64,000 nt of DNA from Macrostomum lignano (Eukaryota): positions 1-64,000 of the forward strand of contig NIVC01000187.1 of the NCBI GenBank assembly GCA_002269645.1, in the 5' to 3' direction. Shown in pieces: positions 1 to 64,000 of this stretch. Both the position numbers and the translations under genes were made by a program. Position 1 is the stretch's first letter, and every line of letters begins with the position of its first letter. Under the pieces are notes generated by a model. That model saw only the letters and a list, made by a program, of their open reading frames with translations, was not told where the DNA came from and searched no databases.

Positions 1-819
1 ATAGAGCACAGCAATTGTCTTTATTTTTAACATTTATGCAAGCTTTTTTACCGGCTAGCTTATGCGGGAGCTCTATATAAGAGGAGGCTTTAAGTGGGTC
101 ATATTTCATGACCATGACAGTCGCTCTTTGAATCCCTCCCACGACCCATCCGGAACCTCTGGATGTAAACGCTTCAATTTTCTTAGTGACATCTTGAAGG
201 AAAGGATCCAGTGTGTCAGTAGGGGTGAATGGCTTCGCCTTTGTTGTCATGTAATACTCGAGATGCTCAGTGGGTTTCGCAGGCATATAAAACGCAATCT
301 TGAATGATATCTGTAGTTTAAATGTCTTGCGTGTTTTGAGTGTGTGATCAACAACTGATTGGATGCTATCTTTATAGTCGTAGATGTTTGCGGTGGTACC
401 GTTGGTGCCGTTAATTGGGATTGTGTACTCTATGTAATGTTCTGTAAACTTCCTCTGTGCAAAATTAATCTCTTCAATGGCAAGCTCCGACTCTTTTAAA
501 TGGATTAATTGCTCTAATTTCTCTTGTTCCTGCTTATTTTGTGGGTACTTTGCTTTTTCACCAGTGAGAGTTTCGTATTTGTTAACTAAGTTGCGACTCC
601 TCTCTTGGTGTTCCTTTGCAGAATTTTTTATAGGCGCATACTGGTTGGATTCTAATTGATTGATGATTTCCAACTGTTTTCATAGCTTCCCAGGTGACCA
701 GGGTCTGTGTTAAACGTTTGTTTACATGCTTCTCTTAGTGAATTACTTTTGTCTTGAAATGAGACGCCTTTTGAAAAATATTTGTTGACTAAATCTTTTG
801 CTGGATTAGCTTTTGGCAT
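1..819 (-). CDS. Protein-primed family B DNA polymerase (pPolB), N-terminal region; 5' end frameshifted; runs off window
   Basis: Manual translation: a frame open from 679 to 1 reads KQLEIINQ...FKLQISFKIAFY...KIEAFTSRGSGWVVGGIQRATVMVMKYDPLKASSYIELPHKLAGKKACINVKNKDNCCAL. The GSGW...KYxPLxxSSYIxLP...KKAxINVKNxD block is typical of Maverick pPolB N-termini. The ATG at 819 (MPKANPAKDLVNKYF) is in another frame, with a shift near the T-run at 677-680. Confidence 0.85.
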
Positions 820-849
820 TTTTTTCTCTAAAATAAAAAAAACATTTTG

Positions 850-863
850 AGGGTGACCACCCT
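850..863. promoter_or_regulatory. Palindromic motif AGGGT-N4-ACCCT about 30 bp upstream of the pPolB ATG (second copy at 5155-5168)
   Basis: AGGGTGACCACCCT at 850-863 and AGGGTGAGGACCCT at 5155-5168, lying 31 and 28 bp upstream of minus-strand ATGs. Confidence 0.4.
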
Positions 864-944
864 GATAGAAAAGTTGAACTGTTTCTACATCCTATCAGTA
901 GTATTAGGTTTATGAAGCTGGATAAAGTGGGGTTTTAAACCTCA

Positions 945-1403
945 TCACATGCGCATTATTGTAAACCCAGCATTGTGCAGTGTCATGATGGCTTTGACAA
1001 TGTCAGACTTGCTTACAGAATTTTCATGCTCAAAATCATCACGATCGGGGCAGCCCTCAGGGCAGCCCTCTCCTGCCTTAATTGTTATACCTTTGTCTCT
1101 TGCAATCTTTTGCAATTCTAGCTGGTGGGCTCTATCATTCCCAGCTTTAACGGCAGTTGCTACACCTCCAGCTACACCACCTGCGGCACTCACAGCGCCT
1201 GCAATGATTGGAATAAGAGCTGCTAATGGTAGGATTCCTCCTGACTTTTCATCTGTGATGCTGTGTCTTTGCTCATTACACTGAAGTATTTGCTGCGTGG
1301 GATCGATTTTTACTTTGATACCTTTAATTGATATAAGACCTGGTTTCTTTGATTCAATGATTTTATTGAGTTTATTGATGGTTCTGGTTTCAATCTTTGT
1401 CAT
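945..1403 (-). CDS. Maverick/adintovirus small structural protein with adenovirus pX-like hydrophobic Gly/Ala segment
   Basis: Intact 152-aa ORF with A-rich ATG context. SGGILPLAALIPIIAGAVSAAGGVAGGVATAV resembles adenovirus pX (RGGILPLLIPLIAAAIGAVPGIASVA). Confidence 0.65.
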   Translation of the reverse strand: MTKIETRTINKLNKIIESKKPGLISIKGIKVKIDPTQQILQCNEQRHSITDEKSGGILPLAALIPIIAGAVSAAGGVAGGVATAVKAGNDRAHQLELQKIARDKGITIKAGEGCPEGCPDRDDFEHENSVSKSDIVKAIMTLHNAGFTIMRM

Positions 1404-1419
1404 TTTTTATTTTAATATT

Positions 1420-2415
1420 TTAATTAATTTCCGTGTCAGCTGGTATCACTAGGAGTTCAGCTCTAGTGAATGACCGCGTGGGGGATTTAGGGTTAAAGGC
1501 CTGAGATAAAAAGTAATAGTCACCGGAGTCGGAGGTAAAATGTCTGTCTATTTTATGTACATCAAGGCTAAAGTATGGATCTGTAGCTCTTCTTTTGGTG
1601 TCTTTCTCTAGCTCTCCAGGTAGATATAAAAAGCGTAGAAACTCAGAGTTTGTCAGTATGTATGGTGATTCAACTCCTGGAAGCTTAGGGTAGTTTGAGG
1701 TGTCTGTTCTATGAGATGACTTAAGTTTGACAGTGTCTTGTTTAATTGCATGGGACGGTTTCAATCCAGTCATGCGCGTGACTTCATTGTTCAGTTGCTC
1801 TATAACAGTGGGGAGCCGGTCTGTCCACTTGGTATAGTATTGGCCACCTTTTAGTTTCAGCTCCTCTGCTGTCTGCTTAGTGAATAGCCTCTTGGCTAGA
1901 GTTAGATTGAATCTTTCCACAAAAGCCTGGTCTCTGTGGAGCTCAGTTCTTCCATAGCGAATTTTTGTGTCATACTTACGTAGAAGTGATATCACTGCAC
2001 CCATGAATTCTTTACCCGGGTCCGTCATAAAGATTTCAGGGTAACTAAGGGGTGAGTTTTTATAAATATCTTGGAGGGCGGCTGCAACTGCTTCTGACTT
2101 CTTCGTCTTGAGTGGGCGAGCTTCCTTATATCTGGAAGCAATGTCAATAATTGTAAGAGCATACTTGTAACCTGAGTCATTGGGGAGAAACAATAAGTCT
2201 GCTTGGTGCGCTTCATTAGGTTTATAGATGCTAAAGTGAGGTCTCGTAAATTGAACAGGTGGGAAATAGACTTGAAAGACAGCCTGCTTAGAGAGCCATT
2301 TTTCTACTGTAGCTTTTGGTTCCTTACTTAGTTCTGCGAGTTTGGTGACTGCATTTTTTCCTACAAAGAATCCTTTGTCGCTGTAGTAGAGTTTTTTAAG
2401 TTTCTGATCTGTCAT
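1420..2415 (-). CDS. Maverick c-integrase (retroviral-like DDE integrase, rve domain)
   Basis: Intact 331-aa ORF. Catalytic motifs HQADL (D), MTDPGKEF (D) and VERFNLTL (E); N-terminal LKKLYY motif typical of Polinton integrases. Confidence 0.95.
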   Translation of the reverse strand: MTDQKLKKLYYSDKGFFVGKNAVTKLAELSKEPKATVEKWLSKQAVFQVYFPPVQFTRPHFSIYKPNEAHQADLLFLPNDSGYKYALTIIDIASRYKEARPLKTKKSEAVAAALQDIYKNSPLSYPEIFMTDPGKEFMGAVISLLRKYDTKIRYGRTELHRDQAFVERFNLTLAKRLFTKQTAEELKLKGGQYYTKWTDRLPTVIEQLNNEVTRMTGLKPSHAIKQDTVKLKSSHRTDTSNYPKLPGVESPYILTNSEFLRFLYLPGELEKDTKRRATDPYFSLDVHKIDRHFTSDSGDYYFLSQAFNPKSPTRSFTRAELLVIPADTEIN

Positions 2416-2445
2416 TTATTTAAAAAGAAAATTTTAAATAAAATA

Positions 2446-2946
2446 ATGCAGCGCTCTGGTGGTAAAATAGATTCACATGGACTGATAGAAAAGCTTCATC
2501 ATCCAAACAAAGGCTGGACACTTCCCGGGTACAAATATTGTGGGCCTTTGAATCCACTTGAAATACAGTTAGATAAAAACAATAATCCACATCCTGGGCA
2601 TGAGCCTGTGAACGAGCTAGACTCTGTCTGCATGTGGCATGACATCAAGTATAGAGATTTTCCTGAGGAGAAGAATCGCTGGGACAAAGAAATGCTCAGG
2701 AGACTCGACAATATGGGGATTTTAAGCGGATTTCGTGAGTCGATTGCTAGGAAATTAGTCAAGGCGGTTATTTTTGGTAAGAAAAAGCTGGGGTTGGGGG
2801 TGGGCGCTGAGGGTGGGTGTTTGGGAAGAGAGGGCTGGTGCACGAGGAGAGAGGGCGGAGGCTCAGGAGCGGGGTTTGTTTTGTGCGCTCCTAACAAACA
2901 AATGGGAAGACTGCTGAAAGAGCTGGGGGTAGAGATGGGCGCTTGA
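2446..2946 (+). CDS. Parvovirus VP1u-type phospholipase A2 (stand-alone)
   Basis: LPGYKYCGPLN (Ca-binding loop), EPVNELD, catalytic CMWHDIKY and a downstream D (RWDKEML). Divergent from the integrase across a 30-bp AT-rich spacer. Confidence 0.9.
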   Translation: MQRSGGKIDSHGLIEKLHHPNKGWTLPGYKYCGPLNPLEIQLDKNNNPHPGHEPVNELDSVCMWHDIKYRDFPEEKNRWDKEMLRRLDNMGILSGFRESIARKLVKAVIFGKKKLGLGVGAEGGCLGREGWCTRREGGGSGAGFVLCAPNKQMGRLLKELGVEMGA

Positions 2947-3570
2947 ATCGGGAAGGGCATGAGCAAGTGTGGATTTGAGTAAGTACAGTTTTTTATTCCC
3001 TAAAGAGTTGCGCACAAGAGAGATTCTCATTCTTCAGAGAGCTAAGAGCAGAAAATGAAAAAAAAGTCAACCGCTTCACCGCCATTGGCATGCATGGACT
3101 GCTTGGGATTCCTTGATTGATATTGATTATTGGCCAAATTGCGAGGCCAGTTGGCCCGCCGAGTTGGCCTCGGCCCGCCGATTTGGCCTCGGAATGTGGC
3201 CCGCCTTGTTGGTCTATACGGTATGAAGATATGGGGGTGGGGTAGAGAGGGGCGCTTGAGTCGGGAAGGGTTTAACTATTATTCTCAACCCTGGCCAAAC
3301 GCGACAGCTGCATTTGAAATGTTGAGAAGCAGAAGGGGGTGGGGTAACTGCTATTGCTGAGGGGGGGGGGCGTAGCCCTCTAATCGATTTTGCGAATGTA
3401 CAAGTTCCACGTGTGCATTCCTTTCCGCTTTGACAACCGGAGGGAAGGAAGCGGGTGGAGGGAATTGATCGCTCGGAAGCTAGTTAAAGCAAGCAAGAAA
3501 ATTCAGCTCATTTTGCTCGCACACGTTCTTCGTCGCGCAATACTGCACCGTTGTGGCTGCTGATTTCATT

Positions 3571-3958
3571 ATGTTGTAAGTTTATTCATTTTTTACTTAC
3601 TGAAATTCTATACTGTGTTAAGAATTGAAAAATCTCTTATTTTGATTAAATCTTTGTTTTTAGTTCACAAAAAATTACGTTCTACTCGACCGACCTAGAA
3701 AATCTCCATGGTCGACTTGTTGAAGGATTAGATGCCAACGAACCGGCATCAGAGAGAATTCAAGAAGTTCTCCATCATTTCTTCAATGAAAAAGTTGAGA
3801 ACCAGCGAATTTGTTCAAGAGCGGCCATGGAGACCCAGGATAACAACTACGCCATGAGAACCGAAATGGTGTTTGACGAACTTCGCCGATCATTTGTTGC
3901 TGATGAAGATTCACTTCTTAGTTATCAACAAATTTTTTCCAGGATTTTATCAATGTAA
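3571..3958 (+). CDS. Putative two-exon 99-aa protein of unknown function (exons 3571-3575, 3664-3958)
   Basis: ATG TT|GTAAGT donor and TTTTTTAG acceptor at 3663 join in frame to a 98-codon open frame (MFSQKITFYSTDLENLHGRLVEGLDANEPASERIQEVLHHFFNEKVENQ...). Confidence 0.45.
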
Positions 3959-4378
3959 GCTACTGATAGTAATCTTCTAAACACTTTCCTGGATCTCCAG
4001 GATTTTTTTTTCCAGGATTTTTTTTAAACTCGTGCCAATTCCTGACAATACAGGAATTCCTGACAATACAGGAAAGTCTTTTACTGGATTTTTTTCCAGG
4101 ATTTTATCAATGTAAGCTACTCATAGTAGTCTTCTAAACACTTTCCTGTATCTCCAGGATTTTTTTTTAAACTCGTGCCAATTCCTGACAATACAGGAAT
4201 TCCTGACAATACAGGAATTCCTGACAATACAGGAAAGTCTTTTACTGGATTTTTTCCAGGATTTTATCAATGTAAGCTACTCATAGTAGTCTTCTAAACA
4301 TTTTCCTGGATCTCCAGGATTTTTTTAAACTCGTGCCAATTCCTGACAATACAGGAATTCCTGACAATACAGGAAAGT
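3925..4378. repeat. About 3 copies of a ~150-bp unit containing 18-bp hairpin subrepeats TTCCTGACAATACAGGAA and the palindrome TCCTGGATCTCCAGGA
   Basis: Directly visible tandem duplication; each unit begins with ttccaggattttatcaatgtaagctact. Confidence 0.9.
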
Positions 4379-4523
4379 GCTGTTCACAAAATGACTGGGA
4401 GGAAAATCAATATTATTCTGGATCCGAAGAATATCGATTTTGGATTGTGTGAGGATCTACAATATCTTGTTCTTTCTCTACCTTATTCATTTCCAGCCTT
4501 GCAACTAAGCTTGCGCGTCGCGG

Positions 4524-4665
4524 ACCAGCATTAGCTGGGGTAATTGGGGGTGTGTGGCGACTCCCCCAGTCCTTGGACTGAACAGCCGTACGCAGCCTTC
4601 AGATCTGCTCTTTCCTCCTTTCCTTTCCTTTGTTTTATGTAAATATACTTGTGAATAAATGAACT
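4524..4665 (+). mobile_element. 3' fragment of the SINE family seen at 46372-46628
   Basis: ccagcattagctggggtaattgggggtgtgtggcgactcccccagtccttg matches the reverse complement of 46434-46485 (ccagcaatagctggggtaattgaggctgtgtgtgtcgaccccccagtccttg). The right boundary is approximate. Confidence 0.6.
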
Positions 4666-4691
4666 CAGTATGTTTTTTAGTAAGCTTTTGT

Positions 4692-4880
4692 GTTTGCTTT
4701 TCGATTTCTTCTGTTGCTGGAGGACAGATGGTGGTAGAGAAACCAAATCCAGTGAAAAGAGTTGTATTGAGTAATAAGGAGATTCACGAGATTGTGCTAC
4801 AGTTTGAGACTGAAGATGGGATGGGTGTTGATTTCAACGGTGAAGAGTTTGTATTGACGTTAATCATTGAGAGAATGTAA
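4692..4880 (+). pseudogene. C-terminal fragment of a Maverick minor capsid (penton) protein
   Basis: FSISSVAGGQMVVEKPNPVKRVVLSNKEIHEIVLQFETEDGMGVDFNGEEFVLTLIIERM* resembles the penton C-terminal pattern VxxG..IxExP...I.xI.I.xxDxDG..VDFxGE.xxxxLxI. No N-terminus is present. Confidence 0.55.
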
Positions 4881-4887
4881 GAAAAAA

Positions 4888-5127
4888 TTACAATTGCCTA
4901 ATGATTTCTGCAAAGTTATAGTAGCTGTCGTAATCTTTTACGTAGGTTACTCCGTACTTATGAAACCAATGTCTTTGGAGAGCTTGATTAATATTAGGGA
5001 CATTGATATCAACGCTGGGCCAATATTTTCTCATGTACTCGCTGCATTCAAGTTTGCATCGGTACTTGGATTTGTAATTAGGCTCGTGCGTTTTGTAATA
5101 AGAACCTGGAGAGACAACTGGAAACAT
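4888..5127 (-). CDS. Small 79-aa ORF of unknown function in the Maverick
   Basis: True ATG in aaaATG context, convergent with the penton fragment, and it shares an upstream palindromic motif with pPolB. Confidence 0.4.
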   Translation of the reverse strand: MFPVVSPGSYYKTHEPNYKSKYRCKLECSEYMRKYWPSVDINVPNINQALQRHWFHKYGVTYVKDYDSYYNFAEIIRQL

Positions 5128-5324
5128 TTTTAGAGAAAATTTAATTTTTTTTAAAGGGTGAGGACCCTGCGCTGATGATTTAAAGTCTTAGGGATGTGGT
5201 AGCACGTTGCGGATTGAATGTGGGGAGAAGAATGCAGATTATTTTCTGATTGTTTCGAAGATGCTATGGGTGGATGTCGGTGTCAATGAGCATAACAGGT
5301 GTTAGTGGACATCTGTTATGCTCT

Positions 5325-5812
5325 GATTCTGTCAGGGATAATATGGATGGATTTAATACGATTATCTTCGAAGTTTTCGGAGCAAGTGCGACCCCTCCAC
5401 TTTTTCATGATTCTGTCGGGGATAATATGGATGGATTTAATGGGATTATGGAGGACGTTTTGTGAGCGAGTGCGACCCCCCTTTTTTTCTGATTCTGTCA
5501 GGGATAATATGGATGGATTTAATGGGATTATGGAAGAGGTGAAAAATTTTGTCCCAGAAGCCCCCTCATGCCTTCTACTTGCGGCTGAGCTGTCGGCTGT
5601 ACATCTGGCCATTGGGCAGGTGTAATCAAATATTGTTATTATAAGTTTCAGAAAAACCATCAGATACAAGTATCAAAACAATTGTCAGATGAAAGTGTCA
5701 GACAATTCCGTCAGATAAAAGTGTCAGACAATTCCGTCAGATGAAAGTGTCAGACAATTCCGTCAGATAAAAGTGTCAGACAATTCCGTCAGATGAAAGT
5801 GTCAGACAATTC
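5325..5812. repeat. Subterminal repeats: 3 copies of an ~85-bp unit, then about 5 copies of a 26-bp unit GTCAGATGAAAGTGTCAGACAATTCC
   Basis: Directly visible. Confidence 0.85.
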
Positions 5813-6381
5813 CAGAAGGACAGAGGACAAAGCAGAATTTCCAAAGTGTCAATCCTGGGACTCTTGAATTCCCAAGAAAGCAATGTGTGTTTTATCAGAG
5901 ATGTACTCACAATTTTATCAATCTATTTTTTTCATTTTGCAGTGCACTTTTACAGGACGGGTTTTTTTCACGACGTAACCGCATTTGTCTATGGCGTAAC
6001 CACATTCAGCGCTGCAAAAAAGAACAAAATCTTTAATACATATATATCCGTTATTCCGAAAGCAAAACTAAATTTTAAGCATTGCTGTTGTTCTCCAATA
6101 ATGTTTTTTTAAAACGTCTTCAAATTCTCATTTTCCTTGCTAGGCGTGCCCAAAATGCTCGGCTGAAGCGAGGATTGGCCATAGACTATGACGCATTTTT
6201 GCTATACAGTCTCAGATTGTTAGAAAAAAAGTCTAAGTGAGACTTAGCTTAGTCAAGGAGTTCTATAATTCTATAGCTTCTAAGGAGTTCTATAGCTTAG
6301 TGAAAAATAACCGATATTTTTTATACCAACGAGTCATAAATCATAAACTCCACTGAACGGACTTCTCGGCCAAATTAAATA

Positions 6382-7014
6382 ATGCCACTTAACGTCTTCA
6401 GTTTTTCGGCTACTGCCATCATATTGCTTGCGTGCATAGGTAAGCTAATGAAGCATTTTTCTATTGGGCACTTGTACTTTGTATTTATACACTCAGTGCA
6501 ATTTGCTATTTATAAATTTGTCTGTTACAGTTGTGACAAACAGTATAAAGTGCTATCAATACGGTCCTGGTGACAAGACGGACACCTCTACAACTGTTGA
6601 CTGCAATGGGGGATTAAAAAATAGCCAACAAACACTAAATTCTATGTTTCCAAATATGAACTTCAATACTAACCAAAATACCTTTAAGCACTGTGCGCGA
6701 ATGCACGGCTATGCGGATGGCAAATATTTCGTGAGTCAACTGCGCGACACTGAGTCTGAACAGATTTCCTAACCTAAGCACTTTAGTACTGAAGAAGACT
6801 CCAGCTAACAGTCATTGAACTAATTTTTCAGGTTTACGGAACTTGTGGACATTGCGGATCGATTCCTGGTGGCATCAAGACTGCCTCGGTCACGTGCAGC
6901 TCCTGCACTTCTGACGAGTGCAACTCTGCCAGCAGAAAAGGCAGCGTCTCGCCTGCAGCCACCATCAGTTTGGCTGCCTGTCTACTCTGGCTGCTCAGCT
7001 TCATTGCTTTCTAA
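6382..7014 (+). CDS. Ly6/uPAR (three-finger, quiver-like) GPI-anchored protein, paralog 1; exons 6382-6439, 6531-6730, 6832-7014; 146 aa
   Basis: Canonical GT-AG introns that join in frame; signal peptide, 8 Cys ending in CTSDECN, hydrophobic C-terminal GPI-type tail. Confidence 0.85.
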
Positions 7015-7849
7015 ATTTTTTGCCGGATTGAAAATTCTTCTTCTTTTCAATGCAGAATCCACCAAAAAAAACAAACTACAAGCCTATAAATGGTAGCATC
7101 GGCTCAATAAAAAGCACTGGAAAACTTTTGTTTGTTTAGGAATGCAGATCAACAAAGCTTATTAAAACTCCACTCAAAAATAAACGCTTCAGTTTTACGA
7201 ATTTATCGGGTAACTTTTTAACTGAACTCAAAAAAAAGAACTTTTCGTCTTATTTCTTTCATTTATAAGTTGTAGACCAATCTATTAAAAAAGCTACTGT
7301 TACTGGAGTATACTACTGAATTATTAGAGCTAGGAAAGTCATGTTGAGAGCATGTTGGAAGATATGGCTCAATTAGATGTGAAGGAACTCCAGGAACGAA
7401 TCGAATGAACCTGTTTCATTGATTACCGCTTGAGCTGGTCTATTCCGCTATCTACTTAGTGTCCGTGGGATTAATATCATCGAGGATCAAACGTTTCAGA
7501 AAAACCTTATCTTCAATAGAATGCCTTGAGTCTGAGTATTGAATTTGATATGGATCTGGCTCGCTTGGGTTTTTATTGAAGTTTTCTTGTCCTTTTCCTG
7601 TTAATATAGTGTAATAGTTACTGTAACAATAACATTAACTAATTACTATAATAACGATCAATGTTAAATAAAGTTTTTTTGTGCAGTGTGATTTGGCCAA
7701 GGACATTGGAAGCGTGCAGCTATTTTGCTTATTTTTTGGACCCCAAAAAATCAATCCAAAATGATACAAGGATCCCCCTAAAAACAATTCTTTGTTAAGA
7801 TAGATGCGTTGTTGAGGTGTATTGACAATTACTGATCTTCTTCGATCTT

Positions 7850-9476
7850 AGCAGACCCCATCTCCCCTTTGTCATCTGCTGTTGATGGTAGCTTAGCAGA
7901 CCCCATCTCCCCTCTGTCATCTGCTGTTGATGGTAGCTTAGCAGACCCCATCTCCCCTCTGTCATCTGCTGTTGATGGTAGCTTAGCAGACCCCCATCTC
8001 CCCTCTGTCATTTGCTGCTGATGGTAGCTTAGCAGACCCCATCTCCCCTTTGTCATCTGCTGTTGATGGTAGCTTAGCAGACCCCATCTCCCCTCTGTCA
8101 TCTGCTGTTGATGGTAGCTTAGCAGACCCCATCTCCCCTCTGTCATCTGCTGTTGATGGTAGCTTAGCAGACCCCATCTCCCCTCTGTCATCTGCTGTTG
8201 ATGGTAGCTTAGCAGACCCCATCTCCCCTCTGTCATCTGCTGTTGATGGTAGCTTAGCAGACCCCATCTCCCCTCTGTCATCTGCTGCTGATGGTAGCTT
8301 AGCAGACCCCATCTCCCCTCTGTCATCTGCTGTTGATGGTAGCTTAGCAGACCCCATCTCCCCTCTGTCATCTGCTGTTGATGGTAGCTTAGCAGACCCC
8401 ATCTCCCCTCTGTCATCTGCTGCTGATGGTAGCTTAGCAGACCCCATCTCCCCTCTGTCATCTGCTGTTGATGGTAGCTTAGCAGACCCCATCTCCCCTT
8501 TGTCATCTGCTGTTGATGGTAGCTTAGCAGACCCCATCTCCCCTCTGTCATCTGCTGTTGATGGTAGCTTAGCAGACCCCATCTCCCCTCTGTCATCTGC
8601 TGTTGATGGTAGCTTAGCAGACCCCATCTCCCCTCTGTCATCTGCTGTTGATGGTAGCTTAGCAGACCCCATCTCCCCTCTGTCATCTGCTGTTGATGGT
8701 AGCTTAGCAGACCCCATCTCCCCTCTGTCATCTGCTGCTGATGGTAGCTTAGCAGACCCCATCTCCCCTCTGTCATCTGCTGTTGATGGTAGCTTAGCAG
8801 ACCCCATCTCCCCTCTGTCATCTGCTGTTGATGGTAGCTTAGCAGACCCCATCTCCCCTCTGTCATCTGCTGTTGATGGTAGCTTAGCAGACCCCATCTC
8901 CCCTCTGTCATCTGCTGTTGATGGTAGCTTAGCAGACCCCATCTCCCCTCTGTCATCTGCTGTTGATGGTAGCTTAGCAGACCCCATCTCCCCTCTGTCA
9001 TCTGCTGTTGATGGTAGCTTAGCAGACCCCATCTCCCCTCTGTCATCTGCTGTTGATGGTAGCTTAGCAGACCCCATCTCCCCTCTGTCATCTGCTGTTG
9101 ATGGTAGCTTAGCAGACCCCCATCTCCCCTCTGTCATTTGCTGCTGATGGTAGCTTAGCAGACCCCATCTCCCCTCTGTCATCTGCTGTTGATGGTAGCT
9201 TAGCAGACCCCATCTCCCCTCTGTCATCTGCTGTTGATGGTAGCTTAGCAGACCCCATCTCCCCTCTGTCATCTGCTGTTGATGGTAGCTTAGCAGACCC
9301 CATCTCCCCTCTGTCATCTGCTGTTGATGGTAGCTTAGCAGACCCCATCTCCCCTTTGTCATCTGCTGCTGATGGTAGCTTAGCAGACCCCATCTCCCCT
9401 CTGTCAATTTCTGCTGATGGTAGCTTAGCAGACCCCATCTCCCCTTTGTCATCTGCTGTTGATGGTAGCTTAGCAT
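7850..9476. repeat. 45-bp minisatellite (AGCTTAGCAGACCCCATCTCCCCTCTGTCATCTGCTGTTGATGGT), about 36 copies
   Basis: Directly visible; the ORF translations have a 15-aa period. Confidence 0.97.
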
Positions 9477-9477
9477 G

Positions 9478-9901
9478 GTAGCTTAGGGTTTTGGCCTGAG
9501 GGCGACTCGAATATCCCGAGAAGGACGTTTCTGAGCCTGCAAGAGGAGCACGGAACTGCGACACGAGGTGCCCTCCCATTCGTCCCTGTGAATGGGAATC
9601 AGCCCAGTCATCGATCTGACGATTGATGACCGTAGAAGGGATCAGGGACCAGGGGTTCAGGACCAAGGAAAAAGACAACCTTTTCAGCGAGGGTGTCTGC
9701 CAGCTCTTTTTCAGGAAACCCTGCGTGCCCTGGGATCCACTTCAGCCCAACAGTATTGCTACTGGCCAGGAGGTTGAGCTGCCGGACGCAGTTGGCGACT
9801 GTCCGCCGGGAGTTCGTTGTGGTGTGGCAAAGGGCCTGTTGTAAAGCCGCTTGGCTGTCAGAGTGAATGACGATAGTCTTTCCTCTGTGTACCCTTGGCA
9901 T
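9478..9901 (-). mobile_element. Degenerate non-LTR retrotransposon (I-group-like) fragment: RNase H domain
   Basis: IHSDSQAALQ...VANCVRQLNLL...VGLKWIPGHAG..ELADTLA...GPEP are RNase H motifs of LINE ORF2; frameshifted. Confidence 0.85.
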
Positions 9902-10533
9902 TCAGCTCTGCGTTTAGCTAGGTCCGACAGGAATTCGACAAAGGAAATATGAGACCCAGGTACTTTAGCACCAGGGGCGCCAGCACCAGGAGCGCCAGCA
10001 CCAGGGGCGCCAGCACCAGGGGCGCCAGCATCAGGGGCGCCAGCACCAGGGGCAGCAAGTACATTTGCCTGCCATTTTGAAGCAATGCCACCCTTAATTG
10101 CCCTCTCGATCTACATGTAGCTGTAATTACAGTGTATCTGCGTACTAACCGTTGCCATCTCTGCTTAACTTGCGAGTAAGCCTCAAACAAAATTGTGATG
10201 CTCTGATGGCAGCTCTAGTGCTTGATGAATAACGAAGCTCGTATCTTGCTTTGCTTGTTTATTTGGCTTTAGGACCACATTAATGTTAGCGGGGCTTGTA
10301 ACAAGATTATGAAGCTAGGACACTTGTATATAGGAAGGGATGAGGGAGGCGGCATTTGGGCGCAGCGGCCATAGACTATTGCACGAGCGTACGAGCGTAT
10401 GTCAAAAATTTATTTGCTCCATTGTTTTATTATCTGTGGTCGTCTGCATTGAACTTTTAGCATGCCGCTTCATTCTTTGCGTGGGCCCGATTGTGAGATA
10501 AAAGTGCAAAAACTTGTTTCCACTCCCGTTGAC

Positions 10534-10590
10534 CAAGGAGTTCTATAATTAGCAACCCTTTAGAACCCTTTATAATTATAGAACTCCTTG
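10534..10590. mobile_element. 57-bp mini-MITE with 17-bp perfect TIRs and 7-bp direct repeats (P-superfamily-like ends)
   Basis: CAAGGAGTTCTATAATT at 10534-10550 and its reverse complement at 10574-10590; CGTTGAC on both flanks. Confidence 0.6.
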
Positions 10591-10786
10591 CGTTGACGCA
10601 TATGCAACAGTTAATGCCATAGACTGTGGCGAGTTAGAAACAAAAAACAGGCTTCGATTTGAGAGGTTTAACTGCTCTCTATTCGAGAGCCCACACACAG
10701 AAACAAGAGTCGATATTTTGCCTTACCGCGAAGAAGCTCTAAAACTCAAATCAAGATCACAGATTCGTCGTCCGGATTAATACAAT

Positions 10787-11415
10787 ATGCCACTTAACGT
10801 CTTCAGACTTGGCGCTATTGGCATCCTATTTTTTGCGTGTATTGGTAAGCTAATTTAATAGCATTCTGACAATTATGAAAAAATGTGCATTGTTACATTT
10901 TATTGCATTTACATGTACATGTGTACACTTACTGGTGTAATTTGCTATTTATTAATTTGTCTTTTACAGCCGTGACCAACAGTATAAAGTGCTATGAATA
11001 CGACGCTGAGAAGGATGGGACCCCTGAAGCTTTTGACTGCAATGAAGCACTAAAAAAAATAAAAGGTGTAGCAAAGCTTGAGAAGCATGAAGAAATAAAA
11101 CACTGTAAGCGAATGCACGGCTATAAAGATGGCAAATATTTCGTGAGTCAGCTACATGCTTCTGAGTCTGACAGTTTTCCTGAACACTTAGTACAGTACT
11201 GTAGACTGTTATTTACCTCATTTTTACAGGCTGGTGGATTTTGTGGAGATTGTAGTTTTAACGTACCTCTTCCTGCCAAGTCTTTCTCGATCACGTGCAG
11301 CGCGTGCACTTCTGAAAAGTGCAACTCGGCCAGCAGAAAAGGCAGCGTCTCGCCTGCAGCCGCCACCAGTTTAGCTGCCTGCCTACTCTGGCTGCTCAAC
11401 TGCTCTGCTTTCTGA
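10787..11415 (+). CDS. Ly6/uPAR-like GPI-anchored protein, paralog 2; exons 10787-10844, 10970-11142, 11230-11415; 138 aa
   Basis: Same exon structure, intron phases and Cys spacing as paralog 1 (CTSEKCN), with signal peptide and GPI tail. Confidence 0.85.
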
Positions 11416-11789
11416 ATTTCCAGCTGGATAAATAAAAAATACTATAATTTTTAAATGCAGAATCCGCCGATAAAAACGAACACCAACGAATGATAGTCTT
11501 TGGTTCAATAAAAAACACTGGCAAAATACTACTTTCCGTTTCAGAATGCCGATAACTCCACCTCGGAAATAAACGCTTTATTTAGTACGAATTTATCGCG
11601 TAACTTTTTTAGCTACACACAAAAAAAATATTTTGTCTTATTTCTTTCATTTATAAGTTTTAAACGAATTCGCTAAAATGCTAGAAGTACATGTATACGG
11701 GATTAAGATGATCTATAGTTTTGAGAGAGCGGGGTTTGTTACTCTTGGCTGGACCTACTAGTCATGCACCTAATGACACCTGAGTTTTT

Positions 11790-12312
11790 ATTGCCTGCGG
11801 CGCCAAAATGAGTGCCTGCCTGCGGCGCCAAAATGACTTTTTATTGCCTGCGGCGCCAAAATGAGTTTTTATTGCCTGCGGCGCCAAAATGAGTGCCTGC
11901 GGCGCCAAAATGAGTTTTTATTACCTGCGGCGCCAAAATGAGTTTTTATTGCCTGCGGCGCCAAAATGAGTGCCTGCGGCGCCAAAATGAGTGCCTGCCT
12001 TCGGTGCCAAAATGAGTTTTTATTGCCTGCGGCGCCAAAATGAGTGCCTGCCTTCGGTGCCAAAATGAGTTTTTATTGCCTGCGGCGCCAAAATGAGTGC
12101 CTGCGGCGCCAAAATGAGTGCCTGCCTGCGGCGCCAAAATGAGTGTCTGCGGCGCCAAAATGAGTGCCTGCCTGCGGCGCCAAAATGACTTTTTATTGCC
12201 TGCGGCGCCAAAATGAGTGTCTGCGGCGCCAAAATGAGTGCCTGACTGCGTCGCCAAAATGAGTGCCTGCCTTCGGCGCCAAAATGAGTGCCTGCCTTCG
12301 GCGCCAAAATGA
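11790..12312. repeat. 21-bp-based tandem repeat GCGGCGCCAAAATGAGTGCCT (dispersed family also at 16670-16760 and 45170-45550)
   Basis: Directly visible. Confidence 0.9.
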
Positions 12313-15111
12313 ATGCCAATTTCTGCATTGGCTGGGATCATTGAAGAATTTAAAATAATTATAATTGTTGCTTTTGTGTAGTAATTCTAACCTTAATTGC
12401 TGTATAATTTGTCCAGCCCATGTTCAATTAATACAGAATGCTTTGCAATTAGCCTCAATGTGAGTGTCACAGCACTGAAAATCAGCACTGAAGCACAGTA
12501 ATTAACGAGCACACGTTTTCTCTGTTAAGATAGATGCGTTGCAGTTAGCGTGCTATTGCCAATTACTAAATCCATATCTATTCTATTTTAATATAGGCGA
12601 ATCCGGGGTGTATTCCCCTTCTAGAATATTCTAGAATGCTTCCTTATTTCGTACAGCTCGGCAAGCATATTTTCACCCAACGGTTTTCCAACCAGCTTCC
12701 GTTGGAACACCGTTGGATCAACGTACCCTTTTCCACTGGGTAATTATTGCCATAGACACTAGACAAATGGGGAATATGATACGTATCCGTAGTGAAGACA
12801 CTATAGCTTGTTGATGTTGTGACACTAAAGTACAAAAGTTTTTGTTACGAGTTTTACGAATTCATGCAGCAAGTCGGACTACAATTATCGGCTTTATGCT
12901 TTTATAAATGTTTAGGCATGTATATTGGAGGTAGTGGTCACCCGGGATTTGATTGAAGGACAAAGCACTGAGTTTATGCAACTCGTAATGTAATTTAAAT
13001 TACAAATGCAATAATATAAATTGCACATCAAGCGAGTGTACCGGTACCGTTAAATGTATGATTGCAGTCCTTATTGGCTAAATGTCCCAAGAGCGAGTGC
13101 ATGTGGCTTTATTTGTGGCGTTTGTACTTTTTATTATTTGCTCCATAATTGTTATTTCTCGATATGGATCGCACCTTGTGTAATCCTCGTGCCCGTTTAA
13201 GAAAATATGCACTGTGTATGATCGAGTAATTGGTTAATTGGCAAAAATGGAGACGATCGACAAAAAAATAGAAAATTAAAAAGTTTGCAATCAACAAAAA
13301 ATCGGTCTTGGTGTATAAATCAAGTGAAGTTTTATATTAATCTATTCTCAAAGTTGCAGAGTGGCAGAGTTGCAAAGTTGCAAATTCTCAAAGCATGTGG
13401 TCCCGCCATGATATTATATTTACATGTACATGCAGTTTTACATATATACCCGGTGTAAAATTCGACGTCGATTCGAAGTCGATTCGAAGTCGATTTTTCT
13501 TCTAAAGTCGAATTGACGTAGATGCCGAATAGAAGTCGAAAATTCGACTTCGATTTGAGTTGCATCAACAGTTTTAACAAATTAAATTTACTCTTGTAAA
13601 TATGAACTTGACCGTAACGGCAGTACTTTTAGTAACAGATTAATTTAAATTTTTTGTTTAGAATAATGTTTACTCGAGCTATTTTGCAGCACACGAGACT
13701 AAATGGTGTGAGTTTAAATTAATGACGTTAAATTTGCAGCTTATTAGATCGCATGGGCAAAAAAGGCTCGTAGTTAGAAGGTTACTTAAAGGTTTGCAAT
13801 TTCTAAGTATAAGATGCAGTTCTGAATAAGTAATCAATTTAAAATAGCATTCGCAGTATGCAGCAGCAAATTAATTTAGTTCTTTCGACAGATTTTTTTT
13901 CACAAAGTTATTTATGTTTTAACTTGTCATTTGGGATATGCTCTCTCCTGACTTTTTCTAAAATTTTAGTCATTGCATTTGGTCGCTATAGTCATAGCAT
14001 CTATGCATGGGGTGTTCTAATCAACAGCCATATTATTCAACATTCATTTTTGTAAAAAAAAAGTAAAAAACTTCTCTCTCTATAATTTTTGCAACTTTAT
14101 AATTAACTAGCTGTAGTCACATTAGCAACCTTACTTTAAAAAGACACTTTTAACATGTTGTTTGAAGCACAGAGCCAATAGGCATGTGCTAAATATAGTG
14201 AGCATTCTTGTTTCAGCTATTTATAAGATAAATTGCTACAATTTTTATTGTTTGTTTTTTGTTGATTTTATTATGAAATCATAATTATTTTATGACAATT
14301 TTTATGGGGTCCAAACTAGATTGATGTCAATTCTTCAGTTATTACTTTGCTTAACTTTTTAAATATTTTTATTAAGCTTTAATGAAATGATAATAAGTGA
14401 TATAGGCTTCTAATCCAAATTGCTCATGGTGATGCTAAACAAGTTTTTGGTTTATTTGTCTCCAATCAAGAAGCACTCTATCAACTTATATAATGGAATT
14501 CTAATGATGTAGAACATAAAATTTTATTTCCTTTACAGTTGTAAAGTTCCAATTTTTTATTTTTGGGCTTTAGTTTAGGATTATTCATGAGATCCTAGGC
14601 CTATAAAATAAAAACTTTAACTATTTGTTATTATAGATCCTTTATAAACTTTAGTGCCTTTGATACTTTATTGCACTTTAAATGGCTTTTGTAGATATAG
14701 ACAATGTTTTACTTATAGTAATATGTTCCATTTAAAGCAAACACTGTATTATCATTTCTAAACTATTGCTGAATTATTCTTACTGAGCAGTACAGACTGC
14801 ATAATGTTTGAATTAGCTAGGGTCAAGTTCATCTTTTTTAAATATAGAGGGAATTTCAAACAGTTGGGAAATACTATTTTTGAGTATACATAATATCATT
14901 TATACAACTGTGTACATTTACATCGAATCTTTCACTTAAAATTTAGTACAAAAAACATCCACATTGACAGCCAAATAATAACCAAGCATTATCAATAACA
15001 GACTAGTCCTTTTTAATTTCTTGTGCAATATTGCCAATTTTTTTATTTATACAAAATAATTTACTGTTCACTGTTTTAATTCACTGATTCAATTTACTGT
15101 TTCAGATTAAC

Positions 15112-17083
15112 ATGGCCTCACGAAATTTCAACAGGGAAATTCGGAAGAAACTGCTGGACTTTATTCAGGTAGAAGGGGATTCTGAGACTCGTGAATTTAA
15201 TAGTAGGCCTATGGATGCTGAAAGACAATTTGGCTCAATCTTGGATGAAGATGAAGGTGTTGAACCAACTGTATATATATCTGAGCAGGAGGATGATGCT
15301 GGGGAGGAGGATCACAAGTGAATCGTTCGAGTTTCAAGCGGATATCTGTGCCGTCACATCGTTTTGGAACAACATCATCCGATGAGACAGCAGATGAAAC
15401 CGATGTGCATTCTGCTGGGAGCCCATTTGAAGCGCCGGTTTCTAGGAAGCCTGCACCTAAATCCAGACCTATGCTTCCAGATCCGTTGCTCCTGTTACCC
15501 AATCAACAGCACAGCGCGTGTTTGCCGCCACATGTTTCGTGCAGTTCTGGCCCATCTGATTTCCAAAATATCATGCACAAAGGAGGAGTTGTCCCACAAA
15601 CCTCCAACAGTGGCGATTCTCTCCTCCGAGAACTAACTGGAGACCTGCGGGTCACGCCACATTCGTCGGTTTCAAGCGGGAATCATCCGGCTCGGGATCA
15701 TCAGGGCCGTTTCCATTTGGAGACACAAACAATAGTGAGCAAGTGGGAGAAAGACTTCCGTTCCGCTGGATTGGACCTTTACTCCAACAGAGGTAAATAT
15801 ACGGGTAAATAATGCAAATCGAAATCCTGCTGTAGAAACTTCATGATAAAGTACTCGTACATGCGTTGTTCTTGTTCCTGCAGGAATAGTGCATCTACTC
15901 GCCCACCGCGCGACATCAAGATGGTTTCAAAGAACCAGTCGACCACCTCATCTGACGCCGCTGAGTCTCCGTCACTGCTGGTACATATAGATGATTCACT
16001 TGGTGACCTTCCGATGAAAAATGTATCTGAATACCAGAGCTTCTGTCGGAAGCTACAAGAATCTGGTTTCCGGAACGCTATAGTAAGTCAATTCATGTCT
16101 CAATACTTTTATCAAATGTTTATGGGCGCAAAATTGCTTCATATTTCATGAGTTTAACATCATTTTAAATAAATATCACGAAATATTATGCTGCATGCAT
16201 GAAAAAGTTCTTTGGTACGGTACATATAAAAATGACTGATGTTGCAGGTGACTCAAACGCGCGTCCTTTTACAGATTTCGAAGCTACGACGCCTTGGTGG
16301 CAACACTGCTGAAGCCCACACAGCAAGAATAATGGACTTTCTGCTGTCAAGAAAGTTTCAACAGGCTTTCAATCGGTCTGGTAGGGATTATTCGCAAGCA
16401 CGAAAAACAAGTGGCAATAAGCTATCATTTGCCAAAACCTTGGAACCGATCGTCATTTGTAAGTTAATGTTATGAACTAATGCTCCTGCCAAACCTTTGC
16501 TTAGGAATTTATACGTATCATTTCCAAATGTACTTCGTATATTTATATTTACCCGTTAATGTACCACTAATGTGCACTACTAATATATTTACAGGGCGTC
16601 ACCAACGGGGGGGGGACAGGGGGGACATCTTGTGGCCCGTTATTAATTTTTGCTGCATGGTGACAAAATAGCGCCTGCGGCGCTAAAATGAGTGTCTGCA
16701 GTGCTAAAATGAGTGCCTGTGGCGCTAAAATAAGTGTCTGCAGTGCTAAAATTAGTGCTGACAACACCGATTCTGAAAATAATGTACATGTAGGCATTTC
16801 GTCGTGTACATGTGCATATAGAATTCTTGGCTTTGTCCCCCCACCATAAAATCCATGGCGACGCCCCTGTCTATTTACCTGTAATTGTATTTCCATGCAG
16901 TTAAAACGGTGTCACACAAAAAGTACTCGCGTGCCTACGTGTAAAATGCAGTGAATTTATTTGCTTTCAGTGGCCGTAACCAAGGCGTTTCCGCAAGCTT
17001 CTGAGGAGCGAATCACTCAAAAGATTAAGCGAATGCTGAAAGATTCAAAAGTGAGGGCCACGTCAAAGCGACATGAGGAGTGA
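15112..17083 (+). CDS. DUF4806-like (BEN-related) transposon accessory protein; clear exons 15884-16082, 16248-16458, 16971-17083; acidic 5' exon frame-disrupted
   Basis: In-frame splicing gives LPMKNVSEYQSFCRKLQESGFRNAI|VTQ..LRRLGGNTAEAHTARIMDFLLS..FNRSGR..KLSFAK..VI|LAVTKAFPQASEERITQKIKRMLKDSKVR, the DUF4806 pattern. Confidence 0.6.
16592..16869. mobile_element. hAT-type MITE (278 bp) nested in an intron of the DUF4806-like gene
   Basis: TIRs CAGGGCGTCACCA and reverse complement CAGGGGCGTCGCCA; 8-bp TSD TATATTTA/TCTATTTA (7/8 match); contains the 21-bp repeat units. Confidence 0.75.
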
Positions 17084-18994
17084 ATTTTAAGAGTGCTTAG
17101 ATTTCTGCATCATGATACGTTTTTAAATACGAACTACTACTCATATAAGCTTCTCAAAGACGCTGGATATCAAAGTCCATTCATCATAAATTTCTTAGTT
17201 TTTAGTTTTTCCGACTTTTTGCGTTGTCTTTTCTAATCGTTGTAATTGTTTTGTTAATTTATATACCAAAGCTTCTCTTTACTGCGCTCGTAGTTTCTTT
17301 AAAAATAAACCATATTTCAGCTTTTGTGTTCCATTTTATGCGGTTATTTTGTTCTGATTTAATGCCGCGCATTCAAAAGATATACTACATGAAGTCACCC
17401 TCGTATTGAATATTTAAATTAAGTTATTTCTTTAAAGAATTTTGTTTGTTTTGAGGCACATTCAGAGGCGAAAATCAAGGAAGTATCGCGAAATTTAGGC
17501 CGAAAAACTCGACTTCGAATCGACGTCGAATCACCGGGACATCATTCGACGTCGATTCGGCCTAAAATTTTCGAAGTCGATTCGACGTCGATTTTTACAC
17601 CGGGTATGTACCTTACTACCGCATAATTAAGCTATGCGAAGATATTATTTTAAGAGCCGATTTCTTATTAAGCACTTTGTTCAAGCATGCTAATGCTGCT
17701 GAATATCCTATCGTGTATAGAAATAAGAATAAAGAGATTTGTTCAGGCTTCAAGTAATTCAGAGATGATAGCGGCAGTTTAGTGCAATTAATTTACTCAT
17801 ATCAGGATGATATGCACAAATGTACTATATATCCACGGTGATAAAAAAAAGAAAAACGCGTTATAACAAACTTAAATACTTTAAACTCAATTGTTTGTTT
17901 TCAGTCACTAGTTTGTGTTCTGTTAATCTCTTTTGTTTCAAATAACCTGTATCTAAAAGCTTCTAGCTTCAAGTTGAAATCACACAATTTTGTCTCCACG
18001 GTTGCAAGAGACTGAAGGGAAAATTCGACTTTAGCATGCAGGCAATTTTTAGAGTGAATTCTCATCCTTTCAGATTAAAAAAAGTCAAAACAAAAAACGA
18101 ACATTCAGTAAAGCACTAAGAAAACTAAAGAATTGCTAAAAATGAAGATAAACTTGTCGTGGTCGCTATACCGCTAAGTCTTTTTGGCCAGTGCTGATAA
18201 TGTTGTATCGTCATATGTTGCAGTAGCTCTGTAGCTGATAATATATTATCAAATAATTATCAATATAATTAAGACACAATTTTAAAATAAACATAATTAG
18301 TAAGAGATAACAATATTACTTATGAATATTGTCCTATTTTTTCTTTCTGCCCGTGTTTTTGACATTTAGATATGTCATTTATAATTGAAGACAATATGAC
18401 ATTAGGTTCACATTTAAAAAAAAAATTGAGCTTGTACTTTTGGTAAAGTTTTTGTATTTTTCTACAACTTATACAAACAACAAAAACACAATTTGTACAA
18501 ATTTAGAAACCTTTTTGACCGAATAACTCTTATTTTGTAACTAATGTTTGTGTTTCTAGTTGATGTAATATAGGCCTACTGCATAAACATAAATGGGTTT
18601 TTTGTAATTTAAAAATTGCTTTTGTCAGTCTTTTGCTAGTTGAAAAAGAGTTTAATAAATTTACCTAGTGATTACAATTTAAGCAATTTAGACACCTGCA
18701 ACTTACAATATGAAATGAAAAGATAAGGAGTAGATTTTTTGCAGCCATAAAAATAGCACAGCAACATAAAAAATCACTGCATGAAAATGTTTTTATAATT
18801 GTTTTTTTAACATAATAAAGACAGGTAGCATTAGATATGTAATAAAATTTATTGAAAAAAATATTACTCTTAAATAGGCACTATGCAAAAAAGTGTTTTC
18901 TGCATCTGCATCTGCAAATTAAAATTCAATTGAATATATACAAATTCAACTCAAACCATCCTGATGCTCACCGATTGAGACCTTCGCCGTTGCC

Positions 18995-21900
18995 ATGGAG
19001 ATCCAATATGTTTACACAAAGAAGCGAGCCGAGTTCGGCCGCCAGTGCATCTTCAGCGATCGCCCAGCGGAGCTGCTGGTGGACATCGCGCCAAACCCGG
19101 ACGCCTTGAAGGAGTTCGTCGAGCGCGACCCGGTTGACCGCGGCGTCCAAGTCGTCCAGGAGATGAGCGAGCACGACGTCAACACCGAGCGGTTCGAGAC
19201 TGACTCGCACGGTCTGAACCACGCCGAAGGCGGCTGGCCGAAGGACGTCAACGCGCAGGAGGTCGAGCAGGTCATTCGGTTTCGCAAGAAGGTCGAAAAA
19301 GACGAGATGTACATCAGCACTGTGCAGACTCTCGGCGGCCAGATGGAGCACTGCATCAAGCAGAACAATGCCATCGACATCTACCAGGACTACTTCAGCG
19401 ACGTAGAGATTCAGGCCTCCGAGGAGCCTCCGTCCGCCAAGACCATCAACGTGTTCAAGGACCCCTACAAGGACCGCGGCGTTGCCCACATCAGCTGGTA
19501 CCCGGACGGGCCAACAAAGCTGGCCATCGCCTACTGCAACACCGACTTTCAACGGGCGCCGAAGGACACCTCCACCGAGTCCTACGTGTGGGACGTCATC
19601 AACCCGAACTCACCGGAGATGACGCTCAAGCCCGTGTCGCCGCTGGTTTGCCTCGAGTACAATCCGAAAGACGCGCACATCCTGGTTGGCGGATGCTACA
19701 ACGGCCAGGTGGCTTACTGGGACTGTCGGAAGGGCTCGCAACCGATTGAAACCAGCGAAGTGTCCACTGGGCATCGGGACCCGGTTTGGAAGGTGATCTG
19801 GAATCAGAGCAAAACTGGCACCGAGTGCTTCTCCGTGTCGACGGATGGGCAGGTGAGTGGCAGTCAAATACTCTAAAGACTTGACCTTCAATTGTTAGGC
19901 GCATATTCTTCTCTTTTTAGAGAAGAATAATCTCTTTTTCTTATCTCACAAATAGGTAGAGGAGTGAAGGATGAGGGGAGAGAAGGAAGAGGGGTGAAGG
20001 AAGAAGGAAGAGATTGGACAGGAAAGAGAGGGAGACGAAAGAGAAGAAGAGCGAGAGGAGAGAGAGAAGAGAGGGAGACGAAAGAGAAGAAGAGCGAGAG
20101 GAGAGAGAGAAGAGAGGGAGACGAAAGAGAAGAAGAGCGAGAGGAGAGAGAGAAGAGAGGGAGACGAAAGAGAAGAAGAGCGAGAGGAGAGAGAGAAGAG
20201 AGGGAGACGAAAGAGAAGAAGAGCGAGAGGAGAGAGAGAAGAGAGGGAGACGAAAGAGAAGAAGAGCGAGAGGAGAGAGAGAAGAGAGGGAGACGAAAGA
20301 GAAGAAGAGCGAGAGGAGAGAGAGAAGAGAGGGAGACGAAAGAGAAGAAGAGCGAGAGGAGAGAGAGAAGAGAGGGAGACGAAAGAGAAGAAGAGCGAGA
20401 GGAGAGAGAGAAGAGAGGGAGACGAAAGAGAAGAAGAGCGAGAGGAGAGAGAGAAGAGATGGAGACGGAAGAGAAGAAGAGCGAGAGGAGAGAGAGAAGA
20501 GAGGGAGACGAAAGAGAAGAAGAGCGAGAGGAGAGAGAGAAGAGAGGGAGACGGAAGAGAAGAAGAGCGAGAGGAGAGAGAGAAGAGAGGGAGACGGAAG
20601 AGAAGAAGAGCGAGAGGAGAGAGGGAAGAGAGGGAGACGGAAGAGAAGAAGAGCGAGAGGAGAGAGGGAAGAGAAGAGTGAACAGGAAAGAGACGGAAAC
20701 CTTGAGAGCGCCCGATTAATATTGTGAAATTTCAAAGGACCGGAGGGCCGAATCGTACATAAACGTGCCACCAAAAATCAACTGAACCGCCGCAACACCT
20801 CAGGTGCTCTGGTGGGACATCCGGAAGTTCGCGGAGCCCATCGAGAAACTCTACCTGGATGCAACAAAGAAGCAGGACGCCTCTCAGGCGCAGGGCGCCT
20901 ACGTGCTGGAGTACGAGCCCACAATTCCAACAAAGTTCATGGCCGGCTCTGAGCAGGGTGCGATCTTCTCCTGCAACAGGAAGGGCAAAACAGATGCTGA
21001 TAAGATTGTAGCCGTCTACCCGGGTCACATCGGGCCTGTGTATGCGCTGCAGAGGAACCCGCAGTTCCCCAAGGTTTGCTGACGATTTGTTTTTGCGTTC
21101 AATATTGTCCTCCATTAAAGCCGCCTTGTCATCGCTTTTGGGCTGTCAGAGAAGCTTTAATTTGGGTGTCAGATGAGCCTCCATTTGGGTGTCAGATGAG
21201 CCTCAGTTTGGGTGTCAGATGAGCCACAGTTTGGGTGTCAGATGAGCCTCAATTTGGGTGTCAAATGAGCCTCAATTTGGGTGTCAAATGAGCCTCAATT
21301 TGGGTGTCAGATGAGCCTCAATTTGGGTGTCAGATGAGCCACAGTTTGGGTGTCAGATGAGCCATAATTTGGGTGTAAGATGAGTCTCAATTTGGGTGTC
21401 AGATGAGCCTCAATTTGGGTGTCAGATGAGCCTCAATTTGGGTGTCAGATGAGCCTCAATTTGGGTGTCAGATGAGCCACAGTTTGGGTGTCAGATGAGC
21501 CTCAATTTGGGTGTCAGATGAGCCACAGTTTGGGTGTCAGATGAGCCATAATTTGGGTGTAAGATGAGTCTCAATTTGGGTGTCAGATGAGCCTCAATTT
21601 GGGTGTCAGATGAGCCTCAATTTGAGTGTCAGATGAGCCACAGTTTGGGTGTCAGATGAGCCTCAATTTGGGTGTAAGATGAGTCTCAATTTGGGTGTCA
21701 GATGAGCCTCAATTTGGGTGTCAGATGAGCCTCAATTTGGGTGTCAGATGAGCCACAGTTTGGGTGTCAGATGAGCCATAATTTGGGTGTAAGATGAGCC
21801 TCAATTTGGGTGTCAAATGAGCCTCAATTTGGGTGTCAGATGAGCCTCAATTTGGGTGTCAGATGAGCCACAGTTTGGGTGTCAGATGAGCCATAATTTG

Positions 21901-24900
21901 GGTGTAAGATGAGTCTCAATTTGGGTGTCAGATGAGCCTCAATTTGGGTGTCAGATGAGCCTCAATTTGGGTGTCAGATGAGCCTCAGTTTGGGTGTCAG
22001 ATAAGCCTCAATTTGAGTGTCAGATGAGCCACAGTTTGGGTGTCAGATGAGCCATAATTTGGGTGTCAGATGAGCCTCAATTTGGGTGTCAGATGAGCCA
22101 TAATTTGGGTGTAAGATGAGTCTCAATTTGGGTGTCAGATGAGCCATAATTTGGGTGTAAGATGAGTCTCAATTTGGGTGTCAGATAAGCCTCAATTCGG
22201 GTGTCAGATGAGCCTCAATTCGGGTGTCAGATGAGCCTCAATTCGGGTGTCAGATGAGCCTCAATTCGGGTGTCAGATGAGCCTCAATTCGGGTGTCAGA
22301 TAAGCCTCAATTCGGGTGTCAGATAAGCCTCAATTCGGGTGTCAGATGAGCCTCAATTCGGGTGTCAGATGAGCCTCAATTCGGGTGTCAGATAAGCCTC
22401 AATTCGGGTGTCAGATGAGCCTCAATTCGGGTGTCAGATGAGCCTCAATTCGGGTGTCAGATGAGCCTCAATTCGGGTGTCAGATGAGCCTCAATTCGGG
22501 TGTCAGATGAGCCTCAATTCGGGTGTCAGATGAGTCACAATTCGGGTGTCAGATAAGCCTCAATTCGGGTGTCAGATGAGCCTCAATTCGGGTGTCAGAT
22601 GAGCCTCAATTCGGGTGTCAGATAAGCCACAATTCGGGTGTCAGATGAGCCTCAATTCGGGTGTCAGATAAGCCACAATTCGGGTGTCAGATGAGCCTCA
22701 ATTCGGGTGTCAGATAAGCCTCAATTCGGGTGTCAGATGAGCCTCAATTCGGGTGTCAGATGAGCCTCAATTCGGGTGTCAGATAAGCCTCAATTCGGGT
22801 GTCAGATGAGCCTCAATTCGGGTGTCAGATGAGCCTCAATTCGGGTGTCAGATGAGTCTCAATTCGGGTGTCAGATAAGCCTCAATTCGGGTGTCAGATA
22901 AGCCTCAATTCGGGTGTCAGATGAGCCTCAATTCGGGTGTCAGATAAGCCTCAATTCGGGTGTCAGATGAGCCTCAATTCGGGTGTCAGATGAGCCTCAA
23001 TTAGGGTGTCAGATAAGCCTCAATTCGGGTGTCAGATAGGCCACAATTTGGGAATAAGATGAGTGTCAATTTGGGTGTCAGATAAGCAACACTTGGGGTG
23101 TCAGATAGGCCACAATTTGGGTACCAAATGAGTCACAATTTGGGTGTCAGATGAGCTTCAATTTGGATGTTAGAGAAGCTGTGTAAGGACTTTCATATTC
23201 TCTGTTTCATGTAAATTTCCTGTCATTTTTATGGCATCGTCAACTGGCACAATTTCATGTCAGATCTTCATGTCAGTGGGCGACTGGACTACCCGGATCT
23301 GGTCAGAGGACATCAAGGAGAACGCCATCATTTGGACCAAGTATCACCAGAGCGGACTCACCGACGGCTGCTGGTCCACCGTGCGGCCAGCCGTGTTCTT
23401 CACCTCCAAGACAGACGGCACCCTGGATGTCTGGGACCTGCTGTTCAAGCAGAACGACCCGACCCTCACTGTGCAGGTGAGCGATGAGCCGCTGCAGAGC
23501 CTCCGTCTGCAGGAGCACGGCCGGCTCATGGCCTGCGGCAGCCAGGGCGGAGTCGCCACCATTGTCGAGCTGTCCGAAGGCTTCTACGCGCAGAACCGCA
23601 ACGAGCGCAACCTGGTGAACACCATCTTCGAGAGAGAGACTCGACGGGAGAAGATTCTGGAGGCGAGGCACAGGGAGATGAAGCTCAAAGAGAAAAAGGG
23701 CGGAGGTGGAGTAAGTTGAAATCTGAAATACTTTGATATGCTTATGATTTATTAATCGTGTTTAAAGGCCTAGTTGTCAACTTCAGTCATTTTTTGGTCT
23801 TAATTGGTCTGTTTTTTTCGTTTTGCCAATGGGGTGCCCCTCGGTAGCGTATTGTATATGTACACTTTACATGTACAGCCTCTTCTACTGCTGCCTCTCT
23901 CTCCTTTCCCTCTCTCTCCTTCCCTCTCTCTCCTTTCCCTCTCTCTCCTTTCCCTCTCTCTCCTTTCCCTTTCTCTCCTTTCCCTCTCTCTCCTTTCCCT
24001 CTCTTTCCTTTCCTTCTCTCTCCTTTCCCTCTCTCTCCTTTCCTTCTCTCTCCTTTCCCTCTCTCTCCTTTCCTTCTCTCTCCTTTCCTTCTCTCTCCTT
24101 TCCCTCTCTCTCCTTTCCCTCTCTCTCCTTTCCCTCTCTCTCCTTTCCCTCTCTCTCCTTTCCCTCTCTCTCCTTTCCCTCTCTCTCCTTTCCCTCTCTC
24201 TCCTTTCCCTCTCTCTCCTTTCCCTCTCTCTCCTTTCCCTCTCTCTCCTTTCCCTCTCTCTCCTTTCCTTCTCTCTCCTTTCCCTCTCTCTCCTTTCCCT
24301 CTCTTTCCTTTCCCTCTCTCTCCTTTTCCTCTCTTTCCTTTCCCTCTCTCTCCTTTCCCTCTCTCTCCTTTCCCTCTCTCTCCTTTCCCTCTCTCTCCTT
24401 TCCCTCTCTCTCCTTTCCCTCTCTCTCCTTTCCCTCTCTCTCCTTTCCTTCTCTCTCCTTTCCCTCTCTCTTCTTTCCCTCTCTCACCTTTCCCTCTCTT
24501 TCCTTTCCCTCTCTCACCTTTCCCTCTCTTTCCTTTCCCTCTCTCTCCTTTTCCTCTCTTTCCTTTCCCTCTCTCTCCTTTTCCTCTCTCTCCTTTTCCT
24601 CTCTCTCCTTTTCCTCTCTCTCCTTTTCTTCTCTCTCCTTCCCCCTCTTTTCCTCATCTCTCACTCAGTCACCTACTCTTCTTCGAGCTATTTTCCACTG
24701 TACAATAATTTAACCGCTTTAAAAACAAAACTTTACTTACAGAGTGTGTCAGAGTCAAGTAGTTCGTCTCAATTAGCGCCCATTGAGTTTCATACGCTAC
24801 GAAATTCGATAATTTGTATCCAATAAATTAAAATAAAAGACAAATGAGATTGCTGTCGTACCTGTGGATTTCTTGTAAAGTTCCGGATAGTGTACGCTTA

Positions 24901-26203
24901 TTGCTTGGCATACTGGTAGTATCGATGCAAAGCAGATAAATTCTATTGTTTATTATGTGCATTTATCAAAAAAATTTGCATGCCTGTTTGCCATCATTGC
25001 CAGGTGAGGGTTCGTGTACATTCTATGCGGACCCGGGGAGAGAGAATGGGGTGAGGGTTCGTGTACATTCTATGCAAGGTGGGGAGAGAGAATGGGGTGA
25101 GGGTTGGTGTACATTGTATGCGGACCAGGGAGAGAGAATGGGGTGAGGGTTGGTGTACATTTTATGCGGACCGGGAAGAGAATGGGGTGAGGGTTCGTGT
25201 ACATTCTATGCAAGGTGGGGAGAGAGAATGGGGTGAGGGTTGGTGTACATTGTATGCGGACCAGGGAGAGAGAATGGGGTGAGGGTTGGTGTACATTTTA
25301 TGCGGACCGGGAAGAGAATGCGGTGAGAGTTGGTGTACATTCTGTGTGGACTAAGGAGAGGATTGGTGTGCATTACTCTGTGGTTTAACGTACTCTAAGC
25401 ACGTGCAAATCGATCAAGTTCTAGAATTCCTGCTCATAAAGCCTTATCATAATCAAATTCTGCTCATTGATTCGCTTTCAAAGGATGATGAAGAGGAACA
25501 CGGCGAGGAGCAAGGCGAAGATCTGATGGCCAAGGCCGAGCAGGACTTCTTCGCCGCCATCGAAAATGAGAAGAAGCTTCGCGAGCGTCGCAAGGAGGAG
25601 CGCGAGAACGCGATGCGGGAAGCTGAGTCCGCTGGGAACGAGGAGGAGCAGGGCGGAGAGGAGGAGAGACAGAATTTGGAGCGGGTGAGAAACTGCCTTG
25701 GAATGTGGGGCTGGTGTACACCTTGGAATGTGGGGCTGGTGTACACCTTGGAATTTGGAGCGGGTGAGAAACTGCCTTGGAATGTGGGGCTGGTGTACAC
25801 CTTGGAATGTGGGGCTGGTGTACACCTTGGAATGTGGGGCTGGTGTACACCTTGGAATGTGGGGCTGGTGTACAAATTTACGGTAACTTTTTAAGGGGGT
25901 TCGATGTAGCTTACTTACTCACAGTGCTTTAATTAGAGTTAAAAATGATTTTTTCACAGGTGGAGGAAGGTGGCGAAGAGGAGGCGGATAATTCGCCCAA
26001 CGAGGAGCAAGCGGCCGCGGCGGCGGCCCCAGCCGAGGAGAAGGGCGAAACGGTGAGGCAATAAAGCTCTAAAAAAACACATTTTCAAACTACTCTACTG
26101 AAAGTAGAAAAATGAGAATATGCTACTATTTTATATTTCCATTTGAAAATTTAATAAAACAAGTTTGCTTTGGATTTTTCAGGAGGGCAACGAGAAGGCG
26201 TGA
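18995..26203 (+). CDS. DNAI2: Dynein axonemal intermediate chain 2 (WD40; outer arm IC2); exons 18995-19852, 20804-21073, 23264-23710, 25484-25684, 25960-26052, 26183-26203; about 629 aa
   Basis: N-terminus [27 protein letters not shown] and [26 protein letters not shown] are typical of DNAI2; WD40 repeats; all introns are GT-AG and in frame. The last small exon is less certain. Confidence 0.95.
20010..20690. repeat. 43-bp purine-rich minisatellite, DNAI2 intron 1
   Basis: Directly visible. Confidence 0.95.
21145..23170. repeat. 23-bp minisatellite AATT(T/C)GGGTGTCAGATGAGCCTC, DNAI2 intron 2
   Basis: Directly visible. Confidence 0.97.
23895..24650. repeat. 15-bp pyrimidine repeat CTCTCTCTCCTTTCC, DNAI2 intron 3
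   Basis: Directly visible. Confidence 0.95.
25000..25340. repeat. ~45-bp repeat (GAGAGAATGGGGTGAGGGTT...GTACATT), DNAI2 intron 3
   Basis: Directly visible. Confidence 0.85.
25685..25875. repeat. 25-bp repeat CCTTGGAATGTGGGGCTGGTGTACA starting at the DNAI2 exon 4 donor
   Basis: Directly visible; includes a second copy of the exon end and donor (TTTGGAGCGG|GTGAGA) near 25755. Confidence 0.85.
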
Positions 26204-26659
26204 GCTGCAGGGATGACGGATGACTTCCTGGGGGAAAATTGACCGTAGGAAAATTGGGTTGTGAGCGTAAAGCTTTTCTATGACCTTTTTTCTGTATCTA
26301 TACGAGTACATAATTGAATTCTGTATTGGCTGTTGTTCTTTTATATTATCAAAGCTATTCGAATTAAGCAGACAATGATAACACAGTCTTCTATTGTGGC
26401 CTGTTTTTATCCCCAGAACTTTTTATGAAGGCCAAATGTTTTCTTGGTTCTGTTATTAATAATTATATTTTACTTGAAAACTGAGAGTGCGTTTGAAAAA
26501 AATATATAAATAAGATTAATCTATAATGATGTTACAGGGAGTTTTTTCAAGCATCGTGACTTCTACTATGGCAAATTAAACTTACATATTTTTATTTTGG
26601 CAATTTATAGTGCTTTTGACCTTTTACGGAAAAGTATTAATAAATTGCATTCATCAAGA

Positions 26660-27590
26660 TCTACAGACATTAATATACATCTAAGACTGCAGATATACAG
26701 ACCAAATATAGAGCTTTAGATACATTGAGTACATATCTATAGACATTAGATATACTATCTGCAGATCTATAGACATTAGATATACTGTCTGCAGATCTAT
26801 AGACATTAGATATACTGTCTGCAGATCTATAGACTGCAAGATCTATAGAATCTAGATACATAGTTGTATATATGTTGAGTACAGATCTATAGAAAGTTGA
26901 TATTCATACTGCAGATCTATAGACATTAGATATACTGTCTGCAGATCTATAGACATTAGATATACTGTCTGCAGATCTATAGACATTAGATATACTGTCT
27001 GCAGATCTATAGACATTAGATATACTGTCTGCAGATCTATAGACATTAGATATACTGTCTGCAGATCTATAGACATTAGATATACTGTCTGCAGATCTAT
27101 AGACAATAGATATACTGACAGCAGATCTAAAGACATTGGATATACTGACTGCAGATCTATAGACATTAGATATACTGTCTGCAGATCTATAGACATTAGA
27201 TATACTGACTGCAGATCTATAGAATCTAGATATACTGTCTGCAGATCTATAGAATCTAGATATACTATCTGCAGATCTAGAGACATTAGATATACTGTCT
27301 GCAGATCTATAGACATTAGATATACAGTCTGCAGATCTATAGACATTAGATATGCTGTCTGCAGATCTATAGACATTAGATATACTGACTGCAGATCTAT
27401 AGAATCTAGATATACTGTCTGCAGATCTATAGAATCTAGATATACTGTCTGCAGATCTATAGAATCTAGATATACTGTCTGCAGATCTATAGACATTAGA
27501 TATACTGACAGCAGATCTAAAGACATTAGATATACTGTCTGCAGATCTATAGACACTAGATGTACTGTCTGCAGATCTATAGACAGTAGA
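26660..27590. repeat. 30-bp minisatellite GCAGATCTATAGACATTAGATATACTGTCT
   Basis: Directly visible. Confidence 0.95.
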
Positions 27591-28409
27591 TCTAATTATC
27601 GCCAAGCCCCCAGTTACCTCCATCAACAAAATCTATGGATGGCCAAGATTCAAGACTCAAATATCAAGACCCTTGAGTACCCAATTAGATCTCAAAAGGT
27701 CTCGAAATCTCGATCAGCCTTCACAATCGAAGGACCAATCGGGAGCAGAATTGGACACCTTGCGAGCTTTGTCAAATCTCATATCTCAAACTGCGGATGA
27801 TGCGCTGTTTTTTTTAATCAGTCTCCGGTTTCTTAAGCTTCTAGTAGCAAAAAACTGCTGATCATATTTAAATATCCATTAAAGAAAGATCCTCACTCAG
27901 TCTCCTATTACTCCGCATCAGGATGAGCTTGATTAAAAGGTTGCAAATTACTCTTCCCGAGTGAAAAAGCAGGGAGCTTTACAATTTTAAGGATTGTTCG
28001 ATTTTGCTAATGAAAGCAAAGAAAACATCAGTTGTTGGTTTGCTCGTTGTGACGCCTTTTGAACCGGCAGTTTGAAAATCAGCCATGGCCCACCAAGCCG
28101 ATAACTGAGTTCTTCTCGATCGATTGTCATCGCTAATCCGATGGGAGATTTCACTCTCTCTCTCTCTCTCCTCCACAGTTGTAATTTTTCTTCTTCCTTC
28201 CTGCAGCGTCTCGCGCCTAGAAGAAAATCTTGGCAAGAAAGAGTCTGCAGTGTAGAAAATTCCCTACCGTGAGAAAATCTGCTTGGGAAATCTCTTGGGT
28301 GCTTTAGGATTTGTAAGGAGATGCCTTGGGCAGTGGGAGCCTAGTATATATATTGTGTTCTGGCTGGTAAAGTTTTGGACTCTGGGATTCGTTTTTGCTT
28401 TTGCTGTTG

Positions 28410-29440
28410 ACCCACCATTCTCCACTGATCCGCCCCTGACCCACCATTCTCCACTGATCCGCCCCTGACCTACCATTCTCCACTGATCCGCCCCTGACCC
28501 CCCATTCTCCACTGATCCGCCCCTGACCCATAGTTCTTCCCTGAATCGCCCCTTGACCCATAGTTCTTCCCTGATCCGCCCCTTGACCCATGATTCTTCC
28601 CTGATCCGCCCCTTGACCCACAATTATACCCTGATCAGCCCCTTGACCCATAGTTCTCTCCTGATCCGCCCCTGACCCACCATTCTCCCCTAATCCGCCC
28701 CTTGACCCACGATTCTCCACTGATCCGCCCCCTGACCCATGATTCTCCACTGATCCGCCCCTGACCCATGATTCTCCACTGATCCGCATCCTGACCCACG
28801 ATTCTCCACTGATCCGCATCCTAACCCACCATTCTCCACTGATCCGCCCCTGACCCACCATTCTCCACTGATCCGCCCATGACCCACGATTCTCTACTGA
28901 TCCGCATCCTGACCCACGATTCTCCACTGATCCGCATCCTGACCCACGATTCTCCACTGATCCGCATCCTGACCCACGATTCTCTACTGATCCGCATCCT
29001 GACCCACGATTCTCTACTGATCCGCCCCTGACCCACGATTCTCCACTGATCCGCATCCTAACCCACCATTCTCCACTGATCCGCCCCTGACCCACCATTC
29101 TCCACTGATCCGCCCATGACCTACGATTCTCTACTGATCCGCATCCTGACCCACGATTCTCCACTGATCCGCATCCTGACCCACGATTCTCCACTGATCC
29201 GCATCCTGACCCACGATTCTCCACTGATCCGCATCCTGACCCACGATTCTCCACTGATCCGCATCCTGACCTATGATTCTCGACTGATCCGCCCCTTGAC
29301 CCACGATTCTCCCCTGATCCGCCCCTTGACCCACGATTTTCCCCGGATCCGCCCTTTGACCCACGATTCTCCCCTGATCCGCCCCTTGACCCACGATTTT
29401 CCCCTGATCCGCCCCTTGACCCACCATTCTCCCCTGATCC
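28410..29440. repeat. ~30-bp minisatellite CTGACCCACGATTCTCCACTGATCCGCATC
   Basis: Directly visible. Confidence 0.95.
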
Positions 29441-30643
29441 CCCCTCTGTCAAATCCTTTCCGATATTTCAATCCACTTCAATGAGTGCTTCCTAAACAAC
29501 GCAGTTTTACTCCAAAAGGAAACGAATACTAAGAGCCAGAAATTCTTCCACAAAAGCGTCAACACTTGATCCGGACTTTCATTTTTTTAATTTAAAGTTT
29601 TTAAAATTCTTCTTTTTTTCTCTCTTTCTCTTTTGTCTTCTTTCAACTTGTCGACAAAAATTGATTGGCTCAGCTGTATAGAGAACTTGCAGAACCGGCT
29701 AAATGCAGCTAGCTTAATATTAGATAGGATTTCTGAGCAGTAGCGATCTCAGATCATAGCTCGTAATAAGGACGAGACTGCGCAGTGCAACGAAAGGCAG
29801 AAGTTGGGGCCGGAGGGAATACGGAAAGACATTGCAAAGGTCTGTGAAATTGTTGACACCTTTCTTTACTTTGTTCAAGTTTTGCTCTCCCGTCACCTTC
29901 AGGGTCTCCTTACTTCTTGCCGAGTACGCTCGTATAGGAGACAAGGGAAAGGAGTGGGAACAGAGGCGGTTGACTTGTCCCACTTCAAAGTTGGAGAAAA
30001 AAGAATCGCATTGAAAGGATTATTTCTTGGAAATGATAGGGGATTCACTGCAACAAGTGAGACTTGTTAGGGAGAGAGGTCAGGTAGCTCAACACTTCGC
30101 CCAACTGTTTAGCTTGAGTTCTCTTTGATAGCGCGTAGATTTCGAGGCTTAATTCCAAAATACTTTTTTTCAAAATGTCAGCATTGCCGAGGAAAGTCTG
30201 CACGCTCTGGCAACGCCCACGCTGGGTTAAGCCAGACAAGAGGTCCATTGGCTAACAGATGTGATTGGCTGTTGACCGTCTGGGGGAGCTGTCGACCCTC
30301 TGCCCCCTAGCCCTTCTCCACCCCCTAGGGAGCCGTCGAAAGAATCCGTCAGCTATTTCTGCCGACTTCGGTAACGGGGGGGGGGGACGGCTTCTTTCAA
30401 ATTGCCGGACATGCGGCTCACTACGGCGGTAGATTAAAGAGTCGACAGGACACGACCGCAAAAAAATCGATGCTTGCACCGAAAGACTGACTGCGCCTCT
30501 CCGCTTGATGAGTTGCTTAATTAAATTTGTTGAACTGGAAATTGTCAACAACAGAAAAGCGACAACAAAATTCGACCGTTGAGTCCTACTTCAGCCGAGA
30601 TTGTTGAGAAGCTGCTCAAACTCTCAGTTTCAGTCCGGGGACC

Positions 30644-32856
30644 ATGACAGAAGTCAGTTCATTGATCATCGCAGCGGCGACCGCGTGTTTTCTGTCGCAC
30701 GGTCTCGCCTTAATGTCGACGCCATCGTCTGACATCGACAAGGTGGTGCTGGACGGCGACATCTTCCTTGGCGGCCTGTTCCCGATTCACAGCAGCTCGA
30801 AGACTGGAGAATCCCGCTGTGGCCGAATCGACAGCCATCGCGGCATCCAACGAATGGAGGCGATGATCTTCACTTTGCAGGAAATTAACAACAACAGAAG
30901 CTTCTTGAACTACGGCAAGCACACCATCACCCTAGGCGGTCTGCTGTACGACACCTGCTCCAAGGAGACGTACGCTCTGGAGAAAGCGCTCGAATTCGTC
31001 AAAAACTCTCTGACGCACGAATACGACGGCGAGTTCGTCTGCGAGTATCCGAACGGCACGCAGCTGCCTGCGCTGCGGTCCAGCAGCCGGAAGCATTCCA
31101 AGAAGCCGATTCGAGGAGTAGTCGGCGGAGCCTACACCCAGGTGTCCGTTCAGGTGGCCAACCTGCTTCGCCTGTTCTCCATACCGCAGATCAGCTACGC
31201 CTCCACTTCGGCCACGCTTAGCGACAAAAATCGGTTCGAATTTTTTGCTCGAACGCTGCCGTCGGACACAGAGCAGGCCAAAGCTCTGGCTGACATTGTG
31301 AAACACTTCAACTGGACCTTTGTGTCAACCGTGTTTAGCAAAGGCGACTACGGAGAGGGAGGCATTCAGAGCTTCGAGACCGAGGTGGAAAAGTTGAGCG
31401 TCTGCATAGCCGAGCGACACCTCATCAAGCTGGAGCCGACCAAGGAGGAGCTGGACGCCATTGTAGCCAGGCTGCTCAGTCAGCTGCCACGCGCTCGGGT
31501 GGTCGTCATGTTCACCAGAGAGGATCACACCGAGAAGTTCCTCGACGCCGTTCGCCGGGCCAACGTCTCGCAAAATTTTGTGTGGATCTCCGCCGACGGC
31601 TGGGGCAAGAGCAGCCTACCAGTGATGAACAACTCCCGAGTCGCTGGCGGCGCCCTCACCTTGGAGATCTCTGCTGGGGAGATACCGAAGTTCGACAAGT
31701 ACTACACTAGCCTGAACCACACCCAGGTGCGGCACTTTGGACCGGCCAACTACAGCTTCATCAACCCGTTCTTCGACGAGTATTCTCGCGACTGCACCAG
31801 AGCTTCCAGCGTCCTGTCTAACGATTCGAATCTGCATTCGAATGTCTCCAGCCTAACGTCGGGACTGAACACCAAACTGTGCCAGAAGTACAAGCAGGAG
31901 TCCAAAGTGCCATTTGTGTACGACGCTGTGTACACGTTCGCTCACGGGCTACGAAAGGTCCGAGACATGGTTTGCTCGGAACAGCCTGACAACGCCGACA
32001 CCAAGGCATCCGGTTTGTTCGCCTCCTGCGTCAGGAACATCAGCAGCTTCCCGGGGAAAGAGTTCTACGAGCTGCTGATTAGCGAGGAGAACTTCTTTGT
32101 CAGTGAGTGCCGGCTTAGGGGTGAAAGGATGATTGCTTGTGTGCCATCCGGGTTGCTGCTAGCCAAATGGACTCTATTGCAAGTTAAGCAGAGTTTATTG
32201 TGGCTAGTACTCAACTGAATAGGTAGAAGCTCTTGATTGAGCTATAGCCTGCTAACTTGTCCCACACATACGCTCGTACATGGAACCATTTAAAAGCGGT
32301 TCTCATCTATAAAAAATTGGCACCGCAACACTGAACAGTCTATCCACAGGTAAAAAAGTTGCTGCCCTTCTCTGTTCAACAAAAAATACCAACTTCTCCC
32401 TCGCACATCTACTCCATAGCTGAACCCTGGAGCCACGCGCTGCCACTGCTGGGGGGGGCAGAAAAAGGATGCTTAGTAGCTCCTTCTGCAAGCCAGAAGT
32501 TGTCTTGAAGTCCTGCTCAGGCGCACTAGAAGAGACGCTGCATGCTGGCGGGACGCTGAGGGGCGGAGCTGCATGGGCTGCCAGCAATGCTCAAACAATG
32601 GACTTCTTCTACTCTACTTGTCAGGAATGAAGTTGCTGCTAGAAAGAATTTTAGCAAAGTGCAATAGGTGTGAGCATTACTGAGTGAAAATTGGGTGCTA
32701 TTGGCTTCGCTCTGGGAAGGAGCCTTTCTGCTACGCTTTGGACTGGGAAGCAGGTAGGCTGGGCGTTACTTGGCATGTTTGAGCAGAACTTGAGCAATTT
32801 GAACACTTTGTCTGTTTTATTATGTCTTAGTGTCTGTCTTGGTGTCTGTCTGTCTA

Positions 32857-32907
<51 letters not shown>

Positions 32908-35900
32908 GTCTATCTGTCTGTTAAGGAGCTCCTAATTTCATCGTCTCCATTACAAACTCGGTTGTCCCCTGCTTTCTGAACCGCTCATTGTCCTGCGCAT
33001 ATTGCGCGCGGATAGCAACTCGAAAACAAAGAAGATTCTTCTGAACCTTACAAAAAGAATCTCGGAATTTTTTCATGATACATCATCCTGAATCATTACA
33101 AGACATGATGATGGTTAGCATATACTGGATAGTTAGTGTAGCATATGCAGCCGTGTTAGGCTGCTCAAGAAACCCGAGTGCTCTTGGGAATTCCGCCTTG
33201 TAGCAAAAAGCGATTGCGAAGCCTCATCAGGCAAAGGTGAAACGCGATACGCTGATCCTGGGATCTGCAGGAAAACAGATGCGGCACGACACAGTAGACA
33301 TGATATGGGATCTAGCAGGGAGAAGTAGGCATGATATGAGACATACATGCGCAACCTCCGAAATTCGGTCGGCCATGCGACTTAGTTTTAACAAAAATGC
33401 GACATAGTTTTTGGCCAAAAATGCGACTTACATGCAAAAAAAACCTAAAACAAAATTAACGCAACTTTGGGTAAACGGCAGGAGTAACTATGACTGTCTT
33501 ATAACGCCAAAATGCCTCGTCAGCTACTTAGTACTACTACTTTGTTATTTTTTCGGGTAGGCATTTTTGCGACTTCCTTGGTTGGCCGCCAAATCGGTCG
33601 GCCGGATCGGCCGACTCGGCCGACTGTTGCGCATGTATGATATGAGATCTAGCTTACAGAAGTAGACACGATATGGGATCTAGCAGGGAGAAGTAGGCAT
33701 GATATGAGATCTAGCTTACAGAAGTAGACACGATATGAGATCTAGCAGAGAGAAGTAGACACGATAAGAGATCTAGCAGGGAGAAGTAGACACTATAAGA
33801 GATCTAGCTTACAGAAGTAGACACCATAGGAGATCTAGCAGGGAGAAGTAGACACGATATGAGATCTAGCAGAGAGAAGTAGACACGATAAGAGATCTAG
33901 CAGGGAGAAGTAGACACGATAAGAGATCTAGCAGGGAGAAGTAGGCATGATAAGAGATCTAGTAGGGAGAAGTAGACACGATTAGAGATCTAGCAGGGAG
34001 AAGTAGACACGATAAGAGATCTAGTAGGGAGAAGTAGACACGATTAGAGATCTAGCAGGGAGAAGTAGACACGATTAGAGATCTAGCAGGGAGAAGTAGA
34101 CACGATAAGAGATCTAGTAGAGAGAAGTAGACACGATTAGAGATCTAGCAGGGAGAAGTAGACACGATAAGAGATCTAGCAGGGAGAAGTAGGCATGATA
34201 AGAGATCTAGCAGGGAGAAGTAGACACGATATGAGATCTAGCAGGGAGAAGTAGACACAATAAGAGATCTAGTAGGGAGAAGTAGACACGATTAGAGATC
34301 TAGCAGGGAGAAGTAGACACGATAAGAGATCTAGTAGGAGAAGTAGACACGATAAGAGATCTACTAGGGAGAAGTAGACACGATATGAGATCTAGCAGGG
34401 AAAAGTAGACACGATAAGAGATCTAGAAGGAAGAAGTAGACACAAAAGCAAACAAAAATTCTTTGGATGGCTTGTGACCTTCTAATGGTCAGGCATGTAC
34501 ACTCTCTGTGTCTTGTGGGTTGGCCCTCCACAGAATCCTTGATCCTTGATGGAGCCATAGGTCTTGCGAGGCGCGAGAGTCAGACTCTGAGCTGCATCGT
34601 CTCAATCAACTGAGTAACGCAGTGCTCAAGCGAGCAAAACCCCACTAGCAGACTACGAGCCCTCGAGAAGTCCGATACTCTGACGAAAGTGGTTTAAAAC
34701 TCTCTCTCTGTCTCAATCCTCTCGAGAAAGCACTCAACTCTTGGATTTTGTGCTTGAGTTTTTCAAGTTTGAGTCTCTACGCCAGGTGGGCTGGGTGGGT
34801 CATCGGAGAGGCTTAGGAAGCGAGCGACCAGTGGGCCTCGTGGATAAGAGAAAGAAAAGGGAAAAATCCTCACTGATTTGTTTAGCTTTACCCCTTCCTG
34901 ATTCTCCCAGTGAGTGTATCATGAGCCTCTGAAAAGGCCCTACAAACCTCAAGGGCGTTAACTTGATTTCTCTAAAAAAATTATGGCAGAGTTTTCTCGC
35001 CTAGCAATAAATATTTAACCGCCTACAGTCATAAAACTGTTTACTTAATCCGCAGCGAAATTTAATTGCTTCCCCTATTTATTGAGAAATGCTTGAGACT
35101 TTGAAGGTTAAAACCTTAGAGCTCCGCTGATTGTGGAAAAGTCCCTAATAGACTTAAATTATTTGATATAAGTAGGCGATACTTATCTCAGAGAACTCAT
35201 AGCCTTGCTTACTAGCTCACGAAGTCAGCCATAGGTTTATTATGTTGTTCCTTGACTTAGTTATAAGCTTGGTCATTGAATGAGTCATAGCACATAGAAT
35301 AAGTCATAGCACTTTGAATCAGTTATAGCTCATATAATCAGTCATAGCTCATATAATCAGTCATAGCTCATAGAATCAGTCATAGCTCATAGAATCAGTC
35401 ATAGCTCATAGAATCAGTCAAAGCTCATAGAATCAGTCATAGCTCATAGAATCAATCATAGCTCATAGAATCAGTCATAGCTCATAGAATCAGTCATAGC
35501 TCATAGAATCAATCATAGCTCATAGAATCAGTCATATCTCATAGAATCAGTCATAGCTCATAGAATCAGTCAAAGCTCATAAAATCCGTCATAGCTCATA
35601 GAATCAATCATAGCTCATAGAATCAATCATAGCTCATAGAATCAATCATAGCTCATAGAATCAGTCATAGCTCATAGAATCAGTCATAGCTCATATAATC
35701 AGTCATAGCTCATAGAATCAGTCATAGCTCATAGAATCAGTCATAGCTCATAGAATCAGTCATAGCTCATAGAATCAGTCATAGCTCATAGAATCAGTCA
35801 AAGCTCATAGAATCAGTCAAAGCTCATAGAATCAGTCATAGCTCATAGCATCAGTCATAGCTCATAGAATCAGTCATAGCTCATAGAATCAGTCAAAGCT

Positions 35901-38099
35901 CATAGAATCAGTCATAGCTCATAGAATCAGTCATAGCTCATAGAATCAGTCATAGCTCATAGAATCAGTCAAAGCTCATAGAATCAGTCATAGCTCATAG
36001 AATCAGTCATAGCTCATAGAATCAATCATAGCTCATAGAATCAGTCATAGCTCATAGAATCAGTCATAGCTCATAGAATCAGTCATAGCTCATAGAATCA
36101 GTCATAGCTCATAGAATCAGTCAAAGCTCATAGAATCAATCATAGCTCATAGAATCAATCATAGCTCATAGAATCAGTCATAGCTCATAGAATCAGTCAT
36201 AGCTCATAGAATCAGTCATAGCTCATAGAATCAATCATAGCTCATAGAATCAGTCATAGCTCATAGAATCAATCATAGCTCATAGAATCAGTCATAGCTC
36301 ATAGAATCAATCATAGCTCATAGAATCAGTCATAGCTCATATAATCAGTCATAGCTCATAGAATCAGTCATAGCTCATAGAATCAGTCATAGCTCATAGA
36401 ATCAGTCATAGCTCATAGAATCAGTCATAGCTCATAGAATCAGTCATAGCTCATAGAATCAGTCATAGCTCATAGAATCAGTCATAGCTCATAGAATCAG
36501 TCATAGCTCATAGCATCAGTCATAGCTCATAGAATCAGTCATATCTCATAGAATCAATCATAGCTCATAGAATCAATCATACCTCATAGAATCAGTCATA
36601 GCTCATAGAATCAGTCATAGCTCATAGAATCAGTCATAGTTTATACATACTGAATTCAAGCCAAAGCATACTCACTGAATTTCCACGTACATGCCTACGT
36701 TGAGGTCTTGTTTTGAGCTTCCTTTGACTGGGAAGAATTACAACGAAAGCAGCAATGGGTGACTGAAAATATCGCCTCGATGTAATCGCAGATTTCAGCC
36801 TAGACTGGTTAGCTTAAAGATCAACCAAGCAAGAAAATTTTGCCTGAGAAAGAATTTCTAGGGTGGAAGGAAATCCACCAAAGGTCGTGTGAGTTTCTTT
36901 CTTAAATTTGAGTTTCTCTACAGCAACCATTTCCATTTCGCTGACTCTACTGAGCACGCACCCCTGATGGACTTCTTCCATCATAAATAGTTCATATAGT
37001 GTTTAGAAAATGATTAGTTTTGTAGGGGGGGGGTTTCAACCCCTCCAGCTCATCCAAAAACAAACCTTGGAAAATTCTGACACTTTTTAATCCCAGAGCA
37101 TAATAAATCTCTTCTTTCTAATAAATTCAGTCGCGTGAATTTTTGTCATTTCATTCAAAATTTATGCGTGAAAAACCATTGCAATGCCAATGCGTTTGCT
37201 CAGGGAATCGAACCAGGGATCGCACGAGGCGCGTGTGTCGGTCTAAAAAACGAAGCTTCAACCTCCTCAGAGCTCTCTAAGACAGTCGACAATATAAAAG
37301 CCGCTGTTCAAAAAGGGGCGTCTTGACGGTCTCATGAAAATGGACACTGCTCAAATCTTCATAGCGAATTCGATGATCAGTCAGTGCGTGAAAACTCTGA
37401 TCACGCTTCACTGGGCGATTCTGCCGTGCCCCCCGACTCGTTCACGCGAGAAACTTCATCAAGCAGATCCGAATCGCAGATGAGCAAAGAGGCAGTGACG
37501 ACAGAGAAGAGTCAGTGATGCTTCGAGCTGGGTCTGAAAGAGGGTCGCATCATTTTTTGAAGAGCGCTCAGTCATTTCGGTTCTGTCTAAGGATGGCATT
37601 GAGAGCACAAAGAAAATTAAATTTTCCCATTTAATTTTGTGACACCCCAGTCATAAGTTGCCTGGGAACTAATCGGAGCTGTTTGGAAAATATTAGATCT
37701 GGGATAATTGCAGAGCCATTATGAAGTGTGTGTTGTGGGTCTAGGGATTTTAAGAGACTTTGAGAGTTCAAGCTATACTTTTATATCTTAATAGTAGGCT
37801 GACTGAAGTTCGTGATCCAGGAAGTCAACTTGTAAGTGCAGATGCACTGCTTCTGTTCACAGCTCCGAGGGCTTGGTAATTAGCCCAATGCCACTGACTA
37901 TTTACTCGTTGGAGTATTAAACAGAGTCTTATTAGTCCTTTTGTTGTGTCTGCAAGTTCTAATCTAAGCAACAGTGGAAAGAGTATAAAAAAGCAAATAT
38001 CAAAAGCTCAAAAGCACCGATGACATTATTAGAAAGGCTGGCTAGAAAACTGATCTTCTGCAGCACGTTCTGCCTCACAGAAAGAAACAGTGGATTTAA

Positions 38100-38157
<58 letters not shown>

Positions 38158-41100
38158 TACATTCGGATTCAAGAACTCGCTAGGTCAAGTATTTGAGGTC
38201 CTGACCGGTCCCAGACCAAATCTCCAGGCCCTCACCCACCCCAGCGCCCCGAGCCCAGCTAATCTCCCGCTGTGATCTTTCCTTCTTTCTTGGCGCATTT
38301 CTCTGCCGTGCGTGCTGCCAGCTTCCCCCGTCCCATAGGAGGAGTCCTTTTGGCACCCGCAGAGCGCGGCAGTCCCTCTCGCAGCTACGCTGTGAAAAGA
38401 ATTGTGTGGAAAGTGTGGAAAAAAACAAAGCTTCATCACAACTCCGCTAAGCAGACGGCGGCCGCAGATTCGCGCCCTAGCGGCCGTGTTGTTCCAACTG
38501 ATTGATTGGCTGTGACAACTGCTGCCGCTGCTACTCCTGCTACCGCCGTTCCAGCGGCGCCACTGCGTGTAGCAGAAGCCGAAATAAAGGGAAGCACTTT
38601 CTAAGGACCTTTGAAGCAGAATTTCAGTTGCAGTGGTCCTCGACATGGCCGTAAATACGAAACTTAGCATCGGTTGGACGCTAATTTAGGCTCTAAAATA
38701 GTTGCGCAACAATAATCCTGTTGTAGTTTTGAATTCTGGCATGTGTAGTACGATGGAGTGTGCAGGGTAGGTACAGTAAAAGTACAAAACATCCCGGAAA
38801 CTCGGGCGTCAGGACACTACCTTGACTCAGCTGCAGCTAGGAGGCTGCGGACATTCGGATTCAACGGGAAGGTGCCATCGGGGAGCTGGTGCTGTGGTGT
38901 CACGCAGGGAGATCCGGTGGTGCTGGTGTCCGCGCCAGGACGCTCCTACGTGACTGATGCCCGCGTCAGGACGCTTCAATGTGACTGATGCCCGCGTCAG
39001 GACGCTTCAATGTGACTGATGCCCGCGTCAGGACGCTCCCACGTGACTGATTCCCGCGTCAGGACGCTTCAATGTGACTGATGCCCGCGTCAGGACGCTT
39101 CAATGTGACTGATACCCGCGTCAGGACGCTTCAATGTGACTGATTCCCGCGTCAGGCCGCTCCCACGTGACTGATTCCCGCGCCAGGACGCTCCCACGTG
39201 ACTGATGCCCGCGTCAGGACGCTTCAATGTGACTGATGCCCGCGTCAGGACGCTTCAATGTGACTGATACCCGCGTCAGGACGCTTCAATGTGACTGATA
39301 CCCGCGTCAGGACGCTTCAATGTGACTGATTCCCGCGTCAGGACGCTTCAATGTGACTGATACCCGCGTCAGGACGCTTCAATGTGACTGATGCCCGCGT
39401 CAGGACGCTTCAATGTGACTGATACCCGCGTCAGGACGCTTCAATGTGACTGATTCCCGCGTCAGGACGCTTCAATGTGACTGATACCCGCGTCAGGACG
39501 CTTCAATGTGACTGATTCCCGCGTCAGGACGCTTCAATGTGACTGATACCCGCGTCAGGACGCTTCAATGTGACTGATGCCCGCGTCAGGACGCTTCAAT
39601 GTGACTGATTCCCGCGTCAGGACGCCCGCGTCAGGACGCTGCCATGGGATTTCTGCTTAAGCTACGGAATTATAAAACCCAAAACAAGGTTCGATTTGAG
39701 AACGTCGAGATGTTCAGCTATTCAGAAAAGTACATTTTGAGATGTAAAGCATCCAAATAACATCAACAAGATATCCATCCGCTAAATAGATTGCGTCTGC
39801 AGTCAGTTGCAAGCATTTCTTCAAAATGAGAGTTCACCGGCTATCTGCTGATTAGTTGAGTACCCCCCCCCCCAGGTGGAGTGGATTGGGGGCAGGAAGG
39901 AGAGACTAACTTGATCAAGAAGAGTGAAAATGCGAAGAGAGGAATCCCGTAGTTACGAGGCCTAACTGTACAACTTGTGGCACATATATCTACGAGCGTA
40001 TCTGCTGGGGGGGGGCTTCGCTTCAATGATTTGGGAGGCCTCACAACTTCGCAGCTCACCTGAGCTCTCTCACTTGCCATGTGTGAAAAGAGAATTTTTC
40101 GTCAGAGTTTATTGAGCTGAAGAGCTGGAATTAGCGTTGCCCGGACGAAGGTATGGAATGGAGGGCACGTAAAAAAGTTCAAGTATCTCATTCCAAAGTC
40201 TCGCACGAGCGTGCAAGGAAGGCGTTAGTGTTGGCTGCGGTTCACTGCGGCTGCCTTGAGGTGCTGCTGCTGGGACTGGGGAGGCGTTTAGGATGAATGG
40301 TTAGCCATGGTTAAAACGATCGAGACAGAGGATAGAGGGGAGGATAGAGAAGAAAGATAGAGACGGAGGTTAATGAGGGACGGATAGAGAGGGAGGATAG
40401 TTGGGGATAGAGAGGGAGGATAGAGAGAGAGGATAGAGAGAGAGGATAGAGAGGGAAGATAGAGAGGGAGGATAGAGAGGGAGGATAGAGAGGGAGGATA
40501 GAGAGGGAGGTTAGATAGGGAGGATAGATAGGGAGGATAGAGAGGGAGGATGGATAGGGAGGTTAGATAGGGAGGATAGAGAGGGAGGTTAGATAGGGAG
40601 GATAGATAGGGAGGATAGAGAGGGAGGATAGATAGGGAGGATAGAGAGGGAGGTTAGATAGGGAGGATAGAGAGGGAGGTTAGATAGGGAGGATAGATAG
40701 GGAGGATAGAGAGGGAGGATAGATAGGGAGGATAGAGAGGGAGGATAGATAGGGAGGATAGAGAGGGAGGTTAGATAGGGAGGATAGATAGGGAGGATAG
40801 AGAGGGAGGATAGATAGGGAGGCTAGATAGGGAGGTTAGATAGGGAGGTTAGATAGGGAGGTTAGATAGGGAGGTTAGATAGGGAGGATAGAGAGGGAGG
40901 ATAGATAGGGAGGATAGAGAGTGAAGATGAATAGGGAGGATAGACTGGTGAGAGCCAGCAAAGACGTGTAGAGGGGAGCCAAGACACAATGCAACAAGAG
41001 TGCGGCCGGGGTTGCAGAGTGCTTAGGTAGCAGGTAGAGCCAACGTTCTACAAGCATTTCTACATCACCAATGAAGCTGACACACCCTCATCTCTCTCTC

Positions 41101-44100
41101 TCACTCACTTTCTCTTTCTCACTCTGTTTGTTCAAAAAGAATTGCCTTTGAGCTACATTACGGATATAAAGTTTCTGAGAACCAGGTTACTCTTTCTTGG
41201 CTGAGACTGACACTTCTGTTTTAAAGGATTCTGTTTAATTTTTTTTGAAGAAAGAATCTGCTCCACGAGCGTACCGGTAAAATGTTTCAAAATATTGAGC
41301 AATTATTATAACAAGCTAGTTATAGAGTTTCGACAAGCTTTTGAGCTGGTAAAAGTACATTGAGCCTTGCATCTCATATAAAAGGGCTTGGCCTTTATCT
41401 ACAACTGAGGTTAAATTGTCAACAACTTTTTGTCAACAAAAGTGCATTTATGAACATGACATCAACATGACATCGACATTACATCGACATTACATCGACA
41501 TTACATCAACATGACATAAACATGACATCAAGATGGCATCAACATGACATAAAGATGACATCAACATGACATCAAGATGGCATCAACATGACATCAAGAT
41601 GGCATCAACATGACATCAACATGACATTAACATGACATCAACATGACATCAAAATGACATTAACATGACATAAATATGACATAAACATGACATCAACATG
41701 ACATTAACATGACATAAATATGACATAAACATGACATAAACATGACATCAACATGACATCAACATGACATCAAGATGGTATCAACATGACATTAACATGA
41801 CATAAACATGTCATGAACATATAATAGTAAGACAAAACTCAATATTATTTGCGACGCGTTTCGGCTAAAACTAGCCATCTTCAGGCACTATCGAACAGAA
41901 TTTATTTCAACCTATTAAATACTGTTAATAGGTTAATAGCTGTAATACTGTTAATAGCTAATTAAATAGGTTGAAATAAATTCTGTTCGATAGTGCCTGA
42001 AGATGGCTAGTTTTAGCCGAAACGCGTCGCAAATAATATTGAGTTTTGTCTTACTATTGTCATGAACATGACATCAACATGACATCAACATGACATAAAC
42101 ATGACATCAACATGACATCAAGATGGTATCAACATGACATTAACATGACATAAACATGTCATGAACATGACATCAACATGACATCAAGATGGTATCAACA
42201 TGACATTAACATGACATAAACATGTCATGAACATGACATCAACATGACATCAACATGACATAAACATGACATCAACATGACATCAAGATGGTATCAACAT
42301 GACATTAACATGACATAAACATGTCATGAACATGACATCAACATGACATCAAGATGGCATCAACATGACATCAACATGACATAAACATGACATCAACATG
42401 ACATCAACATGACATAAACATGACATCAACATGACATCAAGATGGCATCAACAAGACATTAACATGACATGGGCATGACATCGACATGAAAATAACATAG
42501 ACTTTAGCAAATAAATAATCAAGAAATGATGCGTTAAAATCATCTACCAGCTTTTCTTCGACAGCAGACTTTTCTAGAAATCATTTTGAAAACACATCGG
42601 GAAAATAAGCGCGGATGAAATCTGAGCACCAAATAATAGCAGGCAGTCGACAATTATCCTCTCCTCACCGACTGTTACAAATTATTTTTTCATTCGGAAG
42701 TGAAATTTCACACTAAAAATCCTTTTCGAAAAGAATATATACTTTTCTTTGACATTCTTTGTCGGGGGTGGTGGGGAAGGCCCTGGAGGCAAGCCATGGC
42801 AATTATCTCTCTGCCGCAGCCCCCCTCAACCCGCGACACCGACACCGACAACCCCCGACACCTTCGAAATGAAGTCAGCGGCCGGGGCTAATTGGCGGTG
42901 GTAGCAAAATCGGAGCGAGAGTTCGATACGAGCTTCGCCTGGATCACACAGACCCTCACAGAGGGGAGACACTTCCTATCTTCACTTTATGACTGGCTAT
43001 CGCCAACCCTGGAGGCCGACACTACTACATGTTGATAGGATTTTTCACGCAACAGAGCGGTTTGTTGATGGCGTCAATCTAATAGTCTGTCTGGGGGGGT
43101 ATAAAAGTTCTACCGCGCGTCACTCTTGTACTGGCGGTGTACACTACATTGGGTGTCGGTGTGTGTGGTTAGCTGGTTCTGTTATTTGCTCAGCAATTTG
43201 AGCATTGGCTTCTAAGTAATCCTTCCACCTTAGTAAATCCAAGGACTCTATCATCCGAAAGCGACTCAGTCACTCTAAAAAGATTTCTCAGTCACTCCTG
43301 AATAGTCGAAGCCAATATTTCAATCTGATACAAATCTAGCTCAGCCAGTCACTCTTAAAATCTAGCTCAGCCAGTCACTCTTAAAATCTAGCTCAGCCAG
43401 TCACTCTCCCAATCTAGCTCAGCCAGTGACTCTGCAAATCTAGCTCAGCCAGTCACTCTGCAAATCTAGCTCAGCCAGTCACTCTCCCAATTTAGCTCAG
43501 CCAGTCACTCTGCAAATCTAGCTCAGCCAGTCACTCTGCAAATCTAGCTCAGCCAGTCACTCTCCCAATTTAGCTCAGCCAGTCACTCTCCCAATTTAGC
43601 TGAGCCAGTCACTCTGCAAATCTAGCTCAGCCAGTCACTCTGCAAATCTAGCTCAGCCAGTCACTCTCCCAATTTAGCTCAGCCAGTAACTCTGCAAATC
43701 TAGCTCAGCCAGTCACTCTGAAAATCTAGCTCAGCCAGTCACTCTGCAAATCTAGCTCAGCCAGTCACTCTCCCAATCTAGCTCAGCCAGTCACTCTCCC
43801 AATTTAGCTCAGCCAGTCACTCTCCCAATTTAGCTGAGCCAGTCACTCTGCAAATCTAGCTCAGCCAGTCATTCTCCCAATTTAGCTCAGCCAGTAACTC
43901 TGCAAATCTAGCTCAGCCAGTCACTCTGCAAATCTAGCTCAGCCAGTCACTCTCCCAATTTAGCTCAGCCAGTAACTCTGCAAATCTAGCTCAGCCAGTC
44001 ACTCTGCAAATCTAGCTCAGCCAGTCACTCTCCCAATTTAGCTCAGCCAGTCACTCTCCCAATCTAGCTCAGCCAGTCACTCTCCCAATCTAGCTCAGCC

Positions 44101-47100
44101 AGTCACTCTCCCAATCTAGCTCAGCCAGTCACTCTCCCAATCTAGCTCAGCCAGTCACTCTCCCAATCTAGCTCAGCCAGTCACTCTCCCAATCTAGCTC
44201 AGCCAGTCACTCTCCCAATCTAGCTCAGCCAGTCACTCTCTCAATCTAGCTCAGCCAGTCACTCTACCAATCTAGCTCAGCCAGTCACTCTGCAAATCTA
44301 GCTCAGCCAGTCACTCTGCAAATCTAGCTCAGCCAGTCACTCTGCAAATCTAGCTCAGCCAGTCACTCTGCAAATCTAGCTCAGCCAGTCACTGCAAATC
44401 TAGCTCAGCCAGTCACTCTGCAAATCTAGCTCTGCCAGTCACTCTACAAATCTAGCTCACCCAGTCACTCTGCAAATCTAGCTCAGCCAGTGACATCTAG
44501 CTCAACAAGTCACTCTCTCGCGCTCTCTCCTTCCCAGACTCAGCCAACCGCAAGGTGCAGTTCACCAAACAGGGCGATGGCATCGGAACCTACATTATTT
44601 ACAACTATCGGGAGAACCGCGAAAGCTGGCACTTTGACTATCGTCGAGTTGGCGAATGGAACAAGGAGACGGGACTCAGTCTGGACATCAACGAGACAAT
44701 CTACTGGGCTGGCAAAGTCACGGACATGCCGATCTCCCGGTGCAGCGAAGAGTGCCGTCCCGGCCAGAAAAAGATGTACTCACAGAAGGGCAACAACAAG
44801 AACAAGTGCTGCTGGACTTGCAACGATTGTCAGCCGCATCAGCGAGTCAGCGATACTGGAGACGCCTGTATTGATTGCTCCGATGACGAGGGTCCGACGG
44901 AGGATAGAAATGCTTGCGTGCCGCTGCCGGTAAGGGAGGGAGGTGACAGGAAATTACGGATTTACAATATAAAGGTCAGGTTCAGGGTCGAATTAGGACA
45001 AGCTTGAGTCCATTCAGATCAGGCTGAAAGGTTGATTTAGGTCAGGTTCACGGATGGTCATGACTTTGGGGTTGATTTAGTTTAGGATAAGCTGCAGGAT
45101 GTCGTGAAACATGTAACTGACGTGGCGAGGGTTACTTTGCTTTAAGGCGACAAAACTGGTTGCCTGTGGCGCTAAAATGAGTGCCTGCGGTGCTAAAATG
45201 AGTGCCTGTGGTGCAAAATGAGTGCCTGCGGCGCTAAAATGAGTGCCTGCGGCGCTAAAATGAGTGCCTGCGGCGCTAAAATGACTGCCTGCGGCGCTAA
45301 AATGAGTGCCTGCGGCGCTAAAATGAGTGCCTGTGGTGCAAAATGAGTGCCTGCGGCGCTAAAATGAGTGCCTGCGGCGCTAAAATGAGTGCCTGCGGCG
45401 CTAAAATGAGTGCCTGCGGCGCTAAAATGACTGCCTGCGGTGCTAAAATGAGTATCTGCGGCGCTAAAATGAGTGTCTGCTGCGCTAAAATGAGTGCCTG
45501 CGGCGCTAAAATGAGTGCCTGCGGCGCTAAAATGAGTGCCTGCGGCGCTAAAACGATCGCCGACAACACTGATTCTGAAAATAATGTACAAGTAGAAATT
45601 TACTTATGTACACGGGTGCAGAATTCTTGGCTTTGTTCCCCCCCCCTCCCAATTTGTTGTATTATGTGCTCAGGAATCGCCTCAGCACTCTGATTTTTGG
45701 ATGCGACGATGCGACGATGAGCCGGCAAACAACCGGCAAAGGAAAGATTATAAAAATGAAAAAGTGGAAAGTACGCACTGACTAAATTGCCGCCCGCCCG
45801 CCCGTCCACCCGCCATCATCGACTAAAAAAATTAGGAAAACAGAAGCTTTCTGCAGAAAGGAGAGCGAGGGGGGTTGTTGGAAAGTTTCTGTAGTTTCAT
45901 TTTGCCGCAAAAACGTATGGCAATAGACGTTGTGGAGTGAGAGGGAGACGGCAGTGGAAGGCTTTGACTTGGGCCGCAACAGCCTTCACCGAAAGGGAAA
46001 CTGTGCCAAAATATGGAGAGTTTCTAAGAATAAAATGAAACTTAAGAAAACGGGAGGAGACAACCGGAGGAAGATGCTCCAATTTTTGGAAGGCAATTAT
46101 TCATTGCTAAACGACTGGGGGAAGCGGAGCTGCAAATGAACAGTTGTTAGAGTCAACTTTAATTAGAGAAATTGTTTTCTACATCAACTCTTAGTTAGGA
46201 TTTTCTTTTCACGACAGGCATCCGTAAAAAAAACAACTGATGCGGTTTCTGAAAGAGTTTTGAAGAAGTTGGAAATAATCAGGTGACGTTGTCAGAAAAA
46301 TATTTTGGGTTTCGCCTAATAGGGATCTGGCAGGGATCTACGAGTAGAAGGATTAAAAAGATTAAAAGTAGTATAATTGATTACACAATTAGCTGGTTGC
46401 ACATTAGCTGATGTGCAACCTTAGGGGCGCGGCAAGGACTGGGGGGTCGACACACACAGCCTCAATTACCCCAGCTATTGCTGGCACCCATTTTACAGCT
46501 GGGTGAACTGAAGCAATGCAGAGTTAGGCGTCTTGCTCAAGGACACAAATTGTTCCGAGTGGGATCGGGAATCGAACCCCCGACCTTTCAAGTCGTGAGT
46601 CCGACGCATTAACCAGTAGGCTACAACCAAAAAGAATAAATAAAAAAATGATCTAGAAAGTATCTCTCTTTCACTCTCTGTACCTTAACAGAGAGCTCAT
46701 CCTTAAATCTGTGGCCAAAAGCAAGCATTTGGTATGGAATATACACGCGCTGGCACCACTAGATCTGATCAGCAATCCTACTGGTTTCATCCATAGACGT
46801 TTTCAGATCTTGCTGACGAACTCAAAGTTAATTATTTTTGCAAAAATACTGATTATGGAAAATGGACAACACTACTAGGAAGTATCTGACCTTCCTTCAT
46901 ATTTCCTTGTGTAACCACCCTTAAAAACCCCAAGACTGCGGATGGCCTGCTCTGCAGGTCATGGTCTCATATCTATGGTCTGCGGCTCAATTTGCTGCTG
47001 ATATGTGAAAACATTTCTAATGAGTCTTAGTTTGCGGCTGTGGCCGCAAAACTAGATAAAAAGAAAATTAAAAAGGAAAAAAAACTATCTTTAGTTTGAC

Positions 47101-49701
47101 ACACAAAACATAAAATATGGGTCAAGGTACTGAGGAGCTGGAGCAGACATTTCTGGAACTTTTGGGACACCCAAAGTGTCCTGGTCTCGTCAGGTCCCTG
47201 ACACGCAGCCAAACCCTGTGCTGCTCCACGCCCGCAGGTTCAGTACATGCAGTGGACCAGCTGGTACGCAATCGTGCCAATCATTCTCAGCACGATGGGC
47301 ATTCTATCAACCTCCTTCATCATCGCCACCTTTGTTCGCTACAACGAGACTCCGCTAGTGAAAGCATCCGGCCGAGAACTGAGCTACCTGCTGCTCTCGG
47401 GATGTCTCGTCTGCTACCTGATGACTTTCCTGTTGATCACCAAGCCGACCGGCTTCACCTGCGCCCTGCAGCGCATCGGCATCGGTCTCGGCTTCGCCAT
47501 GATCTACGCCAGCTTGCTGACGAAGACCAACCGCATCGCCAGAATCTTTGAGGCAGCGAGCAGAAGCGCCAAGCGACCGCCGTTCATCTCGCCGAAGTCG
47601 CAGCTGCTGATTGCCGGAGCTCTGATCAGCGTCCAGCTGGCGTGCACCCTCATCTGGCTGGTGCTGAGCCACCCCGGCACCAGGATCCACCATCCGCAGC
47701 GTCTCGAATCGATTCTGCGCTGCAAAATCGACGACAAATCGTTTTTGGTGTCGTTGTTCTACAACATGATCCTCATCATGGTGTGCACCTACTATGCCAT
47801 CAAGACCAGGCGGATTCCTGAGAATTTCAACGAGTCCAAGTTTATCGGCTTCACCATGTACACCACCTGCATCATCTGGCTGGCCTTCGTGCCCCTGTTC
47901 TTCGGTACGCACTCGTCCTTTGAGGTGAGCAGTACCGGACCAACTGATCTGCTTTCTGACGTAGCTGGCTCCTACTATTAGTAGCAAGTATTGAGGATAT
48001 TTCGTCGCATTGTGCTTATCTTTAGTAAAAAAATAGCCATTTATTATAGAGTAGACTTGAGAATTCTAGCCGGCTGCACCACAGCCAGCCTCCCAGATCC
48101 TCAGTTGCTGGGCCAGCCTCCCAGATCCTCAGTTGCTGGGCCAGCCTCCCAGATCCTCAGTTGCTGGGCCAGCCTCCCAGATCCTCATTAGTTGCTTGGC
48201 CAGCCTCCCAGATCCTCAGTTGTTGGGCCAGCTTCCTACATCCTCCAGCCTCCCAGAGTGTCAGTTGCTGCTCTGTGTTTCAGGTGCAAATTACAACGCT
48301 ATGCGTCAGCATCTCTCTGTCAGCGTCGGTGGCTTTGGCCTGCTTGTTCACGCCCAAGATCTACATCATATTTTTTCAGCCTGAGAAAAATGTTCGCAAA
48401 CTGACCATGAACTCAAATCATTACAAAAAACAGGCGTCGAGCAGTGCTGGAAGTTATGCCAATCACAGTGAGTCATTAAGTCGTTGGATCATTGGGTCGA
48501 TGTGTCTTTGGGTCGATGGGTCATTGGGACGATGGGTCATTGGGTCGATGGGTCATTGGGTCGATGTGTCTTTGGGTCGATGGGTCATTGGGACGATGGG
48601 TCATTGGGTCGATGGGTCATTGGGTCGATGTGTCTTTGGGTCGATGGGTCATTGGGACGATGGGTCATTGGGTCGATGGGTCATTGGGTCGATGGGTCAT
48701 TGGGTCGATGGGTCATTGGGTCGATGGGTCATTGGGTCGATGGGTCATTGGGTCGATGGGTCATTGGGTCGATGGGTCATTGGGTCGATGGGTCATTGGG
48801 TCGATGGGTCATTGGGTCGATGGGTCATTGGGTCGATGGGTCATTGGGTCGATTGGTCATGAGGTCGATTGGTGATTCGGTGAACTGTGTCAAACCAAAA
48901 TTTTTCATCATAGAAGAAGGCGGCTCAATAGAGGGCGACTCAAACTCCACGACCCTACGCACGGCACTGCCGGGTCAGCTGTACAGGTCAGCCGAGGACA
49001 GCCTCAATGATGACCGCTCAGCAGTCAGGGACCACCGATCTTCAACCCTGGCCAATCCAGGTATTCTAATCAAATCTCGCAGTTCAGAAATTGACGGAAT
49101 CGACAAGGACGAAGACGCTATGGAGGACGGTCATCGGCCTCTTCAGAAGCACCTGTTTGTCCAGCATCACCTTGAAATGCAGCAGCAACAACAACAGCAG
49201 CAGCAGCCTCACATCCAGCAAGCCTCCGAGCAGCTCCAGACACTGGCTAGACCCCATCGGGGCTGGCCGCCAGTGCTGGACTGTCAGGCGTGGGGTGGAA
49301 GGTCCGTTGGCCACGGACACGAAAGCTGGAATTCCGGCCCCTCTGCTGGGGTTGACCCTGGTGGACCTGGTGGCAGGCTCACCGACATGCCCTCTGCACA
49401 CTCACGCGGCGACGCGGTGGTGCAAGGCCCCTGTCCTATGGTGAGCGGGGCATTGACGGCTGGCTGTGCCATGTTGCAGTCAGACCGTTCCCGTAGGCCC
49501 ATTGACCAGGTGACCCAGCGGGGCCGGCATCAACAACAACAACAACAGCAGCAGCAGCAGCAACAAGAGGAGCCAGAGAAGCAGCCACTGCCGTGCTTCC
49601 GAGAAGGCCCGTCGCCCATCCTGCAGCACACGCACGCAGTGAGTCCCAATTCCACAGACTCGGACAGCGCAACCTACCCGTACGAGGACGGATTCGTTTG
49701 A
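30644..49701 (+). CDS. Metabotropic glutamate receptor (class C GPCR, group II-like); exons 30644-32102, 44538-44929, 47238-47924, 48284-48467, 48914-49701; 1169 aa
   Basis: Signal peptide; Venus flytrap motifs GDIFLGGLFPIH, RGIQRMEAM, VANLLRLFSIPQISYASTS; Cys-rich domain; 7TM with TPLVKASGRELSY and KTRRIPENFNESKFIGFTMYTTCIIWLAF. Splice phases sum to 3510 nt. Confidence 0.95.
33342..33639. mobile_element. 298-bp hAT-like MITE carrying a 28S rRNA fragment
   Basis: Perfect 14-bp TIRs CATACATGCGCAAC; perfect 8-bp TSD ATATGAGA (33334-33341 and 33640-33647); subterminal TGCGAC and TCGGCCGA repeats. Confidence 0.9.
33469..33532 (+). pseudogene. Degenerate 64-bp fragment of 28S (LSU) rRNA, helix 69 region, spanning the R2/I-PpoI target site
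   Basis: GGGTAAACGGCAGGAGTAACTATGACTGTCTTATAACGCCAAAATGCCTCGTCAGCTACTTAGT compared with conserved 28S GGGTAAACGGCGGGAGTAACTATGACTCTCTTAAGGTAGCCAAATGCCTCGTCATCTAATTAGT. Confidence 0.85.
35320..36640. repeat. 19-bp minisatellite TCATAGCTCATAGAATCAG
   Basis: Directly visible. Confidence 0.97.
38100..38156. repeat. (GATA)n microsatellite
   Basis: Directly visible. Confidence 0.95.
38950..39630. repeat. 31-bp minisatellite GTGACTGATGCCCGCGTCAGGACGCTTCAAT
   Basis: Directly visible. Confidence 0.95.
40320..40920. repeat. 13-bp purine repeat GAGGATAGAGAGG
   Basis: Directly visible. Confidence 0.93.
41850..41887 (-). ncRNA. Minimal type I hammerhead ribozyme, mirror copy on the minus strand
   Basis: Exact reverse complement of 41994-42031. 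Confidence 0.8.
41994..42031 (+). ncRNA. Minimal type I hammerhead ribozyme (PLE-type)
   Basis: UGC-CUGAAGA-U-GGCUA(GUUU)UAGCC-GAAA-CGCGU-C^GCA: intact core, 5-bp stem II, self-complementary ACGCGU stem III, GUC cleavage triplet (cut after 42028) and 3-bp stem I. Confidence 0.8.
43330..44490. repeat. 26-bp minisatellite CTAGCTCAGCCAGTCACTCTGCAAAT ending at the mGluR exon 2 acceptor
   Basis: Directly visible. Confidence 0.95.
45170..45640. repeat. Expanded 21-bp array GCGGCGCTAAAATGAGTGCCT plus unique tail shared with the MITE at 16592-16869
   Basis: The tail GACAACAC(C/T)GATTCTGAAAATAATGTACA...AGAATTCTTGGCTTTGT occurs at both loci. Confidence 0.85.
46372..46628 (-). mobile_element. tRNA-derived CORE-type SINE, apparently full length
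   Basis: On the minus strand: A box TAGCCTACTGG, B box GGTTCGATTCC, a MIR/CORE-like block TGTGTCCTTGAGCAAGACGCCTAAC...CAGCTGTAAAATGGG, and a 3' hairpin GGTTGCACAT/ATGTGCAACC (46395-46420). Confidence 0.8.
48484..48855. repeat. 16-bp minisatellite GGGTCATTGGGTCGAT, mGluR intron 4
   Basis: Directly visible. Confidence 0.95.
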
Positions 49702-50242
49702 GCGCTGATGGATGAGCTCGAATCTTGTCAATTTTTTTTCTCTATTCAGCTCCATGCATCGATCGTTATTTAAATTTCTGCGAGCGAAAGTTACTACACG
49801 TAATTGAGGTTAAGCAGGTTTAGTAGCGAATTTCAGAGCTTATAGACTTTGGTAACATTGATGACGTTGGCCAGCAGCGTCAATAATTGTATCAAACTAT
49901 TCCTGGCTGTCGACAGAGTTTGGCACCTTTGCACACTCACACGATGTTTCCTGTTATTTTTGTGTTTTTTTAATTAGTCAGCACCTTCCACAATGTCTGT
50001 TCTTTGTTGCAGTAAAACTTTGCATATCGAATTTTGCTGTCGTACAAGGCTTAATAAGATTTTGTCAATGAAGTATATACGCGCACAATGTTGTTTTGAT
50101 TGTTGGTCCTTTGGATCACCTTGCAGATGCCAGTTTTTCTGCATGTTTTGCTTTCGGAAATTTACTGAAAGATAAGTAAGATTTTACAATTTCTGATAAT
50201 GTAGTGACTCTTGGAGCTTTTTAGTGACTCTTAGAGAGTCTA

Positions 50243-50907
50243 CTAGCAATCTAGTGTGGCCCCCTTCGGGGCGCCCAATAAGCAAGGAGCAAAAATAGTT
50301 CATTGAAAACAATTAAAAAAGCACATTTTCTTAAGAACCAATTCCTTCTTCACTTTTAAAAATCACATTCGTGTAAAATTGACACGGACAAAGATGTTTG
50401 CTATGAATCACTTTTTCTCTAAAATTAACAAACAGACAACAACAAAATATAGCTCCCCCTAAATAGAAAATATTCCCAAGACAGCAAGCATCACCGCAGA
50501 TAGCAAGCATCTGCAGATAGCAAGCACCCCCCCCCCCAGATATTATAGAAGCATCCACCCAGATCGCAAGCATCCTGCAGATAGCAAGCATCCCCCAGAT
50601 AGAAGCATCCACCCAGATAGCAAACATCCTGCAGATAGCATGCACTCCCCCAGATATTAAAGAAGCATCCTGCAGATAGCAAGCATCCTGCAGATAGCAA
50701 GCATCCTGCAGATAGCAAGCATCCCTGGACAGAAAGAATCCCATACATGTAGCCCGTACCCCCTCCCAAATAGCAAGTAGCTCGTACCCCCCCCTCCCCC
50801 TCGAGAGCAAGCATCCTCCAGATAGCAAGCATCCACGAAACAGCAAGTAGCTAGTGCAAATGTTACCTCCGCTAATGCAATTATTGCTTTCTCAGGTTGT
50901 GCAACGA
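50243..50907 (-). mobile_element. Possible non-autonomous Helitron with internal 18-bp repeats
   Basis: The minus-strand 3' end has a GC hairpin (GCCCCGAAGGGGGC) followed by CTAG..CTAG|T. A candidate A|TC 5' end at 50907 is uncertain. Confidence 0.4.
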
Positions 50908-50949
50908 TCCACGTCTCAACGAGCGCAATAATCAGCTTCTCAGCTAGTG

Positions 50950-51745
50950 CAATAATCCTTTCAAATCTAGTGCAATAATCCTTGGCTTATCAGGTGCAGT
51001 AATCCTTGGCTTATCAAGTGCAATAATCCTTGGCTTATCAAGCGCAATAATCCTTGGCTTAGCAAGCGCAATAATCCTTGGTTTATCAAGTGCAATAATC
51101 CTTGGCTTATCAAGCGCAATAATCCTTGGCTTAGCAAGCGCAATAATCCTTGGTTTATCAAGTGCAATAATCCTTGGCTTAGCAAGTGCAATAATCCTTG
51201 GTTTATCAAGCGCAATAATCCTTGGCTTAGCAAGCGCAATAATCCTTGGCTTAGCAAGCGCAATAATCCTTGGTTTATCAAGTGCAATAATCTTTGGCTT
51301 AGCAAGTGCAATAATCCTTGGTTTATCAAGCGCAATAATCCTTGGCTTATCAAATGCAATAATCATTGGTTTATCAAGTGCAATAATCCTTGGCTTATCA
51401 AGTGCAATAATCTTTGGCTTAGCAAGTGCAATAATCCTTGGCTTATCAAGTGCAATAATCCTTGGTTTATCAAGTGCAATAATCCTTGGCTTATCAAGTG
51501 CAATAATCCTTGGTTTATCAAGTGCAGTAATCCTTGGCTTATCAAGTGCAATAATCCTTGGTTTATCAAGTGCAATAATCCTTGGTTTATCAAGTGCAAT
51601 AATCTTTGGCTTAGCAAGTGCAATAATCCTTGGCTTATCAAGTGCAATAATCCTTGGTTTATCAAGTGCAATAATCCTTGGTTTATCAAGTGCAATAATA
51701 CTTGGTTTATCAAGTGCAATAATCTTTGGCTTATCAAGTGCATTA
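50950..51745. repeat. 24-bp minisatellite TGCAATAATCCTTGGCTTATCAAG (resumes at about 52700-52735)
   Basis: Directly visible. Confidence 0.95.
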
Positions 51746-51799
51746 ACCTACAGAAAGTGCATTTCTCGCCTCTTTCGCAGTCTCATCCTTTTCCCGAGG

Positions 51800-52700
51800 A
51801 ACAACAACTTCTATGGTAATTTATCGGTTGTAGGAGGACTGAGAACCATTTCTCAGTCCCCAAACGAGGCCTGAGAAATAGTTCTCAGTCCTGCTATAAA
51901 CAGTTGTATTTAACAAATGTAAACCAACAACAGGAAGTTCAAATAGTAAGATTTAGAAGCGTCTTGTAAGCACTCACTCAAAAACGATTTCAACGGTGTT
52001 GGTGTTACCATTGATGTTAAGCGTCATTTTCTTTGCAGGATTAGCGGTCACTACGTTACTTTGTTCCATAGCTTCAACAGAGCGTTCAGGCTCGGTGTCA
52101 ATAGACAGACTTGATGACTGACCACCAGATTGAAGAGCATGCGATACTTTAACATGGTCTTGTACGTCAAACTGAATATAGCGCTCAATAGCTGTCGAAG
52201 AGTGTCCTGTAACACGAGCGATGTCCTCTCTAGCAAAGCCAGCACGGTGTAGAGTACTTGTAGAATCCATGTAGAATTCGATTGTGTCGCTGCTCAAACC
52301 ACTGGTCAAAAATTCTTACAGCCCATAGTTCCTTCCTTCGCGTATTTGGTGGGATAGCAGCGTCCAGCTTCCCTTGTATTTCGTCAGTCGAGACCGTAGC
52401 GAATCGATCACTACCAGCAGCAGGATTCGTTGCAGCGGATTCTTTACTTTCAAAATATCGTAGCACTAGATCTAAGTCGTCTTCCATGGTTCTATTATAT
52501 ATGCAAATGGATGGACTGCTCAGTGCTCCATCTAGGTAGACGATTTATAACACTTTAGCCAGTCAGTCACATAGCTTGTGCCATAGACTAACTGTACTGG
52601 ATATTGATGCGTATTTTGCTTTCAGTAGGTTAAATATTTTCTCCTCCTTTTTCCAAATGTCTATGGAAAAGGAGGAGAATGTATACATAATACTTCGTTT
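51800..52700 (-). mobile_element. Internally deleted Crypton-like (tyrosine recombinase) transposon
   Basis: N-terminal piece RFATVS.DEI...IPPNTRRKELWAVRIFDQW (from ATG 52487) is fused out of frame to the C-terminal piece STLHRAGF..EDIARVTGHSSTAIERY (to 51974). The core R and HxxR motifs are absent. Hairpin at 51835-51892; boundaries approximate. Confidence 0.7.
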
Positions 52701-52734
52701 ATCAAGTGCAGTAATCCTTGGCTTATCAAGTGCA

Positions 52735-53345
52735 GTATTCTCAGTGACTCTTGGAGATTCTCAGTGACTCTTGGAGCTTTCTAGTGACTCTTAGAGATTC
52801 CCAGTGACTCATGGGGATTCTCAGTGATTTTTAGAGATTCTCCGTGATTTTTAGAGATTCTCAGTGATTTTTAGAGATTCTCAGTGATTTTTAGAGATTC
52901 TCCGTGATTTTTAGAGATTCTCCGTGATTTTTAGAGATTCTCAGTGATTTTTAGAGATTCTCAGTGATTTTTAGAGATTCTCAGTGATTTTTAGAGATTC
53001 TCAGTGATTTTTAGAGATTCTCAGTGATTTTTAGAGATTCTCAGTGATTTTTAGAGATTCTCAGTGATTTTTAGAGATTCTCCGTGATTTTTAGAGATTC
53101 TCAGTGATTTTTAGAGATTCGAAGTGACTCATGGGGATTTTCAGTGACTCATGGGGATTCTCAGTGACTCATGAGGATTCTCAGTGACTCATGAGGATTC
53201 TCAGTGACTGATGGGGATTCTCAGTGACTCATGGGGATTCTCAGTGACTCATGAGGATTCTCAGTGACTCATGGGGATTCTCAGTGACTCATGAGGATTC
53301 TCAGTGACTCATGGGGATTCTCAGTGACTCATGGGGATTCTCAGG
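52735..53345. repeat. 20-bp minisatellite TCTCAGTGATTTTTAGAGAT / TCTCAGTGACTCATGGGGAT
   Basis: Directly visible. Confidence 0.95.
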
Positions 53346-53974
53346 ACCTTCAGACATTTTAAGTGACTCCTAGAAATCGTCAGTGACTTGAGAGAGTGAG
53401 CGAGAGTGAGAGATTCTCAGTGGTCGAGTGTTTTTGCGCTTCTATCTGATATTTACCGAGGTAAGAAATCACCGTTGCTACTCTAAGTAGTTCATTTCAC
53501 AAATTTGATACTCAACCCCGCACGGGTTTAAAAAAAGAGGCTCGATCAATGCTTACGACAGCTGAGCATGTCGTCTTAAATTTTCAATAACTATGTATGC
53601 TTTATCGATAGCCATGGATCGATAGTCACTCCAGATGTCTTACAGTCGACAGAATCCCATCAAAGTTACTATGAGCTAACTCTATTGGGGACCAGCCATC
53701 CTATCAGAAGAACGATAGGAAAAAGATAAATAAATCTATGATAAATAAAACACTTGTATCCTTCCAACCATTCGCAAGCTCGAATTCGACAAGATTTGGT
53801 TTGCGTCGCTAGCCAGCTCTGCTTTTCTCACATTTTCCTGGCTTAGCAACCTCGCTACCTTCCATCGATTTTATTTGAGCATGGGAGGCCAGGGTGCTCA
53901 GTGATTAGTTTCAATGAGATGGCACACGAGTTGTTAGCACTGCATAGGCAACTAGCTCAAACAGCCAATATGGT

Positions 53975-54540
53975 CCATCATCCATCCATCCATCCATCCA
54001 TCCATCCATCCATCCATCCATGCATCCATCCATGCATCCATCCATCTATCCATCCATCCATCCATCCATCCATCCATTCATTCATCCATCCATCCATCCA
54101 TCAATCCATGCATCCATCCATCTATCCATCCATCCATCCATCCATCCATCTATCCATCCATCCATCCATCCATGCATCCATCCATCCATTCATCTATCCA
54201 TCCATCCATCCATCCATCCATCCATCCATGCATCCATCCACCCATCCATCCATCCATTCATTCATTCATCCATCCATCCATCCATCAATCCATGCATCCA
54301 TCCATCTATCCATCCATCCATCCATCCATGCATCCATCCATCAATCCATCCATCCATCCATCCATCCATCCATCCATCCATCCATCCATCCATCCATCCA
54401 TCCATCCATCCATCCATCCATCCATCCATCCATCCATCCATCCATCCATCCATCCATCCATCCATCCATCCATGCATCCATCCATGCATCCATCCATCTA
54501 TCCATCCATCCATCCATCCATCCATCCATTTATTCATTCA
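53975..54540. repeat. (CATC)n microsatellite
   Basis: Directly visible. Confidence 0.97.
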
Positions 54541-54780
54541 TCCAGACAATACCAGACTCGCTCCAACACAACAGGCATTGACAACGAATAACCGCAGCAA
54601 CGAAGTCTTAATAACTTGAAAACAACAGAGATGTTAATATGGGAGTCCAGAAATTGAAAAAAGAAGTTTCAGAAAAAGCCTTACTATATTCCTTCAGGAA
54701 GTTGGATGTATTTAACGCAAACTCCAGCTATCTTAAAATTTAATGCAGAAAGCCCCAATTCATCCGTGGACGGTTACAGA

Positions 54781-56503
54781 ATGTACATTTCTAGGCTTGG
54801 TCAGGTAGGAATGAGCTACCCGATTTGTCCTATCCCAAACTGATAGCGCACCGGTAAGGAGCGAGACTGACGTAGATACCTCTCCGGACAGAATGGTTTG
54901 GCCAGTGATTGTGGATTAGTTGGAATAGCCAATCGGTGATTGAAATAAGCAAGGTAAAAAACAGAAGTCGAAATAGGACGTCTTAATTAGTCTGCTAGGA
55001 AAGCATTTTACAAAATACAAGTGCAAAAATAAGGGGATTTAAAAAGCAACCGTTTGATAAAAATGATTTTTTCGTAAAAGTCCAAAAGTTTCGATGCGAC
55101 AAGTGGCGCAAAATTCTGTTTGCTGTTTTCGTTATTCTACTGGTCTACGCCGCAATAACTCAGATAGCGACGCTGTCGACAAAGACAAGCAGGCATCCGG
55201 TTTTTCTTGCCACCTTGTTCAATGCATTCAACAGGAATGGAGGAAATGCTACTCTGATTCAATCCGACTTAACATCGAAATTACCAAACAGAAAAGTACA
55301 ATTGAAACCAAAGACTTGGCTGCCGGCTGTCTGCGCCAACGAGAGCTGCCGGCTGGACTACGAGACGAGCCTGCACAAAAGTGGCATCTTCCCGATACCG
55401 AAGATCCGGCACATTCTCTGGCGCAACGAGTTCGTGTCCAAGTACTTTGTCGAGCACATAAAAACTTGGCAGAAACTTCACCCCGATTGGATCCACGTGC
55501 TGTGGCGCGACAAGGATATGGATCCATTCGTGGCTGAAAATTTTCCCAAACTGTTGAAGCAATTCAAGTCTCAGAAGATGCACATCATGAAGGTTGACAT
55601 GTTCCGCTACATGCTGATGTATAAGGTAGGTAAAGCACTATCGAGCATTCACAGAATACTGAAACACTATACTAGTCACATTATATTATTACTGCATTAA
55701 CAACTACCTTTTACGCTCGTACAGCATGCAGTTGACTTCTTTTTAAGCGGAAATCATACATACATATTTTTGGGTTTTTGAAGCTCGGCGGCACATACGC
55801 GGACCTGGACTACAGCCTGACGCGAAACCTGGACGAGTTTCGTCGCTTCTACGCGGTGGTCACTCGCGAGCCGGAGACGCACTCGCTGCAGCTGTTCGGA
55901 CCTCACTGGCCCATTAGACCTGTGGCCAGTCCCGCCTTCCTCATGTCTGCGCCAGGGCACAAGTTCTACAAGTTTGTGCTCGACCAGCTGTCTCTCATTC
56001 AGCCGAACTGGGACATTCTCGGCTTTGCTGGACCAGTTGGACTGACGAGAATCCTAGAGCGGTACAATGCCAAGCATCCGCTGACAAACGACTCGATGGA
56101 AGCGGTGTACGTGCCGCCATCGTTCAGCTTCTATCCGTACGAGAACAACTCGTTGAGCGGCGTTTCGACGAATTTTCGAAACTATCGACTGTCCAAGATG
56201 AGCATTAGCTGCAGGAAACTGAACGACACCAAAGACTCCAGCATGAAGCTTCTCAGAAAGGTGAAGAACCTAACGCAGCTGTGCTCAAACATCACCAATT
56301 ACAACCCTGTTACAGACTCGTCGCCAACTGTGTACGCCGTTCACGACATGCGGAAGAGCGAAACGAGCTGGGGTGGCACCGCGATGAAAACTCGTGAGTA
56401 CGCCCTCGAACTGGTTAATGTGTCTAAAGTTTTGAGTGACATCAAAATCGGTTTCTTTTTTACGAATAATTCTGTTTCGAACTTAAAAAGACTAACTTGG
56501 TAG
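54781..56503 (+). CDS. GT32-family (DXD, SUR1/OCH1-like) type II membrane glycosyltransferase; exons 54781-54804 (tentative), 54999-55625, 55784-56503; about 456 aa
   Basis: N-terminal TM helix WRKILFAVFVILLVYAAI; IPKIRHILW, TWQKLHPDW and DMFRYMLMYK|LGGTYADLD (DXD) motifs; GT-AG intron in frame. Confidence 0.85.
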
Positions 56504-58967
56504 CTATGTTTACATTCCTTTGATTTTTCACTGTGTTGTTGGTCATGTATCGCTAGCCATTATGCAGTACGAGCTGTGTCAGGTTATACTATAAGCTTAA
56601 ATATAGCATTTTGCAAGCTTTGTAGTAAAGAATACGAGCAAGCAATTTAATCCAAGATAGCAAAAAGACATGCATTTTGAGCCTCACTGCTAGTTGTCTA
56701 TGGTAAAAAGTGTGTCACACCGGCAGGCAATTTAATCCTTGGAGCACTCATTTTAAGCACTGAAATCCATAAACAGCGCTGTCTATGCCGTTCCACTCTC
56801 AGTTTTGTCAGACGAATGTGACCAAGCTAGCACCATTTTTGAAGACATCGACGGAATCGCTGCCAAAGATGCCGGGGCGCCACCTGTGCAATATGCTAAG
56901 ATTAGCAACAAAAAGCATAGATTGATAATCGACGCTATCGACAGAGGCTATAACAACAGAAGCATTGCCAATTTAGCACGCAGGCAAGAAATCGCACAGG
57001 CTGCATCGCTGGGGAGGTGATTATGTAACTTACTGAAGTCTAAACGTAAATGTAAAAACTTTTCTGTCGTGTGTTTCTTTATATGTAGGTTTCGTTAAAT
57101 GAACTTTTTCTTGCTGAACCTTGTTCTACGTCGTAACTTTTTCATATGGAGCTTCCTGGTTGGTTTGGTTAGAGGCATGCTTAAATGAGTGCTCCAAGGA
57201 TTAAATTGCCTGCCGGGTCGACACACTTTTTACCATAGACAACTAGCAGTCAGGCTCAAAATGCATGTCTTTTTGCTATCCTGGATAAAATTGCTTGCTC
57301 GTAGCAATCAATTAAAATGCTATATTTTCAAGCCAGTCAATTTAAGTAAGCTAGAGCCGTTTCTAATATGTTACTACTGATTGATTTATTGTGACTTATG
57401 TAGTTTATGTTATTTTATATAATTTATGTAATGGAACTGCTTATCCAATTAAGATATCATATCGTACGTGCGTGTATTCTTTAATTCAATAAACCACAAT
57501 AATGAATCACTTGAACTGCTTATGTGGCTGAAGAAGTGTATTATTTTCTGTTTTCACATTTAAGTCTCAGATAAGCCACTCCCTTGATTGGTGAAGCTTG
57601 GGGGAAGCTGTGAAAGGCTGTGAGCAAATTAACTGGCGGCTCCATCGAATTCGATTATTCTATTTAGATGCATTCAGCATATTATCTGCGTTAGAGTACT
57701 CGAGCACTCATGAGCTCGAGGCACCCGAAATCTGTAGACGCTGCTGGTAAATGTGTACGAGCTACTTTTTTCTTTACTCCGACGTTGTAATGCCACGTAA
57801 CGTCGTCTACGCGCGTCGGCGTAACGAAAAAAAACTACGTTACGTAGTTTGTACTCGACTATTTGGATTATACTATTTTGATTACACTTTGATTATACTA
57901 TGGATTATACTATTTGTACTAAACTATTTGGCTGCGAGGTCCATTAAAATCGGGCATGTTGGATGTGTCGGAATGCTAAACGGTCTTTTGAGCCCCCCAA
58001 AAAGCCTGTTTTGCAGTTCATACCGATTCGGAAAAAGCCCAAATCAAAGCGCAGACTGTGTGCGTCAGATACATTCATGTGAATGTGAATGTAGTATCCA
58101 TGTGAATATGGAAGCTCAGGTGTCAGCAGCACAGAAAACTGCACTTGCCTTTCCGCTTGGTTGTGGGTATTGTCGCACAACCGGCAAGAGGCATTACTGC
58201 CCATCCTGCCGATTCCCCTGAGCAGGCACACAGGCACGCGGATACGTACGCAATCATATCCACAGGCACACACCCACACTTTATTTATCGTTAGACATGT
58301 ACACTTCCCAGCGTCTTTGAGGTTAAATCCACGAGCAGAGCCAAGCCGAGATTCCAATTTAGTCCCAAAAATTAACGTGAATGTACTTTAACATCTGAGC
58401 GATGCGCTGCACCGCTAGGCTACGGCTCTAGCTCTTAATTTAACCAGCTAGCTCTGTGAGCTCTGTGAATAATGAATGACTACTACGACTTGCTCGTATT
58501 GGAACGCATGCAGATCTTTTCTGTCAATAAAATGAGCCAATGTCTCAACCGGTAGCCAGTCTGATGATGAGCACTGCTAACCTCCCTGATCCCTCGCGGG
58601 TAAGAAAGTCTGCGGGAGTTCCATGGCTGACCACAGGCCGTTCCAGGTTGGCTGTGGAAAGAAAGCCTTGCCTTGCATCAATTTTACCGCAAAATAAAAA
58701 TATTGAAGCAGACAATTAAAACTGCCTTTTCTGATGAATTCAAAATGCTAACGTACTTAAAATAACTAGGAGTTTTTCATCTTTCAATCGTATGCTTCAC
58801 ATTGTCTGTTTCACATAGTGCATTATTATTGATTAGAACATCAAGACATACTTACCATGCTGTTAAAAAAACAAATGACAAGTGGGATACAAAGACCCAG
58901 ACCCATGGCTCACAGGTGTATCTAGTTCGTCTCTAAGGAGACTAAAGGGAGTCAAGGGGAGACAGGT

Positions 58968-60194
58968 ATGAATTACGTATCAATCGTTTGGTATCTGCTT
59001 ATTTTGCCTTCTATTTCCGCAGCTGTTCACAGCGCTGATGGTCTGCAACCGGGATATCAGAATGCCACTTCCTTACCAGAAAGTTTACCCTATCTTGCCG
59101 TTTTTTGTTTGCATATCTGCGACGCTTCCTCTCTCTCCATCCCCTCTCCTCTCTCCTCCATCTCCTCTCCTCTCTCCTCCATCCCCTCTCCTCTCTCTCC
59201 TCCATCTCCTCTTCTCTCTTTTCCATCTCCTCTCCTCTCTCCTCCATCTCCTCTCCTCTCTCCTCCATCTCCTCTCTTCTCTCCTCCATCCCCTCTCCTC
59301 TCTCTCCTCTCTCTCCTCTCCTCTCTCATCCATCTCCTCTCCTCTCTCCTCCATCCCCTCTCCTCTCTCTCCTCCATCTCCTCTCCTCTCTCCTCCATCT
59401 CCTCTCCACAACCGGACCTGTCATGAGTTTGTGTGCAACAGGGGGCCGAACGGTTGTAGAAAGTGCAGGAATGCTATTCGTGTAGATGCTACCGTGACTC
59501 AAGTCTGGGTGAGTACACGTGTCTGCAACACTGATTTTTTCTGTTTTCTCTGGTCTTCTATTACGTTCCAAAATGCTTTCATAACGCAGATCTGGGCACA
59601 ACCATTGGGCCAATTCAACTGCTGGAAGACATTCCAGCATCGCGTGAGCAGCAACCTGAGCTTCGATAAGAACTGGACCGACTACTCTACTGGATTTGGC
59701 TTAGAAGAAGCCGATAATTTCTGGCTGGGCCTTGAGCAGATTCACCAGCTCACCAAACACGGAGGTCGCCGGGTCCGTTGGGAGCTGAGCGATTGGGACA
59801 AAATTGGTACTGGACGGAGAACTTGAACTTCACCGTGTCCGGGCCCAAGGACAAGTACCGAGCTGTCATTGGCGAGTTTGACTCGGCCGCTTCAAGCATT
59901 GGACAGGCCATGACGACTAGCGACATTGGCATCCAGGGTAACCAGTTTTCCACCCCGGACTCCGATAACGATTTGAGTCCGGATAATTGCGCTTTAGAGC
60001 GTCGCGGAGGCTGGTGGTTCGGATATTGTACTTTCTTCAATCCGAACGGCATCTACTTCGACTACCCGACAGCCTTGAGTGTGCACTACGCCCAGATGCC
60101 AATGATGTACCACTGCGTCGGGTGTCCCAGTTCTCTGGGCCAGAGCTACTCGCTGAGAACGGCAGAGTGCATGATTGAGCACTGGATCCCATGA
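58968..60194 (+). pseudogene. Secreted fibrinogen-related protein (FBG domain), frame-disrupted in this sequence
   Basis: Signal peptide; FQHRVS..LSFDKNWTDYSTGFG...NFWLGLEQIHQLT, FSTPDSDND...NCA...GGWWFGYC...NPNG. A 277-bp CT repeat at 59130-59406 and a -1 shift at about 59800 break the frame. Intron at 59509-59589. Confidence 0.85.
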
Positions 60195-60599
60195 TACAGG
60201 ATCTAGAATCGTTTTTAAAAACAAACTGGAGATCAATCCTGATTAACAAGAATAATATCGGACTGTTTGTATAAAAACTATTAAAACAAAATAGTTTTTT
60301 TTAAATTCCCGGAAACATTTATTATATCCAAACGTGTTTTAACAGACAGAAGCAGCCTCTAGCTTGGCGAGCTGCATCGCATGTCGTAAAAAGTTTTTAA
60401 CTAAATTAAAAAAGTTTCAACTTACGGGCCATCTGACAATTTGAATCATGCGGATATGGACTGCTAATAATTCCCGCATTAAATATTTTGTGAGCATCCT
60501 AAAAGCGTTGATAAATATGCAAATATTTGTATCACGGCTCTCCTCTCTCCTCCATCTCCTCTCCTCTCTCCTCCATCCCCTCTCCTCTCCATCCTTCTC

Positions 60600-61061
60600 C
60601 TCTCTTTCCATCCCCTCTCCTTTCTCCCCTTTTCAATGCCTGATTTTGACTCACTGGCAGCAACCCCTAGTCCGTCCCGGTGCACGCAGGGAATCGAGCA
60701 CAGGACCTCAGTAGAGTTCGGCAGTGCCAGCGGCAGCAGTGATGAGGAGACCTGGTGCCGTAGGCGGGCGGACCCGCAGCAGCGCACCAGCTGGTGCAGC
60801 GGCAGCTGCTGCAGTCGCGGGTGTCGGTAGGCGCAGTCTCGAGACCGGCCGGCATGGCGAAGGGGCCTCCAGCTTGCCCGGCTTCGCCTCGGCGAAGATC
60901 AGCGGCAGGTCGACGCCGCCGATGTGGGTGACCCGGCAGACGGTGGGACTCAGCTGGCGTCCCCGGCTGTCCAGGAGGAGGCGCGCCTCGTCCAGGGGGT
61001 TCAGCGTCTCCGGAGGTCTTTTCGGAATCGGACTTTTGATTTCTTGTGCGGCTGTCCTTAT
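60600..61061 (-). CDS. GC-rich coding-like exon of an unidentified minus-strand gene
   Basis: IRTAAQEIKSPIPKRPPETLNPLDEARLLLDSRGRQLSPTVCRVTHIGGVDLPLIFAEAKP, with codon usage like the host genes; probable frameshift near 60860; boundaries uncertain. Confidence 0.35.
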
Positions 61062-61089
61062 CTGACCTTTCTTCTCCGTCGCCCACCCT

Positions 61090-61615
61090 GTGTTGCCCTC
61101 TCACCCTCTGTGTTCCCCTCTCACCCTCTGTGTTCCCCTCTCACCCTCTGTGTTCCCCTCTCACCCTCTGTGTTCCCCTCTCACCCTCTGTGTTCCCCTC
61201 TCACCCTCTGTGTTCCCCTCTCACCCTCTGTGTTCCCCTCTCACCCTCTGTGTTCCCCTCTCGCCATGTGTGTGTTCCCCCCTCACCCTCTGTGTTCCCC
61301 TCTCACCCTCTGTGTTCCCCTCTCACCCTCTATGTTCCCCTCTCACCCTCTGTGTTCCCCTCTCACCCTCTGTGTTCCCCTCTCACCCTCTGTGTTCCCC
61401 TCTCACCCTGTGTGTTCCCCTCTCACCCTCTGTGTTCCCCTCTCACTCTATGTGTTCCCCTCTCACCATCTGTGTTCCCCTCTCACCCTCTGTGTTCCCC
61501 TCTCACCCTCTGTGTTCCCCTCTCACCCTCTGTGTTCCCCTCTCACTCTATGTGTTCCCCTCTCACCCTCTATGTTCCCCTCTCACCCTCTGTGTTCCCC
61601 TCTCACCCTCTGTGT
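61090..61615. repeat. 20-bp minisatellite TCTCACCCTCTGTGTTCCCC
   Basis: Directly visible. Confidence 0.95.
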
Positions 61616-61934
61616 TCTATCACAGATAGAACACAAGAATATTTATCTTTGTCTTAATTATAAGTACCTGAAAATGAATATTGACTACATCTCTTTGCTA
61701 TCTGATCAGTGAGCCAAGCAATTTGTTTTTTACTTGTTCATCCTGTCAAAACTGAGACTTTGAAATTATTTTAAAGGACTTTTTAAAGAGTGAACTAGAA
61801 GAAAATCATACCAGCGTACTGAATATACTACTGATACACAGATACTAAGTAGGGGATCGAAGTGAAACAAAGTAGATCTCAGAAATACATGCACAGTATT
61901 AGACTATGATTTATTTATTCATAGTTCTATGGAT

Positions 61935-62800
61935 GAATCGCCCCAACCATAGAATCGCCCAACCATAGAATCGCCACAACCATAGAATCGCCCCAACCAT
62001 AGAATCGCCCCAACCATAGAATCGCCCAACCATAGAATCGCCACAACCATAGAATTGCCCCAACCATAGAATCACCCCAACCATAGAATCGCCCAACCAT
62101 AGAATCGCCACAACCATAGAATCGCCCCAACCATAGAATCGCCCCAACCATAGAATCGCCCCAACCATAGAATCGCCCCAACCATAGAATCGCCCCAACC
62201 ATAGAATCGCCCCAACCATAGAATCGCCCCAACCATAGAATCGCCCCAACCATAGAATTGCCCCAACCATAGAATCGCCCCAACCATAGAATCGCCCCAA
62301 CCATAGAATTGCCCCAACCATAGAATCGCCCCAACCATAGAATCGCCCCAACCATAGAATCGCCCCAACCATAGAATCGCCCAACCATAGAATCGCCACA
62401 ACCATAGAATCGCCCCAACCATAGAATCGCCCCAACCATAGAATCGCCCCAACCATAGAATCGCCCCAACCATAGAATTACCCCAACCATAGAATCGCCC
62501 CAACCATAGAATCGCCCCAACCATAGAATCGCCCCAACCATAGAATCGCCACAACCATAGAATCGCCCCAACCATAGAATCGCCCCAACCATAGAATCGC
62601 CCCAACCATAGAATCGCCCCAACCATAGAATTGCCCCAACCATAGAATCGCCCCAACCATAGAATCGCCCCAACCATAGAATCGCCCCGATCATAGAATC
62701 GCCTCAACCACAGAATCGCCCCAACCATAGAATCGCCCCAACCATAGAATCGCCCCAACCACAGAATCGCCCCAACCACAGAATCGCCCCAACTTTAGAA
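61935..62800. repeat. 17-bp minisatellite ATAGAATCGCCCCAACC
   Basis: Directly visible. Confidence 0.95.
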
Positions 62801-62891
62801 TTACCCCAAACACAGAATCGGGGGACAACCAAGCACAATAACCCACCACAACCCGAAAACCTACTAAGCAAGCCATTTGCTGAAATTCCAG

Positions 62892-63338
62892 CCCAGCATC
62901 CTGGCTTCAATTCTGCATTTTGACAATCCCATTCGTGATCTGCGTGATTGACTTCCCAATAGAGCGCTACGCCATCTTTTCCTTGGCCTTCAATGCCGTC
63001 TGCGTGGTGACCTACCTCGGCTGCCTGCTGCACAAGAGCCTGTCTCAGGGGTCTGCTGCCTCATCAACTCTGCCCATCACTACTCATGCCATAGCTGACA
63101 ATGGAGCGAAGAAGCTATCCAGACCTCCGTACAATGACTTGCTGGCGATCTACCGATCCATAGTGTACATCAGCACGACTGTGTGCATCTTCGCTAGGGA
63201 CCAGCCCTGCTGGAATAACGATTTCAGCAAGACGCTCAATTTCGGCACAGGGCTGATGGACGTGGGCATCGGCTGTTTTGTGATCTGCATCGGGTCGCTT
63301 GGGCCGACCGCTAATCAGCCGATCGATAGGGTGGATAA
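62892..63338 (+). CDS. PIGW: Internal exon of a PIGW/GWT1-like GPI inositol acyltransferase (partial)
   Basis: YRSIVYISTTVCIFARD...FSKTLNFGTGLMDVGIGCFV matches the GWT1 pattern YR...T..(C/A)IxAxD...FxKT..(Y/F)G..LMDxGxGxFV. Donor AA|GTGAGC at 63339; apparent +1 shift in the T-run near 62918. Confidence 0.65.
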
Positions 63339-63504
63339 GTGAGCCTGTCAATCTCATAAAATATCACGCTTTTGATTCAATAATCAGGCTGTTAAAACGG
63401 AATCATTTCACCTCTTAGAGTCACACTTGAAGTAGAATACCATGCCTTTTCCTAATAATTTTACCCAGATAGTCTTATTGCTAGATAATCCACTGATCCT
63501 CAGA

Positions 63505-64000
63505 ACCCAGAGAGAATCACACCTCCGAGAGAATCACACCTCAGAGAGAATCACACCTCAGAGAGAATCACACCAACAGAGAGAATCACACCTCAGAGAG
63601 AATCACACCTCAGAGAGAATCACACCTCAGAGAGAATCACACCTCAGAGAGAATCACACCACAGAGAGAATCACACCACAGAGAGAATAACACCTCAGAG
63701 AGAATCACACCACAGAGAGAATAACACCTCAGAGAGAATCACACCTCAGAGAGAATCACACCTCAGAGAGAATCACACCTCACAGAGAATCACACCTCAC
63801 AGAGAATCACACCTCAGAGAGAATCACACCAACAGAGAGAATCACACCTGAGAGAATCACACCTCAGAGAGAATCACACCACAGAGAGAATAACACCTCA
63901 GAGAGAATCACACCTCAGAGAGAATCACACCTCAGAGAGAATCACACCTCACAGAGAATCACACCTCACAGAGAATCACACCTCAGAGAATCACACCTCA
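63505..64000. repeat. 17-bp minisatellite CAGAGAGAATCACACCT, running off the window
   Basis: Directly visible. Confidence 0.95.

Follow-up and report, generated by a model that had tools for sequence, protein, structure and literature searches.

Gene content of the window

The window, which is the whole stretch of 64,000 nucleotides analysed here (Macrostomum lignano, contig NIVC01000187.1, referred to as C187, positions 1 to 64,000), begins at base 1 of its contig, and its first 5579 positions are the right end of a Maverick/Polinton with the following features (TIR, terminal inverted repeat; TSD, target site duplication).

1..819, minus strand: 5' part of the pPolB gene (protein-primed DNA polymerase), split between two frames (break near 680); extends past the contig start
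945..1403, minus strand: stand-alone gene for a pX-like core protein, 152 aa (Adeno_PX, E 4.8e-7, 30 bits, cut-off 25)
1420..2415, minus strand: retroviral-like integrase, 331 aa (rve, E 5.7e-10; D73, D132, E167)
2446..2946, plus strand: parvovirus-type PLA2 gene, 166 aa (PF08398, Phospholip_A2_4, E 3.5e-13)
2947..4709, no strand: variable accessory region that differs between subfamilies, with 157-bp tandem repeats at 3932-4375
3571..3958, plus strand: probable small spliced ORF of ~99 codons, with a predicted GT-AG intron (3576-3663) just past the ATG
4659..4880, plus strand: penton 3' end duplicated into the right TIR (residues 225-287, 89% identical)
4710..5579, no strand: right TIR, 870 bp, ending CTACT and including 84-bp repeats at 5322-5534
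5580..5585, plus strand: 6-bp TSD TGCGGC, matched at the left end on contig C1203

A first-pass annotation made from the letters of the sequence had described the pX-like, integrase and PLA2 ORFs as intact, and all three are open, with matches to Adeno_PX, rve and Phospholip_A2_4 that exceed the Pfam cut-offs; the gene order that it gave (pPolB, pX-like, integrase, then divergent PLA2) also holds. The three integrase residues listed above form a DDE triad, and the protein matches PFV integrase (E 0.0015). The PLA2 has calcium-loop-like and HD motifs and aligns weakly to AAV VP1 PLA2 (E 0.02-0.05). The pX gene is not fused to it, and the sole longer pX relative found has no PLA2 match. In the accessory region the predicted intron donor and acceptor of the small ORF are identical on C1203, C1076, C875 and C3721; this ORF gave no match in a Pfam scan, nor did any of six accessory ORFs of other subfamilies match above cut-off. 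Rfam searches for group I introns gave no intron match in 14 and 15 loci, and one tRNA only. Among the records listed as containing the stretch there was none of RNA.

Counterpart and boundaries of the element

The left part of the element is readable only on C1203, which is the same locus as the window (99.89% identical, with six gap positions). C1203 supplies two of the things that had been suggested as a check, the other terminus with its TIR and a perfect 6-bp TSD (TGCGGC), and it carries the major capsid protein (MCP), A32-like ATPase and adenain-like protease genes that had been placed to the left of the window, together with a penton gene. The pPolB gene had been called frameshifted, and in the window it does fall into two frames, but the break near 680 is one of the six gap positions and C1203 is unbroken there, having a separate break in the integrase. 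It is likely to be an assembly indel in the window. The element had been drawn as spanning 1..5850; it ends at 5579 (...CTACT, then TGCGGC), and positions 5586-5850 belong to the host flank, where there is a 26-bp tandem repeat. The left TIR on C1203 and the right TIR agree at 98.4% over the outer 184 bp and at 93.8% over the inner 795 bp.

Two nested LTR retrotransposons interrupt both the capsid gene and the left TIR on C1203, and this copy is therefore broken; the description of its genes as intact fits the three open ORFs but was overstated for the copy as a whole. Including the two nested elements the locus is 31.4 kb long, compared with 14.3-16.8 kb in 14 ordinary copies and about 15-20 kb for Mavericks/Polintons generally. 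When compared with 35-37 other copies it has no private sites in pX (459 nt), two in the integrase (996 nt) and one in the polymerase 5' part (639 nt) and is thus young, which bears out the fairly recent insertion proposed at first.

Capsid and replication genes in the family

The MCP matches PF21738 just below the cut-off (E 3e-5) and a relative at 77% passes it; other public assemblies contain relatives that are 70-77% identical, and a scan of IMG/VR viral contigs with the MCP gave 18 pattern matches, none of them confirmed. The full-length penton was recognized by fold (mavirus penton, E 3.7e-9; Z 12.6, rmsd 6.6, 232 aligned) from a model with pLDDT 75 built with 14 sequences (pLDDT 36 for a single-sequence fold). 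A BFVD search agrees on the fold but gave no assignment to the Alpha or Beta adintoviruses, and a search with a penton relative led to unnamed viral clusters only. The ATPase (Pox_A32, E 7.5e-7) and the protease (Peptidase_C5, E 3.6e-4, 20.7 bits against a cut-off of 21.3) are both full length on C1203. In copies other than that of the window the polymerase matches PF03175 weakly on its N-terminal part (32 bits on one copy, cut-off 25.8) and not at all on the C-terminal 487 aa, and there is an Endonuclease_7 match just under cut-off. Polymerase relatives number 2,327 at E<=1e-30, the best being 44-48% identical, and 6 of 20 clusters are named (three arthropod proteins, the others hypothetical). 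A PDB sequence search with the C-terminal part returned nothing useful, no OTU domain, which both adintovirus classes have at the N terminus of PolB, was matched by Pfam on an 878-aa N-terminal polymerase ORF, and the scanned ORFs gave no Pfam match to GasderminX or cupiennin, accessory genes of Beta adintoviruses.

Family size, selection and mosaicism

Marker counts in the genome (482 exact terminal 22-mers, 236 MCP and 238 pX; 0 for the controls) identify a family of about 240 young copies. A perfect 6-bp TSD is present in 26 of the 32 two-ended records examined, two of which are duplicate contigs of an already counted locus. The family genes are under purifying selection, with dN/dS of 0.06-0.24 across all ten coding stretches tested (pooled values: MCP 0.11, penton 0.16, ATPase 0.06, protease 0.14, integrase 0.14, pX 0.24 and PLA2 0.20, from pairs against one reference copy that are not independent of one another). 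In the part of PMC8097293 available to us the value for cyprinid Mavericks is 0.001, far below this range. Gene histories are mosaic: over 16 contigs the distances for left-arm and right-arm genes barely correlate (penton–integrase 0.02, penton–PLA2 −0.08, MCP–integrase 0.10). ORFs are open in 19 of 31 copies for MCP, 32 of 48 for the integrase and 7 of 18 for the protease, figures in which decay and assembly error are indistinguishable, and deleted copies and TIR-only copies with TSDs are also present.

Penton fragment and palindromic copies

The penton piece in the window, first taken for a truncated penton, is not a decayed gene: it is a duplicate, within the right TIR, of the final 63 penton codons. 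TIR length varies between copies (~0.3-1.1 kb), and the penton-bearing TIR is found on C187/C1203, C1076, C875 and C3721, each with its own TSD. As four separate insertion loci share it, the extension would predate insertion, and a short arm-copying event may have lengthened the TIR across the penton 3' end in this subfamily.

Palindromes of one arm, each flanked by a perfect TSD, occur at at least three loci outside the window (on C975, C276 and C633), and that of C276 is also present on C1652 and C3945. The arm interiors within a palindrome are 99.8-100% alike, whereas the arms reach at most 97.7% (C975), 97.0% (C276) and 98.8% (C633) with any other fetched copy. Neither the C276 nor the C633 palindrome has an integrase gene, and the polymerase gene is missing from them entirely or for the most part; both left-arm palindromes re-enter just upstream of the ATPase gene. 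The spacers (0.5, 1.75 and 3.4 kb) consist of element sequence and not adapter. At the C633 junction there are a templated insert of 235 bp and an overlap of 28 nt, and at that of C276 an overlap of 10 nt, the latter junction being retained at 70/70 nt on C3945 and at 94% on C1652; C276 and C3945 carry the spacer in one orientation and C1652 in the other, a difference that may stem from ambiguity in the assembly. The flanks are not inverted, and a paralogous empty site was found for C975. The two ends of the C975 palindrome, and likewise those of C633, diverge in the outer part of the TIR, although the interiors are almost the same. C957 and C1098 were ruled out as palindromes, being nested or inverted multi-element loci.

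Interpretation

In Mavericks pPolB replicates the linear genome starting at the termini, the ATPase, MCP, penton and protease build the particle with pX as a core protein, PLA2 aids membrane entry and the integrase makes the 6-bp TSD. The genes found here would act likewise, the polymerase copying the linear element genome inward from its ends, the ATPase, MCP, penton and protease assembling a particle with pX as core protein, PLA2 helping membrane entry, and the integrase inserting the element and generating the TSD. We are accordingly confident in reading the window as the TSD-flanked right end of one of about 240 Mavericks/Polintons that likely inserted by their integrase and copied themselves by their polymerase, probably with a virion stage, this copy being broken by two nested LTR retrotransposons and the family probably being subject to arm-to-arm copying. 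One arm would repeatedly have been copied onto the other, and long events would have replaced a whole arm to give palindromes, most likely by fold-back synthesis on a single molecule with the crossover inside the TIR.

That the ORFs are unrelated mobile pieces, such as a Ginger-like integrase beside a parvoviral PLA2, is close to impossible: an rve match alone is not family-specific, but the identical gene order recurs in many copies, enclosed by matched TIRs and a TSD, along with MCP, penton, ATPase and protease, and the colinear full-length copies refute it. Spread solely within the genome as a self-synthesising transposon, with the capsid genes as passengers or making an intracellular particle, is a possibility that we doubt. 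Neither a particle nor a free genome was seen, all records listed as containing the stretch carry one organism label, and the IMG/VR scan confirmed no relative; against these stand dN/dS values of no more than 0.24 for MCP, penton, ATPase, protease, pX and PLA2, the nearly 1:1 ratio of MCP to pX markers, and the MCP relatives in other assemblies.

The palindromes could be artefacts of long-read assembly, the element being high-copy and its TIRs long, but this is improbable. No contig bridging the C975 junction, which was found once in the assembly, was seen among the short-read contigs listed for six runs (such contigs drop rare variants), spacer orientation at the C276 locus varies by contig, and contigs within one assembly may share reads. 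An artefact would nevertheless have to account for a C276 structure and junction recurring on three contigs, spacers made of element sequence, the templated insert and overlaps at the C633 and C276 junctions, perfect TSDs between flanks that are not inverted, and the empty site for C975. It is also conceivable, if rather unlikely, that the palindromes formed before they were inserted: a replicating element would have produced them as snap-back defective genomes, and a helper copy would have integrated them in trans. Perfect TSDs on palindromes without integrase and most of the polymerase, a TIR extension inherited across separate insertions, the shared re-entry point upstream of the ATPase gene, and the deleted and TIR-only copies with TSDs all favour this, but outer TIR parts that differ between ends around near-identical interiors are directly predicted by post-insertion repair and not by simple snap-back, and each palindrome was seen at a single insertion site. 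A fuller version, in which extrachromosomal replication copies arm onto arm, extends TIRs over genes and yields palindromic half-genomes (capsid-only or polymerase-integrase-only) for helper copies to integrate, is put forward tentatively and at no better odds; if true, these loci would preserve, as a fossil record from an animal Maverick, both defective genomes and an adenovirus-like mode of replication.

Taken by itself the window is an ordinary broken Maverick end, and the greater value lies in the family. Native Maverick particles and free genomes are unobserved according to the literature as far as we consulted it, and with its roughly 240 copies, which are young and recombining and have constrained capsid genes, this is a good host in which to seek them. 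The palindromes, if they hold up, would document the way in which Maverick DNA is copied or repaired, and could show trans-mobilization of integrase-less elements.

Relation to known elements

With animal Polintons/Mavericks, as described in the available part of PMC8097293, the family shares TIRs, a 6-bp TSD, pPolB, integrase, ATPase, protease, MCP and minor capsid genes, purifying selection on core genes and damage to the majority of copies. It differs in its terminus (AGTAGA instead of (AGT)2 or (AG)3), in its copy number (about 240 young copies, where the median for vertebrates is 8), and in its copy-dependent TIR length and palindromic half-elements, neither of which is mentioned in that part. 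With the Alpha and Beta adintoviruses, from the portion of PMC8502044 at hand, it shares an adenain-like protease, integrase, hexon and penton homologues, a parvovirus-type PLA2 and a pX-like domain. Alpha virion modules are marked there by PLA2X (PLA2 with a C-terminal pX) and Beta adintoviruses carry GasderminX; here the PLA2 ORF has no Adeno_PX match, and PLA2 and pX, unlike the fused PLA2X, flank the integrase as two distinct genes that lie on opposite strands. The weak PF03175 match, confined to the N-terminal part, leans against an Alpha polymerase, for which an archetypal pfam03175 PolB would be expected, and is as expected for Beta adintoviruses, whose PolB class is divergent in the same source, so that the polymerase is tentatively classed as divergent (Beta-like); PLA2 and pX with such a polymerase would be a pairing unlike that described there. 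Nematode Polintons with pPolB1 or pPolB2 also have an endonuclease domain inside pPolB (HNH or VSR there, the sub-cut-off Endonuclease_7 here), and the accessible text of PMC10748475 reports gene exchange between co-resident Polintons, whereas here exchange is between alleles of one family and involves many genes.

In the parts of the literature consulted on palindromic or fold-back Mavericks and on PLA2/pX in polintons, neither this family nor such palindromes are described. In snap-back defective viral genomes, as in chromosomal fold-back inversions, a second and inverted copy of one arm faces the first across a unique spacer, and the junction shows short overlaps. The palindromes of this family resemble both in their inverted arm duplication, unique spacer and short overlaps, and differ from them in being bounded by Maverick termini and an integrase-type TSD.

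Structure and boundaries of the window copy

The left end of the window carries the right end of a Maverick/Polinton element, as the first-pass annotation had proposed, and all of the Maverick/Polinton hallmarks tested were found. The window starts at base 1 of its contig (C187), and the element's features there are as follows.

1-819, 5' part of the polymerase (pPolB), frame break near 680
945-1403, minus strand, pX-like ORF, open, above its Pfam cut-off
1420-2415, minus strand, integrase ORF, open, above its Pfam cut-off
2446-2946, plus strand, parvovirus-type PLA2 ORF, open, above its Pfam cut-off
4710-5579, match to the element's left end, including the last 63 penton codons

The three genes earlier read as intact (pX-like, integrase and PLA2) are borne out by these open frames and Pfam scores, as is the frameshift in pPolB, and the integrase has D73, D132 and E167. 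Comparison of copies gives 5579 as the last window position similar to other copies, so 5586-5850, which had been included in the element, is host DNA. What had been taken for a truncated penton is instead the end of that gene lying within the terminal inverted repeat (TIR) match. The extended, penton-bearing TIR is also found on contigs C1076, C875 and C3721 with its own TSD at each, and the extension is therefore older than these insertions. Among 14 ordinary copies the first aligned TIR–TIR block measures 245 to 1124 bp, and in six of them the ends are just 87-92% alike. Between PLA2 and the right TIR the accessory ORFs vary by subfamily (fetched stretches L026:6596-7366, L038:6598-7272, L047:2051-2926, L051:2932-3327 and L040:6706-7173), and these five had no Pfam match above cut-off. 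A GT-AG intron is predicted right behind an ATG (3571-3958) and is kept on four other contigs; a putative acceptor-like tract lies just 5' of the polymerase ATG (about 820-845).

The complete locus on a second contig

Window 1-7993, with the flank, aligns to contig C1203 at 99.89% identity (3 mismatches, 6 gap positions), and on that contig the element occupies 236154-267587 with TGCGGC at either side, which supplies the other terminus and 6-bp TSD that the first-pass annotation had proposed to look for. Its genes comprise penton, major capsid (MCP), two unassigned ORFs, ATPase, two further unassigned ORFs, protease, pPolB, pX, integrase and PLA2, so that the major capsid, ATPase and adenain-like protease sought with them are all present. 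Coordinates for annotation were referred to one other natural copy, which has matches to Pox_A32, Peptidase_C5 and PF21738; the penton model matches the pentons of mavirus, Sputnik and adenovirus. Two LTR retrotransposons interrupt the element on C1203: one that is Gypsy-like, with matches to RT, protease and integrase (LTRs 421 bp, 1 mismatch), splits the MCP gene, and a BEL/Pao element (Peptidase_A17 match; LTRs about 315 bp, 98.4%) splits the left TIR. The BEL/Pao insertion is flanked by a 110-bp exact TIR duplication (C1203:236228-236337 and 243220-243329), far exceeding the usual LTR target duplication.

The window copy is young but broken. Sites private to it number 0 in pX, 2 in integrase, 1 in the polymerase 5' part and 5 in PLA2, from which its youth follows. 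C1203 is unbroken at the window's polymerase site and is broken in integrase where the window is not; as each lacks the other's break, both may be assembly indels.

Family size, selection and recombination

Exact counts in the assembly (482 for terminal 22-mers, 236 for MCP markers and 238 for pX markers, with reversed controls at 0) give a family of about 240 copies, duplicate contigs counted in. Of the 32 records with both ends, 26 have a perfect TSD. Open frames, counted only for matches spanning at least 85% of the gene inside one fetched stretch, were found in 19/31 for MCP, 32/48 for integrase, 33/46 for pX, 29/33 for PLA2, 21/34 each for penton and ATPase and 7/18 for protease. Across ten coding stretches dN/dS was 0.06-0.24 (pooled against one reference copy; 18-31 matches per stretch from L001-L060 plus the window, pairs not being independent). 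Distances correlate within the left arm (penton-MCP 0.63) and are uncorrelated between arms (penton-INT 0.02, MCP-INT 0.10; 16 contigs in each case), and divergence between C1203 and C1076 is 1.4% for integrase but 20.5% for ATPase, which together point to recombination between variants.

Insertion leaves a 6-bp TSD and, by analogy with established Maverick biology, would be made by the element's own integrase. Homology and purifying selection, the latter an argument also used in PMC8097293, suggest that pPolB would copy the element itself, that the capsid would package it, and that pX and PLA2 would be core protein and entry enzyme.

Palindromic and other derivatives

Among the loci surveyed, which include the first 100 of the 482 terminal matches and the first 100 places for each marker, at least three outside the window are palindromic, and there may be further ones in the assembly.

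C975:122373-133902, TIR-PLA2-INT-pX-pol twice, inverted, 492-bp spacer, TSD CCTATA
C276:289398-300645, TIR-penton-MCP twice, 1.75-kb spacer with ATPase, TSD TAGATG
C633:134497-147606, another left-arm palindrome, TSD CCACTG, junction carrying a 235-bp templated insert

The C276 palindrome has neither integrase nor polymerase, and its locus and junction recur on C1652 and C3945, the spacer being flipped on C1652. The C975 junction is found once in the assembly, with no bridge among the contigs listed from six runs, and both points count against that palindrome. Arm interiors are 99.8-100% alike and every other fetched copy is more distant, which points to arms copied within one molecule. As the outer TIR parts differ between ends in C975 and C633, fold-back synthesis with TIR crossover, possibly after insertion, is the favoured route. 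Both left-arm palindromes have their re-entry point immediately 5' of the ATPase gene, beside a 21-bp repeat tract.

At C1098:29333-34390 two element termini lie at the 21-bp repeat tract between ATPase and a small upstream ORF and the capsid arm is inverted; a nested insertion followed by TIR–TIR inversion is likely. TIR-only or internally deleted derivatives have perfect TSDs at C124:22982-23697, C289:58541-59180 and C544:473028-476600, and TSDs alike at 5/6 bases at C32:1150965-1151833 and C33:768924-777592.

Comparison with known elements

PMC8502044 associates fused PLA2X with the virion modules of Alpha adintoviruses and defines Beta by a divergent polymerase. Unlike in Alpha, PLA2 and pX are separate here, and the family polymerase gives a weak PF03175 match or none; set against these descriptions, the element would therefore fit neither class cleanly. 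Other sources mention PLA2 in a figure legend (PMC3671162), pPolBs bearing endonuclease and gene exchange (PMC10748475), inversions linked to Polintons and TIR-only remnants (PMC11414722), and mosaic and tandem elements (10.64898/2026.10.13.758929). No report of palindromic Mavericks was found in the literature searched. The kind of element is already known; the large young family and its palindromic derivatives add interest.

Neighbouring host DNA and a distant family

Further right in the window, the host DNA has two clusters of cysteine-rich ORFs that resemble each other and have hydrophobic ends (6452-7014 and 10879-11415); two of these ORFs were scanned and gave no Pfam match above cut-off. 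A 45-bp unit is repeated in tandem 36 times at 7847-9475, and next after it is an RNase H fragment (9608-9901, E 6.6e-8) that is probably left over from a retroelement. Another Maverick-like family, distant from this one (L044:8494-10000, L065 and L066; C904:21366-37520), shows identities of about 26-53% in polymerase, 36% in integrase and 34% in PLA2. Its gene order differs, and its pX-like gene, which contains two pX-like stretches, likewise stands apart from PLA2.
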